Source: Promethearchaeota archaeon
GTDB taxonomy: Archaea > Asgardarchaeota > Heimdallarchaeia > Hodarchaeales > Hodarchaeaceae
DNA: 64,000 nt
Reading direction: 5' to 3'
Assembly (NCBI GenBank): GCA_048938105.1
Contig: JBHLMN010000017.1
Coordinates: forward strand, 1 to 64,000
This document shows, one piece after another, positions 1 through 64,000 of the stretch. The translations under genes were made by a program, and so were the position numbers. Positions within the stretch are counted from its first letter, which is position 1; each line of letters starts with the position of its first letter. The notes beneath the pieces are model-generated. The model saw only the letters and a list, made by a program, of their open reading frames with translations. It searched no databases and had not been told where the DNA came from.

Positions 1-2
1 GG

Positions 3-575
3 CAATTAAGGGTTACTTGGCAAAGTGTTCCAAGAAACACCTCAAACGGTACTCCATTCCTCACTTTCCTAGCCAATACCACCAAAGGGATAACCACCAA
101 CCTTTTATGGTTAAATTCATCTGTGTTATCTTCCGAATCAACCGAATAGTGGTTCCTGGTACCCTATTCGGAGTCTTTCATCCAATATTCTCCATGGAGA
201 GCAAACTGGACTCCCCTCCTCAATTTTTCCTCGGGTCGCAATTCCGCTTCTCACACGGTACGATTTAAGGCTTTTGCTAGAACGACAATGTTTAACAGTA
301 TCATAAAGTGTGGTTTCGAATTACGCTATAATAAAACTACCGGATTGCTCACACATCTTGATTTTAAGTTCACAGAAACATGGAATGAGACTGGTGTTGC
401 TTGCGAGAACAGGATTCGGGGTGATATCTGGCTCAATGATGTTAATTATACAGATGTATATTTCACCCGACATACATCCTCTAGTACGATACCTATCTTT
501 GAACCTGTCCCCTTTCTTATCCTATCTATATTAATAGTTTTAGTCTATCAAAAGGTTAAAAAGAACTCTATCTAG
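3..575 (+). pseudogene. 3' part of a secreted/C-terminally anchored protein gene (enters from the window edge), interrupted by one in-frame TAG at 147-149
   Basis: The frame of ORF 288..575 is open from base 3 (QLRVTWQSVPRNTSNG...) apart from a single TAG at 147-149; ends in a Ser/Thr linker, TM helix and basic tail (TIPIFEPVPFLILSILIVLVYQKVKK). Confidence 0.5.
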
Positions 576-1162
576 GACATATATGTCCTATTGTGTTCTA
601 GTACGTCAGGGAGCTAAGCTAGATAAGAACCTGAACTTCCCTGTTGTTGAAGACATGATCGTAAGTAAAAGGTTGTCTATGGAAAATAATCACCCTATTT
701 TCTCTTTGCCCGTACCTAATAACGACAACTACCAAGTTTTCACCTATAATGAGAGAAAATGCTAAACGGGGAAAATACCCTATCATCAAAAAATCTTGAT
801 TTTCTGGTTGTTTTGGTGATAAGATAGTTTTGAAATAAAGGTAGAAGAATGGAGTTTGGGTAAAAAGACACTATTGATATTACATAAAATATTTGTTTTA
901 ATGAGAAAACTTGATTTAGTGAAAACATACGGATAAAAAAGCTGATTTGCACATGCTTTAAATTCAAGAAGACATTAATTATACTTAAATTGAATTTAAA
1001 TCTGTTAAATCCTTCGCTTATTTTCCTTTTCAATTTCCAAGGTTGTTTGGACTTAATAAAGATAAAAAATAAAAAATTATTATATATAATATCAACAATA
1101 TTAAAACAGTTTTAAAGAGTGAGAATGATAAGATAGTACAAACTCCATCGTAGGCGTATTTA

Positions 1163-2050
1163 ATGGGAAACGAGGAATATAGACAAAATCAAGGTCCAGA
1201 TCAACAGAAGCAATTAGATCCGTCAAAATCCTCCAACATTGGGTCATCACAAAGAATAAAACAGCTAGAAACACAGCTTGCTAATTATCAAGTCCTTGAA
1301 AGGGAGTTAGCGGAAACAAAAGCATCATTAACCGCAAAAATACAAGCCCTTGAAAGAGCTAATGCAGAATTAGCTGAAAAAACACAAATTTTAGTGGCAA
1401 TTAAAACTAATTTTGGAGCTACAAGTAAAGAGTTCTCTAATCTAAAGAAAGAGCTTGAACTTGTCAAATCAGAATCTCAGAAAAATCTTGAAGAGAAAAC
1501 AGAACAAATGATAGCTCTAGAGGTAGAATTGAAAGAAACAAAGAACATCCTTGAAACAATTGAAGAAAAGTACAAGACAAAATTACAGAATTCCCAAACC
1601 ACAATAGAAGGTCTCCAAGCGGAAAGAGAAACTTACTTAGCTCAAATTGCAAAATTACAAGATGTAATCAACCAAACTGAAGAGGAAATCAAGGAAATCG
1701 AAGCGAGTCATCTAGAAGTCCAAGATCAATTGAAATTAGAAATTAAACGAACTGAAGAACGAGCAGGACGGATAAGCGAGGACTTAGAACGTGAAACAAG
1801 AGGAACACTTGCAAGAGATAGACATATACGAGTTGTTTTACAACAAACAGAATTAGGGAGGATCTTACTCTTTCTAGTAGACTACTTTGAAGATACCAAG
1901 AAGAGAACACTCAATTTGGGAACATTATCAACCGAAGTAGGGATTCCTCCAATTATATGTCGTACTCATCTTCGTCATCTCCATGAACTAGGGGTTTGTA
2001 ATTTCAATGAAGTATCACGGGAGATTGAACTCATCAGAAAAGCAATATGA
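1163..2050 (+). CDS. Long coiled-coil protein with C-terminal winged-helix-like domain
   Basis: About 190 aa of E/K/Q/L heptad sequence, then LNLGTLSTEVGIPPIICRTHLRHLHELGVC (HTH followed by a wing). Confidence 0.75.
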   Translation: MGNEEYRQNQGPDQQKQLDPSKSSNIGSSQRIKQLETQLANYQVLERELAETKASLTAKIQALERANAELAEKTQILVAIKTNFGATSKEFSNLKKELELVKSESQKNLEEKTEQMIALEVELKETKNILETIEEKYKTKLQNSQTTIEGLQAERETYLAQIAKLQDVINQTEEEIKEIEASHLEVQDQLKLEIKRTEERAGRISEDLERETRGTLARDRHIRVVLQQTELGRILLFLVDYFEDTKKRTLNLGTLSTEVGIPPIICRTHLRHLHELGVCNFNEVSREIELIRKAI

Positions 2051-2077
2051 TATAGTAATTTTTAATATAGGATGAAA

Positions 2078-2443
2078 TTACTTCTTTTGATGTTGTAAAC
2101 GAATTGAGAAGACACCCTCATTACCCACGACAAGTGGAGAAGAACACGTCTTACCAGAATTATCAGCAAATAACTTTTCCACGTTGATATCATAAATACC
2201 AACTTCTAGTTCATGAACAGTAACGAAATTCATATCCTTTTTCTTTTCAATAGGATAACTCTTCTCTTTCTTAGTTATTGGGGAATGAGTGCTTTCATGT
2301 TCACGGACAATTCGAAATAGACGATGACCACAAATACATCCTTGAAAGAGTGCTTGGGCATTCAAGGGAGTTCTATTACATTGAGCGCATTTATATCGGT
2401 TTAAGTTAATCTCACTATCAGAAAATCTCACTGTATTACCCAA
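2078..2443 (-). CDS. oapC: OapC/ArvC family Zn-ribbon protein (DUF2072-like)
   Basis: CAQC...GCICGHRLF Zn ribbon, GIYDINVEKLF and EGVFSIRL motifs; third gene after an OapA-type GTPase. Confidence 0.8.
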   Translation of the reverse strand: MGNTVRFSDSEINLNRYKCAQCNRTPLNAQALFQGCICGHRLFRIVREHESTHSPITKKEKSYPIEKKKDMNFVTVHELEVGIYDINVEKLFADNSGKTCSSPLVVGNEGVFSIRLQHQKK

Positions 2444-2445
2444 GC

Positions 2446-2775
2446 CTAGACAAGAGCCACTGAAAGATTATCATAGTCATGAGGAGCGATAACAGTCATT
2501 TTAATATCCTTATGTCGGGAAAATAAACCAGAACTGGGACTACGGAGAGGAGTAGGAGTTATAATTTTATAACCTAAGAAGGTTTCATGGTCAATTTGAC
2601 TCATAGCTTCTTCAATCAAGATAGCCTCTTCATTAGGGGCAAGACCTCCTTCAAATACGACAACTCTGTCTCGTCTAAGTTTTGAAATAATGAAATCACA
2701 TTTCTGAGAAGAATCCATTTTTCGGGTTGTATTTTCGGTTACAAAGTCTATTTTCAGTTCCATGCTTGATCCCAC
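2446..2775 (-). CDS. oapB: OapB/ArvB family protein (DUF2073-like); start probably ATG at 2763
   Basis: VVFEGGLAPNEEAILIEEAMSQIDHETFLG and MTVIAP motifs; position between GTPase and Zn-ribbon genes. Confidence 0.8.
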   Translation of the reverse strand: MGSSMELKIDFVTENTTRKMDSSQKCDFIISKLRRDRVVVFEGGLAPNEEAILIEEAMSQIDHETFLGYKIITPTPLRSPSSGLFSRHKDIKMTVIAPHDYDNLSVALV

Positions 2776-3390
2776 CTACATACTGGCTATAGAAAGAATA
2801 CTTCCATAAAGTTCATTCATTCCACTACCTTCTTTTGCTGATATAGGAATAATTTCACTTTGGAAAGTTTCTGCTACCAACGTAATGTTTGCTTCAGGAA
2901 GATCCGTTTTGTTAGCAGCAACAATTAATGGAATTTTCCTTGCTTCTAGATTACCAAGTACAGTCCAATTAATCTGATCAAACGGTGCTCTTGCAGCGTC
3001 AACAACTACTATAGCAGCATCCAATCCGTCAAGAGATTGAATAGCCTTAATTACCCCTCTTGTAGCCTCTTTAGCTCGCTCTATACTCTCCTGTCGTGAT
3101 AAACCATAAGTCTGAAACTCCCGATAATCAACTGAAGTAGCAATCCCAGGAGTATCAACAACGGTCAGATCAAGTGATCCACTCTGATCTGAGACCGTAC
3201 AATGTTCTAGTGCTACCACTTCTCGTGTTTCATGAGGTATTGGGCTCACTTCTCCGAGGGGGGTTCCGTTTCCACATTCATTGGAAATTCTGTTGGCTAA
3301 TGTAGTCTTTCCAGCGTTAGGGGCTCCTAAAATCCCAATGGTCAATTTTGTTTTACGACTTCGCGCAAAGATCCTCGAAAGGATACTCAT
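2776..3390 (-). CDS. oapA: Era-like small GTPase OapA/ArvA
   Basis: G1 GAPNAGKTT, family motif SPIPHETRE, DTPG, ERAKEATRGVI, NKTD, ISAK; GGAGGA ribosome-binding site upstream. Confidence 0.85.
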   Translation of the reverse strand: MSILSRIFARSRKTKLTIGILGAPNAGKTTLANRISNECGNGTPLGEVSPIPHETREVVALEHCTVSDQSGSLDLTVVDTPGIATSVDYREFQTYGLSRQESIERAKEATRGVIKAIQSLDGLDAAIVVVDAARAPFDQINWTVLGNLEARKIPLIVAANKTDLPEANITLVAETFQSEIIPISAKEGSGMNELYGSILSIASM

Positions 3391-3554
3391 ACTATTATCC
3401 TCCAGTCAAACGTCTCTGTAATTAATAATTAAGTTATTCCTTCATTTCTCCCCCAGATTGATATGGCACCATATTATGTAAGTAACAGCGCTTTCACATA
3501 GAAATAAGATTCATACCAGTAAATACCAAGAACAGGAATGATCCTATGAAATCC

Positions 3555-4916
3555 TTATAGAGAGGTTATTTGATCTAATTCAAAATCTAATGGATTGGAA
3601 TACAGAAATTTATGCAAACTAGCCGAGACAAATCTTAAAATAGCGATGATAATCAGCATGAAAAATAGAACAACATTAAAATCTGCGCTATTATAATTAA
3701 TATCTGCAATTCGTAACCATATATCCATAATGAAGCCAGCAAATAATGACCCCACAAAAGCACTGATCCCTCCTGCCGTCAACAATATAGAATAATATCT
3801 CCCTTTCGTCTCCTCGGTAGAACAATCCAAAGAATACGTAGCAACATTAGTATCTTCAGCACCAAACGCTAAACCCCCGAGAATATTCGCTAATATTAGA
3901 TACCAGACATTTCCCGTAACGAGCCCGATTGCATAACCTAAGGGAACGGTAGTGTAGCCTAACCTTGAAAATAAAATTATAATTTTTTTGTTGAAGACTT
4001 CATCTGCCAAACGGCCACCCAGATTCTGACCTAATCCCCTAGGTATATTAAACATGATCCATAGAACTGAAACACTAAACCATGAGTCTGCAACCCTCAA
4101 AGTAACGAAAGGGAAAATAGGCCAAGCAGTACTCATAGCAAAAGAGAAAAATGTACTAATCGGTAATAGACGACTGAAAGGTGGATTTCGCTTGATTAAT
4201 GTTCTCCATGATGGTTTTAATTCTTCATCAATAATTACTTTTTCCCTTACATCATACTTTTCTATCAGAAAGTAGGAAATTATGATAGTTAATAAGAAAA
4301 TTAATGCGGCAGAGAAAAAAGGGATAAAAAATACAGGTTTACTCAACTCGTAATCTTCCGGAATGCTAGGAAAAGGGAAAGGACTCAATTCCATCAAAAT
4401 ACCCATTGCAAAAATCAAGAAGATAGAGCTCAATGTCCCTATTGAGTTAATTTTTCCAACATATGAGGCTCTATCTTTTTCAGAAGTATAATCTCCAAGG
4501 AAGGCATTCCAAGCAGGAATGATACTGAATCCAATACTTGTCATAATTAGAGAAATAATTACAAGCTCAATTGGATTTTGTACAAATGGCGTCAAGATAC
4601 AGGTAAGTGCAAGTGTTGAAAGCCCAATAACGATGACAAGCCTCCTCCCTCGCAAATCAGACAACCATCCCCATATTCCTTGAAAAACATTAGAACCTAA
4701 ATTCCTAACTGATGTTAGAATGGATTGTTCTAGAGGAGTAGCCCCCAGGACGACGCCAAGATAAGAAAGATACACAAAAATGGATGATCTACCTGCAGCA
4801 TAACCAATACTTGTTCCTAAAATGGGAACATTCTCTCTACTAGTGATGTTTGTGCTGGATAAAGCATCAGGATTTTGATCTATATCTTCTTCATCTAGCT
4901 TGCCATTTACAATCAT
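3555..4916 (-). CDS. MFS transporter
   Basis: About 12 TM helices; motif A GWLSDLRGRR and GRLADEVFNKK. Confidence 0.9.
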   Translation of the reverse strand: MIVNGKLDEEDIDQNPDALSSTNITSRENVPILGTSIGYAAGRSSIFVYLSYLGVVLGATPLEQSILTSVRNLGSNVFQGIWGWLSDLRGRRLVIVIGLSTLALTCILTPFVQNPIELVIISLIMTSIGFSIIPAWNAFLGDYTSEKDRASYVGKINSIGTLSSIFLIFAMGILMELSPFPFPSIPEDYELSKPVFFIPFFSAALIFLLTIIISYFLIEKYDVREKVIIDEELKPSWRTLIKRNPPFSRLLPISTFFSFAMSTAWPIFPFVTLRVADSWFSVSVLWIMFNIPRGLGQNLGGRLADEVFNKKIIILFSRLGYTTVPLGYAIGLVTGNVWYLILANILGGLAFGAEDTNVATYSLDCSTEETKGRYYSILLTAGGISAFVGSLFAGFIMDIWLRIADINYNSADFNVVLFFMLIIIAILRFVSASLHKFLYSNPLDFELDQITSL

Positions 4917-5169
4917 TGGTACAAAGCCTCAATGAAATGTAATCCATAAATGTATTTAGTCTTAGAATCCACAATTAAATTTAGTTACAGTATTAAAAGA
5001 GGAATTCTTCCCTCATATAAATTGCTTTCCAACATTGAGAATAATAGTTTAAGAATAGAAGAAAAATCAGGAAAAAAAAGTTAAAATAGATATTGAATCA
5101 AAAGAAAATTACAGTAAATGTAAAGAACGATAAGGATTTTTCGTAAGCTCTGATTTCTAACAAATTTAA

Positions 5170-6945
5170 TTAAATCTCCTGTCCAGCAAATTGTTTTTCA
5201 TACAAGTCAGTAAAGATCCCGTTCAGGTTAAGAAGTTCTTGAAATGTCCCTATTTCTTTGATCTTTCCATTTTTCAGCACAATAATTCTATTTGCTGACC
5301 GTACAGTGCTTAGACGATGAGCAATAATAATTGTGGTTCGATTCTCAATGATGTGATGGAAAGATTGTTGGATTACCAACTCAGTGTGAGCATCTACGGA
5401 TGAGGTTGCCTCATCGAGAATGAGAATTTTTGGATCAGACAGGATTGCACGTGCAAAACAGATTAATTGCCGTTCACCCATTGATAATCGTGCTCCTCTT
5501 TCTCCCACCTCAGTGTCCAACCCTTTTGCCATTACAAAATCAAACGCGCCCACTTTCAGGAGAGTTTGTTCGATCTCTTCATCAGTTGCTTCAGGTTTTC
5601 CGTAGAGGAGATTTTCTCGAATAGTACCTGAAAAAAGAAAGGAGTCTTGAGGAATAATTGAAAGCCATTGGCGATAATTATTCAAATCAATATCCCGAAT
5701 GTCAGTTCTATCAAGAAGGATTTCTCCTTCATGAAAATCATAGAAACGACATAATAGATCAGTAATAGTGGTTTTTCCAGCACCTGTATGCCCTACTAAG
5801 GCAATTGTTGAATTTGAGGGGATATTTAATTCAAAGCTTGAAATTATTGGACCAGTTTCATCTTTGTAAGCAAAAGATAAATCTTTGAATTCAATAGTAC
5901 CTTTCACATTTAATAATTTCTTGTTATCTCGGGGAATAACACTTGGCGTTCTATCTAATAAATCAAATATTCGTTCAGTAGCTGCCATAGAGGACAATAA
6001 ATTATTGTAAAAGTTTGAAAGGGTCATTATTGGTTGGGAAATCCTCCCCAAATATGAAAGAAAAGCAACGAGTACACCAACTGTCATTGTTTCATTACCG
6101 ACTGCCACACCTCCAACGGTTAAAACCAAAGCTGTTCCTAACGCTAATATCATATCCATTACTGGAAACATCACTGCAAACAAAATAAGGGCTTTAATCC
6201 GAGCCTGATAGTTCTCTAGATTTAATATATCGAATTCATTCGTCATGAAATCTTCTGCAGCAAAAGCCTTTGAAACTTCAATGCCTGAAATAGCCTCTTG
6301 ATAATATCCAGTTACCTTTGCAATAGTACGTCTTGTTTTTTGCCAAGCTGTACGTGCTTTTACTCTGAAATAGACAGTAAAAACTGCTAGGATGGGAAAA
6401 ATAATCAAAATAGCCAAAGTTAATCTTAAGTCTAGATAGACAAGTATGAAAAACAACATCCCCAAGAACATAACATTGACAATAGCATCAATAATACCTG
6501 TTGATAATAGGTTAAGTAGACGTTCTACATCGTTTGTGACTCTTGAAACAATCCTCCCTGTAGCTTCTTTATCGTAAAAATCCATGCTTAAATCCTGAAG
6601 TTGGTAGAACGCTTCTTGTCTAATTTGTGTTATAATGCGTATTCCAGTAATGGTTGTAAAATAGCTCGCAATTACATTCAGTAGGAATGACACAACAGCA
6701 ACGCTAAAGTAAACTAGGGAAATGAATCCCAATCCTTCGACATTTCTAGGTAGGATAAACATATCTATTGCTATAGCTAGTATTAATGGCTGAATAATGC
6801 TAAGAAGGGCGGATAAAAACATAGCTAATAAAGCAGCGGAGAAAATAAACCAGTGAGGTCGTATATAGCTTATCAATCTCCTGAATAACTCCCAATCAGA
6901 ATAATCACGTTTCAGAAGATCTCTTCTATCTTCAGATTCACCCAT
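5170..6945 (-). CDS. ABC exporter, fused TMD-NBD (heterodimer subunit B)
   Basis: Walker A GHTGAGKT, signature LSMGERQ, ILILDEATS, AHRL. Confidence 0.95.
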   Translation of the reverse strand: MGESEDRRDLLKRDYSDWELFRRLISYIRPHWFIFSAALLAMFLSALLSIIQPLILAIAIDMFILPRNVEGLGFISLVYFSVAVVSFLLNVIASYFTTITGIRIITQIRQEAFYQLQDLSMDFYDKEATGRIVSRVTNDVERLLNLLSTGIIDAIVNVMFLGMLFFILVYLDLRLTLAILIIFPILAVFTVYFRVKARTAWQKTRRTIAKVTGYYQEAISGIEVSKAFAAEDFMTNEFDILNLENYQARIKALILFAVMFPVMDMILALGTALVLTVGGVAVGNETMTVGVLVAFLSYLGRISQPIMTLSNFYNNLLSSMAATERIFDLLDRTPSVIPRDNKKLLNVKGTIEFKDLSFAYKDETGPIISSFELNIPSNSTIALVGHTGAGKTTITDLLCRFYDFHEGEILLDRTDIRDIDLNNYRQWLSIIPQDSFLFSGTIRENLLYGKPEATDEEIEQTLLKVGAFDFVMAKGLDTEVGERGARLSMGERQLICFARAILSDPKILILDEATSSVDAHTELVIQQSFHHIIENRTTIIIAHRLSTVRSANRIIVLKNGKIKEIGTFQELLNLNGIFTDLYEKQFAGQEI

Positions 6946-6951
6946 ATTGAC

Positions 6952-8760
6952 TCAACTCCTCTCCTGAATTATTTTCTCTAATGCTAGTTTAATGTCAATC
7001 ATGCCATCTTCCTGAGTTTTCCAAAGAAGAGGATAGATTTGACCTTTTTTCAGTAATTCCTTATGCGTCCCCTGTTCTATAATCTGACCACGGTTGAAGA
7101 TTATTATCCGATCAACCATTTTTAGTGTGCTAAGTCTTTGAGTAATGAATATCACTATTGGTTTATTTTGTGATTTGTCTAGATAATTTTCAAAAGCCTC
7201 TTGAAATTTAGCTTCTGTAGATATATCTAGAGATGATGTTGCATCATCTAGAATCATGATAGGACATTTCCTCAACAACATCCTAGCAATAGCAACACGC
7301 TGTTTTTGCCCACCAGAGAGTGTAACTCCCCGTTCTCCAATAATTGTCTCTAATCCGTCTGGTAAATTATTGACAAAACCATCAAGTTGTGTTATTTTAA
7401 TAACTTCATTGATCTGTTCAATTCCTGCCTCTGGTACTCCAAATGCAATATTTTCAGCTATGGTACGTCCAAAAAGAAATGGTTCCTGGTGTACAAAACC
7501 TACTTTTTCTCGCCATGATTTGGTCTGAAGCTCATCTAAGCCATATGTTGTTTGATCAGTCTTTATTAAGATTCTACCTTTTGTGGGGTCATAGAATCTT
7601 GGAAATAATGAAATAAAAGTAGTTTTTCCTGATCCCGTTGGACCAAGTATTGCTATTCTCTCTCCAGGATTGATGGTTAAAGAAATATTGGACAAAACTT
7701 TCCTATTATCGTAAGAAAAAGATACTTTGTCAAAAATAATAGTAGGTGTAATATTATCCAAAAATATTTTAGCATCTGGGAACTCTGAGAGATGAGTTGG
7801 AGACTCTAAAAGCGTGAATACTCTATCACCCGCTGCAGACACGCGTTGATACATAATAAGGGAAAAAGCTAAAAAGCGTGTGGGTATCGCAAGCATAATA
7901 AAGTAGGTAAAAAGAGTAATTAATAAACCAGGACTAATATCTCCCTGAATTACTTGGTAGCCTCCAGCAAAAATCAAAATCGTAATTAGGAGATTGACTA
8001 CGAATAGTATCATTGGTAAAAAGATTGATCTGATTCTGAAAGCGTAAGCACGTAAATCAAAGTAAGCAAAATTTTCTTTATCAAACTTCTTCTTCTCTCT
8101 GGCTTCCGCATTAAACGCTTTAACAATCTGAATTCCCGCTATGTTTTCTTGAATTACTGTAGTTAATTTTCCATATTGTTGTCTTATATCGAAAAACAGG
8201 GGCCCTAATTTTGTTGAAACAAAATATGAAAGAATAAATAAGGTTGGAGTGACAATACCTATTAAAAGAAATAATCGAATGTCAATAAGATACAAGACGA
8301 TGTATATTCCTACATATGTTAAAGACGCCTGTAAAAGAATTCGTTCTCCCCAAACTAAAAACTCCGAGATTGGTTCAAGATCAGTCGTCGCTCGAGCCAT
8401 AAGATCCCCTGTATGATGTATATCGAAAAACGCAAGACTAGAGGTTGAATATTTGGTAAATAAGTCTTTTCTGATATCATAAATTATTTTTTCACCTTGA
8501 AGATAACCAATCCACCTCCCTAGAAAATAGGAGATCCCTCGTATGACACTAGCGATGATAATGAGAAAAACTCCTGTCAAGACAACTGTTATTTCAAATC
8601 GTTCCTCCAATAATGAGGAAAGAATCTGGTCAATGGTTATACCCACTAATATTGGAATACTAAGCTCTGCAATTTGAGCAATGAAAATGAATATTAAAAC
8701 TGATATGGCTAACATTTTACGTTGAAACACATATTTTAACAAATGTTTTAATACATGCAA
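6952..8760 (-). CDS. ABC exporter, fused TMD-NBD (heterodimer subunit A, degenerate site)
   Basis: GPTGSGKT, LSGGQKQ, degenerate Walker B ILDD and switch Q (TQRL), typical of TmrAB/TM287-type heterodimers. Confidence 0.95.
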   Translation of the reverse strand: MHVLKHLLKYVFQRKMLAISVLIFIFIAQIAELSIPILVGITIDQILSSLLEERFEITVVLTGVFLIIIASVIRGISYFLGRWIGYLQGEKIIYDIRKDLFTKYSTSSLAFFDIHHTGDLMARATTDLEPISEFLVWGERILLQASLTYVGIYIVLYLIDIRLFLLIGIVTPTLFILSYFVSTKLGPLFFDIRQQYGKLTTVIQENIAGIQIVKAFNAEAREKKKFDKENFAYFDLRAYAFRIRSIFLPMILFVVNLLITILIFAGGYQVIQGDISPGLLITLFTYFIMLAIPTRFLAFSLIMYQRVSAAGDRVFTLLESPTHLSEFPDAKIFLDNITPTIIFDKVSFSYDNRKVLSNISLTINPGERIAILGPTGSGKTTFISLFPRFYDPTKGRILIKTDQTTYGLDELQTKSWREKVGFVHQEPFLFGRTIAENIAFGVPEAGIEQINEVIKITQLDGFVNNLPDGLETIIGERGVTLSGGQKQRVAIARMLLRKCPIMILDDATSSLDISTEAKFQEAFENYLDKSQNKPIVIFITQRLSTLKMVDRIIIFNRGQIIEQGTHKELLKKGQIYPLLWKTQEDGMIDIKLALEKIIQERS

Positions 8761-8893
8761 TGAGTAGCCTCATTATTTTCTTTTCTAATTTTTAAATCGA
8801 AAGTATTTCGCAGAATAAGATAGAAAAAATCTATTATTGACCTAATAAAGCTAGTATTATAATTTTTGGCTTGAATTCAGTGGAAAACCTTTT

Positions 8894-9355
8894 TTGTATC
8901 TTTTTTCATATTTATTTGTAATGAAGTTAACGGTGAGGATTATGAAATGTCAACGATGTGAAAAAGAAGCAGCTACAGTCTTCTGTTTTCGATGCAAACG
9001 TGCGATCTGTTTTAATTGTTATGACCAATCATTGGTAGTTTGTCATGACTGTGTTAACTTTAAAAAGGCTAGAGAATGGGATAGACGCCAACTGGTTCGT
9101 ACATTAACTGAAAACATAATAATTGGTTCAGAAAAACTGGTAAAAGAATCATGTCACGGGTGTGAAATTCTTCGATATCATCTTCTTTTTATGCTCAAAG
9201 TTCTCAAAAATCTGTGTATTGAACTCGAGCAAGAAGATCTTTCAGGACTTAAACAACCTGTAAACCAATTAAGAGAATCAATTCTTCCTCTAATTATCGA
9301 AGCAATAGCTCAAAAAGATCTTGAAGCAGATCCCTCCGCTTGGTGTAGAATTTAA
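8894..9355 (+). CDS. Zn-finger (B-box-like) hypothetical protein; start probably ATG 8942
   Basis: CQRC...CFRC...CFNC...CHDC plus CHGC. Confidence 0.6.
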   Translation: MYLFSYLFVMKLTVRIMKCQRCEKEAATVFCFRCKRAICFNCYDQSLVVCHDCVNFKKAREWDRRQLVRTLTENIIIGSEKLVKESCHGCEILRYHLLFMLKVLKNLCIELEQEDLSGLKQPVNQLRESILPLIIEAIAQKDLEADPSAWCRI

Positions 9356-9417
9356 AAAAAGAAGTTCGAATTATTAGATTTCCAGATCTTAACACAATTC
9401 TCTAAGAAGAGAATTCT

Positions 9418-10311
9418 TTAATTGGGTTTTCGTGAGAAATGGCCGAGTTTATTTGCCCAAAAACTTGAACTCTGCAATTCAGGGGCACACTTCTCCTTTG
9501 TAAGTTTGTAAAAATCCTTCATTTGATATTCTAGGTCATGAAATTTAAGTGTCTCATCATCAAGATCGATTATAGCAAATGATGCATTTCCAGTTCCATC
9601 CCGTGGTTGACCGATGGAGCCTGGATTGAGGATAATTCGATTTCTATCAAATGCGAATTCTAATGGAAACTTGGTGGATTTTTTATTAAGAATATCTTCA
9701 ATAAGGGACCATGAATAGAATTTATCCCGTCCAATTATAAACCTTCTATGAGTATGACCCACAATTATTATTTCAGCATTCAGGGCTTTCTTGTCATTCT
9801 TCAACCTATTAATTGTTACCTTGGGGTCTTGAAGAGGAGGAGATAATAAATATCGACCAACATTCTCGGTTCTTCTTGTTGATGGTGTCCCATGTGTAAT
9901 ATAGAACTGCGTCTGACCTATCTGAAATGTCTGCTTAAATGGAAGCTTTAAAAGGAACTGAAAATGTTCTTCATGAATTTCTTTAGCGTTTCGTTCCAAC
10001 ATTTCAGACGCAGATTCTCGAAAATTGAACGTTTTTAGAATCTTGTAATCTAAGTCCAGGGGATCTTGTTCATGACAACTATATCTGTATCGTACTCCTA
10101 TATCATGATTTCCAAGGCAAGAAAAAAGAGGAAAAGGGTAATCAAGGAAAGATTTGATACTTTCTTGTGGTTGAGGACCGTAACCAACAAAATCACCAGT
10201 ACAGATTAAACTATCAATTTTTCCTTTTAGAAATCTTAAAACAGTTTTTAAAGCATAAAAATTTGAATGTATATCTGAAATCACACCGATTTTCATATTA
10301 AGTTCCCCCAT
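9418..10311 (-). CDS. Calcineurin-like metallophosphoesterase
   Basis: SDIHSN, GDFVGYG, GNHD, HGTP, GHTH, NPGSIGQPRDG. Confidence 0.92.
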   Translation of the reverse strand: MGELNMKIGVISDIHSNFYALKTVLRFLKGKIDSLICTGDFVGYGPQPQESIKSFLDYPFPLFSCLGNHDIGVRYRYSCHEQDPLDLDYKILKTFNFRESASEMLERNAKEIHEEHFQFLLKLPFKQTFQIGQTQFYITHGTPSTRRTENVGRYLLSPPLQDPKVTINRLKNDKKALNAEIIIVGHTHRRFIIGRDKFYSWSLIEDILNKKSTKFPLEFAFDRNRIILNPGSIGQPRDGTGNASFAIIDLDDETLKFHDLEYQMKDFYKLTKEKCAPELQSSSFWANKLGHFSRKPN

Positions 10312-10344
10312 ATTTTCAATTTAATGAGTCTATTATTATAACCA

Positions 10345-11112
10345 TTAAGTATGAAAAAACAATGAGATTCCATAAATAAAGAATGCTCCTACAATGAATG
10401 CGATTAAATTCTGAAGATTATTCTTTTCATGAGTTTGGGGGATTAAATCTGAGGCTGCTACATAAATAAATGTGCCAGCAGCCAATGCCAAAAGGACTCC
10501 GATTAGTAATTCCGATAAATTGCCAATAAATAACAAAGAAAATAATGCTCCAATAGGTGTTGCAATAGCTACAATTATAGATAGAATTTTCGATTTATCA
10601 GGCATTACTTCATTTATGATAGCAAAAGAAGTTACCCCTTCAGGCATCTCATGAAGAATCACGGCCATGGCAGCTAATAATCCTATCTCTGTACTCAGCT
10701 CAAATCCTACACCAATGATAATACCATCGATTAAAGAATGAAAAGTTAGACCAGAAAAAGCCATTACTCCAATTCGAGGTGTATGGTGTATTCCATCTCC
10801 ATCCTCATCGAGACAGTAATGAATTTCACTCCCAGAATGAATTACAATAAAATTTTCAAGCAAGTAAAAAGCAAAAAATCCAATGAAAAGTGCAGGATAG
10901 AAAGCTAATTCAGAGAGCTCAATTGCTTCAGGCATCAAATGAAAGAATACCAAAGCTAAGATTAATCCAGCTGCAAATGAATTAACATAATGAGAGTTTT
11001 TCAGCGCCCATTCATGGTTTTTTCTAATCACATAAATACCAAAAAGAGTTGCCAATCCGGCGAGTGTGCCATAGAAGGCAACAGAGAATTCCATTTCATA
11101 CATGATTACCAC
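10345..11112 (-). CDS. ZIP family metal transporter
   Basis: FHSLIDG, LHEMPEG, AGTFIYVAASDLIP; His-containing loop. Confidence 0.92.
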   Translation of the reverse strand: MVIMYEMEFSVAFYGTLAGLATLFGIYVIRKNHEWALKNSHYVNSFAAGLILALVFFHLMPEAIELSELAFYPALFIGFFAFYLLENFIVIHSGSEIHYCLDEDGDGIHHTPRIGVMAFSGLTFHSLIDGIIIGVGFELSTEIGLLAAMAVILHEMPEGVTSFAIINEVMPDKSKILSIIVAIATPIGALFSLLFIGNLSELLIGVLLALAAGTFIYVAASDLIPQTHEKNNLQNLIAFIVGAFFIYGISLFFHT

Positions 11113-11144
11113 CCTGGTGGAATTTTGAGCTGATATCCTGGTTA

Positions 11145-12053
11145 TTACTGTTTTTCATGAATTTCTTCTAATTTTCCTTCCAAAAATCCCAAAATGTCAC
11201 TTGATAAATCAAAAATAGCATAAGGATTTTCCACAATCAAATTAAGTTGGTAAACTGATTGATTGTAGGACCTATTACTTAAAAACCATGTAATTTGCTC
11301 TACAGTTCTGTTACTAAATTTTTGAGCCGCTTCATCTAATATTTTCTTTACAAAAGAGTGTCTATACTTGTCAGGATTGATATTATAAACAAGAGGGTAA
11401 AGAAAATACTCTTGCTCTTTATCAGCATATTTTGCACGAATCCCTCTCAAAATATCAACCACATCTCCAATATTGTCAAACTTATCCCCTTCTTTATCCC
11501 TCCATGTGATTTTTCCTTTATTGATGGCTTCTACAGGAACTTTCATACTTGTATTATGAATGGTCGTACCTAACATTTTCTGGTTGTTAATACTCACATT
11601 TATGCCTTGAGGTGTTATTATTTTAGTGTAATTTATCGATATTTCTTCAACGATCCCTTCAACCTTCAAATCTGGGAGCATTATATAATCTCCAACACTG
11701 AATGGGTTAGTTATTAGAAGGTACAATCCACTCAAAAAATTCCCTAGAGTGGTGGAGGAAGCGAAACCAATAGCAGTACCTAGGAGTGCAGCTGCACCAA
11801 TGAACAACTCTTCACCAATAATCCAAAAGAGTCCTAATAATAGAATAGTCGCTCGGCCCAAAGTTCTTAGGGCATTGTGAAGTTCTGGTGAGATATTATC
11901 CTTAATTCGACCCAGAATAAAACTCCACACAATCCATAAGAATATAACAATGATTAAAACTACTGTTACATATAAAGCAGATTCAATTAATGGATCATTC
12001 AATCCAGTTTGTGCGATTGTCAAATTTATTACCATAAACATGTTTCTTTTCAA
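11145..12053 (-). CDS. mscS: Small-conductance mechanosensitive channel family protein
   Basis: AIGFAS...LGNFLSGL...NPFSVGDYI...EGIVEEI. Confidence 0.85.
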   Translation of the reverse strand: MKRNMFMVINLTIAQTGLNDPLIESALYVTVVLIIVIFLWIVWSFILGRIKDNISPELHNALRTLGRATILLLGLFWIIGEELFIGAAALLGTAIGFASSTTLGNFLSGLYLLITNPFSVGDYIMLPDLKVEGIVEEISINYTKIITPQGINVSINNQKMLGTTIHNTSMKVPVEAINKGKITWRDKEGDKFDNIGDVVDILRGIRAKYADKEQEYFLYPLVYNINPDKYRHSFVKKILDEAAQKFSNRTVEQITWFLSNRSYNQSVYQLNLIVENPYAIFDLSSDILGFLEGKLEEIHEKQ

Positions 12054-12194
12054 AAATACGTGTGAGAAGTTCTTCTTTTAATCTCTCTAAAAATTATTTG
12101 CCCATTTAAAAGAGAATGATCTGAAGATTTATTATCAGGTAATTCACATAAGAATGTTAAAAAAAAGAAAGAAAAGATAAGTTAAAAGCCTGGT

Positions 12195-13352
12195 TTATCG
12201 AAATGAACTGATTGATATACTCCCTGTAGAAGTGTCCATTAATAAATAGTATTTCATTGAACTTAAGTCGTAATTTTGACTTTTATAGGTATAATTATCT
12301 TCGATGGATTGTCCAGAAGTGTATATGGCACCTGTTGATACATTAGCATGATATAGCAAGCCTATAGCAGGGTGAAGGGAATGTCGGAAATTTATACTTC
12401 CTGTAGAAGTGTCTACAAGATAATTAACCTGCGTATCATTAAATACCATTTCCTGAAGGATATCAAAATCAATAGAGCCAGTAGAAGTATCAAGTATCCA
12501 TTCTACTTTGTCAGATGCATAATCTATATTATTAAATGACGCTTGAATAGAGCCAGTAGAAGTCTGCATAGTTAGATTGTGCGAAGTACCAAAAAAAACA
12601 TTATAAAACTCAGATGTAATACTACCTGTTCTTGTTTTCAGTGATAGCAGTGAAATATTACTTTCTGATGCTTCTACACCGATTGCACCAGTAGAAACAT
12701 CTATATCAAGTGCTGTTGTCACAAGGCTAGAAATTGTTATTTCAAGGTCATAATAATAAGGATTTTCCCAAGAAGATCTTGAACTAGAATCAAACGAGAT
12801 ATAATTGAGATCGTCGTATTGATGAATCTCAAATGTGTTTGCATCTTGGAGAGAATGTCCTTCTTGTGCATAAACTAAGATTTGTGCCTCTATCAAATTG
12901 GACATATTCAAGATCTCAATATTTACTGCTCCGACAGAATTATCAATTTCTAGTTCTAAATTTGATTTATTTGTGAAACTATCAATTGAAAATGTTTTTT
13001 TACCAATATAATCATATTTATCAACAATTCTATCATAAGCAAATGGTAAAACACCCACTAAAAATACAATTGCTGCAAAACCAACTATTACTATGATAGC
13101 AAAGCCTCCAACTAACAACCACTTTGCCCCTTGTGAGGAAGATTTGTGATAAGATCTATAATAACTCGGTGACCTTGATGGTGTTGTAGCCTTGTTGTAT
13201 GAACTAAATACTGGTCTCCTTGTTGATTCCCCCGTGGGAGGAGAGAAGCTCTTTTGGGAAATTTGTGGAGATCTTAGTTTGTTTCCACAGTATTCACAGA
13301 AGATAGAATCTTCAACAACTCTTCCACCACATTTTGAACAGAATCTTGGCAT
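12195..13352 (-). CDS. Zn-ribbon + TM + DUF4097-like beta-repeat (adhesin-like) protein
   Basis: FCSKCG...FCEYCG, one TM helix, repeated (D/Q)TSTGSI motifs. Confidence 0.8.
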   Translation of the reverse strand: MPRFCSKCGGRVVEDSIFCEYCGNKLRSPQISQKSFSPPTGESTRRPVFSSYNKATTPSRSPSYYRSYHKSSSQGAKWLLVGGFAIIVIVGFAAIVFLVGVLPFAYDRIVDKYDYIGKKTFSIDSFTNKSNLELEIDNSVGAVNIEILNMSNLIEAQILVYAQEGHSLQDANTFEIHQYDDLNYISFDSSSRSSWENPYYYDLEITISSLVTTALDIDVSTGAIGVEASESNISLLSLKTRTGSITSEFYNVFFGTSHNLTMQTSTGSIQASFNNIDYASDKVEWILDTSTGSIDFDILQEMVFNDTQVNYLVDTSTGSINFRHSLHPAIGLLYHANVSTGAIYTSGQSIEDNYTYKSQNYDLSSMKYYLLMDTSTGSISISSFR

Positions 13353-13496
13353 ATTTTGATTTCCTCTAATTTATCTAATCTGATTCAAGAAGATCAATTC
13401 CTTTATAAATATCGTCGGATTGCGGAATCGATCCTCAAGTTTGAAGCTGCTTGAGAAAAAAATCCAGCATAAAAATTAAAACAATCTAATATATAA

Positions 13497-14249
13497 TTGC
13501 TGATTATGGGTTATAGTGAGTTCATCTTGTGGGAAGGTCGTATCCCCCTTTCATCGGTTACTTGGACTTATGATCCAAAAAAACACTTTTGGTTTCCTCC
13601 TTCATTTGAGGAAAGACGACTTCAAATCTGGTACTCTATGCTTTCACATTATCCGCACTTATATGATGGAGAAATTTTAGTATTAGATCATTTTTTCTTA
13701 GAAAAAGGAATTTTAAGATTAAGTACTAGAAGTGTTCGATTCTCCAAGATACTAGTCCACATGAAAGATAATCTTAAGTTCCCAAAATATGGTAGCTTAG
13801 GATTTCAGGCAATAGTAACAGATCCAACACATTCATACTTGTTGATAGGGAAAAGGTCACATTTTTCTGAATATAAACCAGGTTATCACACCATACCTGG
13901 AGGAATGTTTGAAAAAAGCGACATTAATAACTCTTTGATTGATGCTTGTTTACGAGAATTAACTGAGGAAATATCGATTGATATCAATCCTAAATCTTTT
14001 TATTTGATTGCAATGCTTCTAGAAGCAAACCACCTAGGAACATGTTTACTAGTGGAAGTTGAAACAAAGGAAAAACTTTCTTCTTCAAATAATCACGAAT
14101 CAAAAATCCTTGGCAATGAGGAATGGGAAAATAACCAACTTGAGTGGATTTTATTCTCTCAAATTTGTGATCTGGACCAAAAGCGTATATTGGAAGGATT
14201 AGATTTTCTCAGGATGAGGTTAATCAAACAGAAGGGATCTTTTGAGTAA
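13497..14249 (+). CDS. Nudix hydrolase
   Basis: Nudix box PGGMFE...ACLRELTEEI. Confidence 0.85.
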   Translation: MLIMGYSEFILWEGRIPLSSVTWTYDPKKHFWFPPSFEERRLQIWYSMLSHYPHLYDGEILVLDHFFLEKGILRLSTRSVRFSKILVHMKDNLKFPKYGSLGFQAIVTDPTHSYLLIGKRSHFSEYKPGYHTIPGGMFEKSDINNSLIDACLRELTEEISIDINPKSFYLIAMLLEANHLGTCLLVEVETKEKLSSSNNHESKILGNEEWENNQLEWILFSQICDLDQKRILEGLDFLRMRLIKQKGSFE

Positions 14250-14280
14250 CTCATTGCAAATTCAATACCCCTCTAATTCC

Positions 14281-14931
14281 TTAATGGAAGATTTTCTTAG
14301 CATAATCCGTGAATATTCGATGTTCAACTCGTCTTAATCTTTCTTGCATTGCGACTCGTTTGATGCCAATATGCTGGGCTAGAGTTTCAATATTTATTTT
14401 TGAACGTCTAGGGATCTCATAATAACCTTTAATATATGCTAGTTTGAAAGCTTCGAGTTGTTTTGGTGTGAGAAGTGTTCTTTCCGATTTAAAAGGTACA
14501 GAACTTAATGATACAACCTTAACAGCTGTAAAACTTGATTTTAGTGTTTCTAATAACTTTTTCAGCGCATCACGGGAAGGAGAATACACAGTATGATATT
14601 GAATCCCTTCTCGAATAATGATTGGAAGAAGTGACATGCTACCGCTTTCTAGAATAGTTTCATATATAGATGGAAAATCGAGATTGTGTACTGAACGTGT
14701 CCAATAAACAGTTGGAGAGGAATATGTCACTTCAAACTCGAGAACACTTTCCGATTTTCTAATACTATCAACATATGATTGAATGCTCTTTTCGCCTCCA
14801 TCAAGAGCCTCTATAAGTCCATAGCCTTCTGGTAACCTGATTGTTACAATAGTTACTTTCACAGGTATTTTCCTCGTTAATTCGCATAAATAATAGTCTT
14901 TAGAACTAATTTGTAAATTAGTTTGAATCAT
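14281..14931 (-). CDS. Bacterio-opsin-activator-type (HTH_10) transcription regulator
   Basis: LTPKQLEAFKLAYIKGYYEIPRR...LAQHIGI...ERLRRVE. Confidence 0.9.
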   Translation of the reverse strand: MIQTNLQISSKDYYLCELTRKIPVKVTIVTIRLPEGYGLIEALDGGEKSIQSYVDSIRKSESVLEFEVTYSSPTVYWTRSVHNLDFPSIYETILESGSMSLLPIIIREGIQYHTVYSPSRDALKKLLETLKSSFTAVKVVSLSSVPFKSERTLLTPKQLEAFKLAYIKGYYEIPRRSKINIETLAQHIGIKRVAMQERLRRVEHRIFTDYAKKIFH

Positions 14932-14942
14932 TTAATAAACAC

Positions 14943-14956
14943 CCGTCATATGACGG
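14943..14956. promoter_or_regulatory. Perfect 14-bp palindrome, candidate operator
   Basis: CCGTCATATGACGG in the AT-rich divergent gap between the HTH_10 regulator and the EamA gene. Confidence 0.6.
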
Positions 14957-15047
14957 CAAAAAGGTTAAGCTTTTTTTAATTTAGCGTTGTTTGGATGTAA
15001 TAGTATCATTAAAATATCCTATAAATAATGAATGAGTTTGTATCAAT

Positions 15048-15971
15048 ATGATAACCAAATATTTCTCCAAAGAGTATCTTTTTGCTGTAATTCAAGCGTT
15101 TTTTGTAACTATCCTTTGGAGTTCCTCTTGGGTAATCATAAAATTTGGTCTGGAAGAAATTCCACCCCTGATCTTTGCAGGATTAAGGTATTTACTTGGC
15201 GCTGCGATTTTATTAGTTATTATTTTCTCAAATAATGATCATCGAAATTCAGTCGCTACTCAATCAAAGCATTGGTGGGGCACCATTAGCTTATATGGCA
15301 TTATATTTATAGCAATTACACAGGGAGGGCAATTCATAGCTCTAAAGCTTCTCCCAGCAATCACTGTTTCTTTTATATTGAATCTTACGCCATATATTGT
15401 AATTTTCCTCTCTATTGGATTATTAAAGGAAGTCCCATCTTTATTGCAGGTTTTTTTCTTCTTAGTGGCTTTTTTCGGAATTTTATTCTACTTTTATCCT
15501 ATTGACCTTACACTTGAGCTCCTTGGATTACTAGTTGGTTTGGTTTTGATATTTTCAAACGCTTTTTCTTCAATTTTAGGCCGTTCAATTAATCGACCAA
15601 AAACTACTCCACCGTTAGTTGTAACTGGGATGAGTATGGTCATTGGATCAATTGTGTTACTAATATGTGGGATCGCTATTTCGGGAATCCACATCATTTT
15701 TTCTCTCTCATTACTCTCAATTTTCTATATCATCTGGCTTGGTGTTGTAAATACAGCTCTCGCCTTTACTTTATGGCATAACGCCATGCAAAAACTTAGA
15801 GCAATGGATATGACTATTATCAATAGCACAATGCTTCCCCAGATCGTCATTCTATCAATCATTTTCCTAGGAGAAATGCCTGTGTTTAAGGAATGGCTCG
15901 GATTGGCGTTACTTGTTATTAGCACTCTGTTAATTCAAATCAACCAAGCCAAAACAAATACAAAGAAATAA
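15048..15971 (+). CDS. DMT/EamA family transporter
   Basis: LWSSSWVIIK, PPLIFAGLR, 10 TM helices, IFLGE. Confidence 0.92.
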   Translation: MITKYFSKEYLFAVIQAFFVTILWSSSWVIIKFGLEEIPPLIFAGLRYLLGAAILLVIIFSNNDHRNSVATQSKHWWGTISLYGIIFIAITQGGQFIALKLLPAITVSFILNLTPYIVIFLSIGLLKEVPSLLQVFFFLVAFFGILFYFYPIDLTLELLGLLVGLVLIFSNAFSSILGRSINRPKTTPPLVVTGMSMVIGSIVLLICGIAISGIHIIFSLSLLSIFYIIWLGVVNTALAFTLWHNAMQKLRAMDMTIINSTMLPQIVILSIIFLGEMPVFKEWLGLALLVISTLLIQINQAKTNTKK

Positions 15972-15988
15972 GGAAAAAGGGGGTAAGT

Positions 15989-18538
15989 TCAGGATTTTTT
16001 TCGTCTTCGAATTAATACCTCTAGAGTGCCTAAGAATAGTAGAATGGTAAGAATTCCTGGAGAAGGGGTAATACCTGGGGCACCAGTTTCTTTAGTCTTA
16101 GTTGTGGTAGTAGGGGTAGTAGTAGTTGTGGTAGTAGGGGTAGTAGTAGTTGTGCTAGTAGGGGTAGTAGTAGTTGTGCTAGTAGGGGTGGTAGTAGTTG
16201 TGCTAGTCATTGTAGTGGTATCCTGGGGTTCTGATGGGGTTGCCTTTGCTTCATTGGAGAATGCACTCTCACCTATAGCGTTAACAGCAGTAACAGCATA
16301 ATAGTACGTGGTTTCACCAATGGCAGTTGTATCTTTAAAACCTGTATTGGATGTGTCTCCTAAAAGGGAATAGCTACCACTTACTGTCCCACGATAGACG
16401 TTGTAATGTGTGATTTTAGACCCGCCATCACTACCGGGGATGGACCAGCTCAATTCAATCACATTCTCACCAACAGTAGCTATTAGATTCAAAGGAGCAC
16501 TTGGAGGATATAGTTTGATCTGGAATGATCTCAATCCTGAATGATAATAAATGCCTGTTGAATCATTGCCAAAAACCTGAATCGTATGAGTTCCTAATAC
16601 AGGCATTGGAATAGTTGTGTTTCCAAATATCGTAACGTTCGTTCCTCCGTCCAGCGAATACCCAGCCCAATCTAGGGGGACTGTAGTAGTATAGTTAAGC
16701 AGTAATCCTTCCTTAAGATTATCTCCTACATTATAATTAGGATCCCAGCTGAATCCAAATGCATCCCATCTAGTAGCTCCAAAATACGTTGGAATATCAC
16801 TTGCTAAATATAATTCATCAAGTGTATTCACATCATTTTGAAATTCAATGTTCTCTACTCGTCCAACTTCAGTCTCATTTTCATCAAATATAATCCAATT
16901 GAATTGCCCATTCACCCCTGTTTCACAATTAAAACTAATGGAATGATAGTACCATTTATAACTAACTTGATCCGCGATGCTTTGCCAACTACTACCATCA
17001 AAATACTCTATGTTACTCAAATATTGTCCAATAGCATTAATTCTCATTTCAACTGCAATAGTATCATCCGTAGCCCGTAAATGGAAATAATTGGCACCTG
17101 TATAAGGCATATGAATATTATCTACAAGATTATAAAATTCTATTGTCCCAGTTGTGGGAGGATTATCAAAATAATGGACTCCATAGGTATAATGCCCAGC
17201 CTGTGCATCACCAATGTGTAATACTTTGTTATGACCATAAATAGGCCCGTCATGAACCCCTATATCGACATACGTACCTATTGGGGGAGCATGATATTCA
17301 TCAATAAACTCAAGATCTGTTCCTGCAGTAGCATGGAGTTCATTTTCAAACCCAAACGATGCAGGATAATAACCACTCATTGGTGCATAATATGTCTTAT
17401 CTTCTGGCGATAATAACTTAAGAGGTGAGCTCTCTAAAACCCACGTGTCAGCAAAATAAGTACCAGATTGGAAGTTGTTACCCCCAAATAATATCACTTT
17501 GTCGGAAGTAGAATCATAGACCATGGAATGCCATGCTCTTGCACCAGGTGAAGTTGAGGGATTCATCTGAATCCAGGCATTCGTTGACAAATCATAAATC
17601 CATGTGTCAGCAAAACAAGCATCAAATTGGTCATTGGTACCCCCAAATAGTATCACTTTATCGGAAGTAGAATCATAGACCATAGAATGCCTTACTCTTG
17701 CATCAGGTGAAGTTGAGGGATTCATTGGAGTCCAAGTATTCAGAGTCAAATCATAAGCTAAAGTTTTTCCAACGACATCAGTACCATCATACCCCCCAAA
17801 TAATATGACCTGAGCAGAATTAGAATCATAGACCATAGAATGCTCCTGTCTTGAACCAGTCTCAGCTGATGGGTTCTTTAGAGTCCAAGTATCAGCTGTT
17901 AGATTGTAGACCCACGTGTCAGCTAAATAACCATTCCACCCCCCAAATAATATCACCTGATCAGTATTAAGATCATAGACCATAGAATGCAAATATCTTG
18001 GGCTAGGGGAATTTACAGGACTCTTTTGAGTCCAAGTATTAGTTCCAAGATCGTAAACCCATATGTCATTCAGAAATGAACCATCATACCCCCCAAATAA
18101 TATGACTTTATTAGAATTAGAATCATAGACCATAGAATGCCCCCGTCTTGGGTTAGGGGAATTTACAGGACTCTTTTGAGTCCAAGTATTAGTTCCAAGA
18201 TCGTAAACCCACGTATCATTTAATTGAACATCTCTCGGGTAATCCCAACCCCCAAATAATATAACTTTGCCAGAAGTAGAATCATAGACCATAGAATGCT
18301 GTATTCTAGTACTAGGACCCGAAAGCGGGTTCATATTTCTCCAGAAATAAGAAGGTTTCTGGGATGTCGCTAGAAGAACATCGGTTTTTTTCTCGGAAAG
18401 ATCGTTAAAACCAATATTAGAGGTAGAACTGATAAAACTTCCTAAAAGAAGGAAACTAATAATAATAATTTTTATAATTCTTGTTTTCACATCTAATCTA
18501 ATCATCTCGGTCATCCTCCTCAGAATAAGTACAAGCAA
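15989..18538 (-). CDS. Secreted Kelch beta-propeller + lectin-like beta domain + FN3 + Thr-rich linker + C-terminal TM anchor
   Basis: Signal peptide; 6 repeats of HSMVYD..SxKVILFGG..DTWVYDL; FN3 PPSAPLNL..LSWS..DGGS..YNVYR..YYYAVTAVN; PGIL-TM-RRRKKS. Confidence 0.9.
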   Translation of the reverse strand: MLVLILRRMTEMIRLDVKTRIIKIIIISFLLLGSFISSTSNIGFNDLSEKKTDVLLATSQKPSYFWRNMNPLSGPSTRIQHSMVYDSTSGKVILFGGWDYPRDVQLNDTWVYDLGTNTWTQKSPVNSPNPRRGHSMVYDSNSNKVILFGGYDGSFLNDIWVYDLGTNTWTQKSPVNSPSPRYLHSMVYDLNTDQVILFGGWNGYLADTWVYNLTADTWTLKNPSAETGSRQEHSMVYDSNSAQVILFGGYDGTDVVGKTLAYDLTLNTWTPMNPSTSPDARVRHSMVYDSTSDKVILFGGTNDQFDACFADTWIYDLSTNAWIQMNPSTSPGARAWHSMVYDSTSDKVILFGGNNFQSGTYFADTWVLESSPLKLLSPEDKTYYAPMSGYYPASFGFENELHATAGTDLEFIDEYHAPPIGTYVDIGVHDGPIYGHNKVLHIGDAQAGHYTYGVHYFDNPPTTGTIEFYNLVDNIHMPYTGANYFHLRATDDTIAVEMRINAIGQYLSNIEYFDGSSWQSIADQVSYKWYYHSISFNCETGVNGQFNWIIFDENETEVGRVENIEFQNDVNTLDELYLASDIPTYFGATRWDAFGFSWDPNYNVGDNLKEGLLLNYTTTVPLDWAGYSLDGGTNVTIFGNTTIPMPVLGTHTIQVFGNDSTGIYYHSGLRSFQIKLYPPSAPLNLIATVGENVIELSWSIPGSDGGSKITHYNVYRGTVSGSYSLLGDTSNTGFKDTTAIGETTYYYAVTAVNAIGESAFSNEAKATPSEPQDTTTMTSTTTTTPTSTTTTTPTSTTTTTPTTTTTTTPTTTTKTKETGAPGITPSPGILTILLFLGTLEVLIRRRKKS
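16098..16207. repeat. Approximately 4 x 24-bp tandem repeat encoding the Thr/Pro linker
   Basis: Unit GTTGTG(G/C)TAGTAGGGGTAGTAGTA, read as T(S/T)TTTTTP on the minus strand. Confidence 0.85.
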
Positions 18539-18691
18539 GTTGAATTATTTTGGATGACCCTTATATTCACCACATAATAGTATTTAAAATTATCTGGATT
18601 TTATCCTTTTTTATATTAAGCTAAGTTTGAACTTCTAAACAACTCTAACAAAACGTAGCATATTCTAAATGAATAAAAAATTTGATAAATT

Positions 18692-18902
18692 CTTTTATCC
18701 TATTGACCTTCCACTTGAGTCCCTTGGATTATTAGTTGGGATATCATCAATTCCACCATGCTTCCCCAGATCGTTGTTCTATCAATCATCTTTTTTGGGG
18801 GAATTTCCAGTTTTTAAAGAATGGATTGGATTATTTTTGCTTGTTATTAGCACTCTGTTAATCCAGTTAAGCCAAGCTAAAACAAATTCTAATCATAATT
18901 AA
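18692..18902 (+). pseudogene. Degenerate, internally deleted duplicate of the 3' half of the EamA gene at 15048-15971
   Basis: About 18692-18740 matches 15491-15539 (YPIDL.LE.LGLLVG); about 18742-18890 matches about 15816-15960 (GE.PVFKEW.GL.LLVISTLLIQ..QAKTN). Confidence 0.85.
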
Positions 18903-18907
18903 GCCTG

Positions 18908-19831
18908 TTATATTTCTAGTTCAGAGCTCTTAAGAGGATGAATTTCACGTCGCAGAATGAGAAGAGCTAGTAGAATACAAATTAACCCAAATATTTTAAA
19001 GAAGGATTGGATTAGAATTTGTCCACCAATTGGATTAATAAGATCCTCATAGAATACAAAATATGCTCCGATGAATGCAACAATTACTGATAAAGCATTG
19101 GTAATAGGTGAAACAATAGATAATCTCCCACGCTCAAAAGCTAACATTTGTGCGATGATGGCAAATAAGTATGTCATCAATAACATTACGATTGAGTATA
19201 GAAACATCAAAAAAGTAAAGGAATCACTAGTATTAAGCATTCCTAATGTAATTAACAGACTCTTCGTGAAAAATGTTCCCAATCCATAGAAAGTTCCAGC
19301 AAAAATGGGAAACACAAATTCAGCATACCCAGATTTCGAAATAAACATGATAAAAACCATAACAACCATTAATATAAGGATAAATGGGAAGAAGCCCAAG
19401 AGGAGAGGAATATTCATTGCTTCTGATGATTCGACGAATGGGGAAAATGCAATTAAGAGGATTCCAGTAATTAGAACACCTACCCCCAACCATTCCACCT
19501 TGGATAATTTTTCTTTAAAGATAAAATGAGCAAAAATAAAGGTGAAAAGTAAATTTGTATTAACCAATGGCTTAACAACAGACACATCATAAGCATTTAA
19601 AGCTACGGTATAAATAACGAATCCAATAATAGCAGCAATTCCACCTATGAACCAAATAGGAGTAGTTATTAAACGCCAAGCTGCTGGACCAATATCACGA
19701 AGGAAATTTTTTATTTTGATGCCTCCCGCCCTAAAAATTCCAATTTTAAGAATGATAGCCGACCCACCACTAATTAATCCGTAAATGGTCATGATCAATA
19801 AGACAGCGACATTAGCTATTAACAAAGACAA
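18908..19831 (-). CDS. DMT/EamA-like transporter
   Basis: DVSVVKPL, FKEKLSKVEWLGV, RLSIVSP; many TM helices. Confidence 0.85.
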   Translation of the reverse strand: MSLLIANVAVLLIMTIYGLISGGSAIILKIGIFRAGGIKIKNFLRDIGPAAWRLITTPIWFIGGIAAIIGFVIYTVALNAYDVSVVKPLVNTNLLFTFIFAHFIFKEKLSKVEWLGVGVLITGILLIAFSPFVESSEAMNIPLLLGFFPFILILMVVMVFIMFISKSGYAEFVFPIFAGTFYGLGTFFTKSLLITLGMLNTSDSFTFLMFLYSIVMLLMTYLFAIIAQMLAFERGRLSIVSPITNALSVIVAFIGAYFVFYEDLINPIGGQILIQSFFKIFGLICILLALLILRREIHPLKSSELEI

Positions 19832-19944
19832 ATTATTTCATCCTATTGACTGAGAATTATTAAATTATTCCTAATCCTTGGCAATGAAAATATAAATGCC
19901 ATTAAGAGTTTGAGAGAGAGTGTTTTTACTTCTACTCTTAAAAC

Positions 19945-20787
19945 CTAGGTAAATAACCAAAGTGTTAGAACCATGACTATCATTCCAGCAATAATCCCCA
20001 AGGAGATGAAATGAGACTCGTCAGCGTTTTTAGCAGCTGGTAATAACTCATCAAATGAAATAAATACCATGATTCCCGCAACAAATGCTAGAGATGCCCC
20101 AATAATTGCTGGGGATAGGAATGGAAAAAGTATGATGGCTGCAATAAAAGCACCTACAGGTTCAGCAAGACCAGAGATTGTACCCAGCTTAAACGCCTGC
20201 CATTTATCACCAGTTGCAGTAACTATGGGGATACTAATTGAAAGCCCTTCTGGTATGTTATGTAATCCTACAGCGATTGCTAAAACGATTCCTAACTCAA
20301 CAGATTGTAAAGTACTAGTGAATGTGACCAATCCTTCGGGGAAGTTATGTACTGCTATACCTAATGCTGTTAATAATCCTATTTTTCGTATATCATTCTT
20401 TGAGATTTTAGACTCGCTGTTTTTGAAAGATAATTCATGAGAATGGCTGTCCTCCTCTTCCTTATAGAAGTGGGGGATGAAAATATCAATCAAAAAGATA
20501 GTAAAAATACCGATGAAAAACCAGATATTTCCCCAAAGAAAAGCATCGCTTTCAACAAGTCCTTCATTAGAAAAAGCTTCAATTGCGTTTGGTAGAAGTT
20601 CAACAAAAGATACAGCTAACATCACACCTCCAGAAAAACCCAACCCCATCGCGAGAATACGAATAGATGGTTTCTCAGTTAGAAACGCAAATGCTGCACC
20701 AATACTAGTTGCCAAACCTGCAAAACTGGTTAAAATGAGAGCCTGTATTATAACATCAAAACTAATCACTGTTTCTTGAAAGATCAT
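19945..20787 (-). CDS. zupT: ZIP family zinc transporter ZupT
   Basis: FAGLATSIG, GFSGGVMLAVSFVELLP, HNFPEG, HNIPEG, SGLAEPVGA, SFDELLP. Confidence 0.92.
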   Translation of the reverse strand: MIFQETVISFDVIIQALILTSFAGLATSIGAAFAFLTEKPSIRILAMGLGFSGGVMLAVSFVELLPNAIEAFSNEGLVESDAFLWGNIWFFIGIFTIFLIDIFIPHFYKEEEDSHSHELSFKNSESKISKNDIRKIGLLTALGIAVHNFPEGLVTFTSTLQSVELGIVLAIAVGLHNIPEGLSISIPIVTATGDKWQAFKLGTISGLAEPVGAFIAAIILFPFLSPAIIGASLAFVAGIMVFISFDELLPAAKNADESHFISLGIIAGMIVMVLTLWLFT

Positions 20788-20863
20788 TATTCGCAGCCAC
20801 CTATTATGTTAATCAAATGTTAATCAGACTATCAATTATTAACAATTCTGCTACGTTTTACGA

Positions 20864-22150
20864 TCAAAATTCTTCGGTCAAATTTATGCCCTTTGTTTCC
20901 TTGAGAATGAAATATATCCCTGGAATACATATCAGTAAGACGAGAGAAAGTAATAAGAACACATTACCTAGACCAATGTGGGAAATCAACAAAGAACTGA
21001 TGAAACTACCAGAAGTTACTCCAATTGCATAGAACAAGCTACGCCAACCATTTCCAGTACCTCTTATTGAGGTGGGAAAGTGCTCCAAGCAGATGAGTCG
21101 ACTTGTTACATTTAACGACCAAAAACTACATGATACTACCATAGCGCCAATAATGACCAAGAACTTAGATCCTATTAATACTAATATTATCCCCAAAGGC
21201 ATCACAGAAATGAATAAAATGGCTGTAGGTTTTCGACCCAGATAATCAGCTAGAAAAGCTGTTATAGAATACCCTATAATTGCAGCTATACCCATCATAA
21301 GAATTATTAATGATACTAAATCGATGTCAAATGACCGATCAATTGTTAGGTAAGCTTCTCCCAGACTTAGGAAAGTATAATTAACTCCTGTTAAAAAACT
21401 CAACAGTATAATTACTAAGAAGTATTTTTGATATTTTGCCTGGGATGGTTTGAATATTTCGGACACCCATTGTTTTTTTTCGGAAATTCCTGATGATAAT
21501 GGTTCTTCCAAGGCTTGGTAAGCTCTTGTTTCTTTCATTGGTAAGGCTAGCAATGCGACAGGAATTGCTAGGAAGGCAAACCAGGTCATTGACCGCCAAC
21601 CAAAATTTGGAACTAGTAATGATCGTAATACAGGTATAAATAAAGTAGGTGCTGCACCAGCAATTAAAATTAGATTTACTATTTTTCCTCGATGTTTTTC
21701 TGGGCATTCTTCAGAAATTGTGATAATCCAGATGTCTGAACTAAACCAAATAAACAATAAGAATAAGAAAAGGGTAAAATCATAAATTGTTTGAGCTAAA
21801 CTTAAGAGTAAAGAAGTGACTCCCATCCCTAGAAGAACTATAAATAACATTGGTTTCCGACCAATTCTGTCTGAGATTGCTTGGTTAATGAAAACAAAAT
21901 ACATCCCTACAGAAGCTATAGTAATACAAAGCGCATACAAAGATTCAGTGATTTGAAAATCAGTGATGACGAAAGAGTCAATCACGGGCCAGAATAGAGT
22001 TGTATAGGTATCAAAAATCTCATTTAACATTAGAAATATAATTAAAAAAATAAGGTATTTATAGGAATATTCATGGAGGTTTGTTTCTTTTTGATCAGTC
22101 ATTTTTTTACCATACACCTTAAAACTAGTAAATTTATTGAATATAGCCAC
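20864..22150 (-). CDS. MFS transporter (start probably ATG near 22102)
   Basis: SDRIGRK, ADYLGRK, EHFPTSIRG. Confidence 0.9.
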   Translation of the reverse strand: MAIFNKFTSFKVYGKKMTDQKETNLHEYSYKYLIFLIIFLMLNEIFDTYTTLFWPVIDSFVITDFQITESLYALCITIASVGMYFVFINQAISDRIGRKPMLFIVLLGMGVTSLLLSLAQTIYDFTLFLFLLFIWFSSDIWIITISEECPEKHRGKIVNLILIAGAAPTLFIPVLRSLLVPNFGWRSMTWFAFLAIPVALLALPMKETRAYQALEEPLSSGISEKKQWVSEIFKPSQAKYQKYFLVIILLSFLTGVNYTFLSLGEAYLTIDRSFDIDLVSLIILMMGIAAIIGYSITAFLADYLGRKPTAILFISVMPLGIILVLIGSKFLVIIGAMVVSCSFWSLNVTSRLICLEHFPTSIRGTGNGWRSLFYAIGVTSGSFISSLLISHIGLGNVFLLLSLVLLICIPGIYFILKETKGINLTEEF

Positions 22151-23378
22151 CTGAAGTCTGACAGATGACTTTCTTCAACCCAGATTCTTCTAAAGTGTTT
22201 TTTACCTGCAACATATCCTTATAAGAAGGACGGTCAATTGTATGAGCCCGAAATTCTGGGCGATAATCTAATACTGTAACTTGTGTACTAGGATCCCAAG
22301 ATGCAAGTTTAGATCCTATCTCAAAAACCTCTTCTAGACTCATGAAGGTTCTATTAAATGGAATACCAACCCCCATGAAAACCATGCCACAATATTTATC
22401 TATTATATATTTCACAGCATTCCAGCTAGTTTCCAAGTACTTTTTAGCAAGGCCTTTAAATTTCTGGTTAGTAATTTTCATAAAAGTATCTAATTGAATC
22501 CCCTTTAAGTCTGGTCCAATATCTGTCATACCTGCTTCGATTAATTCGTCAATATAATCAGGGGTGAGAATTGCTGCGTTTGTATCAATATGAATTCTAG
22601 CACTTTTGTCAGAATTGAGCTTTTTTAACTGCTGTACAAACTGAATGAGCCATTTCCGATTCAAAGTTGACTCTCCTCCACTTATAGCCAACCTATCAAC
22701 TTGATATTGCTTTCTTTTAGCTGTGAGCTCACAAGCAGCCTCTTTAGGTGATAAAGGATGTAAGTTTGATAAGTAAGTAATTTGCCAATTTTGGCATGTT
22801 GGACATCGGTAAAGGCATCCAGACGCAAAACAGGCAACTTCCAGATAATCTAGTGGGCTTCGCGGTATAAGATCTTTGGGAGTTCCCACTCCACCAACAT
22901 GATGTCCCTGAAATCCAGAAACAATGCGTTTAGGAGTTCGATCTTCTACTTGAGTATTTATGACCATATTCTCGTTGACTGGTGTAATACAAGAGGGTTT
23001 TAGCTCCCCATTAACGAGAACTGAACAAGAATAACAGCCTCCAGTTCGGCAAGGTGCAAAAATTGCATCTTTGGTTGGATAAGAGGCAATTTGAAACCCT
23101 AATGACTCTAATACTTGAAGAACTGTTTGATGATTTGGAACTTGCATCTGTTGATCATTAATAGTACAACTCACAAAGGATTCTTCTTTTTTATCTTCCA
23201 CAAGCTTCCTAGCAGAGTATGGACATGCATCAACACAAGAACCACATGCTGTACATTCATCCTGACCTGGACATGCAATACCTACCTCACAAAACTTACA
23301 GTTCTTACAGAGATTCTTGTCAATAACTACTTTCAAATTACTAATCCTCAGTAAAGGTAGTTTAAAAGCCTCAGGCAT
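22134..23378 (-). CDS. Radical SAM protein (PFL-activase-like) with N-terminal 4Fe-4S and 2Fe-2S-like domains
   Basis: CKNCKFC, CTACGSCVDACP, CRTGGCYSC, CLYRCPTC (CxxxCxxC), SGGES, DTN, DLK; start placed at ATG 23378 overlapping the GNAT stop. Confidence 0.88.
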   Translation of the reverse strand: MPEAFKLPLLRISNLKVVIDKNLCKNCKFCEVGIACPGQDECTACGSCVDACPYSARKLVEDKKEESFVSCTINDQQMQVPNHQTVLQVLESLGFQIASYPTKDAIFAPCRTGGCYSCSVLVNGELKPSCITPVNENMVINTQVEDRTPKRIVSGFQGHHVGGVGTPKDLIPRSPLDYLEVACFASGCLYRCPTCQNWQITYLSNLHPLSPKEAACELTAKRKQYQVDRLAISGGESTLNRKWLIQFVQQLKKLNSDKSARIHIDTNAAILTPDYIDELIEAGMTDIGPDLKGIQLDTFMKITNQKFKGLAKKYLETSWNAVKYIIDKYCGMVFMGVGIPFNRTFMSLEEVFEIGSKLASWDPSTQVTVLDYRPEFRAHTIDRPSYKDMLQVKNTLEESGLKKVICQTSGGYIQ

Positions 23379-23802
23379 CTGGTCTCTTTCTTTTTGAATA
23401 ATATCTGATATTTGACCAAACCTCGTAACCTGTTCTTTCAAAAAGTGATAAGCTAGGTATATTATCTTCAAAGATTAGTGCAGAGATTACTTCAATACCC
23501 TCAGTTTGAAATAACCGATTTTCTGCCTCTTCAAGTAATTTTTGCGCAATCCCTCTATGTCGATGTTTAGGGTGGACAGCTAAACGATTAATCCATCCCT
23601 TTCGTCCATCGTGGGTAACCATAACAACTCCTAGTAGATCATCATTTTTCATTTCTCCTAAGAAAAAAACATTCTTTTTCTCCAATTGCTTCTTTATTTG
23701 ATCAGGGTGGTCTCGTCCTACTGATCTCCAGGATAGTCCGGCTTCTTCCCATAAGGCCTGAATCTTTGTGTAATGTTCGAATCCTAGTTCTTTAATCACC
23801 AT
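23371..23802 (-). CDS. GNAT acetyltransferase
   Basis: DGRKGWINRLAVHPKHRHRGIA, N..SLSLFERTGY. Confidence 0.92.
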   Translation of the reverse strand: MVIKELGFEHYTKIQALWEEAGLSWRSVGRDHPDQIKKQLEKKNVFFLGEMKNDDLLGVVMVTHDGRKGWINRLAVHPKHRHRGIAQKLLEEAENRLFQTEGIEVISALIFEDNIPSLSLFERTGYEVWSNIRYYSKRKRPDA

Positions 23803-24620
23803 CTATTCCCTTTCTCTGACTCTTTCTCTGCTTGCCATTTTTTTACTAACGTTTCAGCCTTGTTAATATCTATTGGAGAACTAAGATCAGTCACCTTGAT
23901 TGAGGAACCAACAATTGCTCCCGAAATATAAGGAAAAACCTCTGGTAGGTTATCAATAGTTAACCCGCTCCCCAAAATCGGTTTAATCTTCGTAGATTCC
24001 ACAAAGTTCTTTAATCTAGAGATTTCTATAAGTTCTCCAGTTACTCTCCCAGATACAATGATTGCATCTGCACCCTCTCGATTTAAAGCATTAGCTGCAG
24101 CTTCTTCTAATGAAAAATCACCCAAGGGTGTGGCATGTTTTACATGGACATCAGCCAAAATTTTCACTTTAGACCTAATTTCTCTTAATTTTAGCTGAAC
24201 ATCATCTGCAACGGACTCAATTATACCTTGGTCGGTCACATAAGCTCCCTCATAGATATTACAGCGAATGAAACTTCCTTGGTTAATTGTGGCCATTATA
24301 AGAGCTTGAACACACGCATTTCTAAGAATATTAATCCCATAAGGGATATTTACTTTAGAAACAATCTTATTTACAATATTGTTCATAAGTAGAAATTTTG
24401 CATCATCAAGACTATATTTGGGATATGGTGTATCATGATAGTTTTCAATTAACATTGCATCGAATCCTACCTTTTCTAATGTGATTGCATCTTGAATACT
24501 GATTTCAAGGATATTTTCTAAAGAATGTGACGTTTCTAAGAGTTGGGTAAAAGGGGGAAGATGAATCATACCAATCAAGGGTTTTACATCTAAATCAAGG
24601 GGATTTTGAGGTGAGAACAA
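23796..24620 (-). CDS. btpA: BtpA/SgcQ family TIM-barrel protein
   Basis: IGMIHLPP, IENYHDTPY, GINILRN, ADVHVKHA, ADAIIVSG..TG. Confidence 0.9.
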   Translation of the reverse strand: MFSPQNPLDLDVKPLIGMIHLPPFTQLLETSHSLENILEISIQDAITLEKVGFDAMLIENYHDTPYPKYSLDDAKFLLMNNIVNKIVSKVNIPYGINILRNACVQALIMATINQGSFIRCNIYEGAYVTDQGIIESVADDVQLKLREIRSKVKILADVHVKHATPLGDFSLEEAAANALNREGADAIIVSGRVTGELIEISRLKNFVESTKIKPILGSGLTIDNLPEVFPYISGAIVGSSIKVTDLSSPIDINKAETLVKKWQAEKESEKGNRW

Positions 24621-24780
24621 GACGAAAAACCTCCAAGGACGTCAATTTTTAATTGAACTCTGCGATATTTTAAAGATGTTAGTGATTTATTGCGAATTTC
24701 ATGGAGTGACCCATAAAAGAACAATCTCAAATACTGTAGTCGGAAAAATAAATCAACAGTCTCTTGAGTAGGGTTTAAAT

Positions 24781-25089
24781 TTGTTAGAGATTTATGTCTA
24801 TGGCATTTTTAAGAAAAAATTTAAGCCAGATGCTTCATTAGCAGAAGATACGGTTATCACTCTTCCTAACAAGAAAAATGAATGTTTTCAGGATTTTCTA
24901 ATTAGATTAGGTTTAACTCTTAACGAATGTGGCGATTGTTTTATAAACGGGAAATTAGCTTTTAGAGATACTGTAATTCCGAAAAATGCCCGTATTGGAC
25001 TCTTCCCCGTAGGAATGCACCTGATTGATGGTGGACAATATATTAAAGGGCATGGCTTTGTAACAACAAATCCATTCGATAATTCTTAA
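24781..25089 (+). CDS. MoaD/ThiS/SAMP-like beta-grasp protein with internal GG and C-terminal extension
   Basis: IYVYGIFKK, DFLIRLGL, FINGK, ARIGLFP resemble the MoaD pattern; DGG followed by 17 aa. Confidence 0.65.
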   Translation: MLEIYVYGIFKKKFKPDASLAEDTVITLPNKKNECFQDFLIRLGLTLNECGDCFINGKLAFRDTVIPKNARIGLFPVGMHLIDGGQYIKGHGFVTTNPFDNS

Positions 25090-25114
25090 ATAATTGAATG
25101 TTCTACTTCATTCT

Positions 25115-25186
25115 TGGAATGACGAAGGTTTTACCGTCCGATTCTAACTACTGTTGGAAAATGATGAGAACTGGCAACTGACCTTC
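25115..25186 (+). ncRNA. Candidate box C/D sRNA
   Basis: C ATGACGA 25119-25125, 12-nt guide, D' CCGA 25138-25141, hairpin TTCTAAC/GTTGGAA, C' ATGATGA 25161-25167, 10-nt guide, D CTGA 25178-25181, then a T-run. Confidence 0.6.
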
Positions 25187-25204
25187 TTTTTTAGATGAGA
25201 CTGA

Positions 25205-26122
25205 ATGAGTTATCAGTGTATCTGTGGTTTACCTAGCGAATTTAAATTTCCTTTATCCTCCCAACACTTCTGTCCTAGATGTTTTTCTTTGAAGTTTGAG
25301 AAAAAGGTATTAAATCGAATTCCGAAACATATTCGAGGACATTCTATTGCTGTAGCGTTATCTGGGGGTAAAGATAGCACTACATTACTTCATATCTTTC
25401 ATAAATACCGTCATAAGCTCAGAATTGGCATGTTATTTGCTATTATCCTTGAAGAAGAGATCCCAGAAATACAATCGTCACGAAAAAAGATTATTAACCT
25501 GCTTAAAGATGATTATCCTAATATCGGATTTATCCAAAAATCATACAGCCAATTATTTGGATTTTCTTTACCCTATTTAGTTCAACAATCAGATAAACAA
25601 GGATTAAGATTTACACCATGCTCTATTTGTGGTGTATTACGTCGTCATGGTATTTTAAGGATGAGTTTAGACATTGGGGTTGATATTATTGTAATGGGAA
25701 ATAGTCTAGAAGACGAAGCTGAAACAGTATTTATCAACTTGATGCGAGGGAATCCTTTGAGAAATTTTCGTGACCAGATCGAATACTCCCCAGCTGATAG
25801 AAAATCGCTTCCTTTTAGAATTAAACCGCTAGCGAAAGTTACTGAAAAGAGTATCCTTAACTATTCCAACATTAATCGCTTACCATTTTTAAGTACTCAA
25901 TGTGCTTTCGCTGCAAGATCTTTGCGATCTGTAATCACCCCCTTTCTATCTGCAATGCAAAAAAAAGATCCAAATATCCTTTATAATATTGTTTCGTCCA
26001 TAAAGAAAGTAACAACAATAAATACACAGTATAAAATAGTGTCTAAATGCAATAACTGCGCTTCATATTCCCCTACACCTGTTTGTTCAGCCTGTCGTAT
26101 TGTTCATCAAATAATAAATTAG
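25205..26122 (+). CDS. TtuA/Ncs6 (TtcA superfamily) tRNA 2-thiolation-like PP-loop protein
   Basis: N-terminal Zn finger, SGGKDS, PCSICGVLRR, RIKPL, CAFA, C-terminal CxxC..CxxC. Confidence 0.85.
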   Translation: MSYQCICGLPSEFKFPLSSQHFCPRCFSLKFEKKVLNRIPKHIRGHSIAVALSGGKDSTTLLHIFHKYRHKLRIGMLFAIILEEEIPEIQSSRKKIINLLKDDYPNIGFIQKSYSQLFGFSLPYLVQQSDKQGLRFTPCSICGVLRRHGILRMSLDIGVDIIVMGNSLEDEAETVFINLMRGNPLRNFRDQIEYSPADRKSLPFRIKPLAKVTEKSILNYSNINRLPFLSTQCAFAARSLRSVITPFLSAMQKKDPNILYNIVSSIKKVTTINTQYKIVSKCNNCASYSPTPVCSACRIVHQIIN

Positions 26123-26398
26123 CTGGTATTGAATAAAGATATTTACTGCTAGTTTTAACAACAAAATGAAAAATTCTCAATTAAAATGTGGAATACCAAA
26201 ATAAATAACTAAAAGAGTATGTCTCCCATATTATTTGCTAAATACTTGACTAAATTAGTACCTAAAATAGAATGTCATTTGAAAGAAGAAAAAATTTCTT
26301 TGAACTCCTAGAATAGACTATTTAAGTCGAAACATCACTGATAAAATGTACATAAATTGTTAAACTCTTTTCCATTTTCTTATGGAGTGCCGAGATAA

Positions 26399-28258
26399 GT
26401 GACTGAGAATCACTATAATGAAGTCCGAATGCTTCTCAGAAAAAATCAGATCGAGGAAGCTGAAAATATTAATACAGAACTTGCACGTTCAGTAGAAAGT
26501 TTCTCTAATGAAGATAAATACTGGTTTGCATTATTATCAAGTGAAATAAATCGATACAAAAGTAATAATCAAGCAGCAAAAAAAGATATTGAAGAAGCAT
26601 TCCATTTATCAAAAGAGATTGAATTAACCAATGCCCAGATGAGTAGTCTTCATGGGAGAATGGCTACAATTCAATACAGATTGAGAAATTATTCACTAGC
26701 AATTCAATCATATCAGAAAGCGTTGTTATTTCTTTCAAATGATTTAGGAAGACAGAATTATTATCGCAAAATGTTACTTATTTGTTACATCAAAACAAAA
26801 GATGAAGAAAATTTCTCAATTACGTTGAAGGAAGGATTGAATAAGATCCTGCAAGGTCAGCTCCAAGAGTATTGGAATTCTAACCTGGATTTCGTGTGGG
26901 ATATTAGTTGGCATGCTAGACAAGATCCATGGTTAGCACTAGTGTACAATGTTCTAGATTCAATAGTTCAACCATCGGATAAAATAGCTCGAGGTTTCTT
27001 AGCATATCTTCATGCAAGATTAGCTAGAAATCAATTGAACCAAAAAGAATTTCTAAGCTATTTTCATAAAAGTATGAAGCATTGTGTAACAGCTAGTCCA
27101 AAGATCCTTATACCTCTAAGTTTAAATTTTGTTGGGATGCTTCAACTGTTTGGAGAGTACCAACGAGCAAAAAATATTTTAGAAAAATGCTTACAACAAC
27201 TTCCAGAACCATCAAATCAGCGAATTCTTATCTTAAATTCACTAGGTTCAAATTTACGCTTTTCAGGGGAATATAATCTTGCTATTCAGTATTTGAATGA
27301 ATCTTTGAAAATAAATCGTAAATATGTCTTTGATTTATGGCAAGAAGCATATACACACAATACCTTAGGGATGATTTATACACTCATTGGTAATAAGGAG
27401 AAAGCAACTGAGCATTATAAGTCAAGCATGACACTGAGTAAAGAAAATAATGATTATTATGGATTAGGTTACACTTATGGGGCTCTTGGTTGGCTTGAAG
27501 CAAATCAAGGGAATTTAGAACAAGCAGAGAAGTGGTATAAATCTAGCGTAACAATATTTGAAGAAAAAGCTCGTATAGTCCCTTCAATTATCATGTTAGC
27601 ATATGCAGAACTACTGTCACGACGAGAAAGTAGCAATGAAAAAAAGATACAAGAACTTATTACAAGAGCCAGAAACCAAATCTGGAAACAAGGTAAACGC
27701 CTCGACATGGGAAGGTACTATAATACGCTAGGAAACATCGCTCTTAACCAAAAACAATTAGAAAAGGCTCAAAAAGAGTTTTCTTTAGCTCTAGAATACG
27801 GAGAGTCGTTTGAAGTTGAAGCACAAACCCTTTTAGGTATAACTAAAACAAATTTAGAATTTTTCTTGGTTTCAACAGAGGAAACATATTTAGAAAAAGC
27901 TAGACTATTCCTAACTGATCTTAAAATGGCTGCTGAGTCATCGGCCCTTATTCAGGGTGAAGTCGAATTAATATTAGCGATTATCGAAATGCATTCACAA
28001 CGATATGGTAATGCAGAACAGAAGTTCATCCTTGTCCAAAAGCATGCACATGCCCACGATTATGCTTTACTTGAAGAGAAAGTCCAGAAGCAGAAAGAAA
28101 CTCTTCAAATATTGAAAACACACGATCAATTACAGAGAGTCACCCTTAAGATGAACAATCATGAACTAAAAAGAAGCTCTATCCGAGAAGCTATTGTATA
28201 TCTTACTGAACTCACGAAACTGTTGGGTACACAGGCTAAAAAAGAAAATGAACCTTAA
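26399..28258 (+). CDS. TPR-repeat protein
   Basis: LNSLG..YNLAIQYLNESL, HNTLGMIY..A.EHY, YNTLGNIA. Confidence 0.85.
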   Translation: MTENHYNEVRMLLRKNQIEEAENINTELARSVESFSNEDKYWFALLSSEINRYKSNNQAAKKDIEEAFHLSKEIELTNAQMSSLHGRMATIQYRLRNYSLAIQSYQKALLFLSNDLGRQNYYRKMLLICYIKTKDEENFSITLKEGLNKILQGQLQEYWNSNLDFVWDISWHARQDPWLALVYNVLDSIVQPSDKIARGFLAYLHARLARNQLNQKEFLSYFHKSMKHCVTASPKILIPLSLNFVGMLQLFGEYQRAKNILEKCLQQLPEPSNQRILILNSLGSNLRFSGEYNLAIQYLNESLKINRKYVFDLWQEAYTHNTLGMIYTLIGNKEKATEHYKSSMTLSKENNDYYGLGYTYGALGWLEANQGNLEQAEKWYKSSVTIFEEKARIVPSIIMLAYAELLSRRESSNEKKIQELITRARNQIWKQGKRLDMGRYYNTLGNIALNQKQLEKAQKEFSLALEYGESFEVEAQTLLGITKTNLEFFLVSTEETYLEKARLFLTDLKMAAESSALIQGEVELILAIIEMHSQRYGNAEQKFILVQKHAHAHDYALLEEKVQKQKETLQILKTHDQLQRVTLKMNNHELKRSSIREAIVYLTELTKLLGTQAKKENEP

Positions 28259-28422
28259 TCTTATAATTTTTTGTTATCTATAAAGTTCTACTTGTTTTTT
28301 GATTAACATCCTAAGCTGAATCAACAGTTAAACATAAATTCCTATAAGCCCACCTTATAAAAAGAAACTCTCTCTTTTGAAACTAAGTGAGAATATAACT
28401 GCAATTAAGGATTTGAATTCCA

Positions 28423-29580
28423 ATGGATCTTGAAAATCTTCGTAAAGCTTTTCCTATCACTCAAAAGGCCATTTTTCTCAACCATGCTGCTATCTCACCT
28501 AGTCCAACTCCAGTTATTGAAGAATGCCAGAAATGGTTAATTCATAATAAGATACATGGTGATTTATATTTACCTAATCTCACTGAATGGCTCGAGCTTC
28601 TAAATGAGCATCGTCGAACAATTGGTAACTTCATTAAAGCCAAATTCCCTGAAGATGAGATTGCGTTCACCTATAATACTAGTTATGGACTTGCAGCCAT
28701 CGCGGAAGGCATTAAATGGGAGAAGGGAGACAAAATTGTCTTAAATGATTTGGAATATACATCTAATTCTTATACCTATCAAGTCCTCGCACAAAAATTT
28801 GACTTAGAGCTAGTACTTATTCGAAATACTAATGGAAAACTCCCATTAGAAAAATATAGCCAGGAAATTGACAATTCAACTCGATTACTAGCCATTTCTC
28901 ATGTTCAATTCAGCAATGGATTTCGGATTGATCTGAAGGAACTTGGAAAAATATGTCATGAGGTCGACTGTCAGATTATTGTGGATGCTATACAGTCTCT
29001 TGGAGCGATACCCGTTGATGTACAACAACAGAACATAGATTTTATGGCAACAGGGGGATATAAATGGTTACTAGGACCACTTGGAACTGGCTTTCTATAT
29101 ATTAAAAGGGAATTATCTGAATCCCTTAATCCTTGTTTTATTGGTTCAATGTCAGATACTAATCCAATGGAATTATCTCACCACACTTACTCCCCTGGTT
29201 ATGGAGCTCAAAGATTTCAAGCTTCATTAGGACTACATGGGCTTTTGATAGCTAAAGCAGTACAGTTCTTAGAGCAACTCAGTATTGATAAAATATTTTC
29301 TCAGATCATGAAATTAACGGATCTTATAATAGAATTTGTACAAGATAACCGTCATTTCCAACTACAAACACCGATTGAGGACCCCAAACAACGGAGTGGG
29401 ATTGTTAATTTTGCTGTTCCTGGGGGAGATAAAATAGTTACGCAACTACGGAAACTTCCAACCCCTATTGCTATTTCATATCGTGAAGGAGGATTACGAC
29501 TCTCACCACATTGTTATAATACAGAAGAAGAAATTCAAACATGTTTAGAGGCAATAAAATCATTATCTTTAAGACAATGA
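28423..29580 (+). CDS. Class V PLP aminotransferase (cysteine desulfurase/lyase-like, no catalytic Cys loop seen)
   Basis: FLNHAAISP, VDAIQSLG, GGYKWLLGP.GTG, RLSPHCYN. Confidence 0.9.
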   Translation: MDLENLRKAFPITQKAIFLNHAAISPSPTPVIEECQKWLIHNKIHGDLYLPNLTEWLELLNEHRRTIGNFIKAKFPEDEIAFTYNTSYGLAAIAEGIKWEKGDKIVLNDLEYTSNSYTYQVLAQKFDLELVLIRNTNGKLPLEKYSQEIDNSTRLLAISHVQFSNGFRIDLKELGKICHEVDCQIIVDAIQSLGAIPVDVQQQNIDFMATGGYKWLLGPLGTGFLYIKRELSESLNPCFIGSMSDTNPMELSHHTYSPGYGAQRFQASLGLHGLLIAKAVQFLEQLSIDKIFSQIMKLTDLIIEFVQDNRHFQLQTPIEDPKQRSGIVNFAVPGGDKIVTQLRKLPTPIAISYREGGLRLSPHCYNTEEEIQTCLEAIKSLSLRQ

Positions 29581-29687
29581 TAACTTACTAAAAAAGGCAT
29601 TTTTCGCTCCTCAATATCCTGGTGAATCAATATTTTCTATTTAAATCCGTAAATCCTTGGTCTTAACAAACTTATTCGTGGATTTCT

Positions 29688-30569
29688 TTACAATATTGCG
29701 ATAATGAATAACAGGAATGGAGAAATAATTATGTAATCTGCAATAAAGAAATATAACCATGCTAAAGGAACATCAGCAGCTTTTTTTCTATCAGTTTTCA
29801 ATAAATAAGTAGTATAAACAACCATCATTAATAAAGCGATAAAGGTGCCCTTAAGCATACAGAGAACAACAGTTGCCAGAGCGATAAGAAAATAGAATAT
29901 GTATCGAAGTTTAATAGTTGTATCTATTCCCAACACAACAACAGTAGTTCTTTGATTCGTTTTCAAGTCTAGAAAATAATCTGGGATTTGATGATTTATT
30001 TGAGCTAGCAAAGATGTAATAGAAATGAAAAGAAATACACTATAAAATTGGATATCAAAACTCCATATTACATTAAAACCGAAAATGAACAAGTAGAGAG
30101 GAAGAAAAGAGATTTGAAACCATACTACATGGAAAATCCAATCAAAACCAACTCGACTCTTAGCTCGAAAAACCGGACTATTATATAAATAGGCAAGTAG
30201 CATTCCTGCTATAGCAAACATGAAGTAGATTAAACCAGCTAGTAATCCACTAATTAATCCACCAATTACTGAAATCCATATTAAGATTACACCAATTTTA
30301 TAATCACCGCTGTCTGGATAGCCACAAAAAACGTTCCTTGACTTCTTATACTCATCAGCCGCATCATAAGGAGCATCGTAATAATCATTTGAAATCCAGA
30401 TGAAAATATTGAAAAATATCATTGAAAGGATAATTAAAATTGCATTGAACATATCAAAATCGAGAGAGTTTCGTAAATTTAGTACCAAACCAGTTAGGGC
30501 AAAAAGTGATGAACCAACAATATTAGGAAATCTAAGGCGGTAAAGTACATTATTTTGCATTATTTTCAC
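29688..30569 (-). CDS. UbiA family prenyltransferase
   Basis: NDYYDAPYD, YNSPVFRAK, IPDYFLD...TTVVVLG; multi-TM. Confidence 0.85.
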   Translation of the reverse strand: MKIMQNNVLYRLRFPNIVGSSLFALTGLVLNLRNSLDFDMFNAILIILSMIFFNIFIWISNDYYDAPYDAADEYKKSRNVFCGYPDSGDYKIGVILIWISVIGGLISGLLAGLIYFMFAIAGMLLAYLYNSPVFRAKSRVGFDWIFHVVWFQISFLPLYLFIFGFNVIWSFDIQFYSVFLFISITSLLAQINHQIPDYFLDLKTNQRTTVVVLGIDTTIKLRYIFYFLIALATVVLCMLKGTFIALLMMVVYTTYLLKTDRKKAADVPLAWLYFFIADYIIISPFLLFIIAIL

Positions 30570-30677
30570 AATGATATTAATTCTAGCATGGTTTTCAGAT
30601 AAAAAGCCCTTAACTTAAACATCTTTATTTTGTTCTAAAAAGTATTTTTTCTAATTTGAGAATTGAGAAAACCTGAA

Positions 30678-31403
30678 TCAATCCTTAGATTCTTTTGTTT
30701 CTTCAGAATTTGATGAATTGACCTCTGATTTTTCCCACACTACTTCACCATGCCAATCTTTGATTCGTTTCACTGGACTCCCTGCATAAATTGAGTTTGT
30801 TCTTAATACACGGTTAGATGGAATAACTGAATTACTGGCTACAATCACATTGTCTTCAATTGTTACCCCAGGAAGCATAATTGTACCTGCTCCAATAGTA
30901 CAATTTTTTCCTATTCTGATTCTTTTTCTGTAAAGCTCTCCTTGAGAGATAGCATGGGAACCTATGATGCAACCAGTACCAATAAATGTATCATCTCCTA
31001 TTTCTATCAACTCGACATCCCATAATCTAGAGTAAATACCAACACGTTTCCCTAACTTACACCCAAATAATTTATAGAATACTGCAGGAAATATCTGATT
31101 CACAAAAAGTTTATTCACCAGGAAATATGCACAATCTTGACTAGCCATAGCAATACCCCATAAGGCCCAATCCCATCCTCTTAGAATTCCTTCTTCATTC
31201 CTCATCAATAATCTTGCGACCCTATTTATTACTACAAAAAGGAGCAGAAAACTAAATAATGTGGAACAGATTGACAGAAATAGTGAGAAGAATAATTGTT
31301 GAGGGTTATTAGCAAAAATAGTGTTGAAATAATCATAATACTGAACTCCTACAAAAAGAATTGTAGCTAATAGAAATATCTGAAATATTACCCACGCAAC
31401 CAT
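30678..31403 (-). CDS. Membrane-anchored hexapeptide-repeat (LbH) acyltransferase
   Basis: 2 N-terminal TM helices; IEIGDDTFIG, IRIGKNCTIGAG..LPGVTI, YAGSPVKRIK. Confidence 0.85.
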   Translation of the reverse strand: MVAWVIFQIFLLATILFVGVQYYDYFNTIFANNPQQLFFSLFLSICSTLFSFLLLFVVINRVARLLMRNEEGILRGWDWALWGIAMASQDCAYFLVNKLFVNQIFPAVFYKLFGCKLGKRVGIYSRLWDVELIEIGDDTFIGTGCIIGSHAISQGELYRKRIRIGKNCTIGAGTIMLPGVTIEDNVIVASNSVIPSNRVLRTNSIYAGSPVKRIKDWHGEVVWEKSEVNSSNSEETKESKD

Positions 31404-31460
31404 AAATTACACCATATTATATGTTTAGAGAGTAGAGAAGAAACCTTTTTGCCTAAGAAA

Positions 31461-33125
31461 TTAATCTTCAAGATTAGTTGAAGGCGCGAGATGACCAAAC
31501 ACTTCCTCTGCTATGTCGACCGCACCATCAAATAAAGACCGTTTTCCAGCCCATGTTTCAAGTATTTTTTCGTATTTAGTGCAGAACTGATCTAAGAATT
31601 CTCTAAGTGCAGAATGCAATTCTGGATCCTGTTTGTTACTAAAGATAGCAGCAGAAATTCCACTCTTGATTTCTGTTAAAATAAAATGATTTCCATGTCT
31701 CACCAGATTCAAGTCTCCCTTATCCTTCATAGTTTCAGACATAAATGAAGAAACAGCCCTAAGAGCCCCAGAAAGCAAAGTTAATTCTATTGACGTATCG
31801 AGCTCCTTTGTAAAAGTATAATCAAAAATAGGAAGCCCTCCTTCTTCAATAACGAGAAGTAATGTGAAATCAAGGGGTTTATAACTATCTGACACCCAAA
31901 ATAAAGGTAGAGCCGCTAAAACCGCAAGGATGGTTATGAGATATGTGATAAACTCAATGCTAGCAAGCTCTGTAACTATAGGTTTCAAAACCCAGTGGCC
32001 AAATCCAGAGCCAATCCCCAAACCTAACGCGAGAGAGATAAATCCTACCGCAAAATAACGGCCAAGACCATCACGTGGAGATAGATCTGCCCATAAGGAA
32101 GAATCTAAAGTTGGATGGAGCAAAGCGAAAGAAAATCCAATTATTAAAGCAGCCACAAGAAAACTATTGGGGTTTTTTTCTAATCCAAAAATTAAGGATG
32201 CAAACACTATTCCATAAATTGTAGCTATAATCAAATATTTACGACCAAAGCGATCTGCTATTTGCCCAGCAGGTAATATCATCAATAGATCTCCCAGTAA
32301 AACGAAAAACCAGAATGTTTTATCGACTGGAAGATCGAAATTACCAACACCAGGAATACTAATGGGGGGCCAAGAAAAATCCATTAATCCCCCTATTTGT
32401 GAAAAACTCGCAATAGATATTCCGAGCATTGTGTATAATAAAATATGTGAAAGCATGTAAGCTCGGACTGACCTTCTTCCTATTATTTTTTCGAATTTTG
32501 TTGGCCATTTATCATTTTGCCAAGGAACACCCATATCAAAGGTTAAGAGAAAGAAAACCAATGACAAAATGAGGCCTAACACACCGATAACTAGTAGAAC
32601 ACTAATGAAACTATGGCTTAATAATCCACTTTGATATTGATGAGAAAATGCACCTCCCCCTAAGATGCTAACAAGAGTAATAAGAATAAAGAAAAAGATA
32701 CCATAAGAGTATATTCTTCCTCGGTACCACATGTCAGTTAAGCCTGCAAACAGGGTCCCACTACTTGTCAGTAATATTCCAAAGAAGAAAGCTAAACTTG
32801 TCAAACTAATCATTAATAAGAGACTAACTTCAAAAAAAATAATAAAAACAATAACGGAGATTGAGCTCCCTACCATCCCAATTAATATAGATTTCCTGAG
32901 GTAGTCAGGATATTTATCAAGTAATACACCAGTGAAATAAAGCATGAAGATGACCAAGCATAAAATAAATCCTAAAATGATAATTCCAAATCCTGCAAAT
33001 GGATTTGTTTCAGAGGCTTCTACTCTTTCTAAAATATCAAAAGAGTAAATTAAAAGCAGAAGAGAAGCTAACAACCAAGAGAAAATACTCGGTATTACTA
33101 TTGTAAGGATTGTTTTGACTTTCAT
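31461..33125 (-). CDS. MFS transporter fused to a C-terminal longin-like domain (paralog 2)
   Basis: About 12 TM, motif A GQIADRFGRK; soluble tail LLVIEEGGLPIFDY..LLSGALRAVSSF..NLVRHGN..LREFLDQFCTKY..W.G...F. Confidence 0.85.
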   Translation of the reverse strand: MKVKTILTIVIPSIFSWLLASLLLLIYSFDILERVEASETNPFAGFGIIILGFILCLVIFMLYFTGVLLDKYPDYLRKSILIGMVGSSISVIVFIIFFEVSLLLMISLTSLAFFFGILLTSSGTLFAGLTDMWYRGRIYSYGIFFFILITLVSILGGGAFSHQYQSGLLSHSFISVLLVIGVLGLILSLVFFLLTFDMGVPWQNDKWPTKFEKIIGRRSVRAYMLSHILLYTMLGISIASFSQIGGLMDFSWPPISIPGVGNFDLPVDKTFWFFVLLGDLLMILPAGQIADRFGRKYLIIATIYGIVFASLIFGLEKNPNSFLVAALIIGFSFALLHPTLDSSLWADLSPRDGLGRYFAVGFISLALGLGIGSGFGHWVLKPIVTELASIEFITYLITILAVLAALPLFWVSDSYKPLDFTLLLVIEEGGLPIFDYTFTKELDTSIELTLLSGALRAVSSFMSETMKDKGDLNLVRHGNHFILTEIKSGISAAIFSNKQDPELHSALREFLDQFCTKYEKILETWAGKRSLFDGAVDIAEEVFGHLAPSTNLED

Positions 33126-33230
33126 TTGACATTCACCTTACTGCATTTATACAATCTATTAATGTTTATTAATTTACTTGAACATGTATTCCTATTTCAG
33201 ATAACAGCAAATTGATCATGGTTTTGACTC

Positions 33231-34859
33231 TCATGGGCTTCCAGAAATTGTTTTAGATGGCAGAAGAGGCCCAAAAACATCTTCAGCTATACTGACCGCA
33301 GGTTCAAAAATACTTGTTTGGCCTATCCATTCATTAATTTCATCGTGATAAGATAAACAAAATCTAGCTAAGAAGGAATTGAGACTATTTTGCAATTCAG
33401 GATCCATTTTATTAGCAAAAATTGTTGCAATAATCTCTTTTTCCTCTGTTCCAGCTTTAGCTTGAACAGTAACTACTTTTCCATGGCGGACAAGATCTAA
33501 GACAGCTGGTTGTTTACTCAATCCTTCAAAAAATGTACTAATAGCTGATAACGCTCCCGCAACTAGTGTTAAATCTTTCTGTGTAATTTTACTTTGTTCT
33601 GGTCGATCAAAATCGTAATTAAACATACATATCCCACTTGAAGCAACAAGTAAAAGGTAAATATCTAGAGGTTCAAAGGAATCTGCTACAAAAAATAGTG
33701 GGAATAATCCAAGAATAGCAGATCCGAAAAGAACATAACTGATTGTACTGGGATGCAATGGAAGTATGAAAAGGCCAACGATTAATCCAAAACCAACTCC
33801 TTGCAGCAAAAATATGAAACCTAATGCATTATAACGCCCTACCGAGTCAAGAGGGCTTAAGTCACACCAAACTGCACTATCAAGAGAAGGGTGAATAGTT
33901 GAAAAACATACCCCTAACAAATATGCAGCGAAATAAAACATCAACGGATCTTCACTAATTCCTACAATTAATGCTGCAATAACAACTACATAGAAACCCA
34001 TTACGATTAGATTCTTTCGTCCAAAACGGTCAGAAAACCATCCCATTGGAATAACACAGATTAAATCACCAAAGAACACAATAATCCAAAATAATGTTGT
34101 TTGATCCAGTTGGAACTCTCCAAAGGATGGAAGTTTAATAATAAAATCAGGATAACGTAAATGACCTATTTGGGAGATTGCAGCGAAAGCAACACCAAGC
34201 ATGAAGTAAATAAAGAAGTGAGCAAGCAAATAAGCTTTGATGGATCTACGATTTATTATATGTCTGATTGGCGTGGGAAATACATCATTCACCCAAGGGG
34301 ACACTGAGCGAGAAATATAATAGAAGATTGGTACTGCAAGAATCGCTATCAAACCGATGATAATTAATGGAATTCGAGTATCCAGTTGAAAAAGCTCAAC
34401 ATAAATAATAATGATTAAAGATAACATTGCACTGATAAATAAGGCTACAGCATAAATTCGACCTCGATGGTGAACATCTGTATAGGCCGTATAAAGTGCA
34501 CCAGCCCCTGTTGCCAATATCCCAAGGCATATACCAAGACCTGGTAGCCCTATTAGAAGAAAGATAACAAAATTAACACCTAGAATTGTTAAAAAGAGAC
34601 AAATGCCACTCATTAACAGAGATCCAGTAATTAAAGGTCTCAGTATTTGTGGATTCTTGTCTATTACATGTCCCGAACTATATAGAGAAATAGTAGCAAA
34701 GCATGTCGTTATAAATAGAATAACCACCCCTGGACTAGATATGCTCTGTTCTACATTTATTTCTAGCAAATCAAAAGCATAAACTAAGAGAAATGGAGCT
34801 GTAACTAGCCATACGATGGTAGTGGGTAATATAATAAAGAAAATCTTAGTGATTTTCAT
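33231..34859 (-). CDS. MFS transporter fused to a C-terminal longin-like domain (paralog 1)
   Basis: About 12 TM, GWFSDRFGRK; soluble tail LLVASSGICMFNY..LVAGALSAISTF..DLVRHGK..LNSFLARFCLSY..WIG...F. Confidence 0.85.
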   Translation of the reverse strand: MKITKIFFIILPTTIVWLVTAPFLLVYAFDLLEINVEQSISSPGVVILFITTCFATISLYSSGHVIDKNPQILRPLITGSLLMSGICLFLTILGVNFVIFLLIGLPGLGICLGILATGAGALYTAYTDVHHRGRIYAVALFISAMLSLIIIIYVELFQLDTRIPLIIIGLIAILAVPIFYYISRSVSPWVNDVFPTPIRHIINRRSIKAYLLAHFFIYFMLGVAFAAISQIGHLRYPDFIIKLPSFGEFQLDQTTLFWIIVFFGDLICVIPMGWFSDRFGRKNLIVMGFYVVVIAALIVGISEDPLMFYFAAYLLGVCFSTIHPSLDSAVWCDLSPLDSVGRYNALGFIFLLQGVGFGLIVGLFILPLHPSTISYVLFGSAILGLFPLFFVADSFEPLDIYLLLVASSGICMFNYDFDRPEQSKITQKDLTLVAGALSAISTFFEGLSKQPAVLDLVRHGKVVTVQAKAGTEEKEIIATIFANKMDPELQNSLNSFLARFCLSYHDEINEWIGQTSIFEPAVSIAEDVFGPLLPSKTISGSP

Positions 34860-35105
34860 TGATATTCTACCATGAATTTTTTCAGTACAACTAAATTCTA
34901 ATTAAAAAATGCTTCTCATACTAATACATAATGCTTTAGAGAAACTTTGATTTGAAGGAAATGAGGATTCTTAACTCTTAGAAAATAACATGCATAGATA
35001 TTTGAATTGACATCTCAAGAAAAACTGGTTTGAAAGAGAGCTTCAAGAAAGAAACAATCAAAGAATTATTTTTAAAATTCATGAAATCATCAAGCTAAAA
35101 ACATT

Positions 35106-36323
35106 TTGGATAAGATCATCTTGACAAGTATTGAGAAAACTATTGAAATGGTTGATACTGACAGATTATATAAGCACTTACTCTCTCTTGAAGGTGTTAG
35201 ACACGCGCTTGACTCTTACGATACTTTAATTCAAGCTAGCAATTATATTGAGAAAACACTACAGCAAAGTAACATAAAAATAAATAGACACTTTTTCCCT
35301 GTTAAAGGATTAAAGAAAGAGTTTTTCAACATTGAAGGACTGTTAGGAGAACGAATGGATTTAACTCAACCTACACTATTGATAACTAGTCATTACGACA
35401 CGGTTTATTCTACTCCTGGTGCTGATGATAACGCAAGTGGAGTAGCAGTCATGCTTGAAGTAGCTCGTGTTCTTCACGAAATAGATTATAAAAAGAATGT
35501 TATTTTCGTAAGCTTTAACTTAGAAGAATTCTCCCCTAGTTTACAAAAGCCAATAAGAGCGCTTGGTACCCAATATGGGGTTTTTGACGAAGAATTCCGT
35601 TATATTTCTTGGCCCCTAAAGAAATACGCGGATCAATTTAAGAAGTTGATAATTTCATCAGGTCCAGCAAAACCTTACCTTGATGAGGAGAACTGGCGAA
35701 AGTTTGAAGAAAAGGCAAAACAAGAATTAAACGGAACGGAACTTATATTCTTTAAGAAACAGAATGAAATATTTCGCGAGTCAGCTCAAGATGATCCCTT
35801 CGGTAAAAGCTTTTGTTTGGGTAGTGATGCGTATTCAAAATATGTATTCAAAAGTAAAATGACTGCAAAAGGAGTTATTAATCTGGAGTCAGTAGGTTTT
35901 GTGTCTATTGAACCTCATTCTCAACGTTTACCCCAAGGTATAAGTCTAGACATGTTCAAAACCCATAGCACTGATCATGATAGAATGATCGGGAATTATA
36001 TTACTGTTATAGGAGATGAAAACTCTCAAAATCTTTCAGATGCTTTTTTCGAATCATCGCAACATAAATCGATTAATCTTCCTTGTGCTAGTCTGAATGT
36101 TCCTTTAGATTATGAAGGAATTAAACAAACTATGCCAGACCTATTAAGAAGCGATCATGCTCCTTTCTGGAGATATAGTATTCCTGCAATAATGGTAACT
36201 GATACAGCTAATTTTCGAAATCCATACTATCATACGGGTGGAGATACAATAAATACTATAAATTTTCCTTTTATGAAGAAAATTTGTCAAACAACCCTCG
36301 CTACAATAATCAAATTACTTTAA
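35106..36323 (+). CDS. M28 family peptidase
   Basis: SHYDT, PGADDNASG, FNLEE, INLESVG, RSDHAPFW, PYYH. Confidence 0.9.
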   Translation: MDKIILTSIEKTIEMVDTDRLYKHLLSLEGVRHALDSYDTLIQASNYIEKTLQQSNIKINRHFFPVKGLKKEFFNIEGLLGERMDLTQPTLLITSHYDTVYSTPGADDNASGVAVMLEVARVLHEIDYKKNVIFVSFNLEEFSPSLQKPIRALGTQYGVFDEEFRYISWPLKKYADQFKKLIISSGPAKPYLDEENWRKFEEKAKQELNGTELIFFKKQNEIFRESAQDDPFGKSFCLGSDAYSKYVFKSKMTAKGVINLESVGFVSIEPHSQRLPQGISLDMFKTHSTDHDRMIGNYITVIGDENSQNLSDAFFESSQHKSINLPCASLNVPLDYEGIKQTMPDLLRSDHAPFWRYSIPAIMVTDTANFRNPYYHTGGDTINTINFPFMKKICQTTLATIIKLL

Positions 36324-36401
36324 ACCTTTAATGAAAAGAATTGAACTGATAATGTCCATTTTAGAATATTAGAAGGGGTAATAGCATTTAAAGATGAAGA
36401 G

Positions 36402-38096
36402 ATGATAGAAATGAAAAAGACTCCGATCACTTTAATTAAGCTTGGTGGAAGTATAATAACTTATAAAAAAGATAGGCTTCGTATTGAACAATATTTAGGT
36501 AAAATAGATAGTGTCTTATCAGGTAAAGGCTCACTAGAAGAATTAACAAAAACGATTTCAGATTTAGTAAACTTTCAAAACCTAAATAAAATTCTAAATA
36601 TTCTCTCTTCCTTTATAGCCCAAAATCCCCCAAAAAAAATCGCATTGATTCATGGAGCGGGCTCAATTGGTCATTCATTAGTTTTACACTTATTAAAGAA
36701 ACATACAGATTTAGAATCTGATTATCCAATCATTAAACTTGCTGTGGCGATTCAAAATCAAATAATTGTTTCTGAGGCTATGAAATACGGCATTAATGCT
36801 ATTTCCTTTCCTTCTCATTCTATTTTTACAGGTGTACATACCCAAGATATTTCTACAAACAAAGCTGATGCTTCAGATTTAAAAGTATTTGAACAGATAA
36901 TTACTAAGACTACTGCTATTCCGATTTTTTTCGGAGATGTAGGTTACACTCCTAACGGATGGAAAGTCTTCTCTGGAGATATTATTCCTGCCGCTCTAAC
37001 GAGACGCCTTAAAAATACTTTTCTCGATTCAGTCATTTTTTTAACCAATGTTGAAGAAAAGCGTACTGGAATATATACTAAAGATCCTAGCCTTAATGAT
37101 GCGGAATTTATTGCATATATCGAAGTTGATGCTGACAAGGTAAAGTGTTATAATCCTAAAAATGAGATTCTATCATTCCAAGGAGGAGAAACCAAAGGAG
37201 ATTTTGATGTCACTGATGCGATGGGAGGCAAGCTTCGCAACCTTACTGAATTAGCGAATACTCAGGTAAAATGCTGGGTTGTTGGTATCAATGAATTCGT
37301 CCAAGCGTTGGACGAAAAAAATGTTGGTACAAGAGTTTTCCCAAAGAGAAAACCCCAAATAAATGTTGTATTTTTGGGGACAGGTGATGCCTTTGGATCA
37401 GGTGGAGGTAAAAGTGCCTCTGTTTTTGTTAAGATCGGAACAAAAGGGATTTTATTAGATTGTGGACCCCATTCTTTACAGGCTTTAAAAGAATCAGGTA
37501 GATCTACCAATGATGTTGATATAATCATTATTTCCCATTTTCATGGAGATCACCTAGGAGGAGTCCCTTTCTTTCTATTAGAAGCTAGTGTCCTACAAAA
37601 AAGAGATAAAGTCTTAACTATAATTGGCCCTCCAAACATAAACAGAAAAGTTACCAATCTTTACTCTGCTCTATATGAAGCTATTGCAGAAAAAGAGCTA
37701 CCTTTTCCATGTGAATTCCGAAGTATAAAGCCATCTAATTCCTCATTAGAGCTGAATGGTATAACAATCCAACCTTTTAAAATGCTTCATACACCAGAAG
37801 CTCAAGGATATAGAGTTGAAACAAGAGAAAGATCTATAGCGTATTCAGGTGATACTGGTTGGACAGATGAATTGGTACCTCTTGTCAAAAATACACAGCT
37901 AGCGATTATGGAATGTAATTTTTTAGACAGTGAACATGAAATTCATCTAAACTATCATCAATTGAAAAAACTTCAATCACTAACCGATAGAATGGCTCTC
38001 ATTCACTTAGGAGTAGAAGTAATAGACAGAGCTTTTATATTAAAAAGAGATAAAAATATATTTATTCCTTTAGAAGGCCAGGAAATATGGATATAA
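36402..38096 (+). CDS. Isopentenyl phosphate kinase-like domain fused to an RNase Z-like metallo-beta-lactamase domain
   Basis: IKLGGSIIT, HGAGSIGH, FFGD, SGD, DVTDAMGGKL; then FLGTGDAFG, DCG, SHFHGDH, YSGDT. Confidence 0.85.
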   Translation: MIEMKKTPITLIKLGGSIITYKKDRLRIEQYLGKIDSVLSGKGSLEELTKTISDLVNFQNLNKILNILSSFIAQNPPKKIALIHGAGSIGHSLVLHLLKKHTDLESDYPIIKLAVAIQNQIIVSEAMKYGINAISFPSHSIFTGVHTQDISTNKADASDLKVFEQIITKTTAIPIFFGDVGYTPNGWKVFSGDIIPAALTRRLKNTFLDSVIFLTNVEEKRTGIYTKDPSLNDAEFIAYIEVDADKVKCYNPKNEILSFQGGETKGDFDVTDAMGGKLRNLTELANTQVKCWVVGINEFVQALDEKNVGTRVFPKRKPQINVVFLGTGDAFGSGGGKSASVFVKIGTKGILLDCGPHSLQALKESGRSTNDVDIIIISHFHGDHLGGVPFFLLEASVLQKRDKVLTIIGPPNINRKVTNLYSALYEAIAEKELPFPCEFRSIKPSNSSLELNGITIQPFKMLHTPEAQGYRVETRERSIAYSGDTGWTDELVPLVKNTQLAIMECNFLDSEHEIHLNYHQLKKLQSLTDRMALIHLGVEVIDRAFILKRDKNIFIPLEGQEIWI

Positions 38097-38124
38097 TTTC
38101 GCGCTGATGGAGTGGCAAAAAAAT

Positions 38125-38397
38125 TTATCTGTCCTTACCTATCGGTTGAGTTTCAATCAATCGCCATAAAATGTTCCGTCTTTCTCCACCTTTAGCTGGA
38201 ACAACTTCATATGAGATTTTACCGTCTATTCGCATTTGAGTCAGAACCATAGGAATACGGTCTGCACAATCTTGATTAAAGATACTTACTCGTTCGATAA
38301 TTTCAATTGTAGTTGCCTCTCCTAGGTCTTTCAATACTATCTCAATCCACTTTTCTGTACCAGACAGATCTTTTTCTGATTCCAAACCTCGTTTCAC
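38125..38397 (-). CDS. Small hypothetical protein, winged-helix-like
   Basis: LKDLGEATTIEI..LTQMRIDGKI..WRL pattern. Confidence 0.55.
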   Translation of the reverse strand: MKRGLESEKDLSGTEKWIEIVLKDLGEATTIEIIERVSIFNQDCADRIPMVLTQMRIDGKISYEVVPAKGGERRNILWRLIETQPIGKDR

Positions 38398-38643
38398 CAG
38401 AGTAAGTATTCCAACAATTTCTTTTGATCAATATAAAAAGAATTTTTTTGACTTGGAAATATTCCTTTTTTTCTTTAGATGGGAGAGAAAAAGAGTAGTA
38501 AGGCTAATACCTAAATGGAATTTAAAAAATACATGTCATCTGTTCATATTCAAGTTTTTTTTTTGATTCTATTAAAATCTTCTCAAGATTGTAAAGAAAA
38601 ACTTTTGAAATAGTGTTGTAATGCTGTAATATATATTTTTAAT

Positions 38644-39258
38644 ATGTATTATTTGATCAATCATTACGGGACATCTTTAAAAATTGGAGATAGCAGTTTG
38701 GCAAAAGGTAAGGAAATTAAACACATTTTGAAACTTTTACTCCTTGGAGACGGAGCAGTAGGAAAAACTTCATTGATTCTAAGGTTTATTGAGAATCGAT
38801 TTTCCGAAGATTATCAAATGAGTCTAGGTGTTAATTTCCTAACGAAAACTGTCACGTTTATTGATACAAAGAACGTAAAACGAATCGCTTCATTACAAGT
38901 TTGGGACATAGCTGGACAAGCAAGACATGTTTCATATTCTCATCTCTACTTAAAAGGAGCTTTAGGTGCTTTCTATGTGTTTGACTTGACACGTCGTGAA
39001 ACACTTCTTCAAATGCAGGAAAGGTGGCAAGCACAAGTATTGAGAGTCTCACCACAGTGCCTGTCCATTCTCATTGGAAATAAGGCTGATTTAGAGAAGG
39101 ATCGGGCTTTATCAACATCTCAATCAAGGAAGATTCACGAAGCTATGCATGCCATCGATTACATCGAAACCTCTGCAAAAACTGGGGAAAACGTTAATCA
39201 AGCTTTTCAGACCATGACAACAAGGATACTGAATGTTACTGCAAAGAAATTTTTATGA
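38644..39258 (+). CDS. Rab-like small GTPase (start probably TTG 38698)
   Basis: LKLLLLGDGAVGKTS, SLGVNF, LQVWDIAGQ, GNKADL, ETSAKTGENV; no C-terminal Cys. Confidence 0.93.
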   Translation: MYYLINHYGTSLKIGDSSLAKGKEIKHILKLLLLGDGAVGKTSLILRFIENRFSEDYQMSLGVNFLTKTVTFIDTKNVKRIASLQVWDIAGQARHVSYSHLYLKGALGAFYVFDLTRRETLLQMQERWQAQVLRVSPQCLSILIGNKADLEKDRALSTSQSRKIHEAMHAIDYIETSAKTGENVNQAFQTMTTRILNVTAKKFL

Positions 39259-40039
39259 GGAGTTGATAATGACACTAGAGAAGTTTAAAACAATTAAGGC
39301 TTTCTTTATCTTCGAAAAAGAGACGGGGAATACACTATTTACCCGCTCATATGAAAAAAAAGATACAACAACTCCTGATGCCCATCTTGTAGTGGCTTTT
39401 TTAACAGCGATGTTCTCCTTCGCAAAATCGTCGTCATTAAGTGAGCTTCGAGTTGTAGATATGACTGATCTCCGTTTCTCGTTCATCGAAAGAGGGGATT
39501 TAGTGTTCGCTATCTTAGCTTCACCACTTGTGAGTCCTTTGGACTTACAGTTCAAATTAACTACTATTGCGAGTTTATTTTTGGCAGAATATGGGTCTCA
39601 ATTAGAAGAAATACAACTTGTTGATACAGAGCTATTTGAAGCATTCAAAAATCATGTAGATGAAGTTTTCTTAGGTGAAACTCGCGAGATGTTAACCAGT
39701 TCAAAGAATGCTGCATTATTTTATCTTAAAAAATTAGTACAACAAAAAAGCATTGGCGCCCGAGGAGCAATGATTGTTTCTTTCACTGGTGACATTTTAC
39801 TTGAATATAAAATGGATCAAACACGAATGGAAGGAGCGATTCGCATGTTGAATGTTTCAACATATATGAGGAATTTACGTTACTTAGTCGTTTCTTCAGA
39901 AGCAACTAATCTGGTTGCATACAAAATTAGCGAAGGATTATTGCTGTATGTTGATGGAGATCCTACCTCTGGATTAGAAAACCTCGTTGTTAAAGTCTCT
40001 GAAACAGTCAGAAAAGTGAAAGAGATCATTCCTCATTAG
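39233..40039 (+). CDS. Longin-like + roadblock-like two-domain protein (start probably ATG 39269)
   Basis: FFIFEKETGNTLFTR..LVVAFLTAMFSF..LTTIASLFLAEY (longin); ARGAMIVSFTGDIL (roadblock/MglB-like). Confidence 0.75.
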   Translation: MLLQRNFYEELIMTLEKFKTIKAFFIFEKETGNTLFTRSYEKKDTTTPDAHLVVAFLTAMFSFAKSSSLSELRVVDMTDLRFSFIERGDLVFAILASPLVSPLDLQFKLTTIASLFLAEYGSQLEEIQLVDTELFEAFKNHVDEVFLGETREMLTSSKNAALFYLKKLVQQKSIGARGAMIVSFTGDILLEYKMDQTRMEGAIRMLNVSTYMRNLRYLVVSSEATNLVAYKISEGLLLYVDGDPTSGLENLVVKVSETVRKVKEIIPH

Positions 40040-40086
40040 ACTCTTAGATTATCAAATCAAATCTACCAAAAAGAGGGTCAAAAACA

Positions 40087-40551
40087 TTGATTATGTTTTT
40101 GCATGCACGAAAAGAAGATCTCCTCTACATTGAATCAATTATAAATGAAGCTTACAAGCCTATAGCTGAAACCTTATCCCGCCCACCTGGAGTATTAGAT
40201 AATACAGCTCAAAAGCTAAATTACACTCTCGAAAATGATAGATTATATGCAATATATGAAAAACAAGACCTAATTGGAACTTTTTCTTTAGCTCTAACAG
40301 ACAAGAAAACAGTAAAGTTGTTTCACTTTGCTATTAAACCTCAATTTCAAAACAAAGGCTTCGGAAGTTGGGTTGTTAAAGAGGTTATAAAATTGATTCA
40401 ACAAGACATACCTACAGCAATAGGAATCGAACTAGAAATCTATTCAAAAACCCCAAGTCTTCTTCGATTCTATAAAAGATTCGGACTCACACGAATTGGA
40501 GAAAAACATATTAGAGGAGAAAAAATCATAATCCTTGGGAAAAATTTCTAG
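40087..40551 (+). CDS. GNAT acetyltransferase
   Basis: FAIKPQFQNKGFGS, LRFYKRFG. Confidence 0.85.
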   Translation: MIMFLHARKEDLLYIESIINEAYKPIAETLSRPPGVLDNTAQKLNYTLENDRLYAIYEKQDLIGTFSLALTDKKTVKLFHFAIKPQFQNKGFGSWVVKEVIKLIQQDIPTAIGIELEIYSKTPSLLRFYKRFGLTRIGEKHIRGEKIIILGKNF

Positions 40552-40692
40552 TTTATACATGATAATTTCTCGTACAGGAAGAGTAGAATTCTAAAATGAA
40601 CATCTTATCTTTTTTGTCATCAAATGTACTCTATTTAATGATGATAATTATTATCTATTAGATGCAATAAAAATGACCATAAGTGAAATAAA

Positions 40693-41775
40693 ATGAACAG
40701 AACTAAATTAGAAAGCATCAAGTTCCTTCAAAAAGAACTCTCTGAACTCATCGGAGTTAGTGGTCATGAAAAACCAGTTATAGAATTTATCCAAAGCCAA
40801 ATCGAAGGATTAGCGGATAAAATATGGATTGATCCTCTTGGATCCCTCTTAGCAATTAAAGAGGGAAATGAAGGTAAAGAAAGAATCATGATTGACGCTC
40901 ATGCTGACGAAATTGGTTTCATGGTCAGCTATATTGAACCTAGAGGAGGTTTTTTGCGTTTTGTACCCATAGGAGGTTGGGATACGCGGATTCTTTTAGG
41001 ACAAGCAGTCAAAATTCTTACAAATGATGGAAACATATATCATGGTATTATTGGTTCAAAACCAATTCACTTAACAACAGAAAGTGAACGGAAAAGCGCA
41101 GTTAAGACAAATGACATGTATATTGATACAGGTATGTCTACTAAGGAGGAAGTAAAGTCCTGTGGAATTCATATAGGCACTATTGGTACCCTTTACGATC
41201 CTTTTGTTGAATTTCCAAATAATATGGTAAGAGGTAAAGCTTTTGATGACAGAACTGGAGTTAATGTTTTAATTCACATTATACGGGAATTCGCAGAAAC
41301 AACACCTTCAGATACCGTACTATTCAGTTTTTCTATGGGTGAGGAGATAGGAGGAAGAGGAGCAGGACCAGCAGCTTTCTCCTTGGATCCCACTATGGCT
41401 TTAGCCATCGAAAACACCACGGCAGCAGATGTTCCTGGAATTAAAAAATCGGAATGCCCTGCGTATATTGGAAAAGGACCAGCAATTTCAGTTGCTGATA
41501 GGAGCTTGATTGCACATCCCTTCGTTAATCAGAGACTGATAGAAAATGCTAAGCATGAGAACATTCCATACCATATAAAAAAGCCACTTTTTGGTGGTAC
41601 AAACGCTGGAAGGATCCATCAGATAAGGAGTGGAATACCCTCTTCAGTGGTGTCGGTTCCATGTCGATATATACACTCACCAACATCTCTATTATCTTTA
41701 GAAGATATTTTTCATACTATTCGGCTTATATCAGCATTTATTCGCAATCCCGCAAATGTTCTCAGCAGCCCTTGA
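40693..41775 (+). CDS. M42 (TET/Frv) aminopeptidase
   Basis: GVSGHE, AHADEIG, GKAFDDR, EEIG.RGA, CRYIHSP. Confidence 0.93.
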   Translation: MNRTKLESIKFLQKELSELIGVSGHEKPVIEFIQSQIEGLADKIWIDPLGSLLAIKEGNEGKERIMIDAHADEIGFMVSYIEPRGGFLRFVPIGGWDTRILLGQAVKILTNDGNIYHGIIGSKPIHLTTESERKSAVKTNDMYIDTGMSTKEEVKSCGIHIGTIGTLYDPFVEFPNNMVRGKAFDDRTGVNVLIHIIREFAETTPSDTVLFSFSMGEEIGGRGAGPAAFSLDPTMALAIENTTAADVPGIKKSECPAYIGKGPAISVADRSLIAHPFVNQRLIENAKHENIPYHIKKPLFGGTNAGRIHQIRSGIPSSVVSVPCRYIHSPTSLLSLEDIFHTIRLISAFIRNPANVLSSP

Positions 41776-41881
41776 ACATTTATTTGTATTGACTAAATAA
41801 AGAAATGAAGCAATTGGCTTAGGGTAAAGATATATATGTTGGACTGTAGTATGGAGACTAGATTCACATATTCGTGATATC

Positions 41882-44275
41882 GTGAGCAGTATGTCTGAAG
41901 ATGCTGTGTTGAATGATCTTAAAGGCCTTAAATCAAAGGACAACGACATTAAATGGACTTCGATTAATAATCTGAAAAAATACTTACAGGCAAACCCAAA
42001 TCCCACGGATTTTCGTTTCCGAATGATTGTTAAATCATTGTTACCTTTCATTAAAGCTCCCCAAGATAATATCCGAGAGAATGCATTTGGGGCATTATTA
42101 GAAGCTATTAAAGATACTAAAAACGTCGGACCCTTGGTTAATTCGGCTCTTTCGGATTCTAGTCCTGGAATTCGCTCATTGGCTCTCGAATGGCTTAGTG
42201 ACAAGAATCATCCTCAACTTAAAGCTCATGTAATCAAAGCTTTGAGTGATCCAGCAGAAGTAGTTCGAAAAACTGCAATGGATATTGTGGTAACACATCA
42301 AATAGAGGGGGTGGAGACACAGCTGTTAAGATTATTGGAATCGGAATCAGGTGGCCTTCGGAGAGCAATAATATATGCCCTTGGAAAGTTAAAAACACCT
42401 AGAGCAATTGGTACTCTCATTGAGATTATGCGGAATCCTGATTATGATGATTGGACTAGAAATCAGGCAGGATCTGCATTAGAACACATGGGAGGACGAG
42501 AACTGATTGGTCCCTTTATTGAAAATCTTATTGACACTAATGACTATGTTAGAGAGTCTGCAGCTGCTTTTTTAAGTAAAAATGAACAAGAAATCGTACC
42601 AGTGGTTATGTCAACTGGTAGAGTTGACTTGATAGCTTTTCTACAACATGCCACAGATACTACAAAACAGAATTTTGATTCTGCAATTTCCACTCTTACA
42701 ACACAAATGGCTTTTGCAATTCAGGACCTTAAAACTCGACTATTGGCGAAAGATAAATTAGATTTATCAGAATTAGCAGTTGAATTACAATCAAACATAA
42801 TCGCCATTAAGGTTTTAGCCGAAAAAATATTAGCTTTAAGACTTATTCCTCTCTCGAACAATACATTTCTTACTGAAACAGGTTTAAAGAGATTATTAAC
42901 GGCAGAATTAGAAGAGAAAAGATCTATCTATATTCCAACACTTAGACATGAGGATCCATTCAATCAATTAGCTCCTGAAATATTAGAAGAAGTAATTTCT
43001 ACAATCTCGAATAGCTATAAAATTAACCCAGAATTTTTCTTAACAAATGAGGTTTTTACTAAGTTTTCCTCTGAATTTCAGAATACTGGTATTCTCAATC
43101 TTGTTAATATTACTAATGAGATAAATCAACTAAACGAACTAGTCAAAAAAGAATTGATACCTGCTCTGAATCCCTCAAATGTAGGGTGGTATAACTCTCA
43201 CAATGAGTACATATCGAAAAAATTCCTACAATCTCAAATAGAGCAACAAATAAATCGTGATTCCATTATTTCGCTTGATAACTTTTTGACTCAAATTGGA
43301 TCTCCAAAAATTGAGTTTACGATTTTAAAAGCAATTATTGATGATCAGTTTCAAGGAAGATGGCTAGAAGATATCAAGGTCTTTTTGGAAAAGATGGAAT
43401 TCCAAAAACTTAAGGATGATTCAGCAGGTATTGATGAATCACGGGTTGGCCATCTTCTCCAACGGATTTCCATGGATTTTCCAAGGTTTCTCCAGTCTTT
43501 ACAAAAGATTCTAGATATAAAGACTTATAAAACAAGAGATGGACAACTCATTACTCTTGAGAATCTTCATCCTCAACTCCAACAAAAAATCATTGGAAAA
43601 GGTTATCTTTCCATTCCTGAGTTTATAAAAGAAGTAAAATTAGATAAAATGGTAAATTTAATCAAACCAGTCATCTTAAATTATATTACTCAAGAATTTA
43701 GTGGGAGTACTACCCCTGATAGTAATTATTTTTTCACCGAAGACCTGATTGCTGATGTTAGTAATGAAATTAAGGCTAAAACACGAATTAATTTTGGTGT
43801 TCTAGCATTCAAAATGGATTTGGCAAAAGATCTTCTTATGCTATTAGTAACACAAATCTTATTTGTTAGGGGATTCACAAATACGATAGGAGAATTTGTA
43901 ACTGAAAGGGGCATTAATCAAGAAATTCAAGGAATCCTAGAATATCGAGAAGAATTTACACTTCAAGAACTCTTGGAAATTCTTGAAATTGTTAAAGACA
44001 AGAAAAATGAACTGATAGTTCGAGATTTAATATCTGATGATAATAATCTATTAATTTCAAATGATAGTAAAGTTGTGATGACCCAGAAGAGGGCTCTTAA
44101 TAAAGTTATTGACTATATAAAACAACCAATTCAGCAAACAAAAGAAATAATTACTTGGGAAGAGATCAGTCGTGAAACAAATATTTCTAACATCGACCTG
44201 AGAGCCATACTAGACTCTTTAATTCAGAATAATTTATTGCCAGGAACTTTAACTGAAAAAGGTTATCACCTTTAG
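41882..44275 (+). CDS. HEAT-repeat protein with C-terminal tandem winged-helix/PCI-like repeats
   Basis: HEAT: ALSDSSPGIR, ALSDPAEVVR, LIDTNDYVR; later repeats such as FLTE..L...L....I.I; final WEEISRETNIS...LIQNNLLPGTL. Confidence 0.75.
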   Translation: MSSMSEDAVLNDLKGLKSKDNDIKWTSINNLKKYLQANPNPTDFRFRMIVKSLLPFIKAPQDNIRENAFGALLEAIKDTKNVGPLVNSALSDSSPGIRSLALEWLSDKNHPQLKAHVIKALSDPAEVVRKTAMDIVVTHQIEGVETQLLRLLESESGGLRRAIIYALGKLKTPRAIGTLIEIMRNPDYDDWTRNQAGSALEHMGGRELIGPFIENLIDTNDYVRESAAAFLSKNEQEIVPVVMSTGRVDLIAFLQHATDTTKQNFDSAISTLTTQMAFAIQDLKTRLLAKDKLDLSELAVELQSNIIAIKVLAEKILALRLIPLSNNTFLTETGLKRLLTAELEEKRSIYIPTLRHEDPFNQLAPEILEEVISTISNSYKINPEFFLTNEVFTKFSSEFQNTGILNLVNITNEINQLNELVKKELIPALNPSNVGWYNSHNEYISKKFLQSQIEQQINRDSIISLDNFLTQIGSPKIEFTILKAIIDDQFQGRWLEDIKVFLEKMEFQKLKDDSAGIDESRVGHLLQRISMDFPRFLQSLQKILDIKTYKTRDGQLITLENLHPQLQQKIIGKGYLSIPEFIKEVKLDKMVNLIKPVILNYITQEFSGSTTPDSNYFFTEDLIADVSNEIKAKTRINFGVLAFKMDLAKDLLMLLVTQILFVRGFTNTIGEFVTERGINQEIQGILEYREEFTLQELLEILEIVKDKKNELIVRDLISDDNNLLISNDSKVVMTQKRALNKVIDYIKQPIQQTKEIITWEEISRETNISNIDLRAILDSLIQNNLLPGTLTEKGYHL

Positions 44276-44283
44276 ATTCTGAA

Positions 44284-45015
44284 TTGACTCAGGATACGAG
44301 AAATATGACACAGCCTTTACAAATTATAGTGGATCATCGAGAGCCAGAAGAACTCAAAAAGAGACTTATTAAACTTGGTATGGAGGTTGAGGAGCAGCAA
44401 TTAGACATTGCGGATTATGTAGTATCAGACCAAGTGGCTTGTGAACGAAAGACTGGGATAGACTTGATCACATCTTTAATGGATAATCGTCTTTTTGAGC
44501 AAATAGATCGCTTAATAGAAACCTATGATCAACCATTGTTGCTTTTAGAAGATTTACCCTCTGCTTTTGAAAGAATTGAATGGAAAAAAAGAAAAAAACA
44601 CGTTTATGGGGCTTTAACATACATATTCTTACGTAGACAATTACCAGTGATACCAACATCACAAATGAGTGAGACTGCTATTGCTCTAAACAGGATTGCA
44701 TCATGGGTTCAAGAAGAGCATGATGATCCGATAATAGCACGAAAATCTCCAAAAGCACGAGCTTTGCATGACAATCAACTATTTTTTCTACAAGGACTCC
44801 ATAATACAGGCCAAAAAAAAGCAAAAATCTTACTTGATGCGTTTGAATCACCAATAGAAGTCTTAAATGCACTTCTCGATTCAAAAGTAATTTATACAAA
44901 AACAGGGAATCCTAAAGGAGTTGAAGGGGCATTTAGAAATCTTGAGGGATTCGGACCAAAATATCTTTTGAAGAATCAAAAGCTTTTACGATTATCTGAA
45001 AAAAATTCTTCGTAG
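44284..45015 (+). CDS. xpf: ERCC4/XPF structure-specific nuclease (short, helicase-less form)
   Basis: IIVDHRE, ADYVVS, ERKT..DL..S..DNRLFEQ, HhH motifs LHNTGQKKA and LEGFGPK. Confidence 0.9.
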   Translation: MTQDTRNMTQPLQIIVDHREPEELKKRLIKLGMEVEEQQLDIADYVVSDQVACERKTGIDLITSLMDNRLFEQIDRLIETYDQPLLLLEDLPSAFERIEWKKRKKHVYGALTYIFLRRQLPVIPTSQMSETAIALNRIASWVQEEHDDPIIARKSPKARALHDNQLFFLQGLHNTGQKKAKILLDAFESPIEVLNALLDSKVIYTKTGNPKGVEGAFRNLEGFGPKYLLKNQKLLRLSEKNSS

Positions 45016-45088
45016 AAGAAATTCTCTCATTTTCAGTCATTTTTACTTCAGAGATGGATGCTAATCTCGAGAAAAAATACCCCCTAAT

Positions 45089-45307
45089 CTATTGCCATAG
45101 ACTTGGATCAATTAAATCGTTTAAAATGCAACCAGGCGAAGATATACTTCTGCAAAATGATAACCAAGGACAATTTATTTCACAATACGGATGAGGGGTA
45201 GAATTTAACTTTTCTTTAACTCTCTGTAGTTCCTCAAGTAATAAACTTCTCGTAGAGAGCCTACTTGATATGTTTCTTTGATAAAGGGAAAAAGTTTCGG
45301 AACCCAT
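45089..45307 (-). CDS. Small hypothetical Cys-containing protein
   Basis: 72-aa ORF filling the gap downstream of panB; C..CPW..C...C. Confidence 0.4.
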   Translation of the reverse strand: MGSETFSLYQRNISSRLSTRSLLLEELQRVKEKLNSTPHPYCEINCPWLSFCRSISSPGCILNDLIDPSLWQ

Positions 45308-45417
45308 ACACTTTCATTTCATTAACAGACCGTTAACTCCTTATAAAAGCTTCTATTATCTTTATAAGTAAAACAGGAGAGGGAGGTCACCGAAAATGAC
45401 GAAAATGAAGGAATTTG

Positions 45418-46215
45418 TTAATCATAGCTATAGCTAAGGTCTGGGAATTTTCCTTCTCGTACTTCTTGATTGTATTCTTTAACTGCTCTTAAAATCTGTT
45501 CTTTCAGGTTTAAATATCTTTTAACGAATTTTGCTTTGAAATCGAAATAGCCAAGCATGTCATAGGTTACTAACACTTGTCCATCACAATAAGGCCCTGC
45601 TCCGATTCCAATAGTGGGGATAGAAATGGATTCAGTTATTTTTTTTGCGACTTTCCAGGGAATAGCTTCTAATACAAGAGAAAAAATCCCTGCTTCTTCG
45701 AGTTTCTTTGATTCTTCGATAAGTAACTTTGCTGCCTCTTCAGTACGGCCTTGTACTTTAAAACCTCCAAATTTATGAATAGATTGTGGAGTAAGTCCTA
45801 AATGACCCATAACAGGGATTCCTGCGTCCAATATTCCCCGTATTGCATCACACCGTTCACTTCCCCCTTCTAGCTTTATAGCTTCTGCTTTACCTATTTT
45901 AATCAATTTGACTGAATTCCGAACAGCTTCCTCTGCAGAAACTTGAAAAGTTCCGAAAGGTAGGTCACCAATTACCATGGCTTGCTTTGTACCTCTTGCA
46001 ACAGCTTGAGTATGACGAATTGAATCTTCTAGAGTAACAGTCAACGTAGTCGGATTACCATGAACCACCATACCCATAGTATCCCCAACAAGTAATAAAT
46101 CGGTTCCAGCTTCATCCATAATCGAAGCCATTACGAAATCATATGCTGTAAGCATCGTTATTTTTTCTCCCGTTTTTTTCATCTCTAATATATCCAAAAT
46201 TGTTTTCTTCTTCAT
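45418..46215 (-). CDS. panB: 3-methyl-2-oxobutanoate hydroxymethyltransferase
   Basis: MLTAYD, LVGDT.GM, KLEGG, GHLGLTPQ, IGIGAG..CDGQVLV. Confidence 0.97.
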   Translation of the reverse strand: MKKKTILDILEMKKTGEKITMLTAYDFVMASIMDEAGTDLLLVGDTMGMVVHGNPTTLTVTLEDSIRHTQAVARGTKQAMVIGDLPFGTFQVSAEEAVRNSVKLIKIGKAEAIKLEGGSERCDAIRGILDAGIPVMGHLGLTPQSIHKFGGFKVQGRTEEAAKLLIEESKKLEEAGIFSLVLEAIPWKVAKKITESISIPTIGIGAGPYCDGQVLVTYDMLGYFDFKAKFVKRYLNLKEQILRAVKEYNQEVREGKFPDLSYSYD

Positions 46216-46217
46216 AG

Positions 46218-47003
46218 TTATACCTCATATAATTTTTGATCACTAGCGAGTTCCTCGAGTCGGGAAGACATAAATTTCAGGGCTTCCTGTAATAGTGTTA
46301 CATTATTAACCTGCTTTTTTTCCTTCTTTAATTCTTGAATATTCATTTTACTAAATTTTTTGGCAAAATTAACCATTTCTATTATTGCTCTTGTAATGTT
46401 ATTAGTTATAGAAACTGAAGCTGCCAAAGAGGTTCGTGATAGTGGATTTAGATCAACAGCAACAACGTCTTTCCCCAGGTTTCTAAGTGCCATTGCACGA
46501 TCACCATCCTCTAATGGCACAAAAACACAATCAGAACATGCAATACCACGTGAATCGACAATCCTTCGTTGATGAGAAATCTCTGGTATAGAATCTAGGT
46601 ATTCTGGATCAACCCCATATACCTGTTGAGCCCCAGCTCTTGTTAAAATGTCTTTGATAGCAATTTCACGCTCTGGGCTTCTATAAAAGAGATTGATCTC
46701 TAATGGAGCGTTTAATATTTGGCTTAATTGAACGATTTCCTTTGAGCATAAGACTGCCACATTCCCATTAACAGATATAACAGGATGCTTCGCCATTAAT
46801 AACATGATAACAGCCAATTTTTCTTGTTTCAAAGCAAAAGATGGGGTGGCTTCCCCCAATATATAATCAAATGCCTCTCCACGCCCATGTGCAATCAATC
46901 CTGCTTCAGCGACAATTTTTTGATGCATTCCTTCAATCACCTTCTCACGGGTGATTAAAGATTCATATCGGGGATGATCTGGGGGAACTTCTGGTACCAA
47001 CAT
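46218..47003 (-). CDS. pps: Archaeal phosphopantothenate synthetase
   Basis: HPRYESL, GLIAHGRGEAFDY, ISVNGN, NLFYR, VPLEDGDR, DLNPLSRT. Confidence 0.95.
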   Translation of the reverse strand: MLVPEVPPDHPRYESLITREKVIEGMHQKIVAEAGLIAHGRGEAFDYILGEATPSFALKQEKLAVIMLLMAKHPVISVNGNVAVLCSKEIVQLSQILNAPLEINLFYRSPEREIAIKDILTRAGAQQVYGVDPEYLDSIPEISHQRRIVDSRGIACSDCVFVPLEDGDRAMALRNLGKDVVAVDLNPLSRTSLAASVSITNNITRAIIEMVNFAKKFSKMNIQELKKEKKQVNNVTLLQEALKFMSSRLEELASDQKLYEV

Positions 47004-47893
47004 TATTCACGTTTTTTCACAGTATTTGTGCAAATTGTTTCCTCAATTATTTGGGCGTTTGGAATGTCAATGTCCGCTAAAGCGGATCTATCACGATAAA
47101 AAATAAAAATTGACTCACCAAGCATTATTTGAGACCCAATCACCCCTTGTGGTAAATTTTTAATGTGTTCCCTTAATTGAGGTGTCAATAAATTAGCTTT
47201 CTCTGTAAAAGCTGTTGATAATTCAATGAAATTATGAAAATAAGGATGAGAAATCAATTCTGAAATTAACTCTCTTCCAGCATCATTCACTGCTTTCCTC
47301 TTTTGTGGATTAGAAAGAACTTCAGATGTGGAAAGAGTACCCAAATGAGCTGTTGCCACTTTCCATTCACCAGTACTTTTTAATGACATTGTTTGGCCAA
47401 TTCCAGGAGCTCCCTCTTTCAAACGAATTTCTAGCCCACCTTGGTAAAGCCCGATAACGTCTCCAAGACCTGTCTTTGTTAATACTTCAGCTTTATGTGC
47501 TACTTGAAACAATTCCAATTCTGGTAAATTTAACTCTAATAAATCATTTAAAGCGAAAGCTGTTCCCACCGCGCTTGCAGCAGAGGCACCATAACCAGAA
47601 GAAAGAGGTACCTCGAAATTATGAAAGATACTCAGATTGGATTGCCGTTTGTCTGGAAGTAGGATTTCAAGTACTCTAGAGGTCACCGCTGCTTCTAATT
47701 CAGTTTTTTTCATCCCATCGAAGAAGATTTCAACATTAGAACTCTTAGCTCGTCTAACAGTGGTTGTTACTCCTCTATTGATAGATAATCCTGCTCCCCG
47801 TGAACCTTGATATAAAAGATTGCTTGATTCATCGCTAATTTCAAAGATTCCAGTTAAGTGAGACGCAACCCAATAAGAGACATCATCGATCAC
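47003..47893 (-). CDS. pok: Pantoate kinase (GHMP family)
   Basis: HLTGIF, GSRGAG, PLSSGYGASAA, AHKAEV..TGLGDV, GAPG, MLGE. Confidence 0.92.
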   Translation of the reverse strand: MIDDVSYWVASHLTGIFEISDESSNLLYQGSRGAGLSINRGVTTTVRRAKSSNVEIFFDGMKKTELEAAVTSRVLEILLPDKRQSNLSIFHNFEVPLSSGYGASAASAVGTAFALNDLLELNLPELELFQVAHKAEVLTKTGLGDVIGLYQGGLEIRLKEGAPGIGQTMSLKSTGEWKVATAHLGTLSTSEVLSNPQKRKAVNDAGRELISELISHPYFHNFIELSTAFTEKANLLTPQLREHIKNLPQGVIGSQIMLGESIFIFYRDRSALADIDIPNAQIIEETICTNTVKKRE

Positions 47894-47906
47894 AAGAATT
47901 CCTTCA

Positions 47907-48827
47907 TTATTGTGGATATCTTTCTAGGTGGCGAATCAAATCAGCGATTGCAGCATTAACTGGAGCTTCCAAACCTAAGCGTTTACTTTCTTGGACAATA
48001 AAGCCATTAATATAATCAATCTCTGTTTTACGTCCTCTTACAATATCCTGAAGCATACTGCATCGGTTATCCTTAGTTTTTTCCATAACTTTGAGAATAA
48101 ACTCACGAGTCCGAGAAAAGTCTTCATTAGGCAAGTTATGAGCTGCTACCGCTAATCCTTCTTTTAAAATTGCATTAAAAATTCGATTAATTGAAGGTTT
48201 TTCCAGAATTTTGCCATTTGGTACTTGGAGGAGTGCCCCTAGGGGACAAATAGTTGCATTCGTCAATAATTTTTGCCACAGTTTTAGCTGAATTTGTTTA
48301 GTCTTTTTCGCATTGAATCCTGAACCTTGCATAATATTTTGAATTTTTGGTCCAAAACCATTTTCCTCGCCTGAAATAATACCAAATGATGTTTTACCAA
48401 ATGCAACATGCTTAATTATACCAGGATGGATCAGCTCAGCGGCTTCTGTTGTTATTGCTCGAAAAATGGGATTGCGGGGAAAATATTGGCGAAATACTTC
48501 CTCATTTCCCATTCCATTCTGTAGAACGAAAATTGAGGTCGTTTTAGGGATTTTTCCTACCATACTATTTGCTACAACCCCATTATCATATGCTTTTGTT
48601 GTTATGAAAACTGTATCAGGCGTTACTACTTCTGGTAGAAAATTTGTCCCAGCTGGAAAATGAGATAATAATTCTTCCTGGTTCTCTATAATACGGAGCC
48701 CCTTTTTGTTAATTTCAGCCACATGCGGATCTCGACCGATAACAGACACATCATATCCAAAATAGGCTATTCTGCCTGCAAAGAGAGAGCCAATGCTGCC
48801 AGCACCGAAAACAGTTATATTCATCAA
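47907..48827 (-). CDS. panE: 2-dehydropantoate 2-reductase
   Basis: GAGSIG, TKAYD, LQNG, WQKL..N, SMLQD..GRKTEID..NG. Confidence 0.95.
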   Translation of the reverse strand: MMNITVFGAGSIGSLFAGRIAYFGYDVSVIGRDPHVAEINKKGLRIIENQEELLSHFPAGTNFLPEVVTPDTVFITTKAYDNGVVANSMVGKIPKTTSIFVLQNGMGNEEVFRQYFPRNPIFRAITTEAAELIHPGIIKHVAFGKTSFGIISGEENGFGPKIQNIMQGSGFNAKKTKQIQLKLWQKLLTNATICPLGALLQVPNGKILEKPSINRIFNAILKEGLAVAAHNLPNEDFSRTREFILKVMEKTKDNRCSMLQDIVRGRKTEIDYINGFIVQESKRLGLEAPVNAAIADLIRHLERYPQ

Positions 48828-50089
48828 TCAGCACTCCTAATATCGAATTCTTCGGTAATAATTTCAGCAATACGTTCTCCAATCATCATTTTTGAACCCG
48901 TGAAATGAATAGGAGGGATTCCAGACCGGATAACAAAAATATCATTAGTTTCTGACACGAATCCTTTTGTTGGCTCCCCCACCCAATTAGCACAAACCAT
49001 GTTTAATTTATGCTTCTCTAGTAACGTTCTTCCTCTTTTCAGTAATTCTTCCTCAGTGATACCTACCTCGGCTTTATAAGCGACTAAATAAATATTTGGA
49101 TAGCTTTCCCTAATCTTTTCAATAATTTTAACGGTAGGTACCAACTTGAGTGTTAAGTTTGTCTGTTTTGAAGGGATCTTACCAGTTTGATACTGCGGTT
49201 TGTAATCTGAAACAGCTGCCACTGCGATTAAGCCATGATAATCCAGATTGGAAAGCTCTCTCTGAACTTCATCATACATATCTTGTGTTGAACGGACGAT
49301 TTTCACTGGAAATGATACTCTTTCCAAATTTAGATTATGACCCTCTCCTAGAATTAGTACAATCTCCGCTCCATGATCTTTCAAAGCATTAGCCACTTGA
49401 TATGCTGACAATCCCGTGGATGGATTCGAAAGAAAGCGTACATCATCCAAATATTCGCGAGTTGCTCCACCTGTAATTAGAAAGCGTTTATCCTTTAATT
49501 TCTTGGTTCGATTGATTAACATGAATATATTTTGCATTAATTGGTTTAAAGGGGGAAATTTATATTTATTTTCAACCTCAGCTAAGTCTGAAAAGGTCAC
49601 ATTTTGTTTTTTCAAATAGGAAATATTTTTTTCAAGAATAGGATTATCCAACAAAACAGTATGTGCAGCAGGAACAATAAATAATGGGATTTTAGCTCCA
49701 AATGCTGCCAATGCAACTAAGGTAACTGGCCCGTCTGCAATTCCATTAGCAAGTTTAGAAATAGTATTAGCAGTAGCAGGACAAATCATGCATAGATCTA
49801 CCTTATGATCTGGATGAGAAACCCATTTTACGTGTTCAGACCTTCCCGAGATTTGAGTTATTGGTTCTTTGTCCATACACCACGTTAATGCATCTGTAGC
49901 TATTAAACGGGTGGCCTCCTCCGAAAGTACAACGATGGGATCACCTTCGTAACGTAAAATTTCTCTTACAAGATGGGGAACTTCAATAACCGCTATGGAT
50001 CCTGTAATAGCTAGTAAAATGCGTTTATTCCTTAGCTGATTTCCTTTGGACCCAAATATTTCAGCAATCCCCATTGTATGTATCTCCAA
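48824..50089 (-). CDS. coaBC: Bifunctional phosphopantothenoylcysteine decarboxylase/ligase
   Basis: ITGSIA, PATANTISKLANGIAD, TGGATRE..DDVRFLSNPSTG, AAVSDY, YKAE. Confidence 0.95.
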   Translation of the reverse strand: MEIHTMGIAEIFGSKGNQLRNKRILLAITGSIAVIEVPHLVREILRYEGDPIVVLSEEATRLIATDALTWCMDKEPITQISGRSEHVKWVSHPDHKVDLCMICPATANTISKLANGIADGPVTLVALAAFGAKIPLFIVPAAHTVLLDNPILEKNISYLKKQNVTFSDLAEVENKYKFPPLNQLMQNIFMLINRTKKLKDKRFLITGGATREYLDDVRFLSNPSTGLSAYQVANALKDHGAEIVLILGEGHNLNLERVSFPVKIVRSTQDMYDEVQRELSNLDYHGLIAVAAVSDYKPQYQTGKIPSKQTNLTLKLVPTVKIIEKIRESYPNIYLVAYKAEVGITEEELLKRGRTLLEKHKLNMVCANWVGEPTKGFVSETNDIFVIRSGIPPIHFTGSKMMIGERIAEIITEEFDIRSAD

Positions 50090-50332
50090 TTTATACTCAA
50101 TTTCTGTTTCGTTTGTAATTATAACCTCAATTGATTCTTTTTAAGAATCAGGGTTATACCGTTCTTTTTTGTATAATCGAATGAGAGACGTATATACTGT
50201 ATTGTTTGAAAAATACAAAAGAATAAAATCAAGCCTAAAGCACATAAAGGAGAAGAATAATGAGGTTTATGAGAGTAAAACAAACTTGATGTAAGAAATA
50301 TTTCTTATGACTCCCATGAGAAAAGAAGATTA

Positions 50333-51214
50333 GTGATTTGGATAATGTTTTATTATCAAATAATTGGTGACCAATACCTAACGAACTTTGCTGATGGTAT
50401 CTTATTCTCTATATTTGCTTTTATAATTGGAATTATTTCCTCTGCCCTAGGAGTTGGAGGAGGTTTTATCACAACACCTGCATTGATTCTGTTAGGAATT
50501 GAGGAAAGCTTTGCAATTGGCACAGTCTTATTTATGATAATTTTCACTGCACTTTCAGCAACGATCGCTTATGCACGACAACCAAACACAATTGAATATC
50601 GTACAGGTCTTTTAATTGCAATCACAACAGTCGTGGGGGCACTTTTAGGTAGCTTGACCAGCTCATATTTAGCCACTGAAGCCCCTCAAGTATTTCGAAT
50701 TGTTTTTGCATTATGTTTATTTCCAATTTCAGTAAAAATGATAGTTTTTCCTAAACAGAAAAAAAAAGTATTAGAGACTGGTGAGGAGGTTGATCATGAT
50801 GAAATCGTATTATTCGGGTTTGAACGCCGAGAACTTTGGAGTACTTTCTTTGGATTGATTGCAGGGTTTGCCTCTGGTCTGCTAGGGATTGGAGGTGGTG
50901 TTGTGATGGTTCCAATCCTAGTTCACATAGGTAAGTTAAGTATGCATAAAGCAGTTGCCACTTCAATGTTTATCATGATCGCTACTAGTATAGCGGGGGC
51001 TACCGTGAAAATTTCAATGGGCCAGATTTATCCTGATTTAGCCCTTTTTCTCATACTAGGAATCATACTAGGAGCTCAAGTTGGACCGAGAATAATGAAA
51101 AAGATTGAAACTAAACGTCTTCAACAGATTTTTGGATTTGTGATGATGATCGCTCTAATTTCAATCGCAATCGGGCGGGATTATATTGTCGCTCTGATCC
51201 AAGGTCTTTTCTGA
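50333..51214 (+). CDS. TauE/SafE family exporter
   Basis: LGVGGGF and LGIGGGV repeats; AVATS. Confidence 0.9.
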   Translation: MIWIMFYYQIIGDQYLTNFADGILFSIFAFIIGIISSALGVGGGFITTPALILLGIEESFAIGTVLFMIIFTALSATIAYARQPNTIEYRTGLLIAITTVVGALLGSLTSSYLATEAPQVFRIVFALCLFPISVKMIVFPKQKKKVLETGEEVDHDEIVLFGFERRELWSTFFGLIAGFASGLLGIGGGVVMVPILVHIGKLSMHKAVATSMFIMIATSIAGATVKISMGQIYPDLALFLILGIILGAQVGPRIMKKIETKRLQQIFGFVMMIALISIAIGRDYIVALIQGLF

Positions 51215-51356
51215 AGATCTTATTTTTTTGCTAAAAAGCACAAGAATATAAACTACTAGGTAAAATAATTTGATAGAGAAGTTATATAATAATATTCAAA
51301 CCATAATATATATGAATATACTGTGATATCAGTAACACAATCACTCTGGTGCTAAA

Positions 51357-51752
51357 ATGATGGAAGGCAACGCAATTCTTGTAGTTGATGACGAAGAAGA
51401 TACTGTTGAACTTGCCAGGATGGTTCTAGAATACGAAGGTTACCGTGTTTTTTCTGCAAGTAACGGAGAGGAAGCAATCCAATTTCTCAACTCGAATTCT
51501 GAAAAACCAGATCTAGTCCTTTTAGATGTTCTTATGCCTAAGGTTAATGGCTTAGAAGTATGTAAATGGATTAAGGATAATCCCAAACTAAAGAATATTC
51601 CCGTTCTACTTTTTACAGCGAAGGTGGGAAAAAAAGATAGAATTGCAGGGGAAGAAGCAGGTGCAGATGCCTATATTAATAAACCCTTCAGTGCCGATGA
51701 TTTACTTAACTTAATAAAAATACATCTCGAGAGTACTAAGAACCTATCGTAA
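51357..51752 (+). CDS. Stand-alone response regulator receiver
   Basis: VVDDE, LLDVLMP, TA, KPF. Confidence 0.93.
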   Translation: MMEGNAILVVDDEEDTVELARMVLEYEGYRVFSASNGEEAIQFLNSNSEKPDLVLLDVLMPKVNGLEVCKWIKDNPKLKNIPVLLFTAKVGKKDRIAGEEAGADAYINKPFSADDLLNLIKIHLESTKNLS

Positions 51753-52109
51753 TTATTTATTTTCATTGTTATCTTCAGGAAGTCCTTCGATCTCCTGAAT
51801 GAACGCAGTAGCGTGAGGGAAAAAACTTGATAAGCCGTGAACTAAGCTTAACGAGTAATCAACTATTCGGAAAGTTACCTGAAAATGAATTTCCTGAATG
51901 GAAAGATTAAGAGAAAGATGAACGTCGAGACTGGTTTCTCTTCTTTCCATAAATCGGAAAGTGATATCATTTTTGTCCAAAACCTGTAAACAATCCCAAA
52001 AATCCTTTGAAGTCACTACTAATAGAATATTTTGTGGTGTATTTTGAATTGCAGCCATAGGAGTACATTTAGATTTTAAGACAGACATTAATGTGTCAAG
52101 ACTTGTCAC
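51753..52109 (-). CDS. Hypothetical protein (weak NuoC/Complex1_30kDa-like)
   Basis: LSSFFPHATAFIQEI resembles the S.S..FP.A...ERE motif. Confidence 0.45.
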   Translation of the reverse strand: MTSLDTLMSVLKSKCTPMAAIQNTPQNILLVVTSKDFWDCLQVLDKNDITFRFMERRETSLDVHLSLNLSIQEIHFQVTFRIVDYSLSLVHGLSSFFPHATAFIQEIEGLPEDNNENK

Positions 52110-52904
52110 TTAAATTACTCCTACCTCAAGTGTTCCAATTGACTCAACTGTGGCACTAATTCTATCGCCCTTATTTACCGGACCTACTCCTGCGGGTGTA
52201 CCAGTAGCTATTAAATCCCCTAGTTCCAAAGTAGTGATTGAACTGCAATAGCTAATGACTTGTCTAATATCGAATATCATATCTCCTGTGTTTCCTTTTT
52301 GTTTAACTTTACCATTTAATTTTAACTCCAAATCAAGATTTTGAGGATCTTTGATTTCATCAGATGTTACGATGACTGGTCCTATCGGTGAGAATGTATC
52401 AAAACCCTTTGATGGAAACCATGGTCTGCCTCTTTTCTTTGCCACAGCTTGGATATCGCGAGCTGTCATATCGAGTAAAATTGTATAACCAAAAATAAAA
52501 TCAAAAGTTTCCTTTAAAGGGATATTTTTTCCTTTTTTACCAATAACAATTGCCAATTCTACTTCGTGATCAACTTGTTTGACTTGAGGAGGGAAGATAA
52601 TATCATCTCCTGGCCCAATTAACGCAGATTTGGGTTTTAAAAAGAGGTCAGGATGTGGAGGTAGATTTTCAGGTTCAACTCCCATTTCTTTCGCATGAGC
52701 AGGATAGTTTTTTGCTAAACAAATTATCTTAGACGATTGGATCGGTAATTCGAGAGATGATACACTTAAAAGCTCTTCATACCCCAATTGGTTAATACAC
52801 TCACGATCTCGAATAATTGGGTCAATGTTTTTCAAACTGGGGTATCTTTTAATGAGGTTATTTTCCCAAATTACAATTGCACCTTGATTCATTCCAATTT
52901 TCAC
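52110..52904 (-). CDS. Fumarylacetoacetate hydrolase family protein
   Basis: KIICLAKNY..HA, FLKP, DHEVELA, DMTARD, KGFDTF.PIGP, TGTPAGVG. Confidence 0.95.
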   Translation of the reverse strand: MKIGMNQGAIVIWENNLIKRYPSLKNIDPIIRDRECINQLGYEELLSVSSLELPIQSSKIICLAKNYPAHAKEMGVEPENLPPHPDLFLKPKSALIGPGDDIIFPPQVKQVDHEVELAIVIGKKGKNIPLKETFDFIFGYTILLDMTARDIQAVAKKRGRPWFPSKGFDTFSPIGPVIVTSDEIKDPQNLDLELKLNGKVKQKGNTGDMIFDIRQVISYCSSITTLELGDLIATGTPAGVGPVNKGDRISATVESIGTLEVGVI

Positions 52905-53117
52905 TATAAATTTCTCCGTCTAGCTTTTTATGCTACTAGATAACTTTGAGAATTCCAATTAAATTCTATATTTATAAAATAGTTTAAAGAAGAGATTTTT
53001 TTCCTTTAATGGATATTGGGGTTCCAAATCATAGTTAGAATTAAACCTTATGACATGTTGCATAAAAATCACAAAAACAAAAATGATATGAATATCATGG
53101 CATTTTGAGGATTATCA

Positions 53118-54044
53118 ATGGAATGCTTAGTCACAGGTGGCGCAGGATTCGTTGGCAGCCATTTAATAGAAAGATTATTACAAAACAATCATTCAGTGGT
53201 ATGTCTAGACGATTTTAGCACTGGAACGAACAAGAATCTTAGTAGAATCAAAAATAAAATTAAGATTATAAAGGGAGATATAAGAGACCCAGAGACAATT
53301 AGAAAAACGGTCAAAGATATCGATTGTGTTTTTCATTTAGCTGCCCAAATCTCTGTCAATCGTTCTGTGCGAGAACCACGGTTTGATGCATCTGTAAACA
53401 TTGAGGGGACAATAAACCTGTTGGAAGCTATATGTAGTAGCTCTATTAAACGCTTCATATATATTTCTACGGGTGGGGCCATTTATGGTGAACCTTCTGT
53501 TATTCCAGCGACAGAAGAAACCAGAGAGGCGCCGATTTCACCATATGGGATTAGTAAACTTGTTAGTGAAAAATACATAGAATGGTTTCACAATGTTTAT
53601 GGCCTTTCATATACAATCATTCGACCAGCAAATATTTATGGTCCACGACAAGATCCTCTTGGCGAAGCTGGTGTGATTTCAATCTTTTTGGGGAGGCTTA
53701 AGAACAGTAAACCCCTGGAAATTTTTGGGGATGGTAAAGATACTAGAGATTATGTTTATGTTAAAGATATTGCAGAGATCTGCATCAAGGCAATGAATTC
53801 CTCCCACATGAATACATTTAATGCAGGAACAGGAAAACAAACTAATTTAGTAGAATTAGTTAAAATCATCGAAAATGTGACAAAAATCGAAGCACATATG
53901 AAATTTTGTGACCCACGGCCTGGAGATGTCAAGCATATAGCCCTAGACTCTAAGAAAGCGTATCAAAAGTTGGGTTGGAAACCAACTACTAGCTTAACTA
54001 CTGGAATAAGTAAGACTTGGGAATGGTTCTCATCTGTTCAGTGA
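53118..54044 (+). CDS. galE: NAD-dependent epimerase/dehydratase (UDP-glucose 4-epimerase-like)
   Basis: VTGGAGFVG, STGGAIYG, YGISK, NIYGPRQ, RDYVYV. Confidence 0.88.
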   Translation: MECLVTGGAGFVGSHLIERLLQNNHSVVCLDDFSTGTNKNLSRIKNKIKIIKGDIRDPETIRKTVKDIDCVFHLAAQISVNRSVREPRFDASVNIEGTINLLEAICSSSIKRFIYISTGGAIYGEPSVIPATEETREAPISPYGISKLVSEKYIEWFHNVYGLSYTIIRPANIYGPRQDPLGEAGVISIFLGRLKNSKPLEIFGDGKDTRDYVYVKDIAEICIKAMNSSHMNTFNAGTGKQTNLVELVKIIENVTKIEAHMKFCDPRPGDVKHIALDSKKAYQKLGWKPTTSLTTGISKTWEWFSSVQ

Positions 54045-55537
54045 ACTACCACCAACTAAAGCGAGTGGCTTCCTACGAGTTCGCCAAACCCCTGATGAGG
54101 GGAGACTTTCGTTTTACCATTGACTGTGTATCGTAGATTATCAATCCGACTTAAGAAGGATTGATAGCCCGTCCACAGGGCATTATGTGAGAGAAAGCGC
54201 TTCATAATGTTGATCGCTGAGTTGTGGTCGCGATCGAGGACGATTTCACACACTTCACAGTGATAAATGCGTTCAGAAAGAGACATCCGCTCTTTTATAT
54301 AACCACAGACGGAACAGGTTTTAGTAGTATCCCGCTCATCAATTACTGTTACTCTTTTACCTAGCTTTTTTGCCTTATAGGTCAGTAATTCGATAAAACG
54401 CCCTAGATGACCTGTGTTGTGGACACCACGGTTAACACTCTTCTGATACTTTTTCCTCTTTCCATTCTTCTTCCTAGTCATTTGTTTAGGGGAAAGATTA
54501 CCCACGATAATAGTTCGGGCTTTGGTATTCCGTAAGAGGTTGAGGCTTTGCTTATGTTGCCAGTCCATCGTCTGATTTCGACATTTCCGTTGGATGGTTG
54601 CCAACCTTTGAGTGAACAATCGATGTCTATGACTCCCCTGTTTGCAGTGATCTCGTCTCTGCTGCAAGGAGCGAATCTTCGGTTCCCAATACTTGTCAGG
54701 ACGCTTGACCGTTGATTCGAGAAACTTACCCTGCAGATTAATGGCTGTATGTTTGGTCGTACCTAGATCAAACGCTTGGTACAGCCCATTATCAATGAAA
54801 GGAGGATCCTAATGTTCAAATGTTACGGCTAAATAAAACCTCTTGTCATAGTGATCTTGAAAGATCTCAATCTGTTTAATGATGTGAGTAGAAAAGTCAA
54901 ACGGGACGGGAAAGATCAATTCTGTCTTACTTGGATGTTTGTGAGAGAATCGAATCGTCTCTTTGGTGACAATGAAACCCGATTGGTTGTAACATAACGT
55001 GAAGAAATAATCCTTGCCTCGGAAGGTGGGTGGCCGAGTAGTATGATCTCCGCTCTTGAGTAACCCAAAAAATGATTTATACGCAGCATCCAGCTTTTTA
55101 AGTGTCATTTGGAGGACTTTGGAGTAGACCTGGGTGTACCTAGGGAACAGCTGCTTTAATTGGGGTAAGGCGTTCTGCTGCTCCCTATAAGTAACACATT
55201 GGTTGTAGGTATCATAAAGATACTTTCTTTCTGCTAGCGCATGGTTGTACAGTAGTCGACACGTCTCTGATAATTCCCGTAGGACCTCCTCCTGCTGGGG
55301 TGTAGGAATGACTGTGAACTTCCATGTGAGAGGTACCATGTAACCACCCTGAGCTATTTTGCGTCTATTACTTTATATAAGCCCTCTGAACCACTTTTTC
55401 CAACTTAACCAGCAATTATTTTCCCTTTCAACCTTTCTAATCTGATGATTCTTTTCCCTCCCCTCTTTTCTGTCTTTGAGATCATTTTTACCTCACCATT
55501 CATCCCCCATTTAAAGGAAAGGGGACTTCTGGTGAAG
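54041..55537 (-). mobile_element. Non-autonomous IS200/IS605-family (IS1341-type, tnpB-only) element
   Basis: On the minus strand: TTTAA followed by left-end hairpin CTTCACCAGAAGTCCCC..GGGGGATGAATGGTGAGG; right end GAAGCCACTCGCTTTAGTTGGTGGTAGTTCAC; removing the element restores a TAA stop for galE; visibly higher GC than the flanks; no tnpA. Confidence 0.88.
54056..55339 (-). pseudogene. tnpB: TnpB RNA-guided nuclease with a single in-frame TAG at 54809-54811
   Basis: One 428-codon frame: CRLLYNHAL..FEH*DPPFIDNGLYQAFDLG..IIVGNL..IDERDTTKTCSVCG..CEVC..DRDHNSAINI. Confidence 0.9.
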
Positions 55538-55556
55538 TTAAATCTTTTATATGCAG

Positions 55557-56579
55557 TTACCGAGGAAGGAGTTCTTTAATTTTCCTTTCCTGTTCGAATA
55601 ACCATTTTTCATCTAATTCAGAAAAACCAAAATGATTCCAAAATGATGCAACTACCCAGGGATCCAATTTCATTTCTTTTTTCGGATTTTGAGCAACCAA
55701 CCAAAATCCTTGCCATAACTCACCAACTGCTGTTTCAAAAAGACGTGAGGAAAATTCAGCTTCAGCTTTTTGACTCTGAATCAAACGGCGTTCTGATTCG
55801 TTAATGGAAACAAATGCTGCTAATATCCACATTTCACGATCAGTTTTGACATTTAACTGGTATAGACGATCTGCTAATGTTTCTAACTCCTTTCGAGCAT
55901 TATCGAGCTTTTCAGGTGTGAAAGTCGGAATACGTAATAGATTCACAAAGAAAGTGTAAAGATCCATATCAAAATCTCTTAATACATCCAGTAAAAGTGT
56001 TGCAGTTCCGATTTTAAAGGCATTCGCTTCCATCAAAGGAACACAGATGGCTTCCTCTGCTGCCTTAATTATCCACATGAAAGCGTCTGCTAACATATCC
56101 TCTCTAAGACGATTCTTCATTCGATCCAATAACAATAGAGTTGTTTGACGTTTTAGCTCAATTAACGCAGGATCCCATTCAATATGGGGCGCTTGATCAA
56201 CCCATTGCTGTAATTTTCCCTTCGGATCAAAAACAATATCACTAGATCTTAAAATACGTGTTACTGTAGCGACTTGCCAATAAGGAACATCTTTTTTCCC
56301 CCCTAAGACATCCAAGAAGAATGAGGGCGGAGCAAAGGTCACTTTAATTTCCAATTCATCAGGAATGTCAACCAAATCAGTAACCGTGGTTTCCTTGAGA
56401 TCATGGACACTCTCACGAATAGCCCAAAGATTAATTCTAGAATCAAATTGCTCAAAATCGTCATGAACTAGAAATCGTCCTAGTTCTTGATCCTTAGCCT
56501 CAATTTTCGCCAATAAAGTCTCAGTAACTCGGTTAATAACTTGGTTATCATTCTTAGATCTCATCAAAAGGCTCCTCAA
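55557..56579 (-). CDS. Hypothetical protein (possibly degenerate nucleotidyltransferase-like + helical domain)
   Basis: 340-aa ORF; ILRSSDIVFDPKGKL resembles the tail of MNT-like domains; no GS/DxD motif seen. Confidence 0.6.
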   Translation of the reverse strand: MRSLLMRSKNDNQVINRVTETLLAKIEAKDQELGRFLVHDDFEQFDSRINLWAIRESVHDLKETTVTDLVDIPDELEIKVTFAPPSFFLDVLGGKKDVPYWQVATVTRILRSSDIVFDPKGKLQQWVDQAPHIEWDPALIELKRQTTLLLLDRMKNRLREDMLADAFMWIIKAAEEAICVPLMEANAFKIGTATLLLDVLRDFDMDLYTFFVNLLRIPTFTPEKLDNARKELETLADRLYQLNVKTDREMWILAAFVSINESERRLIQSQKAEAEFSSRLFETAVGELWQGFWLVAQNPKKEMKLDPWVVASFWNHFGFSELDEKWLFEQERKIKELLPR

Positions 56580-56646
56580 TTATGATACATGAGAATAGGA
56601 ATTTATTAAATTCACATTAATATTCTTATTATTAGTAATTCCAACG

Positions 56647-58995
56647 GTGAATTGTGTGAAAAAACTTCAGCTTACTTTTCTCTTATTTCTTATTATTTCA
56701 AATGTGGTTTTTTCTTGTTCTGTACGTTCCAACAGCAATGATAGGGCTGAAATTTCACTCAGATCACGTCAAATAATATATAATGTGGCACATACAACTC
56801 TTAAATTACTTGTTATCCTTATGGAATTACCTGATGATCCTCATCATCCTACTCACACAATACACTATTATGAGAATCTTTTCTTTTCAACTGAAGCAGA
56901 TAGTGTGAGCCAATATTTTCGGAATACTTCTTATGGGGAGGTTATCTTAGAAGGAGAAATACTAGGTTGGTATCAAGCGAACCACAACTTAAGCTATTAT
57001 GGAGCTGGTGAGAGATTGGGTGGTATACCATCCGTAGATTCTGTTTATTATGGTCTTGCAGAGGAAGCAAGAACCCATGCGATTAATGCTAAAAAAGATC
57101 CACAGGACTATGATCTTTTCATCGTAATTCATTCGGGTGATGGACAAGAGTATTCAGGAAACTCAAACGATATCTGGTCTCACAAAGGAAGTTATCCCAT
57201 TGAATATTCTATGAATCATGAGTATGTAGATTATGTAACCCCTTCACACGAATTAGGGCATGAACTTTACTTCCCAGATCTTTATGACTACAAGAGCTAT
57301 CAAAACATCTTTGCTGGACCTTATGATATTATGGCTTATGGAGAAGGCCATTTCTCGATTTGGAATAAATATTATAGTCGAATTTCACAAGCAAATTCTC
57401 CTCGGTTTCTTTCAAATAGCCATCGCTTACAAATTACTAATTTTACGAATGATACCATAACCAATGCTAATCCTTTAGCTCTAACTGAACCCAGTGGTAT
57501 CATGTGGCTTGAACTGGAGTGGAATTCAACAGGATTCAGCAATCCTGAATATGGTCGAGGATGGACAGTTACAGTTCGGGAAGACCTCGATTACGATAGA
57601 TATCTACCAAAACATGGAATTGTCATTGCTGAAATTCAGGTTGGCCCTCGTGCATCTAATCAAATCCAAGTAGGATCAGATGTATGGCCTCCTTGGAATG
57701 TAATTGATGCACATCCTGAAACAAGTGAGAATAAAGAAGATGCTGCATTTTCCTTAGTTGATGGGGACATTGGAACCTATTGCTCAAAAGAAGGGTGGGC
57801 CATTCAGGTAATAGAAAAATATGAGAATTTATCTTATTGTTTAAGGGTGACAAATGAGAGTAAGATCCCTCAAGTGGAGATAGTACCACCAATTCATTCT
57901 ATAAAAGGATGTTATGATATTTTGGTCACAACTACTAGCCCGTTAAGGTCAAACATATCTCGAACAGAGATTTCTATTGACAACGGACCCTGGAAAACTT
58001 GTAATCCTGCTGCAATTGAAGGAACTTATTATTTTGAGTGGAATACAACAGGAGTAAGAGAAGGAACTCATTTGGTTCGAGCTCGAGCTTTAGACAATAC
58101 AAATATTCCTTACATTGGCTATTCCTCTTTCATAAACGTAGAAGTTGATAATACAGATGGCATAATACTAGTAGTAGATGATGATCTGGGCCGTTCGTCG
58201 GAAACTTCTATCCTTTCGGCGTTAGATAAATTAGGCTATTCTGGACAATATGAAATTCTACAGACAAGTTCTTTGACTGATGCAGAGATCAGCGCAGAAG
58301 AGATGAGAGATTATGAATATGTAATTTGGGTAGGAAATCCTGCAATTACTCCAATATCTAACTCACATATTAATTACAATGAATTTCAAGAAATTAAGCA
58401 ATACTTAGAATCCTCGACTATGGATAATCCTTCCCGAATCATTTTCATGTCTAATTACAATATTTTCGACTTTAGTAATCAAGGTAGTAATGTTCATGAT
58501 GAAATTGCTGAGATTTTTCGTGCACGAAGTCCTACTAACTTTCGAGCACCTGTTACGCTATTGAGAGGCCTAGACTTTTTGGAAAGCCTTCCATCGTTTA
58601 CATTAGGTTTTACTAACACATTACGGGCAAATAGAAGTAGTGATGGAGAAGTAGTTACGTTATTAGCTGGAGCGGTATCTATTCTCGAGGATGTGAGCCC
58701 TGAATTCATAGATTACAGCACTAAAGGTTATTATATCGACACTGGGGAATACAAACTGATTAATTATCTTTTTCAGCCTGAATTAGTCCCTGACACGATT
58801 TTACCGAATCTTCTCGATTTATCCATCAACTATCTGAATCAACCAAATAACTCTACATTCACCACCCACACCGCAACACTCTCTGATTCTAATGCTTCTA
58901 CTAGTGGAATTGAACCATTGTTCTTCATTGGTATGTTAACAATTGGAGTAATCAGTATTTTCCTATATATAAGAAAAATAGGACGAAAAATATAA
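56647..58995 (+). CDS. Secreted M6 (immune inhibitor A-like) metalloprotease with Ig-like domain and C-terminal TM anchor
   Basis: Signal peptide, YF..TSYG, IHSG.GQE, IWSH, HELGHEL..PDLYD, DIMAYG, VDDD domain, TM + basic tail. Confidence 0.9.
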   Translation: MNCVKKLQLTFLLFLIISNVVFSCSVRSNSNDRAEISLRSRQIIYNVAHTTLKLLVILMELPDDPHHPTHTIHYYENLFFSTEADSVSQYFRNTSYGEVILEGEILGWYQANHNLSYYGAGERLGGIPSVDSVYYGLAEEARTHAINAKKDPQDYDLFIVIHSGDGQEYSGNSNDIWSHKGSYPIEYSMNHEYVDYVTPSHELGHELYFPDLYDYKSYQNIFAGPYDIMAYGEGHFSIWNKYYSRISQANSPRFLSNSHRLQITNFTNDTITNANPLALTEPSGIMWLELEWNSTGFSNPEYGRGWTVTVREDLDYDRYLPKHGIVIAEIQVGPRASNQIQVGSDVWPPWNVIDAHPETSENKEDAAFSLVDGDIGTYCSKEGWAIQVIEKYENLSYCLRVTNESKIPQVEIVPPIHSIKGCYDILVTTTSPLRSNISRTEISIDNGPWKTCNPAAIEGTYYFEWNTTGVREGTHLVRARALDNTNIPYIGYSSFINVEVDNTDGIILVVDDDLGRSSETSILSALDKLGYSGQYEILQTSSLTDAEISAEEMRDYEYVIWVGNPAITPISNSHINYNEFQEIKQYLESSTMDNPSRIIFMSNYNIFDFSNQGSNVHDEIAEIFRARSPTNFRAPVTLLRGLDFLESLPSFTLGFTNTLRANRSSDGEVVTLLAGAVSILEDVSPEFIDYSTKGYYIDTGEYKLINYLFQPELVPDTILPNLLDLSINYLNQPNNSTFTTHTATLSDSNASTSGIEPLFFIGMLTIGVISIFLYIRKIGRKI

Positions 58996-59016
58996 CTTAC
59001 CAGTTAAACCACAATT

Positions 59017-60006
59017 TCACTCATTAGAAATCTTATCAAATTTGTTTTTCTTCATATCAGAAGGAATATCAAACTTAACATCTAAGTATATTCCAAATAA
59101 GACGAGAAACCCTCCAACCAGAGTGATTGGGGGTAAAACTTGGGAAAAAATAAGCCAAGCTAACAATGATGCTCCAACAGTTTCTCCAATTACTGCTAAA
59201 GAAACCGTTTGAGCTGAGAAATGCTTCATTGCATAGATATATAGTGCATGCCCTAATAAGCTTGGGCCAATGGCTAATGCAATGAACCATATAAGATCAG
59301 CTTGAGTGAAACGAAGAACATTATCACCCAATAAAAATGCAAAAAGTAAAAGAAATATGGAGCAAAATAAATTTACAAAGAACACATAAGGAATATTAGG
59401 TACTGTATGTTGAGTCCGCATATGCTTTCCTATCATAAAATAAAAAGCAACCATGAAGGCTCCGAATAATGCAAGAAAAATGCCTTCAGGGAGGATTGTG
59501 TTGTTCTGTTGGGAAGTAGGAGTTAAAGATATTAGAAATAAACCCATGAAACCAAGAAATAACCCAATAAGTTGATTTTGAGTTATTTTCTCACGTAATA
59601 ATAAGAAAGAAAATACAACTACCCAAATTGGGGAGGAATTGACCACCAAGACTGATACAGCGACAGATAATGATGTTAAACTTTGAATCCAGCTCAAGAA
59701 GTGAAGAGAAAGAAATAATCCCGAGAGCATAAAAAAGCCTTGATAGGTGAAATTAAAATATAGTTTAAACTGTTTTCTGATTTCCAGGCGCAAAATAAAC
59801 GGAATGAGGAAAATAACTGACAGAAATAACCTCCAAAAAGCAATAACGACAGGAGGAACACCATTATCCAATAAAATAGTAATAAATATAGAAGCCCAAG
59901 ATACAGCAAAAGTAGCAATGATTAGGCTGATTTGACATTTTGTCTTGAGCTGTAACTGTTCCATATTATCACAAAAACCTAATAGAGTTCGAAATTGTCT
60001 TAACAT
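59017..60006 (-). CDS. DMT/EamA family transporter
   Basis: IAFWRL, LHFLSWIQSL, SSPIWV, LREK, LLGH. Confidence 0.9.
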   Translation of the reverse strand: MLRQFRTLLGFCDNMEQLQLKTKCQISLIIATFAVSWASIFITILLDNGVPPVVIAFWRLFLSVIFLIPFILRLEIRKQFKLYFNFTYQGFFMLSGLFLSLHFLSWIQSLTSLSVAVSVLVVNSSPIWVVVFSFLLLREKITQNQLIGLFLGFMGLFLISLTPTSQQNNTILPEGIFLALFGAFMVAFYFMIGKHMRTQHTVPNIPYVFFVNLFCSIFLLLFAFLLGDNVLRFTQADLIWFIALAIGPSLLGHALYIYAMKHFSAQTVSLAVIGETVGASLLAWLIFSQVLPPITLVGGFLVLFGIYLDVKFDIPSDMKKNKFDKISNE

Positions 60007-60086
60007 CTACCTAACTAAATATTTGTAGCACATAAAAAATATCAAATTTCCGAGCATTCTCTACTAAATGGTGTTGAATTTTATAT

Positions 60087-60956
60087 ATGCCTAAAGAAAA
60101 TATCATTGGCCCACGAATTGGCGCTCATAAATCAATTGCCAAGTCAATTGATCTCGCGATTGATCGTGGAATACAAAGTACTTGTGAGTGTCTACAAATC
60201 TTTACTCGGCCTCCAAGAAGATGGGTTGCATCAAAGCTAGAACCTGAACCTGTTCAAGAATTTATAAAGAAGTCTAAAGCTGCAAACTATTTCGATACAG
60301 CTATTCATATGCCCTATCTACCGAATCTCGCGAGTCCAGATGATACTCTATTTGAAAAATCTGTAAATGTGTTAATCGAAGAAGTAGAGAAGATAATAGT
60401 ATTGCAAGTCCCATATGTGATAACTCATCTAGGGAGTCCAAAAGATTGTGGTGAAGAATTCGCTGCTAAGCGAGTAGCAGAAGCTTTAAACAAAGTCAGA
60501 AGGCACATAAAGAATCCATCGATGATTTTACTAGAGAATTCAACAGCCAAAAAAAAGACCTGGGGGAATAAGATTGATCATTTCGAGAAAATTTTAGGCT
60601 ATGTACAGGAAGAACAATATATCGGTGTGTGTTTAGACACAGCCCATGCTTTCTCTTCTGGTTATGACATCTCTACTCCAGAAGGACTAAATGAAGTTAT
60701 AGATAAACTTGAAGAATTGGTAGGTAAAAATAAGCTTAAATTATTCCATATAAATGATTCTAAAGGTCCTCTCGGTTCGGGAATAGATCATCACGAACAT
60801 ATCGGGAAAGGTTATATCGGGTTAGACTGTTTTAAAGAATTAATGCGAAATCCCCGATATAAGAAATTACCAATGATTTTAGAAACCCCTAAAGACAATA
60901 AAATGAGTGATAAACAAAATTTAGATCTCTTAAGAAAATTACGATCACAGAATTAA
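60087..60956 (+). CDS. nfo: Endonuclease IV
   Basis: IGAHKS, QIFT, HMPYLPNLAS, HLGS, LLEN, CLDTAH, HINDSK..GS..DHHEHIG.G, ILETP. Confidence 0.95.
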   Translation: MPKENIIGPRIGAHKSIAKSIDLAIDRGIQSTCECLQIFTRPPRRWVASKLEPEPVQEFIKKSKAANYFDTAIHMPYLPNLASPDDTLFEKSVNVLIEEVEKIIVLQVPYVITHLGSPKDCGEEFAAKRVAEALNKVRRHIKNPSMILLENSTAKKKTWGNKIDHFEKILGYVQEEQYIGVCLDTAHAFSSGYDISTPEGLNEVIDKLEELVGKNKLKLFHINDSKGPLGSGIDHHEHIGKGYIGLDCFKELMRNPRYKKLPMILETPKDNKMSDKQNLDLLRKLRSQN

Positions 60957-60978
60957 CCAAATTTATGATTCTTAAGGA

Positions 60979-61542
60979 GTGAAACTCATGAAAAAACCAA
61001 TTTCGGATTTAACTGCTGCTTATCGTTATTTATACCCAAGACTCACAATCTTAGTCTCATCAGGGACATTGAAAGAACCAAATGCCTTAGCAATTGCCTG
61101 GTCTTGCCCTTTATCTGTTGAACCCCCACTAATAGGTGTCTCAATAACGAAGAAGCGTTTCTCTCATCAAATAATTAGCCAACACAAAGATTTCGTGGTA
61201 AATATTCCTAACATAACACAGGTTGAAGGAGTATATTATATTGGTAGTATTAGTGGAAGAAAGGAGCCTCAGAAACTCAAACGAGCTGGTTATACAGTTG
61301 AACCATCAAACAAAATTAATGCGCCACGAATAAAAGAATGCCTAATTAATCTTGAATGTGAATTACAGAGGATTATCATAACAGGAGATCACGATTTATT
61401 CATAGGGGAAGTGGTAGAGGTAGTAATTGATGATACAATAATTAATTATTGGGCTTTTGATCTAAAGAAATTTCAACCTCTATATTGGAGACAATCACGA
61501 TCAATGGAAGAAACTTATTCTCTTGATTTGAAATTTAAATGA
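60979..61542 (+). CDS. Flavin reductase-like protein
   Basis: AW..P.S.EPP, FVVNIP, G.ISGR, LEC, GDHDLFIGEV. Confidence 0.9.
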   Translation: MKLMKKPISDLTAAYRYLYPRLTILVSSGTLKEPNALAIAWSCPLSVEPPLIGVSITKKRFSHQIISQHKDFVVNIPNITQVEGVYYIGSISGRKEPQKLKRAGYTVEPSNKINAPRIKECLINLECELQRIIITGDHDLFIGEVVEVVIDDTIINYWAFDLKKFQPLYWRQSRSMEETYSLDLKFK

Positions 61543-61554
61543 AAGGAAACACAA

Positions 61555-62631
61555 ATGAAATCAACAGAATTACATAAAGTCGAAATTGAAGGTCAGACGG
61601 TTTTCTTTAAATCATCAGAGACTATGGAGGAGATTCCGTCTGAAACTATAACCTTAATTATAACTTCCCCACCCTATTGGAATGTTCGAGATTATGGGGG
61701 AGAACAGATAGGTTTTGGCCAAAGTTATCAGAGCTATATTAGATCGCTAAACAAAGTTTGGACCGAGTGCCTTCGGGTTTTACAACCCAATGGGAAAATC
61801 GCGATCAATATACAACCACTACCAATTGAAAGTACGCGCTCTGGATTTGATCGACGTATAATTCAGAACATAATGTGGGATATTGAGAAATTCATGAAAA
61901 AAAATGGTTTATATCTCTCTGGGATGCATTATTGGGATAAATCTGAATATGTTTCAAACGTATCATGGGGCAGCTATCCTAAGCCAACAAATATTGCTTC
62001 TAATACTGGTTTTGAGCAAATATTTGTTTGGGTTAAACCTGGTAAAACACGTACAATACCAAAGGAAGTCATGACTCAAAGTGTTCTTTCAAAAAGTGAA
62101 TGGCGTCATTGGGCCGTTCGCTGTATCTGGGATGATATTGCTCCTGTTTTTAAAATTGATTCTAAGGGACAGAACCGCTTTGGGCATTCAGCACCGTTTC
62201 CTGAAGACATTCCTTTTCGACTGATTCGAATGCACACCGCAGTAGGGGAAACCGTTCTAGATCCCTTTTTAGGTTCAGGAACTACTCTCAAAATGTGTCG
62301 AATAACATCAAGAAGAGGATTAGGATATGAAATCAATGCTGATTATGCTGAGTTAATTCGCAATAGAATTATGGAAGAATGGAACCCCCCTGCTATCGAA
62401 GCACAGTACAAAGTCTTTGGAACAACGCAATTCTTTAGAATTATGAAGTTCATTCATAAATGCTCAAAAGAAGATCCGACAATAACCTTTGATTCACTCG
62501 TAGAAGAATTATATCGTTCTTTTCCTGAAAAAATAACAAAATCATGGACTAATCATCTCAGAAACCTTAAAAAAACACAATCGGATGCAAAATTCCCCGA
62601 TAGGATAGTTCTTGATAAATACTTCGATTAA
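61555..62631 (+). CDS. Beta-class N4-C/N6-A DNA methyltransferase (orphan)
   Basis: TSPPYW precedes HSAPFP and VLDPFLGSGTT, GYEIN; no adjacent endonuclease. Confidence 0.92.
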   Translation: MKSTELHKVEIEGQTVFFKSSETMEEIPSETITLIITSPPYWNVRDYGGEQIGFGQSYQSYIRSLNKVWTECLRVLQPNGKIAINIQPLPIESTRSGFDRRIIQNIMWDIEKFMKKNGLYLSGMHYWDKSEYVSNVSWGSYPKPTNIASNTGFEQIFVWVKPGKTRTIPKEVMTQSVLSKSEWRHWAVRCIWDDIAPVFKIDSKGQNRFGHSAPFPEDIPFRLIRMHTAVGETVLDPFLGSGTTLKMCRITSRRGLGYEINADYAELIRNRIMEEWNPPAIEAQYKVFGTTQFFRIMKFIHKCSKEDPTITFDSLVEELYRSFPEKITKSWTNHLRNLKKTQSDAKFPDRIVLDKYFD

Positions 62632-62635
62632 AATG

Positions 62636-63049
62636 TTATGTTTCTTCTTTCTGATTCTTTTGTTTCAGAACTTGTGTCTGAAGTTGTTGAATGCGATCTA
62701 TTTCCGATAATAAAGTACGAATGCTCGTTGGTTTTGTAAAAAAACCAATAGCTCCAGCTTCAAAAGCTTCTTTCTCAACCCTTTTTTCTGCACTAACAAA
62801 TAACACCTTAGCATCTGGTGTTTTTTTCAATATTTCCTTCATGGCTACTAAACCATCTAGCACTGGCATCCGATAATCCATGATAATGATATCTGGTTTT
62901 ATCGGGAGTTCGGAAAATTTTTGAATCGCTTCTTTGCCGTTACTTGCGCTGTCCACGACATCATGACCTTCCATCATCAAGAGCTTTGTATAAATCATTA
63001 GAAGGTCTTTTTCGTCATCGACAAGAAGGATTCTCGCCATACTCATCAT
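62636..63049 (-). CDS. Stand-alone response regulator receiver
   Basis: LVDDE, IMDYRMP..DG, SA, KP. Confidence 0.93.
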   Translation of the reverse strand: MMSMARILLVDDEKDLLMIYTKLLMMEGHDVVDSASNGKEAIQKFSELPIKPDIIIMDYRMPVLDGLVAMKEILKKTPDAKVLFVSAEKRVEKEAFEAGAIGFFTKPTSIRTLLSEIDRIQQLQTQVLKQKNQKEET

Positions 63050-63403
63050 ATCATTACTTTATATGAAAAATTGAGATTTCACTTAATTAAATCATATTTC
63101 TATTGTTTTTGAGTTTCAGACATAAGAAAGATTGATAAGTTACATTAGTACTTTTTTAATAGCTATTTCTTATAACTTAAAGAGTTTCTCTAATTAATAC
63201 AAAATTCGAATAATCAAAGTTTCACGAGCAGTCTTAAATGAGGAGTTCCATATATTGATTCATTTTTTTAGCGTTTTCTTTATATTTATAACCAAATTTC
63301 ATAAATAAAAATGTAGTTTTAGAATTTGTTAACGAGGCAATAGCTAATCATATCTTTAGAAAAACTCAACAACTAAGATATTTACAAGAATTAGGTTTGT
63401 TGA

Positions 63404-64000
63404 TTACAGTAGATCGAGTGCATCTTTTAGCTGTTCTTTTTCTTCTTCAGTTAATCCAGCCTCACTGGGAATTAACAAGTCAACTTCAGCTAATTTCATT
63501 GAAATTGCGAGAGAACGTTCTAGATAATATTGCGCCTTATCTTCCATCTTTTTATGTTTGTAGGCTGTACTAATTATGTACATTGATGTCGCAATACCCT
63601 TCTCATATCCGAGATCTTCTGTAACAATAAGAGCTTCTTCAGTAAGATCAAAGGATCTAATAAAATCCTTTTTCTCCATTGCTAACACCCAAGCTAAATT
63701 CAAAAGAGCCTCGGCAACTCCTTTCTTATAATTATGGGCGCGGGCTAATGCTAATGACTCTGCTGTTGTCTCTAAAAATTCATTAAAGGAATTATTCTTC
63801 CATTGCAGAATTCCAAGTGAATTCCGGATATTAACCTCAGGCTGTACAAAATCAAGCTTTGTTGCTTCATCTAATTTACTTTGAAGGAGATTGATTGCTT
63901 TCCCATAGTTACCATCTTCAGCCAAAGCAGAAGCTTTCTTAATTGCGTCTTGAAATTTCGATAAAATTTTGGGATCAATTGTCGAAGCTTCTTCTTTAGC
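63404..64000 (-). CDS. TPR-like protein, 5' end beyond the window
   Basis: Frame open to base 64000; RNSLGIL, AEALLNLA, A.YYLERSL. Confidence 0.75.
   Translation of the reverse strand, partial: AKEEASTIDPKILSKFQDAIKKASALAEDGNYGKAINLLQSKLDEATKLDFVQPEVNIRNSLGILQWKNNSFNEFLETTAESLALARAHNYKKGVAEALLNLAWVLAMEKKDFIRSFDLTEEALIVTEDLGYEKGIATSMYIISTAYKHKKMEDKAQYYLERSLAISMKLAEVDLLIPSEAGLTEEEKEQLKDALDLL

Follow-up and report, generated by a model that had tools for sequence, protein, structure and literature searches.

The window analysed here, a stretch of 64,000 nucleotides of a Hodarchaeales genome, carries two adjacent genes on the minus strand, gene A (31461-33125, an ORF of 554 aa) and gene B (33231-34859, an ORF of 542 aa), each of which joins an MFS transporter body to a soluble C-terminal longin domain. 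In gene A, the body with its 12 TM helices takes up residues 1-411 (31893..33125), and the longin tail follows in residues 412-554 plus the stop codon (31461..31892). Gene B is built alike, with a body of 12 predicted TM helices in residues 1-391 (33687..34859) and a tail in residues 392-542 plus stop (33231..33686). Aligned from end to end, the two proteins share 38% identity (E 1e-116); both contain the motif DRFGRK and the segment HP.LDS..W.DLSP.D..GRY, and a soluble tail of about 140 aa closes each of them. The first-pass annotation had described two co-oriented MFS genes with soluble tails at this place, and both ORFs lie exactly where it had put them and pass the MFS_1 profile; the longin-like pattern that it read in the tails is also matched in A and B, in a region that is conserved across the family and folds confidently.

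Downstream of A, at 57 nt and on the same strand, lies a gene for a membrane-anchored hexapeptide-repeat (LbH) acyltransferase (30678..31403; Pfam Hexapep), whose best NCBIfam match, the Pls/PosA synthetase TM+LbH C-terminal domain, stays below the cut-off (E 1.6e-19). The next gene downstream, again on the minus strand, encodes a UbiA-family prenyltransferase (29688..30569; Pfam UbiA, 49.6 bits). In 12/12 related loci, the gene after A is an LbH or a UbiA gene, on the same strand and at a distance of about 0-110 nt, and in five of them (L014, L015, L017, L021 and L022) the UbiA gene comes directly after A, with a gap of 2 nt in L017. Judging by this spacing and conservation, the LbH acyltransferase is probably an operon partner of A and the UbiA prenyltransferase possibly another, in which case they would be co-transcribed with A. 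The neighbours also include an aminopeptidase and an IPK. In this AT-rich DNA, a search of the three short intergenic gaps for archaeal TATA-like boxes yielded no usable information.

Both proteins show the profile match, the 12 TM helices in two six-helix bundles and the motif A of the MFS. Their Pfam MFS_1 scores (59.2 bits for A and 48.8 bits for B) exceed the gathering cut-off of 33.4, and the AlphaFold2 model of full-length A (pLDDT 87, pTM 0.87) consists of 12 long helices with a b-b-a-b-b-b-a-a tail directly after them (b for strand, a for helix). In Foldseek searches this model matched PfHT1, YajR, VMAT and SV2A (E 6e-9 to 1e-7), with TM-scores by target of up to 0.79 against solved MFS transporters. 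At the level of sequence, the full-length family profile found no match among PDB sequences at E 0.01, and thus no solved MFS, and NCBIfam offered weak, generic drug/cation-carrier matches for A and B. As the first-pass annotation had noted, motif A is present in both proteins, but its strong copy occupies the TM8-TM9 loop of the C-terminal half, where D291, R295 and K296 are invariant. In the TM2-3 loop the copy is degenerate, reading DKYP in A and DKNP in B, but it retains the invariant G66 and D70, and it is owing to this degeneracy that Pfam places residues 276-415 on the N-half of its MFS_1 profile. The strongly conserved polar residues of the body (D70, R135, D205, R217, D291, R295, K296, H337, D341, D347, D352 and R356) lie on the cytoplasmic face, with H227 as the only strongly conserved one inside a helix, and gene B retains all of the invariant cytoplasmic-face residues of the family. 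Given that the central cavity is nearly devoid of conserved polar residues and that no solved MFS is matched by sequence, the body could be a non-transporting anchor.

The soluble tails were assigned through their fold, since no significant sequence family was found for them in searches of Pfam (with single tails and all 43 members), NCBIfam and PDB profiles. Both models of the A tail, alone and in the full-length protein, contain strands at residues 9-15, 20-26, 63-66, 69-76 and 79-85 and helices at 37-54, 90-112 and 118-132 (DSSP), a b-b-a-b-b-b-a-a topology in which the N-terminal helix is absent and an extra C-terminal helix is present, as in longins. Comparison of the A tail model by VIA-align gave Z 13.0 to the longin of Sec22 (rmsd 3.0 over 124 residues), 12.9 to SYBL1 and 12.3 to Bet5, with Z >= 10 for about 30 entries, nearly all of them longins aligned over 110-130 residues, and its best Foldseek matches were Mon1-Ccz1, TRAPP Bet5, Fuzzy, sedlin and AP sigma. 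The proposal that the tails adopt a longin fold is therefore borne out by both structural comparisons. A roadblock/LC7/MglB identity, defined by a helix ahead of the first strand (a-b-b-a-b-b-b), was considered and rejected: TM12 is followed after about 10 residues by the first strand, with no intervening helix, and the alignments to roadblock/MglB chains are both shorter (about 100 residues) and lower in score (Z 8.4-10.7). The tail profile recognises A at 31467-31892 (E 9.3e-72) and B at 33246-33686 (E 2.5e-51), and matches to curated longin families are faint and below cut-off, namely Sybindin (E 0.006, for the B tail) and Fuz_longin_1 (E 0.005, in 2/43 members). In an hhalign comparison, the tail also aligned with a neighbouring 268-aa longin-type protein over 115 columns (E 4.8e-4).

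The tail is the best conserved soluble part of the family (at least 161 clusters at 90% identity) and is joined to TM12 by a linker that is conserved and short, at about 10 residues; its conservation and its confident fold place it far beyond chance. The fusion of an MFS body to a longin domain is confirmed as genuine in both genes, the ORFs being read directly and the folds modelled. Public records label the family members only as 'MFS transporter' or 'hypothetical', so that the longin domain of the A and B proteins has been missed entirely by their annotation. No published description of an MFS-longin fusion was found in a literature search, in agreement with the earlier remark that no characterised example was known.

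The A/B subfamily was seen only in Hodarchaeales, where it forms four paralogue clades. The B-A tandem is retained in at least 11 species of a single genus, within which the whole 20-kb region is syntenic; in three species B is missing from the same locus and A is present, and in a fourth B is truncated at a rearrangement breakpoint. The survey of Asgard genomes suggested along with the first-pass annotation has thus shown the tandem pair to be confined to one Hodarchaeales genus. The tail type itself extends across the Asgard archaea as a longin subfamily with 1960 representative clusters, in which it is mostly C-terminal, and it was found in 209/300 Asgard genomes. Among its nearest relatives of at least 250 aa, 71/109 are polytopic (four or more hydropathy peaks), and the bodies that carry it belong to unrelated or no recognised families, with 50/58 lacking a Pfam family. 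The same tail type also occurs on soluble proteins, including a HerA-like ATPase and an Arf-like GTPase. An Atlas feature search with the tail gave scores of at most 0.88, which serve as leads only, and a search there with the body of an 861-aa polytopic longin protein gave nothing usable. A 604-aa soluble protein encoded ahead of the C-clade paralogue (P0080) has no likeness to the tail and no Pfam family.

Prediction of the complex between the A and B tails gave a score of 0.78, and the best of three controls reached 0.01. The mark used for pairing is reached by 58/80 solved complexes and 2/110 mismatched pairs, counts that apply only approximately here, since the prediction was made with our own alignments. 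At least 93% of contacts are shared between the runs, with a partner pLDDT of at least 82, and the predicted interface is formed by helix alpha1 and strand beta3 (residues 35-71 of the A tail) in the canonical longin/roadblock manner. Because longin/roadblock dimers are represented among solved structures, such a pass may reflect likeness, and because near relatives of a true partner likewise pass, A:B is indistinguishable here from A:A or B:B. The interface core (G42, A43, L44, A46 and F50, together with L61, V64, H66 and G67) is invariant in all four paralogue clades, which makes homodimers equally possible. At the periphery of the interface, the B clade shows its own conserved changes (K35, D62, V69 and a deletion at position 52), which are suggestive, not proof, of heterodimer specificity. 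The idea of a heterodimer held together by the tails is supported as far as the predicted pairing goes, but not as an obligate arrangement: three species have A but no B, and a fourth has a truncated B, so the heterodimer is not required. An A:B pair probably forms where both genes exist, and an A:A pair where B is missing.

From these data, the reading that we prefer, held at even confidence, is that A and B are secondary-transporter-like proteins of the MFS fold whose paired longin tails constitute a membrane-fixed docking or regulatory platform. In this mechanism, TM12 would run through the conserved linker of about 10 residues into the cytoplasmic longin domain, and the tails would pair side by side, alpha1 against alpha1 and the edge strand beta3 against beta3. 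Such pairing would hold the two MFS bodies together over a longin dimer at the inner face of the membrane, where the dimer would most likely offer a docking or regulatory surface to a putative cytosolic partner. The longin dimer would also sit beside the most conserved part of the MFS, the cytoplasmic gating network, and might be coupled in this way to the transport cycle.

A simpler alternative, unlikely but deserving serious attention, is that the tail serves only the carrier itself, for intrinsic oligomerisation or autoregulation, and has no external partner. Carriers with a C-terminal cytoplasmic domain are known, such as the SLC26/SulP proteins with their STAS domain, which belong to a carrier superfamily other than the MFS. 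Another parallel is E. coli YajR (3wdo), a 12-TM MFS protein with a folded soluble C-terminal domain, as in A and B, and the second-best Foldseek match of the A model, in favour of this alternative. In place of a longin, YajR has the YAM domain, with a small ferredoxin-like fold, and neither YajR nor SLC26/SulP-STAS is known to occur as tandem paralogous pairs. The most conserved residues of the tail lie in the predicted dimer interface, the short conserved linker and the pTM of 0.87 are consistent with a tail fixed against the conserved cytoplasmic loops, and the gene neighbourhoods yield no partner, all of which would fit an intrinsic role. On the other hand, invariant residues outside the interface (F84, N86, K87, D89 and E91; W114, G116 and F121; E129, F132 and G133) suggest a second conserved surface, and for a tail type that is carried by many unrelated membrane bodies and by soluble proteins as well, a portable interaction module is a better fit than a regulator specific to the transporter.

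A decidedly less probable possibility follows the first-pass annotation, which had linked the tails to small GTPases: an A:B longin heterodimer would serve as a GEF/GAP platform for a Rab/Rag-like GTPase, converting solute binding into signalling as a transceptor. The closest solved folds include the longins of GEFs (Mon1-Ccz1, TRAPP Bet5/Trs23 and Fuzzy-Inturned; 5ldd, 3cue and 7q3d), which share the b-b-a-b-b-b-a-a topology and match the A tail with Z 11-12 and Foldseek E of about 1e-4. In these platforms two paralogous subunits pair side by side through alpha1 and beta3, the mode that is predicted for A and B. However, they are soluble subunits of multi-protein complexes, whereas the longin of A and B is covalently fixed to a 12-TM carrier; the tails give only faint matches to Pfam longin families (best E 0.005-0.006, below cut-off); and obligate longin heterodimers have diverged partners, whereas the interface core is identical in A and B. 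Moreover, SNARE and adaptor longins score as high as those of GEFs. The SNARE longins (Sec22b, VAMP7/SYBL1 and Ykt6), with the best structural scores of all (Z 13.0 and 12.9), share with A and B a longin domain on a membrane-anchored protein, but they carry it at the N-terminus, followed by a SNARE helix and a single C-terminal anchor, whereas in A and B the order is reversed, the anchor is a whole transporter and there is no SNARE motif.

The genomic context of the GTPase-linked reading is likewise two-sided. A Ras/Rab-like GTPase gene (38644-39258) followed by the gene of the 268-aa longin-type protein (39233-40039) lies 3.8 kb from the pair, an arrangement that 12 species of the genus retain, and the 268-aa protein shares the order-restricted distribution of the family (20/20 in f1, 2/2 in f2 and almost none elsewhere in the class). 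Nonetheless, Ras-family matches number 72 in the 5.85 Mb of the genome, so that a GTPase is expected within 5 kb by chance at about 1 locus in 8, and one is nearby at only 1/3 of its MFS-longin loci, which is within chance. The kept gene order is uninformative in a region that is wholly syntenic, the shared distribution amounts to a single evolutionary event, and the GTPase has its own adjoining longin-type partner. The linkage is broken in the complete genome G240, where about 690 kb separate A from the GTPase module, and the other paralogue loci (C-clade and LC_3) have different neighbours and no GTPase nearby. The proposed link of the tails to small GTPases thus finds no backing in the gene neighbourhood. 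The genome, with its roughly 60 small GTPases, does encode GTPase-longin fusions, a sign that longins and GTPases cooperate in this organism (Tran et al. 2024, PMC10933270).

Least probable of all is that the tail is a common tag of Asgard membrane proteins, with the MFS as cargo, read by a shared machinery of sorting, clustering into membrane domains, assembly or turnover much as SNARE longins are read by adaptors and coats: the many, mostly C-terminal clusters, their spread over the Asgard genomes, the polytopic relatives with bodies outside Pfam and the top Z matches to Sec22 and VAMP7 would agree with it, but internal membrane sorting is not established in Asgard archaea, no link leads from the tail to a coat or adaptor, and a simple tag would explain neither the paralogous genes arranged in tandem nor the strong conservation of the dimer interface.

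The interest of a membrane-fixed longin platform, as preferred here, comes from the fact that eukaryotic small GTPases are switched at membranes on longin and roadblock dimers. How soluble platforms of this kind first became tied to membranes and nutrient carriers is a question of eukaryogenesis, and Hodarchaeales, the archaeal order placed nearest to eukaryotes, offers here a longin covalently fixed to a transporter. Should the tails recruit GTPases, carrier-coupled GTPase signalling would be found here in a simple, ancestor-like and testable form; should they do no more than dimerise carriers, they would represent a non-GTPase use of longins that predates eukaryotes. A bolder version, for which the chances seem slender, is that a Hodarchaeales carrier pair has its own longin heterodimer by which a Rab/Rag-like GTPase is recruited or switched depending on the transport state, which, if true, would make it a one-piece forerunner of the eukaryotic nutrient sensing by carrier, roadblock/longin platform and GTPase (SLC38A9-Ragulator-Rag; Npr2/3). 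SLC38A9 itself lacks a longin domain: it is a carrier of the APC fold and contacts Rag-Ragulator by way of a disordered tail at its N-terminus. The SLC38A9-Ragulator-Rag system shares with A and B the concept of a carrier joined to a roadblock/longin-type platform at its cytoplasmic face (Tran et al. 2024, PMC10933270), and the likeness of this lysosomal amino-acid transceptor to A and B, which are known here from sequence and models, is one of concept only.

Longin and roadblock modules have undergone lineage-wide expansion and domain shuffling in Asgard archaea, where GTPase-longin and longin-TRAPPC3/V4R fusions have been described (Liu et al. 2020, 10.1101/2020.10.19.343400; Tran et al. 2024, PMC10933270). 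The main texts of 10.1101/2020.10.19.343400 and PMC10933270 make no mention of a longin fused to an MFS protein or to any transporter. Both kinds of described fusion are present here too, in this genome and in the Atlas. Among Asgard structures, the Lokiarchaeota longin dimer 8yqg aligns with the A tail at Z 10.0, and PDB 9jue is a further longin/roadblock entry. Finally, another Heimdallarchaeia family contains an unrelated tandem pair of TM-longin genes.

The two neighbouring genes, here called A (31461-33125, minus strand, 554 aa) and B (33231-34859, minus strand, 542 aa), are open reading frames separated by an intergenic gap of 105 nt, with B upstream of A, and their products share 38% identity across the full length (E 1e-116). 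Both proteins exceed the Pfam gathering score for MFS_1, contain DRFGRK and the long segment HP.LDS..W.DLSP.D..GRY, and end in a soluble tail of ~140 aa with the pattern described in the first-pass annotation, whose account of two co-oriented, motif-sharing ORFs agrees with the ORFs, the alignment and Pfam. DRFGRK, read there as motif A, is indeed present in both proteins, but its placement has to be corrected to the TM8-TM9 loop in the C-terminal half. In the N-terminal half, A reads DKYP and B reads DKNP, both degenerate forms of the motif, and as a consequence residues 276-415 are placed by Pfam on the N-terminal half of the MFS_1 profile.

A model of the A tail, derived from an alignment of 43 family tails (pLDDT 76), shows the topology strand-strand-helix-strand-strand-strand-helix-helix. 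Its comparison with ~48,000 representative solved chains gave the Sec22 longin as the best match (Z 13.0, rmsd 3.0, 124 residues), followed by SYBL1 (Z 12.9), TRAPP Bet5 (12.3), VAMP7 (12.3) and sedlin (12.0). The ~30 entries with Z of at least 10 are nearly all longins, including Mon1-Ccz1, Fuzzy, the sigma and mu subunits of AP complexes and the SRX domain, and Foldseek agreed with this ranking (Mon1-Ccz1, Bet5 and Fuzzy-Inturned at E ~1e-4). Roadblock/MglB chains aligned over only ~100 residues (Z 8.4-10.7), and a roadblock identity was rejected because no helix precedes the first strand. As searches of sequence families gave nothing significant (Sybindin E 0.006, Fuz_longin_1 E 0.005) and a PDB sequence search with the tail found no match, it is the predicted fold that identifies the tail as a longin domain, in line with the original proposal. 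In the full-length model of A (pLDDT 87, pTM 0.87), 12 long helices are followed by ~10 linker residues and the longin domain, and the solved MFS carriers PfHT1, YajR, VMAT1/2 and SV2A were matched at E 6e-9 to 1e-7, with TM-scores by target of up to 0.79. This confident model supports the predicted fusion of a 12-TM MFS body to a soluble longin tail, which, judging from the 12 helices and the lysine-rich N-terminus, should be cytoplasmic.

Searches with A retrieved 77 relatives of similar length at E ≤ 0.001, and a tail-profile search among longer proteins gave 161 clusters at E ≤ 1e-8, the best 120 of which all carry MFS_1 (~275-575 aa, mostly 540-575). The relatives listed are labelled as Hodarchaeales, Heimdallarchaeota or other MAG names, and their existing annotation reads only 'MFS transporter' or 'hypothetical'. 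Among 300 Asgard genomes, strong tail matches (E < 1e-35, ORFs of ~550-590 aa) were confined to the genus of the window and one genome of a sister family in the same order, and, at E ≤ 1e-12, the tail profile matches all 19 genomes of the genus. Four copies are present in the genome of the window (5.85 Mb, 99% complete): the A/B pair plus single genes on contigs 49 and 28. The tree comprises four clades: A, C (the contig 49 type), the faster-evolving B, and the long-branch D together with the LC_3 protein. The position of B outside A+C indicates that the tandem is an old duplication, not a recent one. Ten other species of the genus have B and A with ~1.8 kb between their tails, two further species have three ORFs inserted between the genes, and three (G118, G192 and G183) retain A in its usual gene context but lack B. 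The complete genome G240 keeps A whole, with B truncated to 382 aa by a rearrangement breakpoint, and may offer a natural instance of A lacking an intact B. The pair is therefore common but not obligatory, and the survey of Asgard genomes suggested in the first-pass annotation shows the tandem confined to this one genus of Hodarchaeales. The truncated B orthologue of G240 (L015:10833-11981, minus) ends exactly at the limit of synteny with the window. In two genomes the C-clade gene is preceded at 23-43 nt, on the same strand, by a gene (L012:9449-11263, minus, on contig 49 of the window's genome; L035:8227-9978, plus) for a soluble protein of 583-604 aa, which is rich in lysine in its middle part, belongs to no Pfam family and has no likeness to the longin tail by hhalign; a SIR2 gene is found nearby in both genomes. 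Beside the D-clade gene of contig 28, a 914-aa ORF (L013:8157-10901, plus) encodes a DUF362 protein with an inserted intein and LAGLIDADG endonuclease.

When the A and B tails were submitted to complex prediction, each with its own alignment, the pair scored 0.78, as compared to 0.01 for the best of three controls, with at least 93% contact agreement between runs and a partner pLDDT of at least 82. The same level is attained by 58 of 80 solved complexes, as against 2 of 110 mismatched pairs, rates that are rough here, own alignments having been supplied. Binding between both tails is thus supported at the level of models, through helix alpha1 and strand beta3 of both chains, in the manner of the classical side-by-side longin/roadblock dimer; such dimers being among solved structures, the result could reflect this likeness. 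The interface contains family-invariant residues (G42-A43-L44, A46, F50, L61, V64, H66 and G67). The heterodimer put forward in the first-pass annotation stands as a predicted tail pairing, but A:B is not separable from A:A or B:B, because near relatives of a genuine partner pass as well, and the identity of the interface core across clades A, B and C makes homodimers plausible. Conserved changes specific to the B clade occur at the periphery (K35 in place of the I or V of A and C, D62 replacing N, V69 replacing H, one residue deleted at 52, and the lysines at 56 and 58 lost), and would fit, rather than prove, a specialisation for a heterotypic partner.

In the MFS body, the strongly conserved polar residues all map to the cytoplasmic face (both motif A loops, the TM4-5 loop, the central loop and the TM10-11 loop), and only H227 lies within a helix, so the gating network beside the tail is more constrained than the cavity. 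Either a hydrophobic substrate or a body in which conformational state counts for more than cargo would fit this pattern. The most likely reading, given about an even chance of being right, is that carrier-like MFS proteins would be joined in pairs through their longin tails, and that the tail dimer would provide a membrane-fixed docking or regulatory platform for a partner. That the tail is a purely intrinsic dimerisation or regulatory domain is unlikely, though second in probability.

Quite improbable is the transceptor or GEF for small GTPases originally envisaged. A Ras/Rab-like GTPase gene (38644-39258, plus; Pfam Ras E 6e-43) and a gene whose start overlaps the GTPase end and whose 268-aa product matches Fuz_longin_1 faintly (39233-40039, plus) lie 3.8 kb from B on the opposite strand, beyond an M28-type aminopeptidase (35106-36323, plus), an IPK-MBL fusion (36402-38096, plus) and a small 90-aa ORF. 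Twelve species keep this order of MFS-longin and GTPase genes, but they share the entire 20-kb region as well, with a TPR protein and a class V aminotransferase in it, and the 72 Ras-family matches of the genome (~1 per 81 kb) imply that a GTPase within 5 kb is expected by chance at about one in eight loci. Like the MFS-longin family, the 268-aa protein is restricted to the order, being present in 20/20 genomes of one Hodarchaeales family, 2/2 of the other and, with this query, 1/59 elsewhere in Heimdallarchaeia, but this co-distribution amounts to one evolutionary event and weighs little. Its N-domain shows only a distant likeness to the tail (hhalign E 4.8e-4). Moreover, no GTPase is found near the paralogue loci of contigs 49 and 28 or a C-clade locus of another genome, at the LC_3 locus the nearest Arf/Ras-like gene noted is at 7 kb and the adjoining gene is a plain MFS, and in G240 the 268-aa gene lies ~690 kb from A. 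Overall, none of the tests links A or B to a GTPase. A second paralogue of the 268-aa type (~28% identity) is present in most genomes of the genus.

At a wider scale, the tail profile matches 1960 representative clusters (50% identity) at E ≤ 0.001 and 205 at ≤ 1e-10, with only 14 at ≤ 1e-30, which are the MFS-longin family itself. In most matches the longin domain occupies the extreme C-terminus; that it serves as a common recognition tag is the least probable explanation. By a crude count, 71 of the 109 nearest other relatives (at least 250 aa) have at least four hydropathy peaks and 93 at least one. MFS_1 was detected in 8 of 58 polytopic relatives, pointing to further, more distant MFS-longin families, and the membrane body of the other 50 has no Pfam family. 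Polytopic proteins of ~720-860 aa with the same tail occur throughout Asgard genomes, the window's included, and a genome of another Heimdallarchaeia family (G073) encodes tandem ~370-aa proteins (L031:3786-4904 and L031:5127-6233, both plus), each with several membrane segments and a tail of this type, the tails being 28% identical. The same profile detects in the window's genome an Arf-like GTPase-longin fusion, a HerA-like ATPase with longin and single-domain longins. MFS-longin proteins are thus one architecture of a large Asgard theme of membrane proteins with a C-terminal longin. Full-text literature searches found no description of an MFS-longin or other transporter-longin fusion, as had been anticipated. 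GTPase-longin, longin-TRAPPC3 and NPRL2-like-longin/two-component fusions have been described (Tran et al. 2024, PMC10933270; Liu et al. 2020 preprint, 10.1101/2020.10.19.343400), and the main text of neither, nor a 2026 structural-clustering preprint, mentions transporters in this context. The Arf-like fusion (L010:937-1887, plus, contig 39, 316 aa) matches Pfam Arf at E 4e-38, its following longin-like domain being detected by the MFS tail profile at E 8.5e-7. On contig 9 of the window's genome, a polytopic protein of 861 aa (L011:3916-6501, plus) ends in this longin tail and belongs to no known family. Its type (720-860 aa) is present in most Asgard families, and its gene is convergent with that of an 874-aa HerA/DUF87-type ATPase (L011:6582-9206, minus), which has a longin-like stretch at ~509-635.

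Downstream of A, a gene for either a UbiA-family prenyltransferase or a membrane-anchored hexapeptide-repeat (LbH) acyltransferase follows on the same strand within ~0-110 nt in 12/12 loci, and is likely co-transcribed with A. In the window it encodes an LbH acyltransferase (30678-31403, minus, 241 aa) with N-terminal membrane segments, whose best NCBIfam match, below cut-off, is the TM+LbH C-terminal domain of Pls/PosA synthetases of the poly-amino-acid type (E 1.6e-19), and which also matches a heptaprenylglyceryl-phosphate O-acetyltransferase model (4e-12). Two or three paralogues of this protein surround the locus in related genomes. The IPK-MBL gene, a single ORF joining an amino-acid-kinase/isopentenyl-phosphate-kinase-like domain (NCBIfam IPPK_Arch E 1e-23, below cut-off) to an RNase Z-like metallo-beta-lactamase domain, adjoins MFS-longin genes in 11/12 related loci and is absent at the rearranged G240 locus. 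Finally, the locus is flanked by the M28-type gene and by an M42-type aminopeptidase (40693-41775, plus), and related genomes carry an extra 349-aa M42-like gene between the MFS-longin and IPK-MBL genes.
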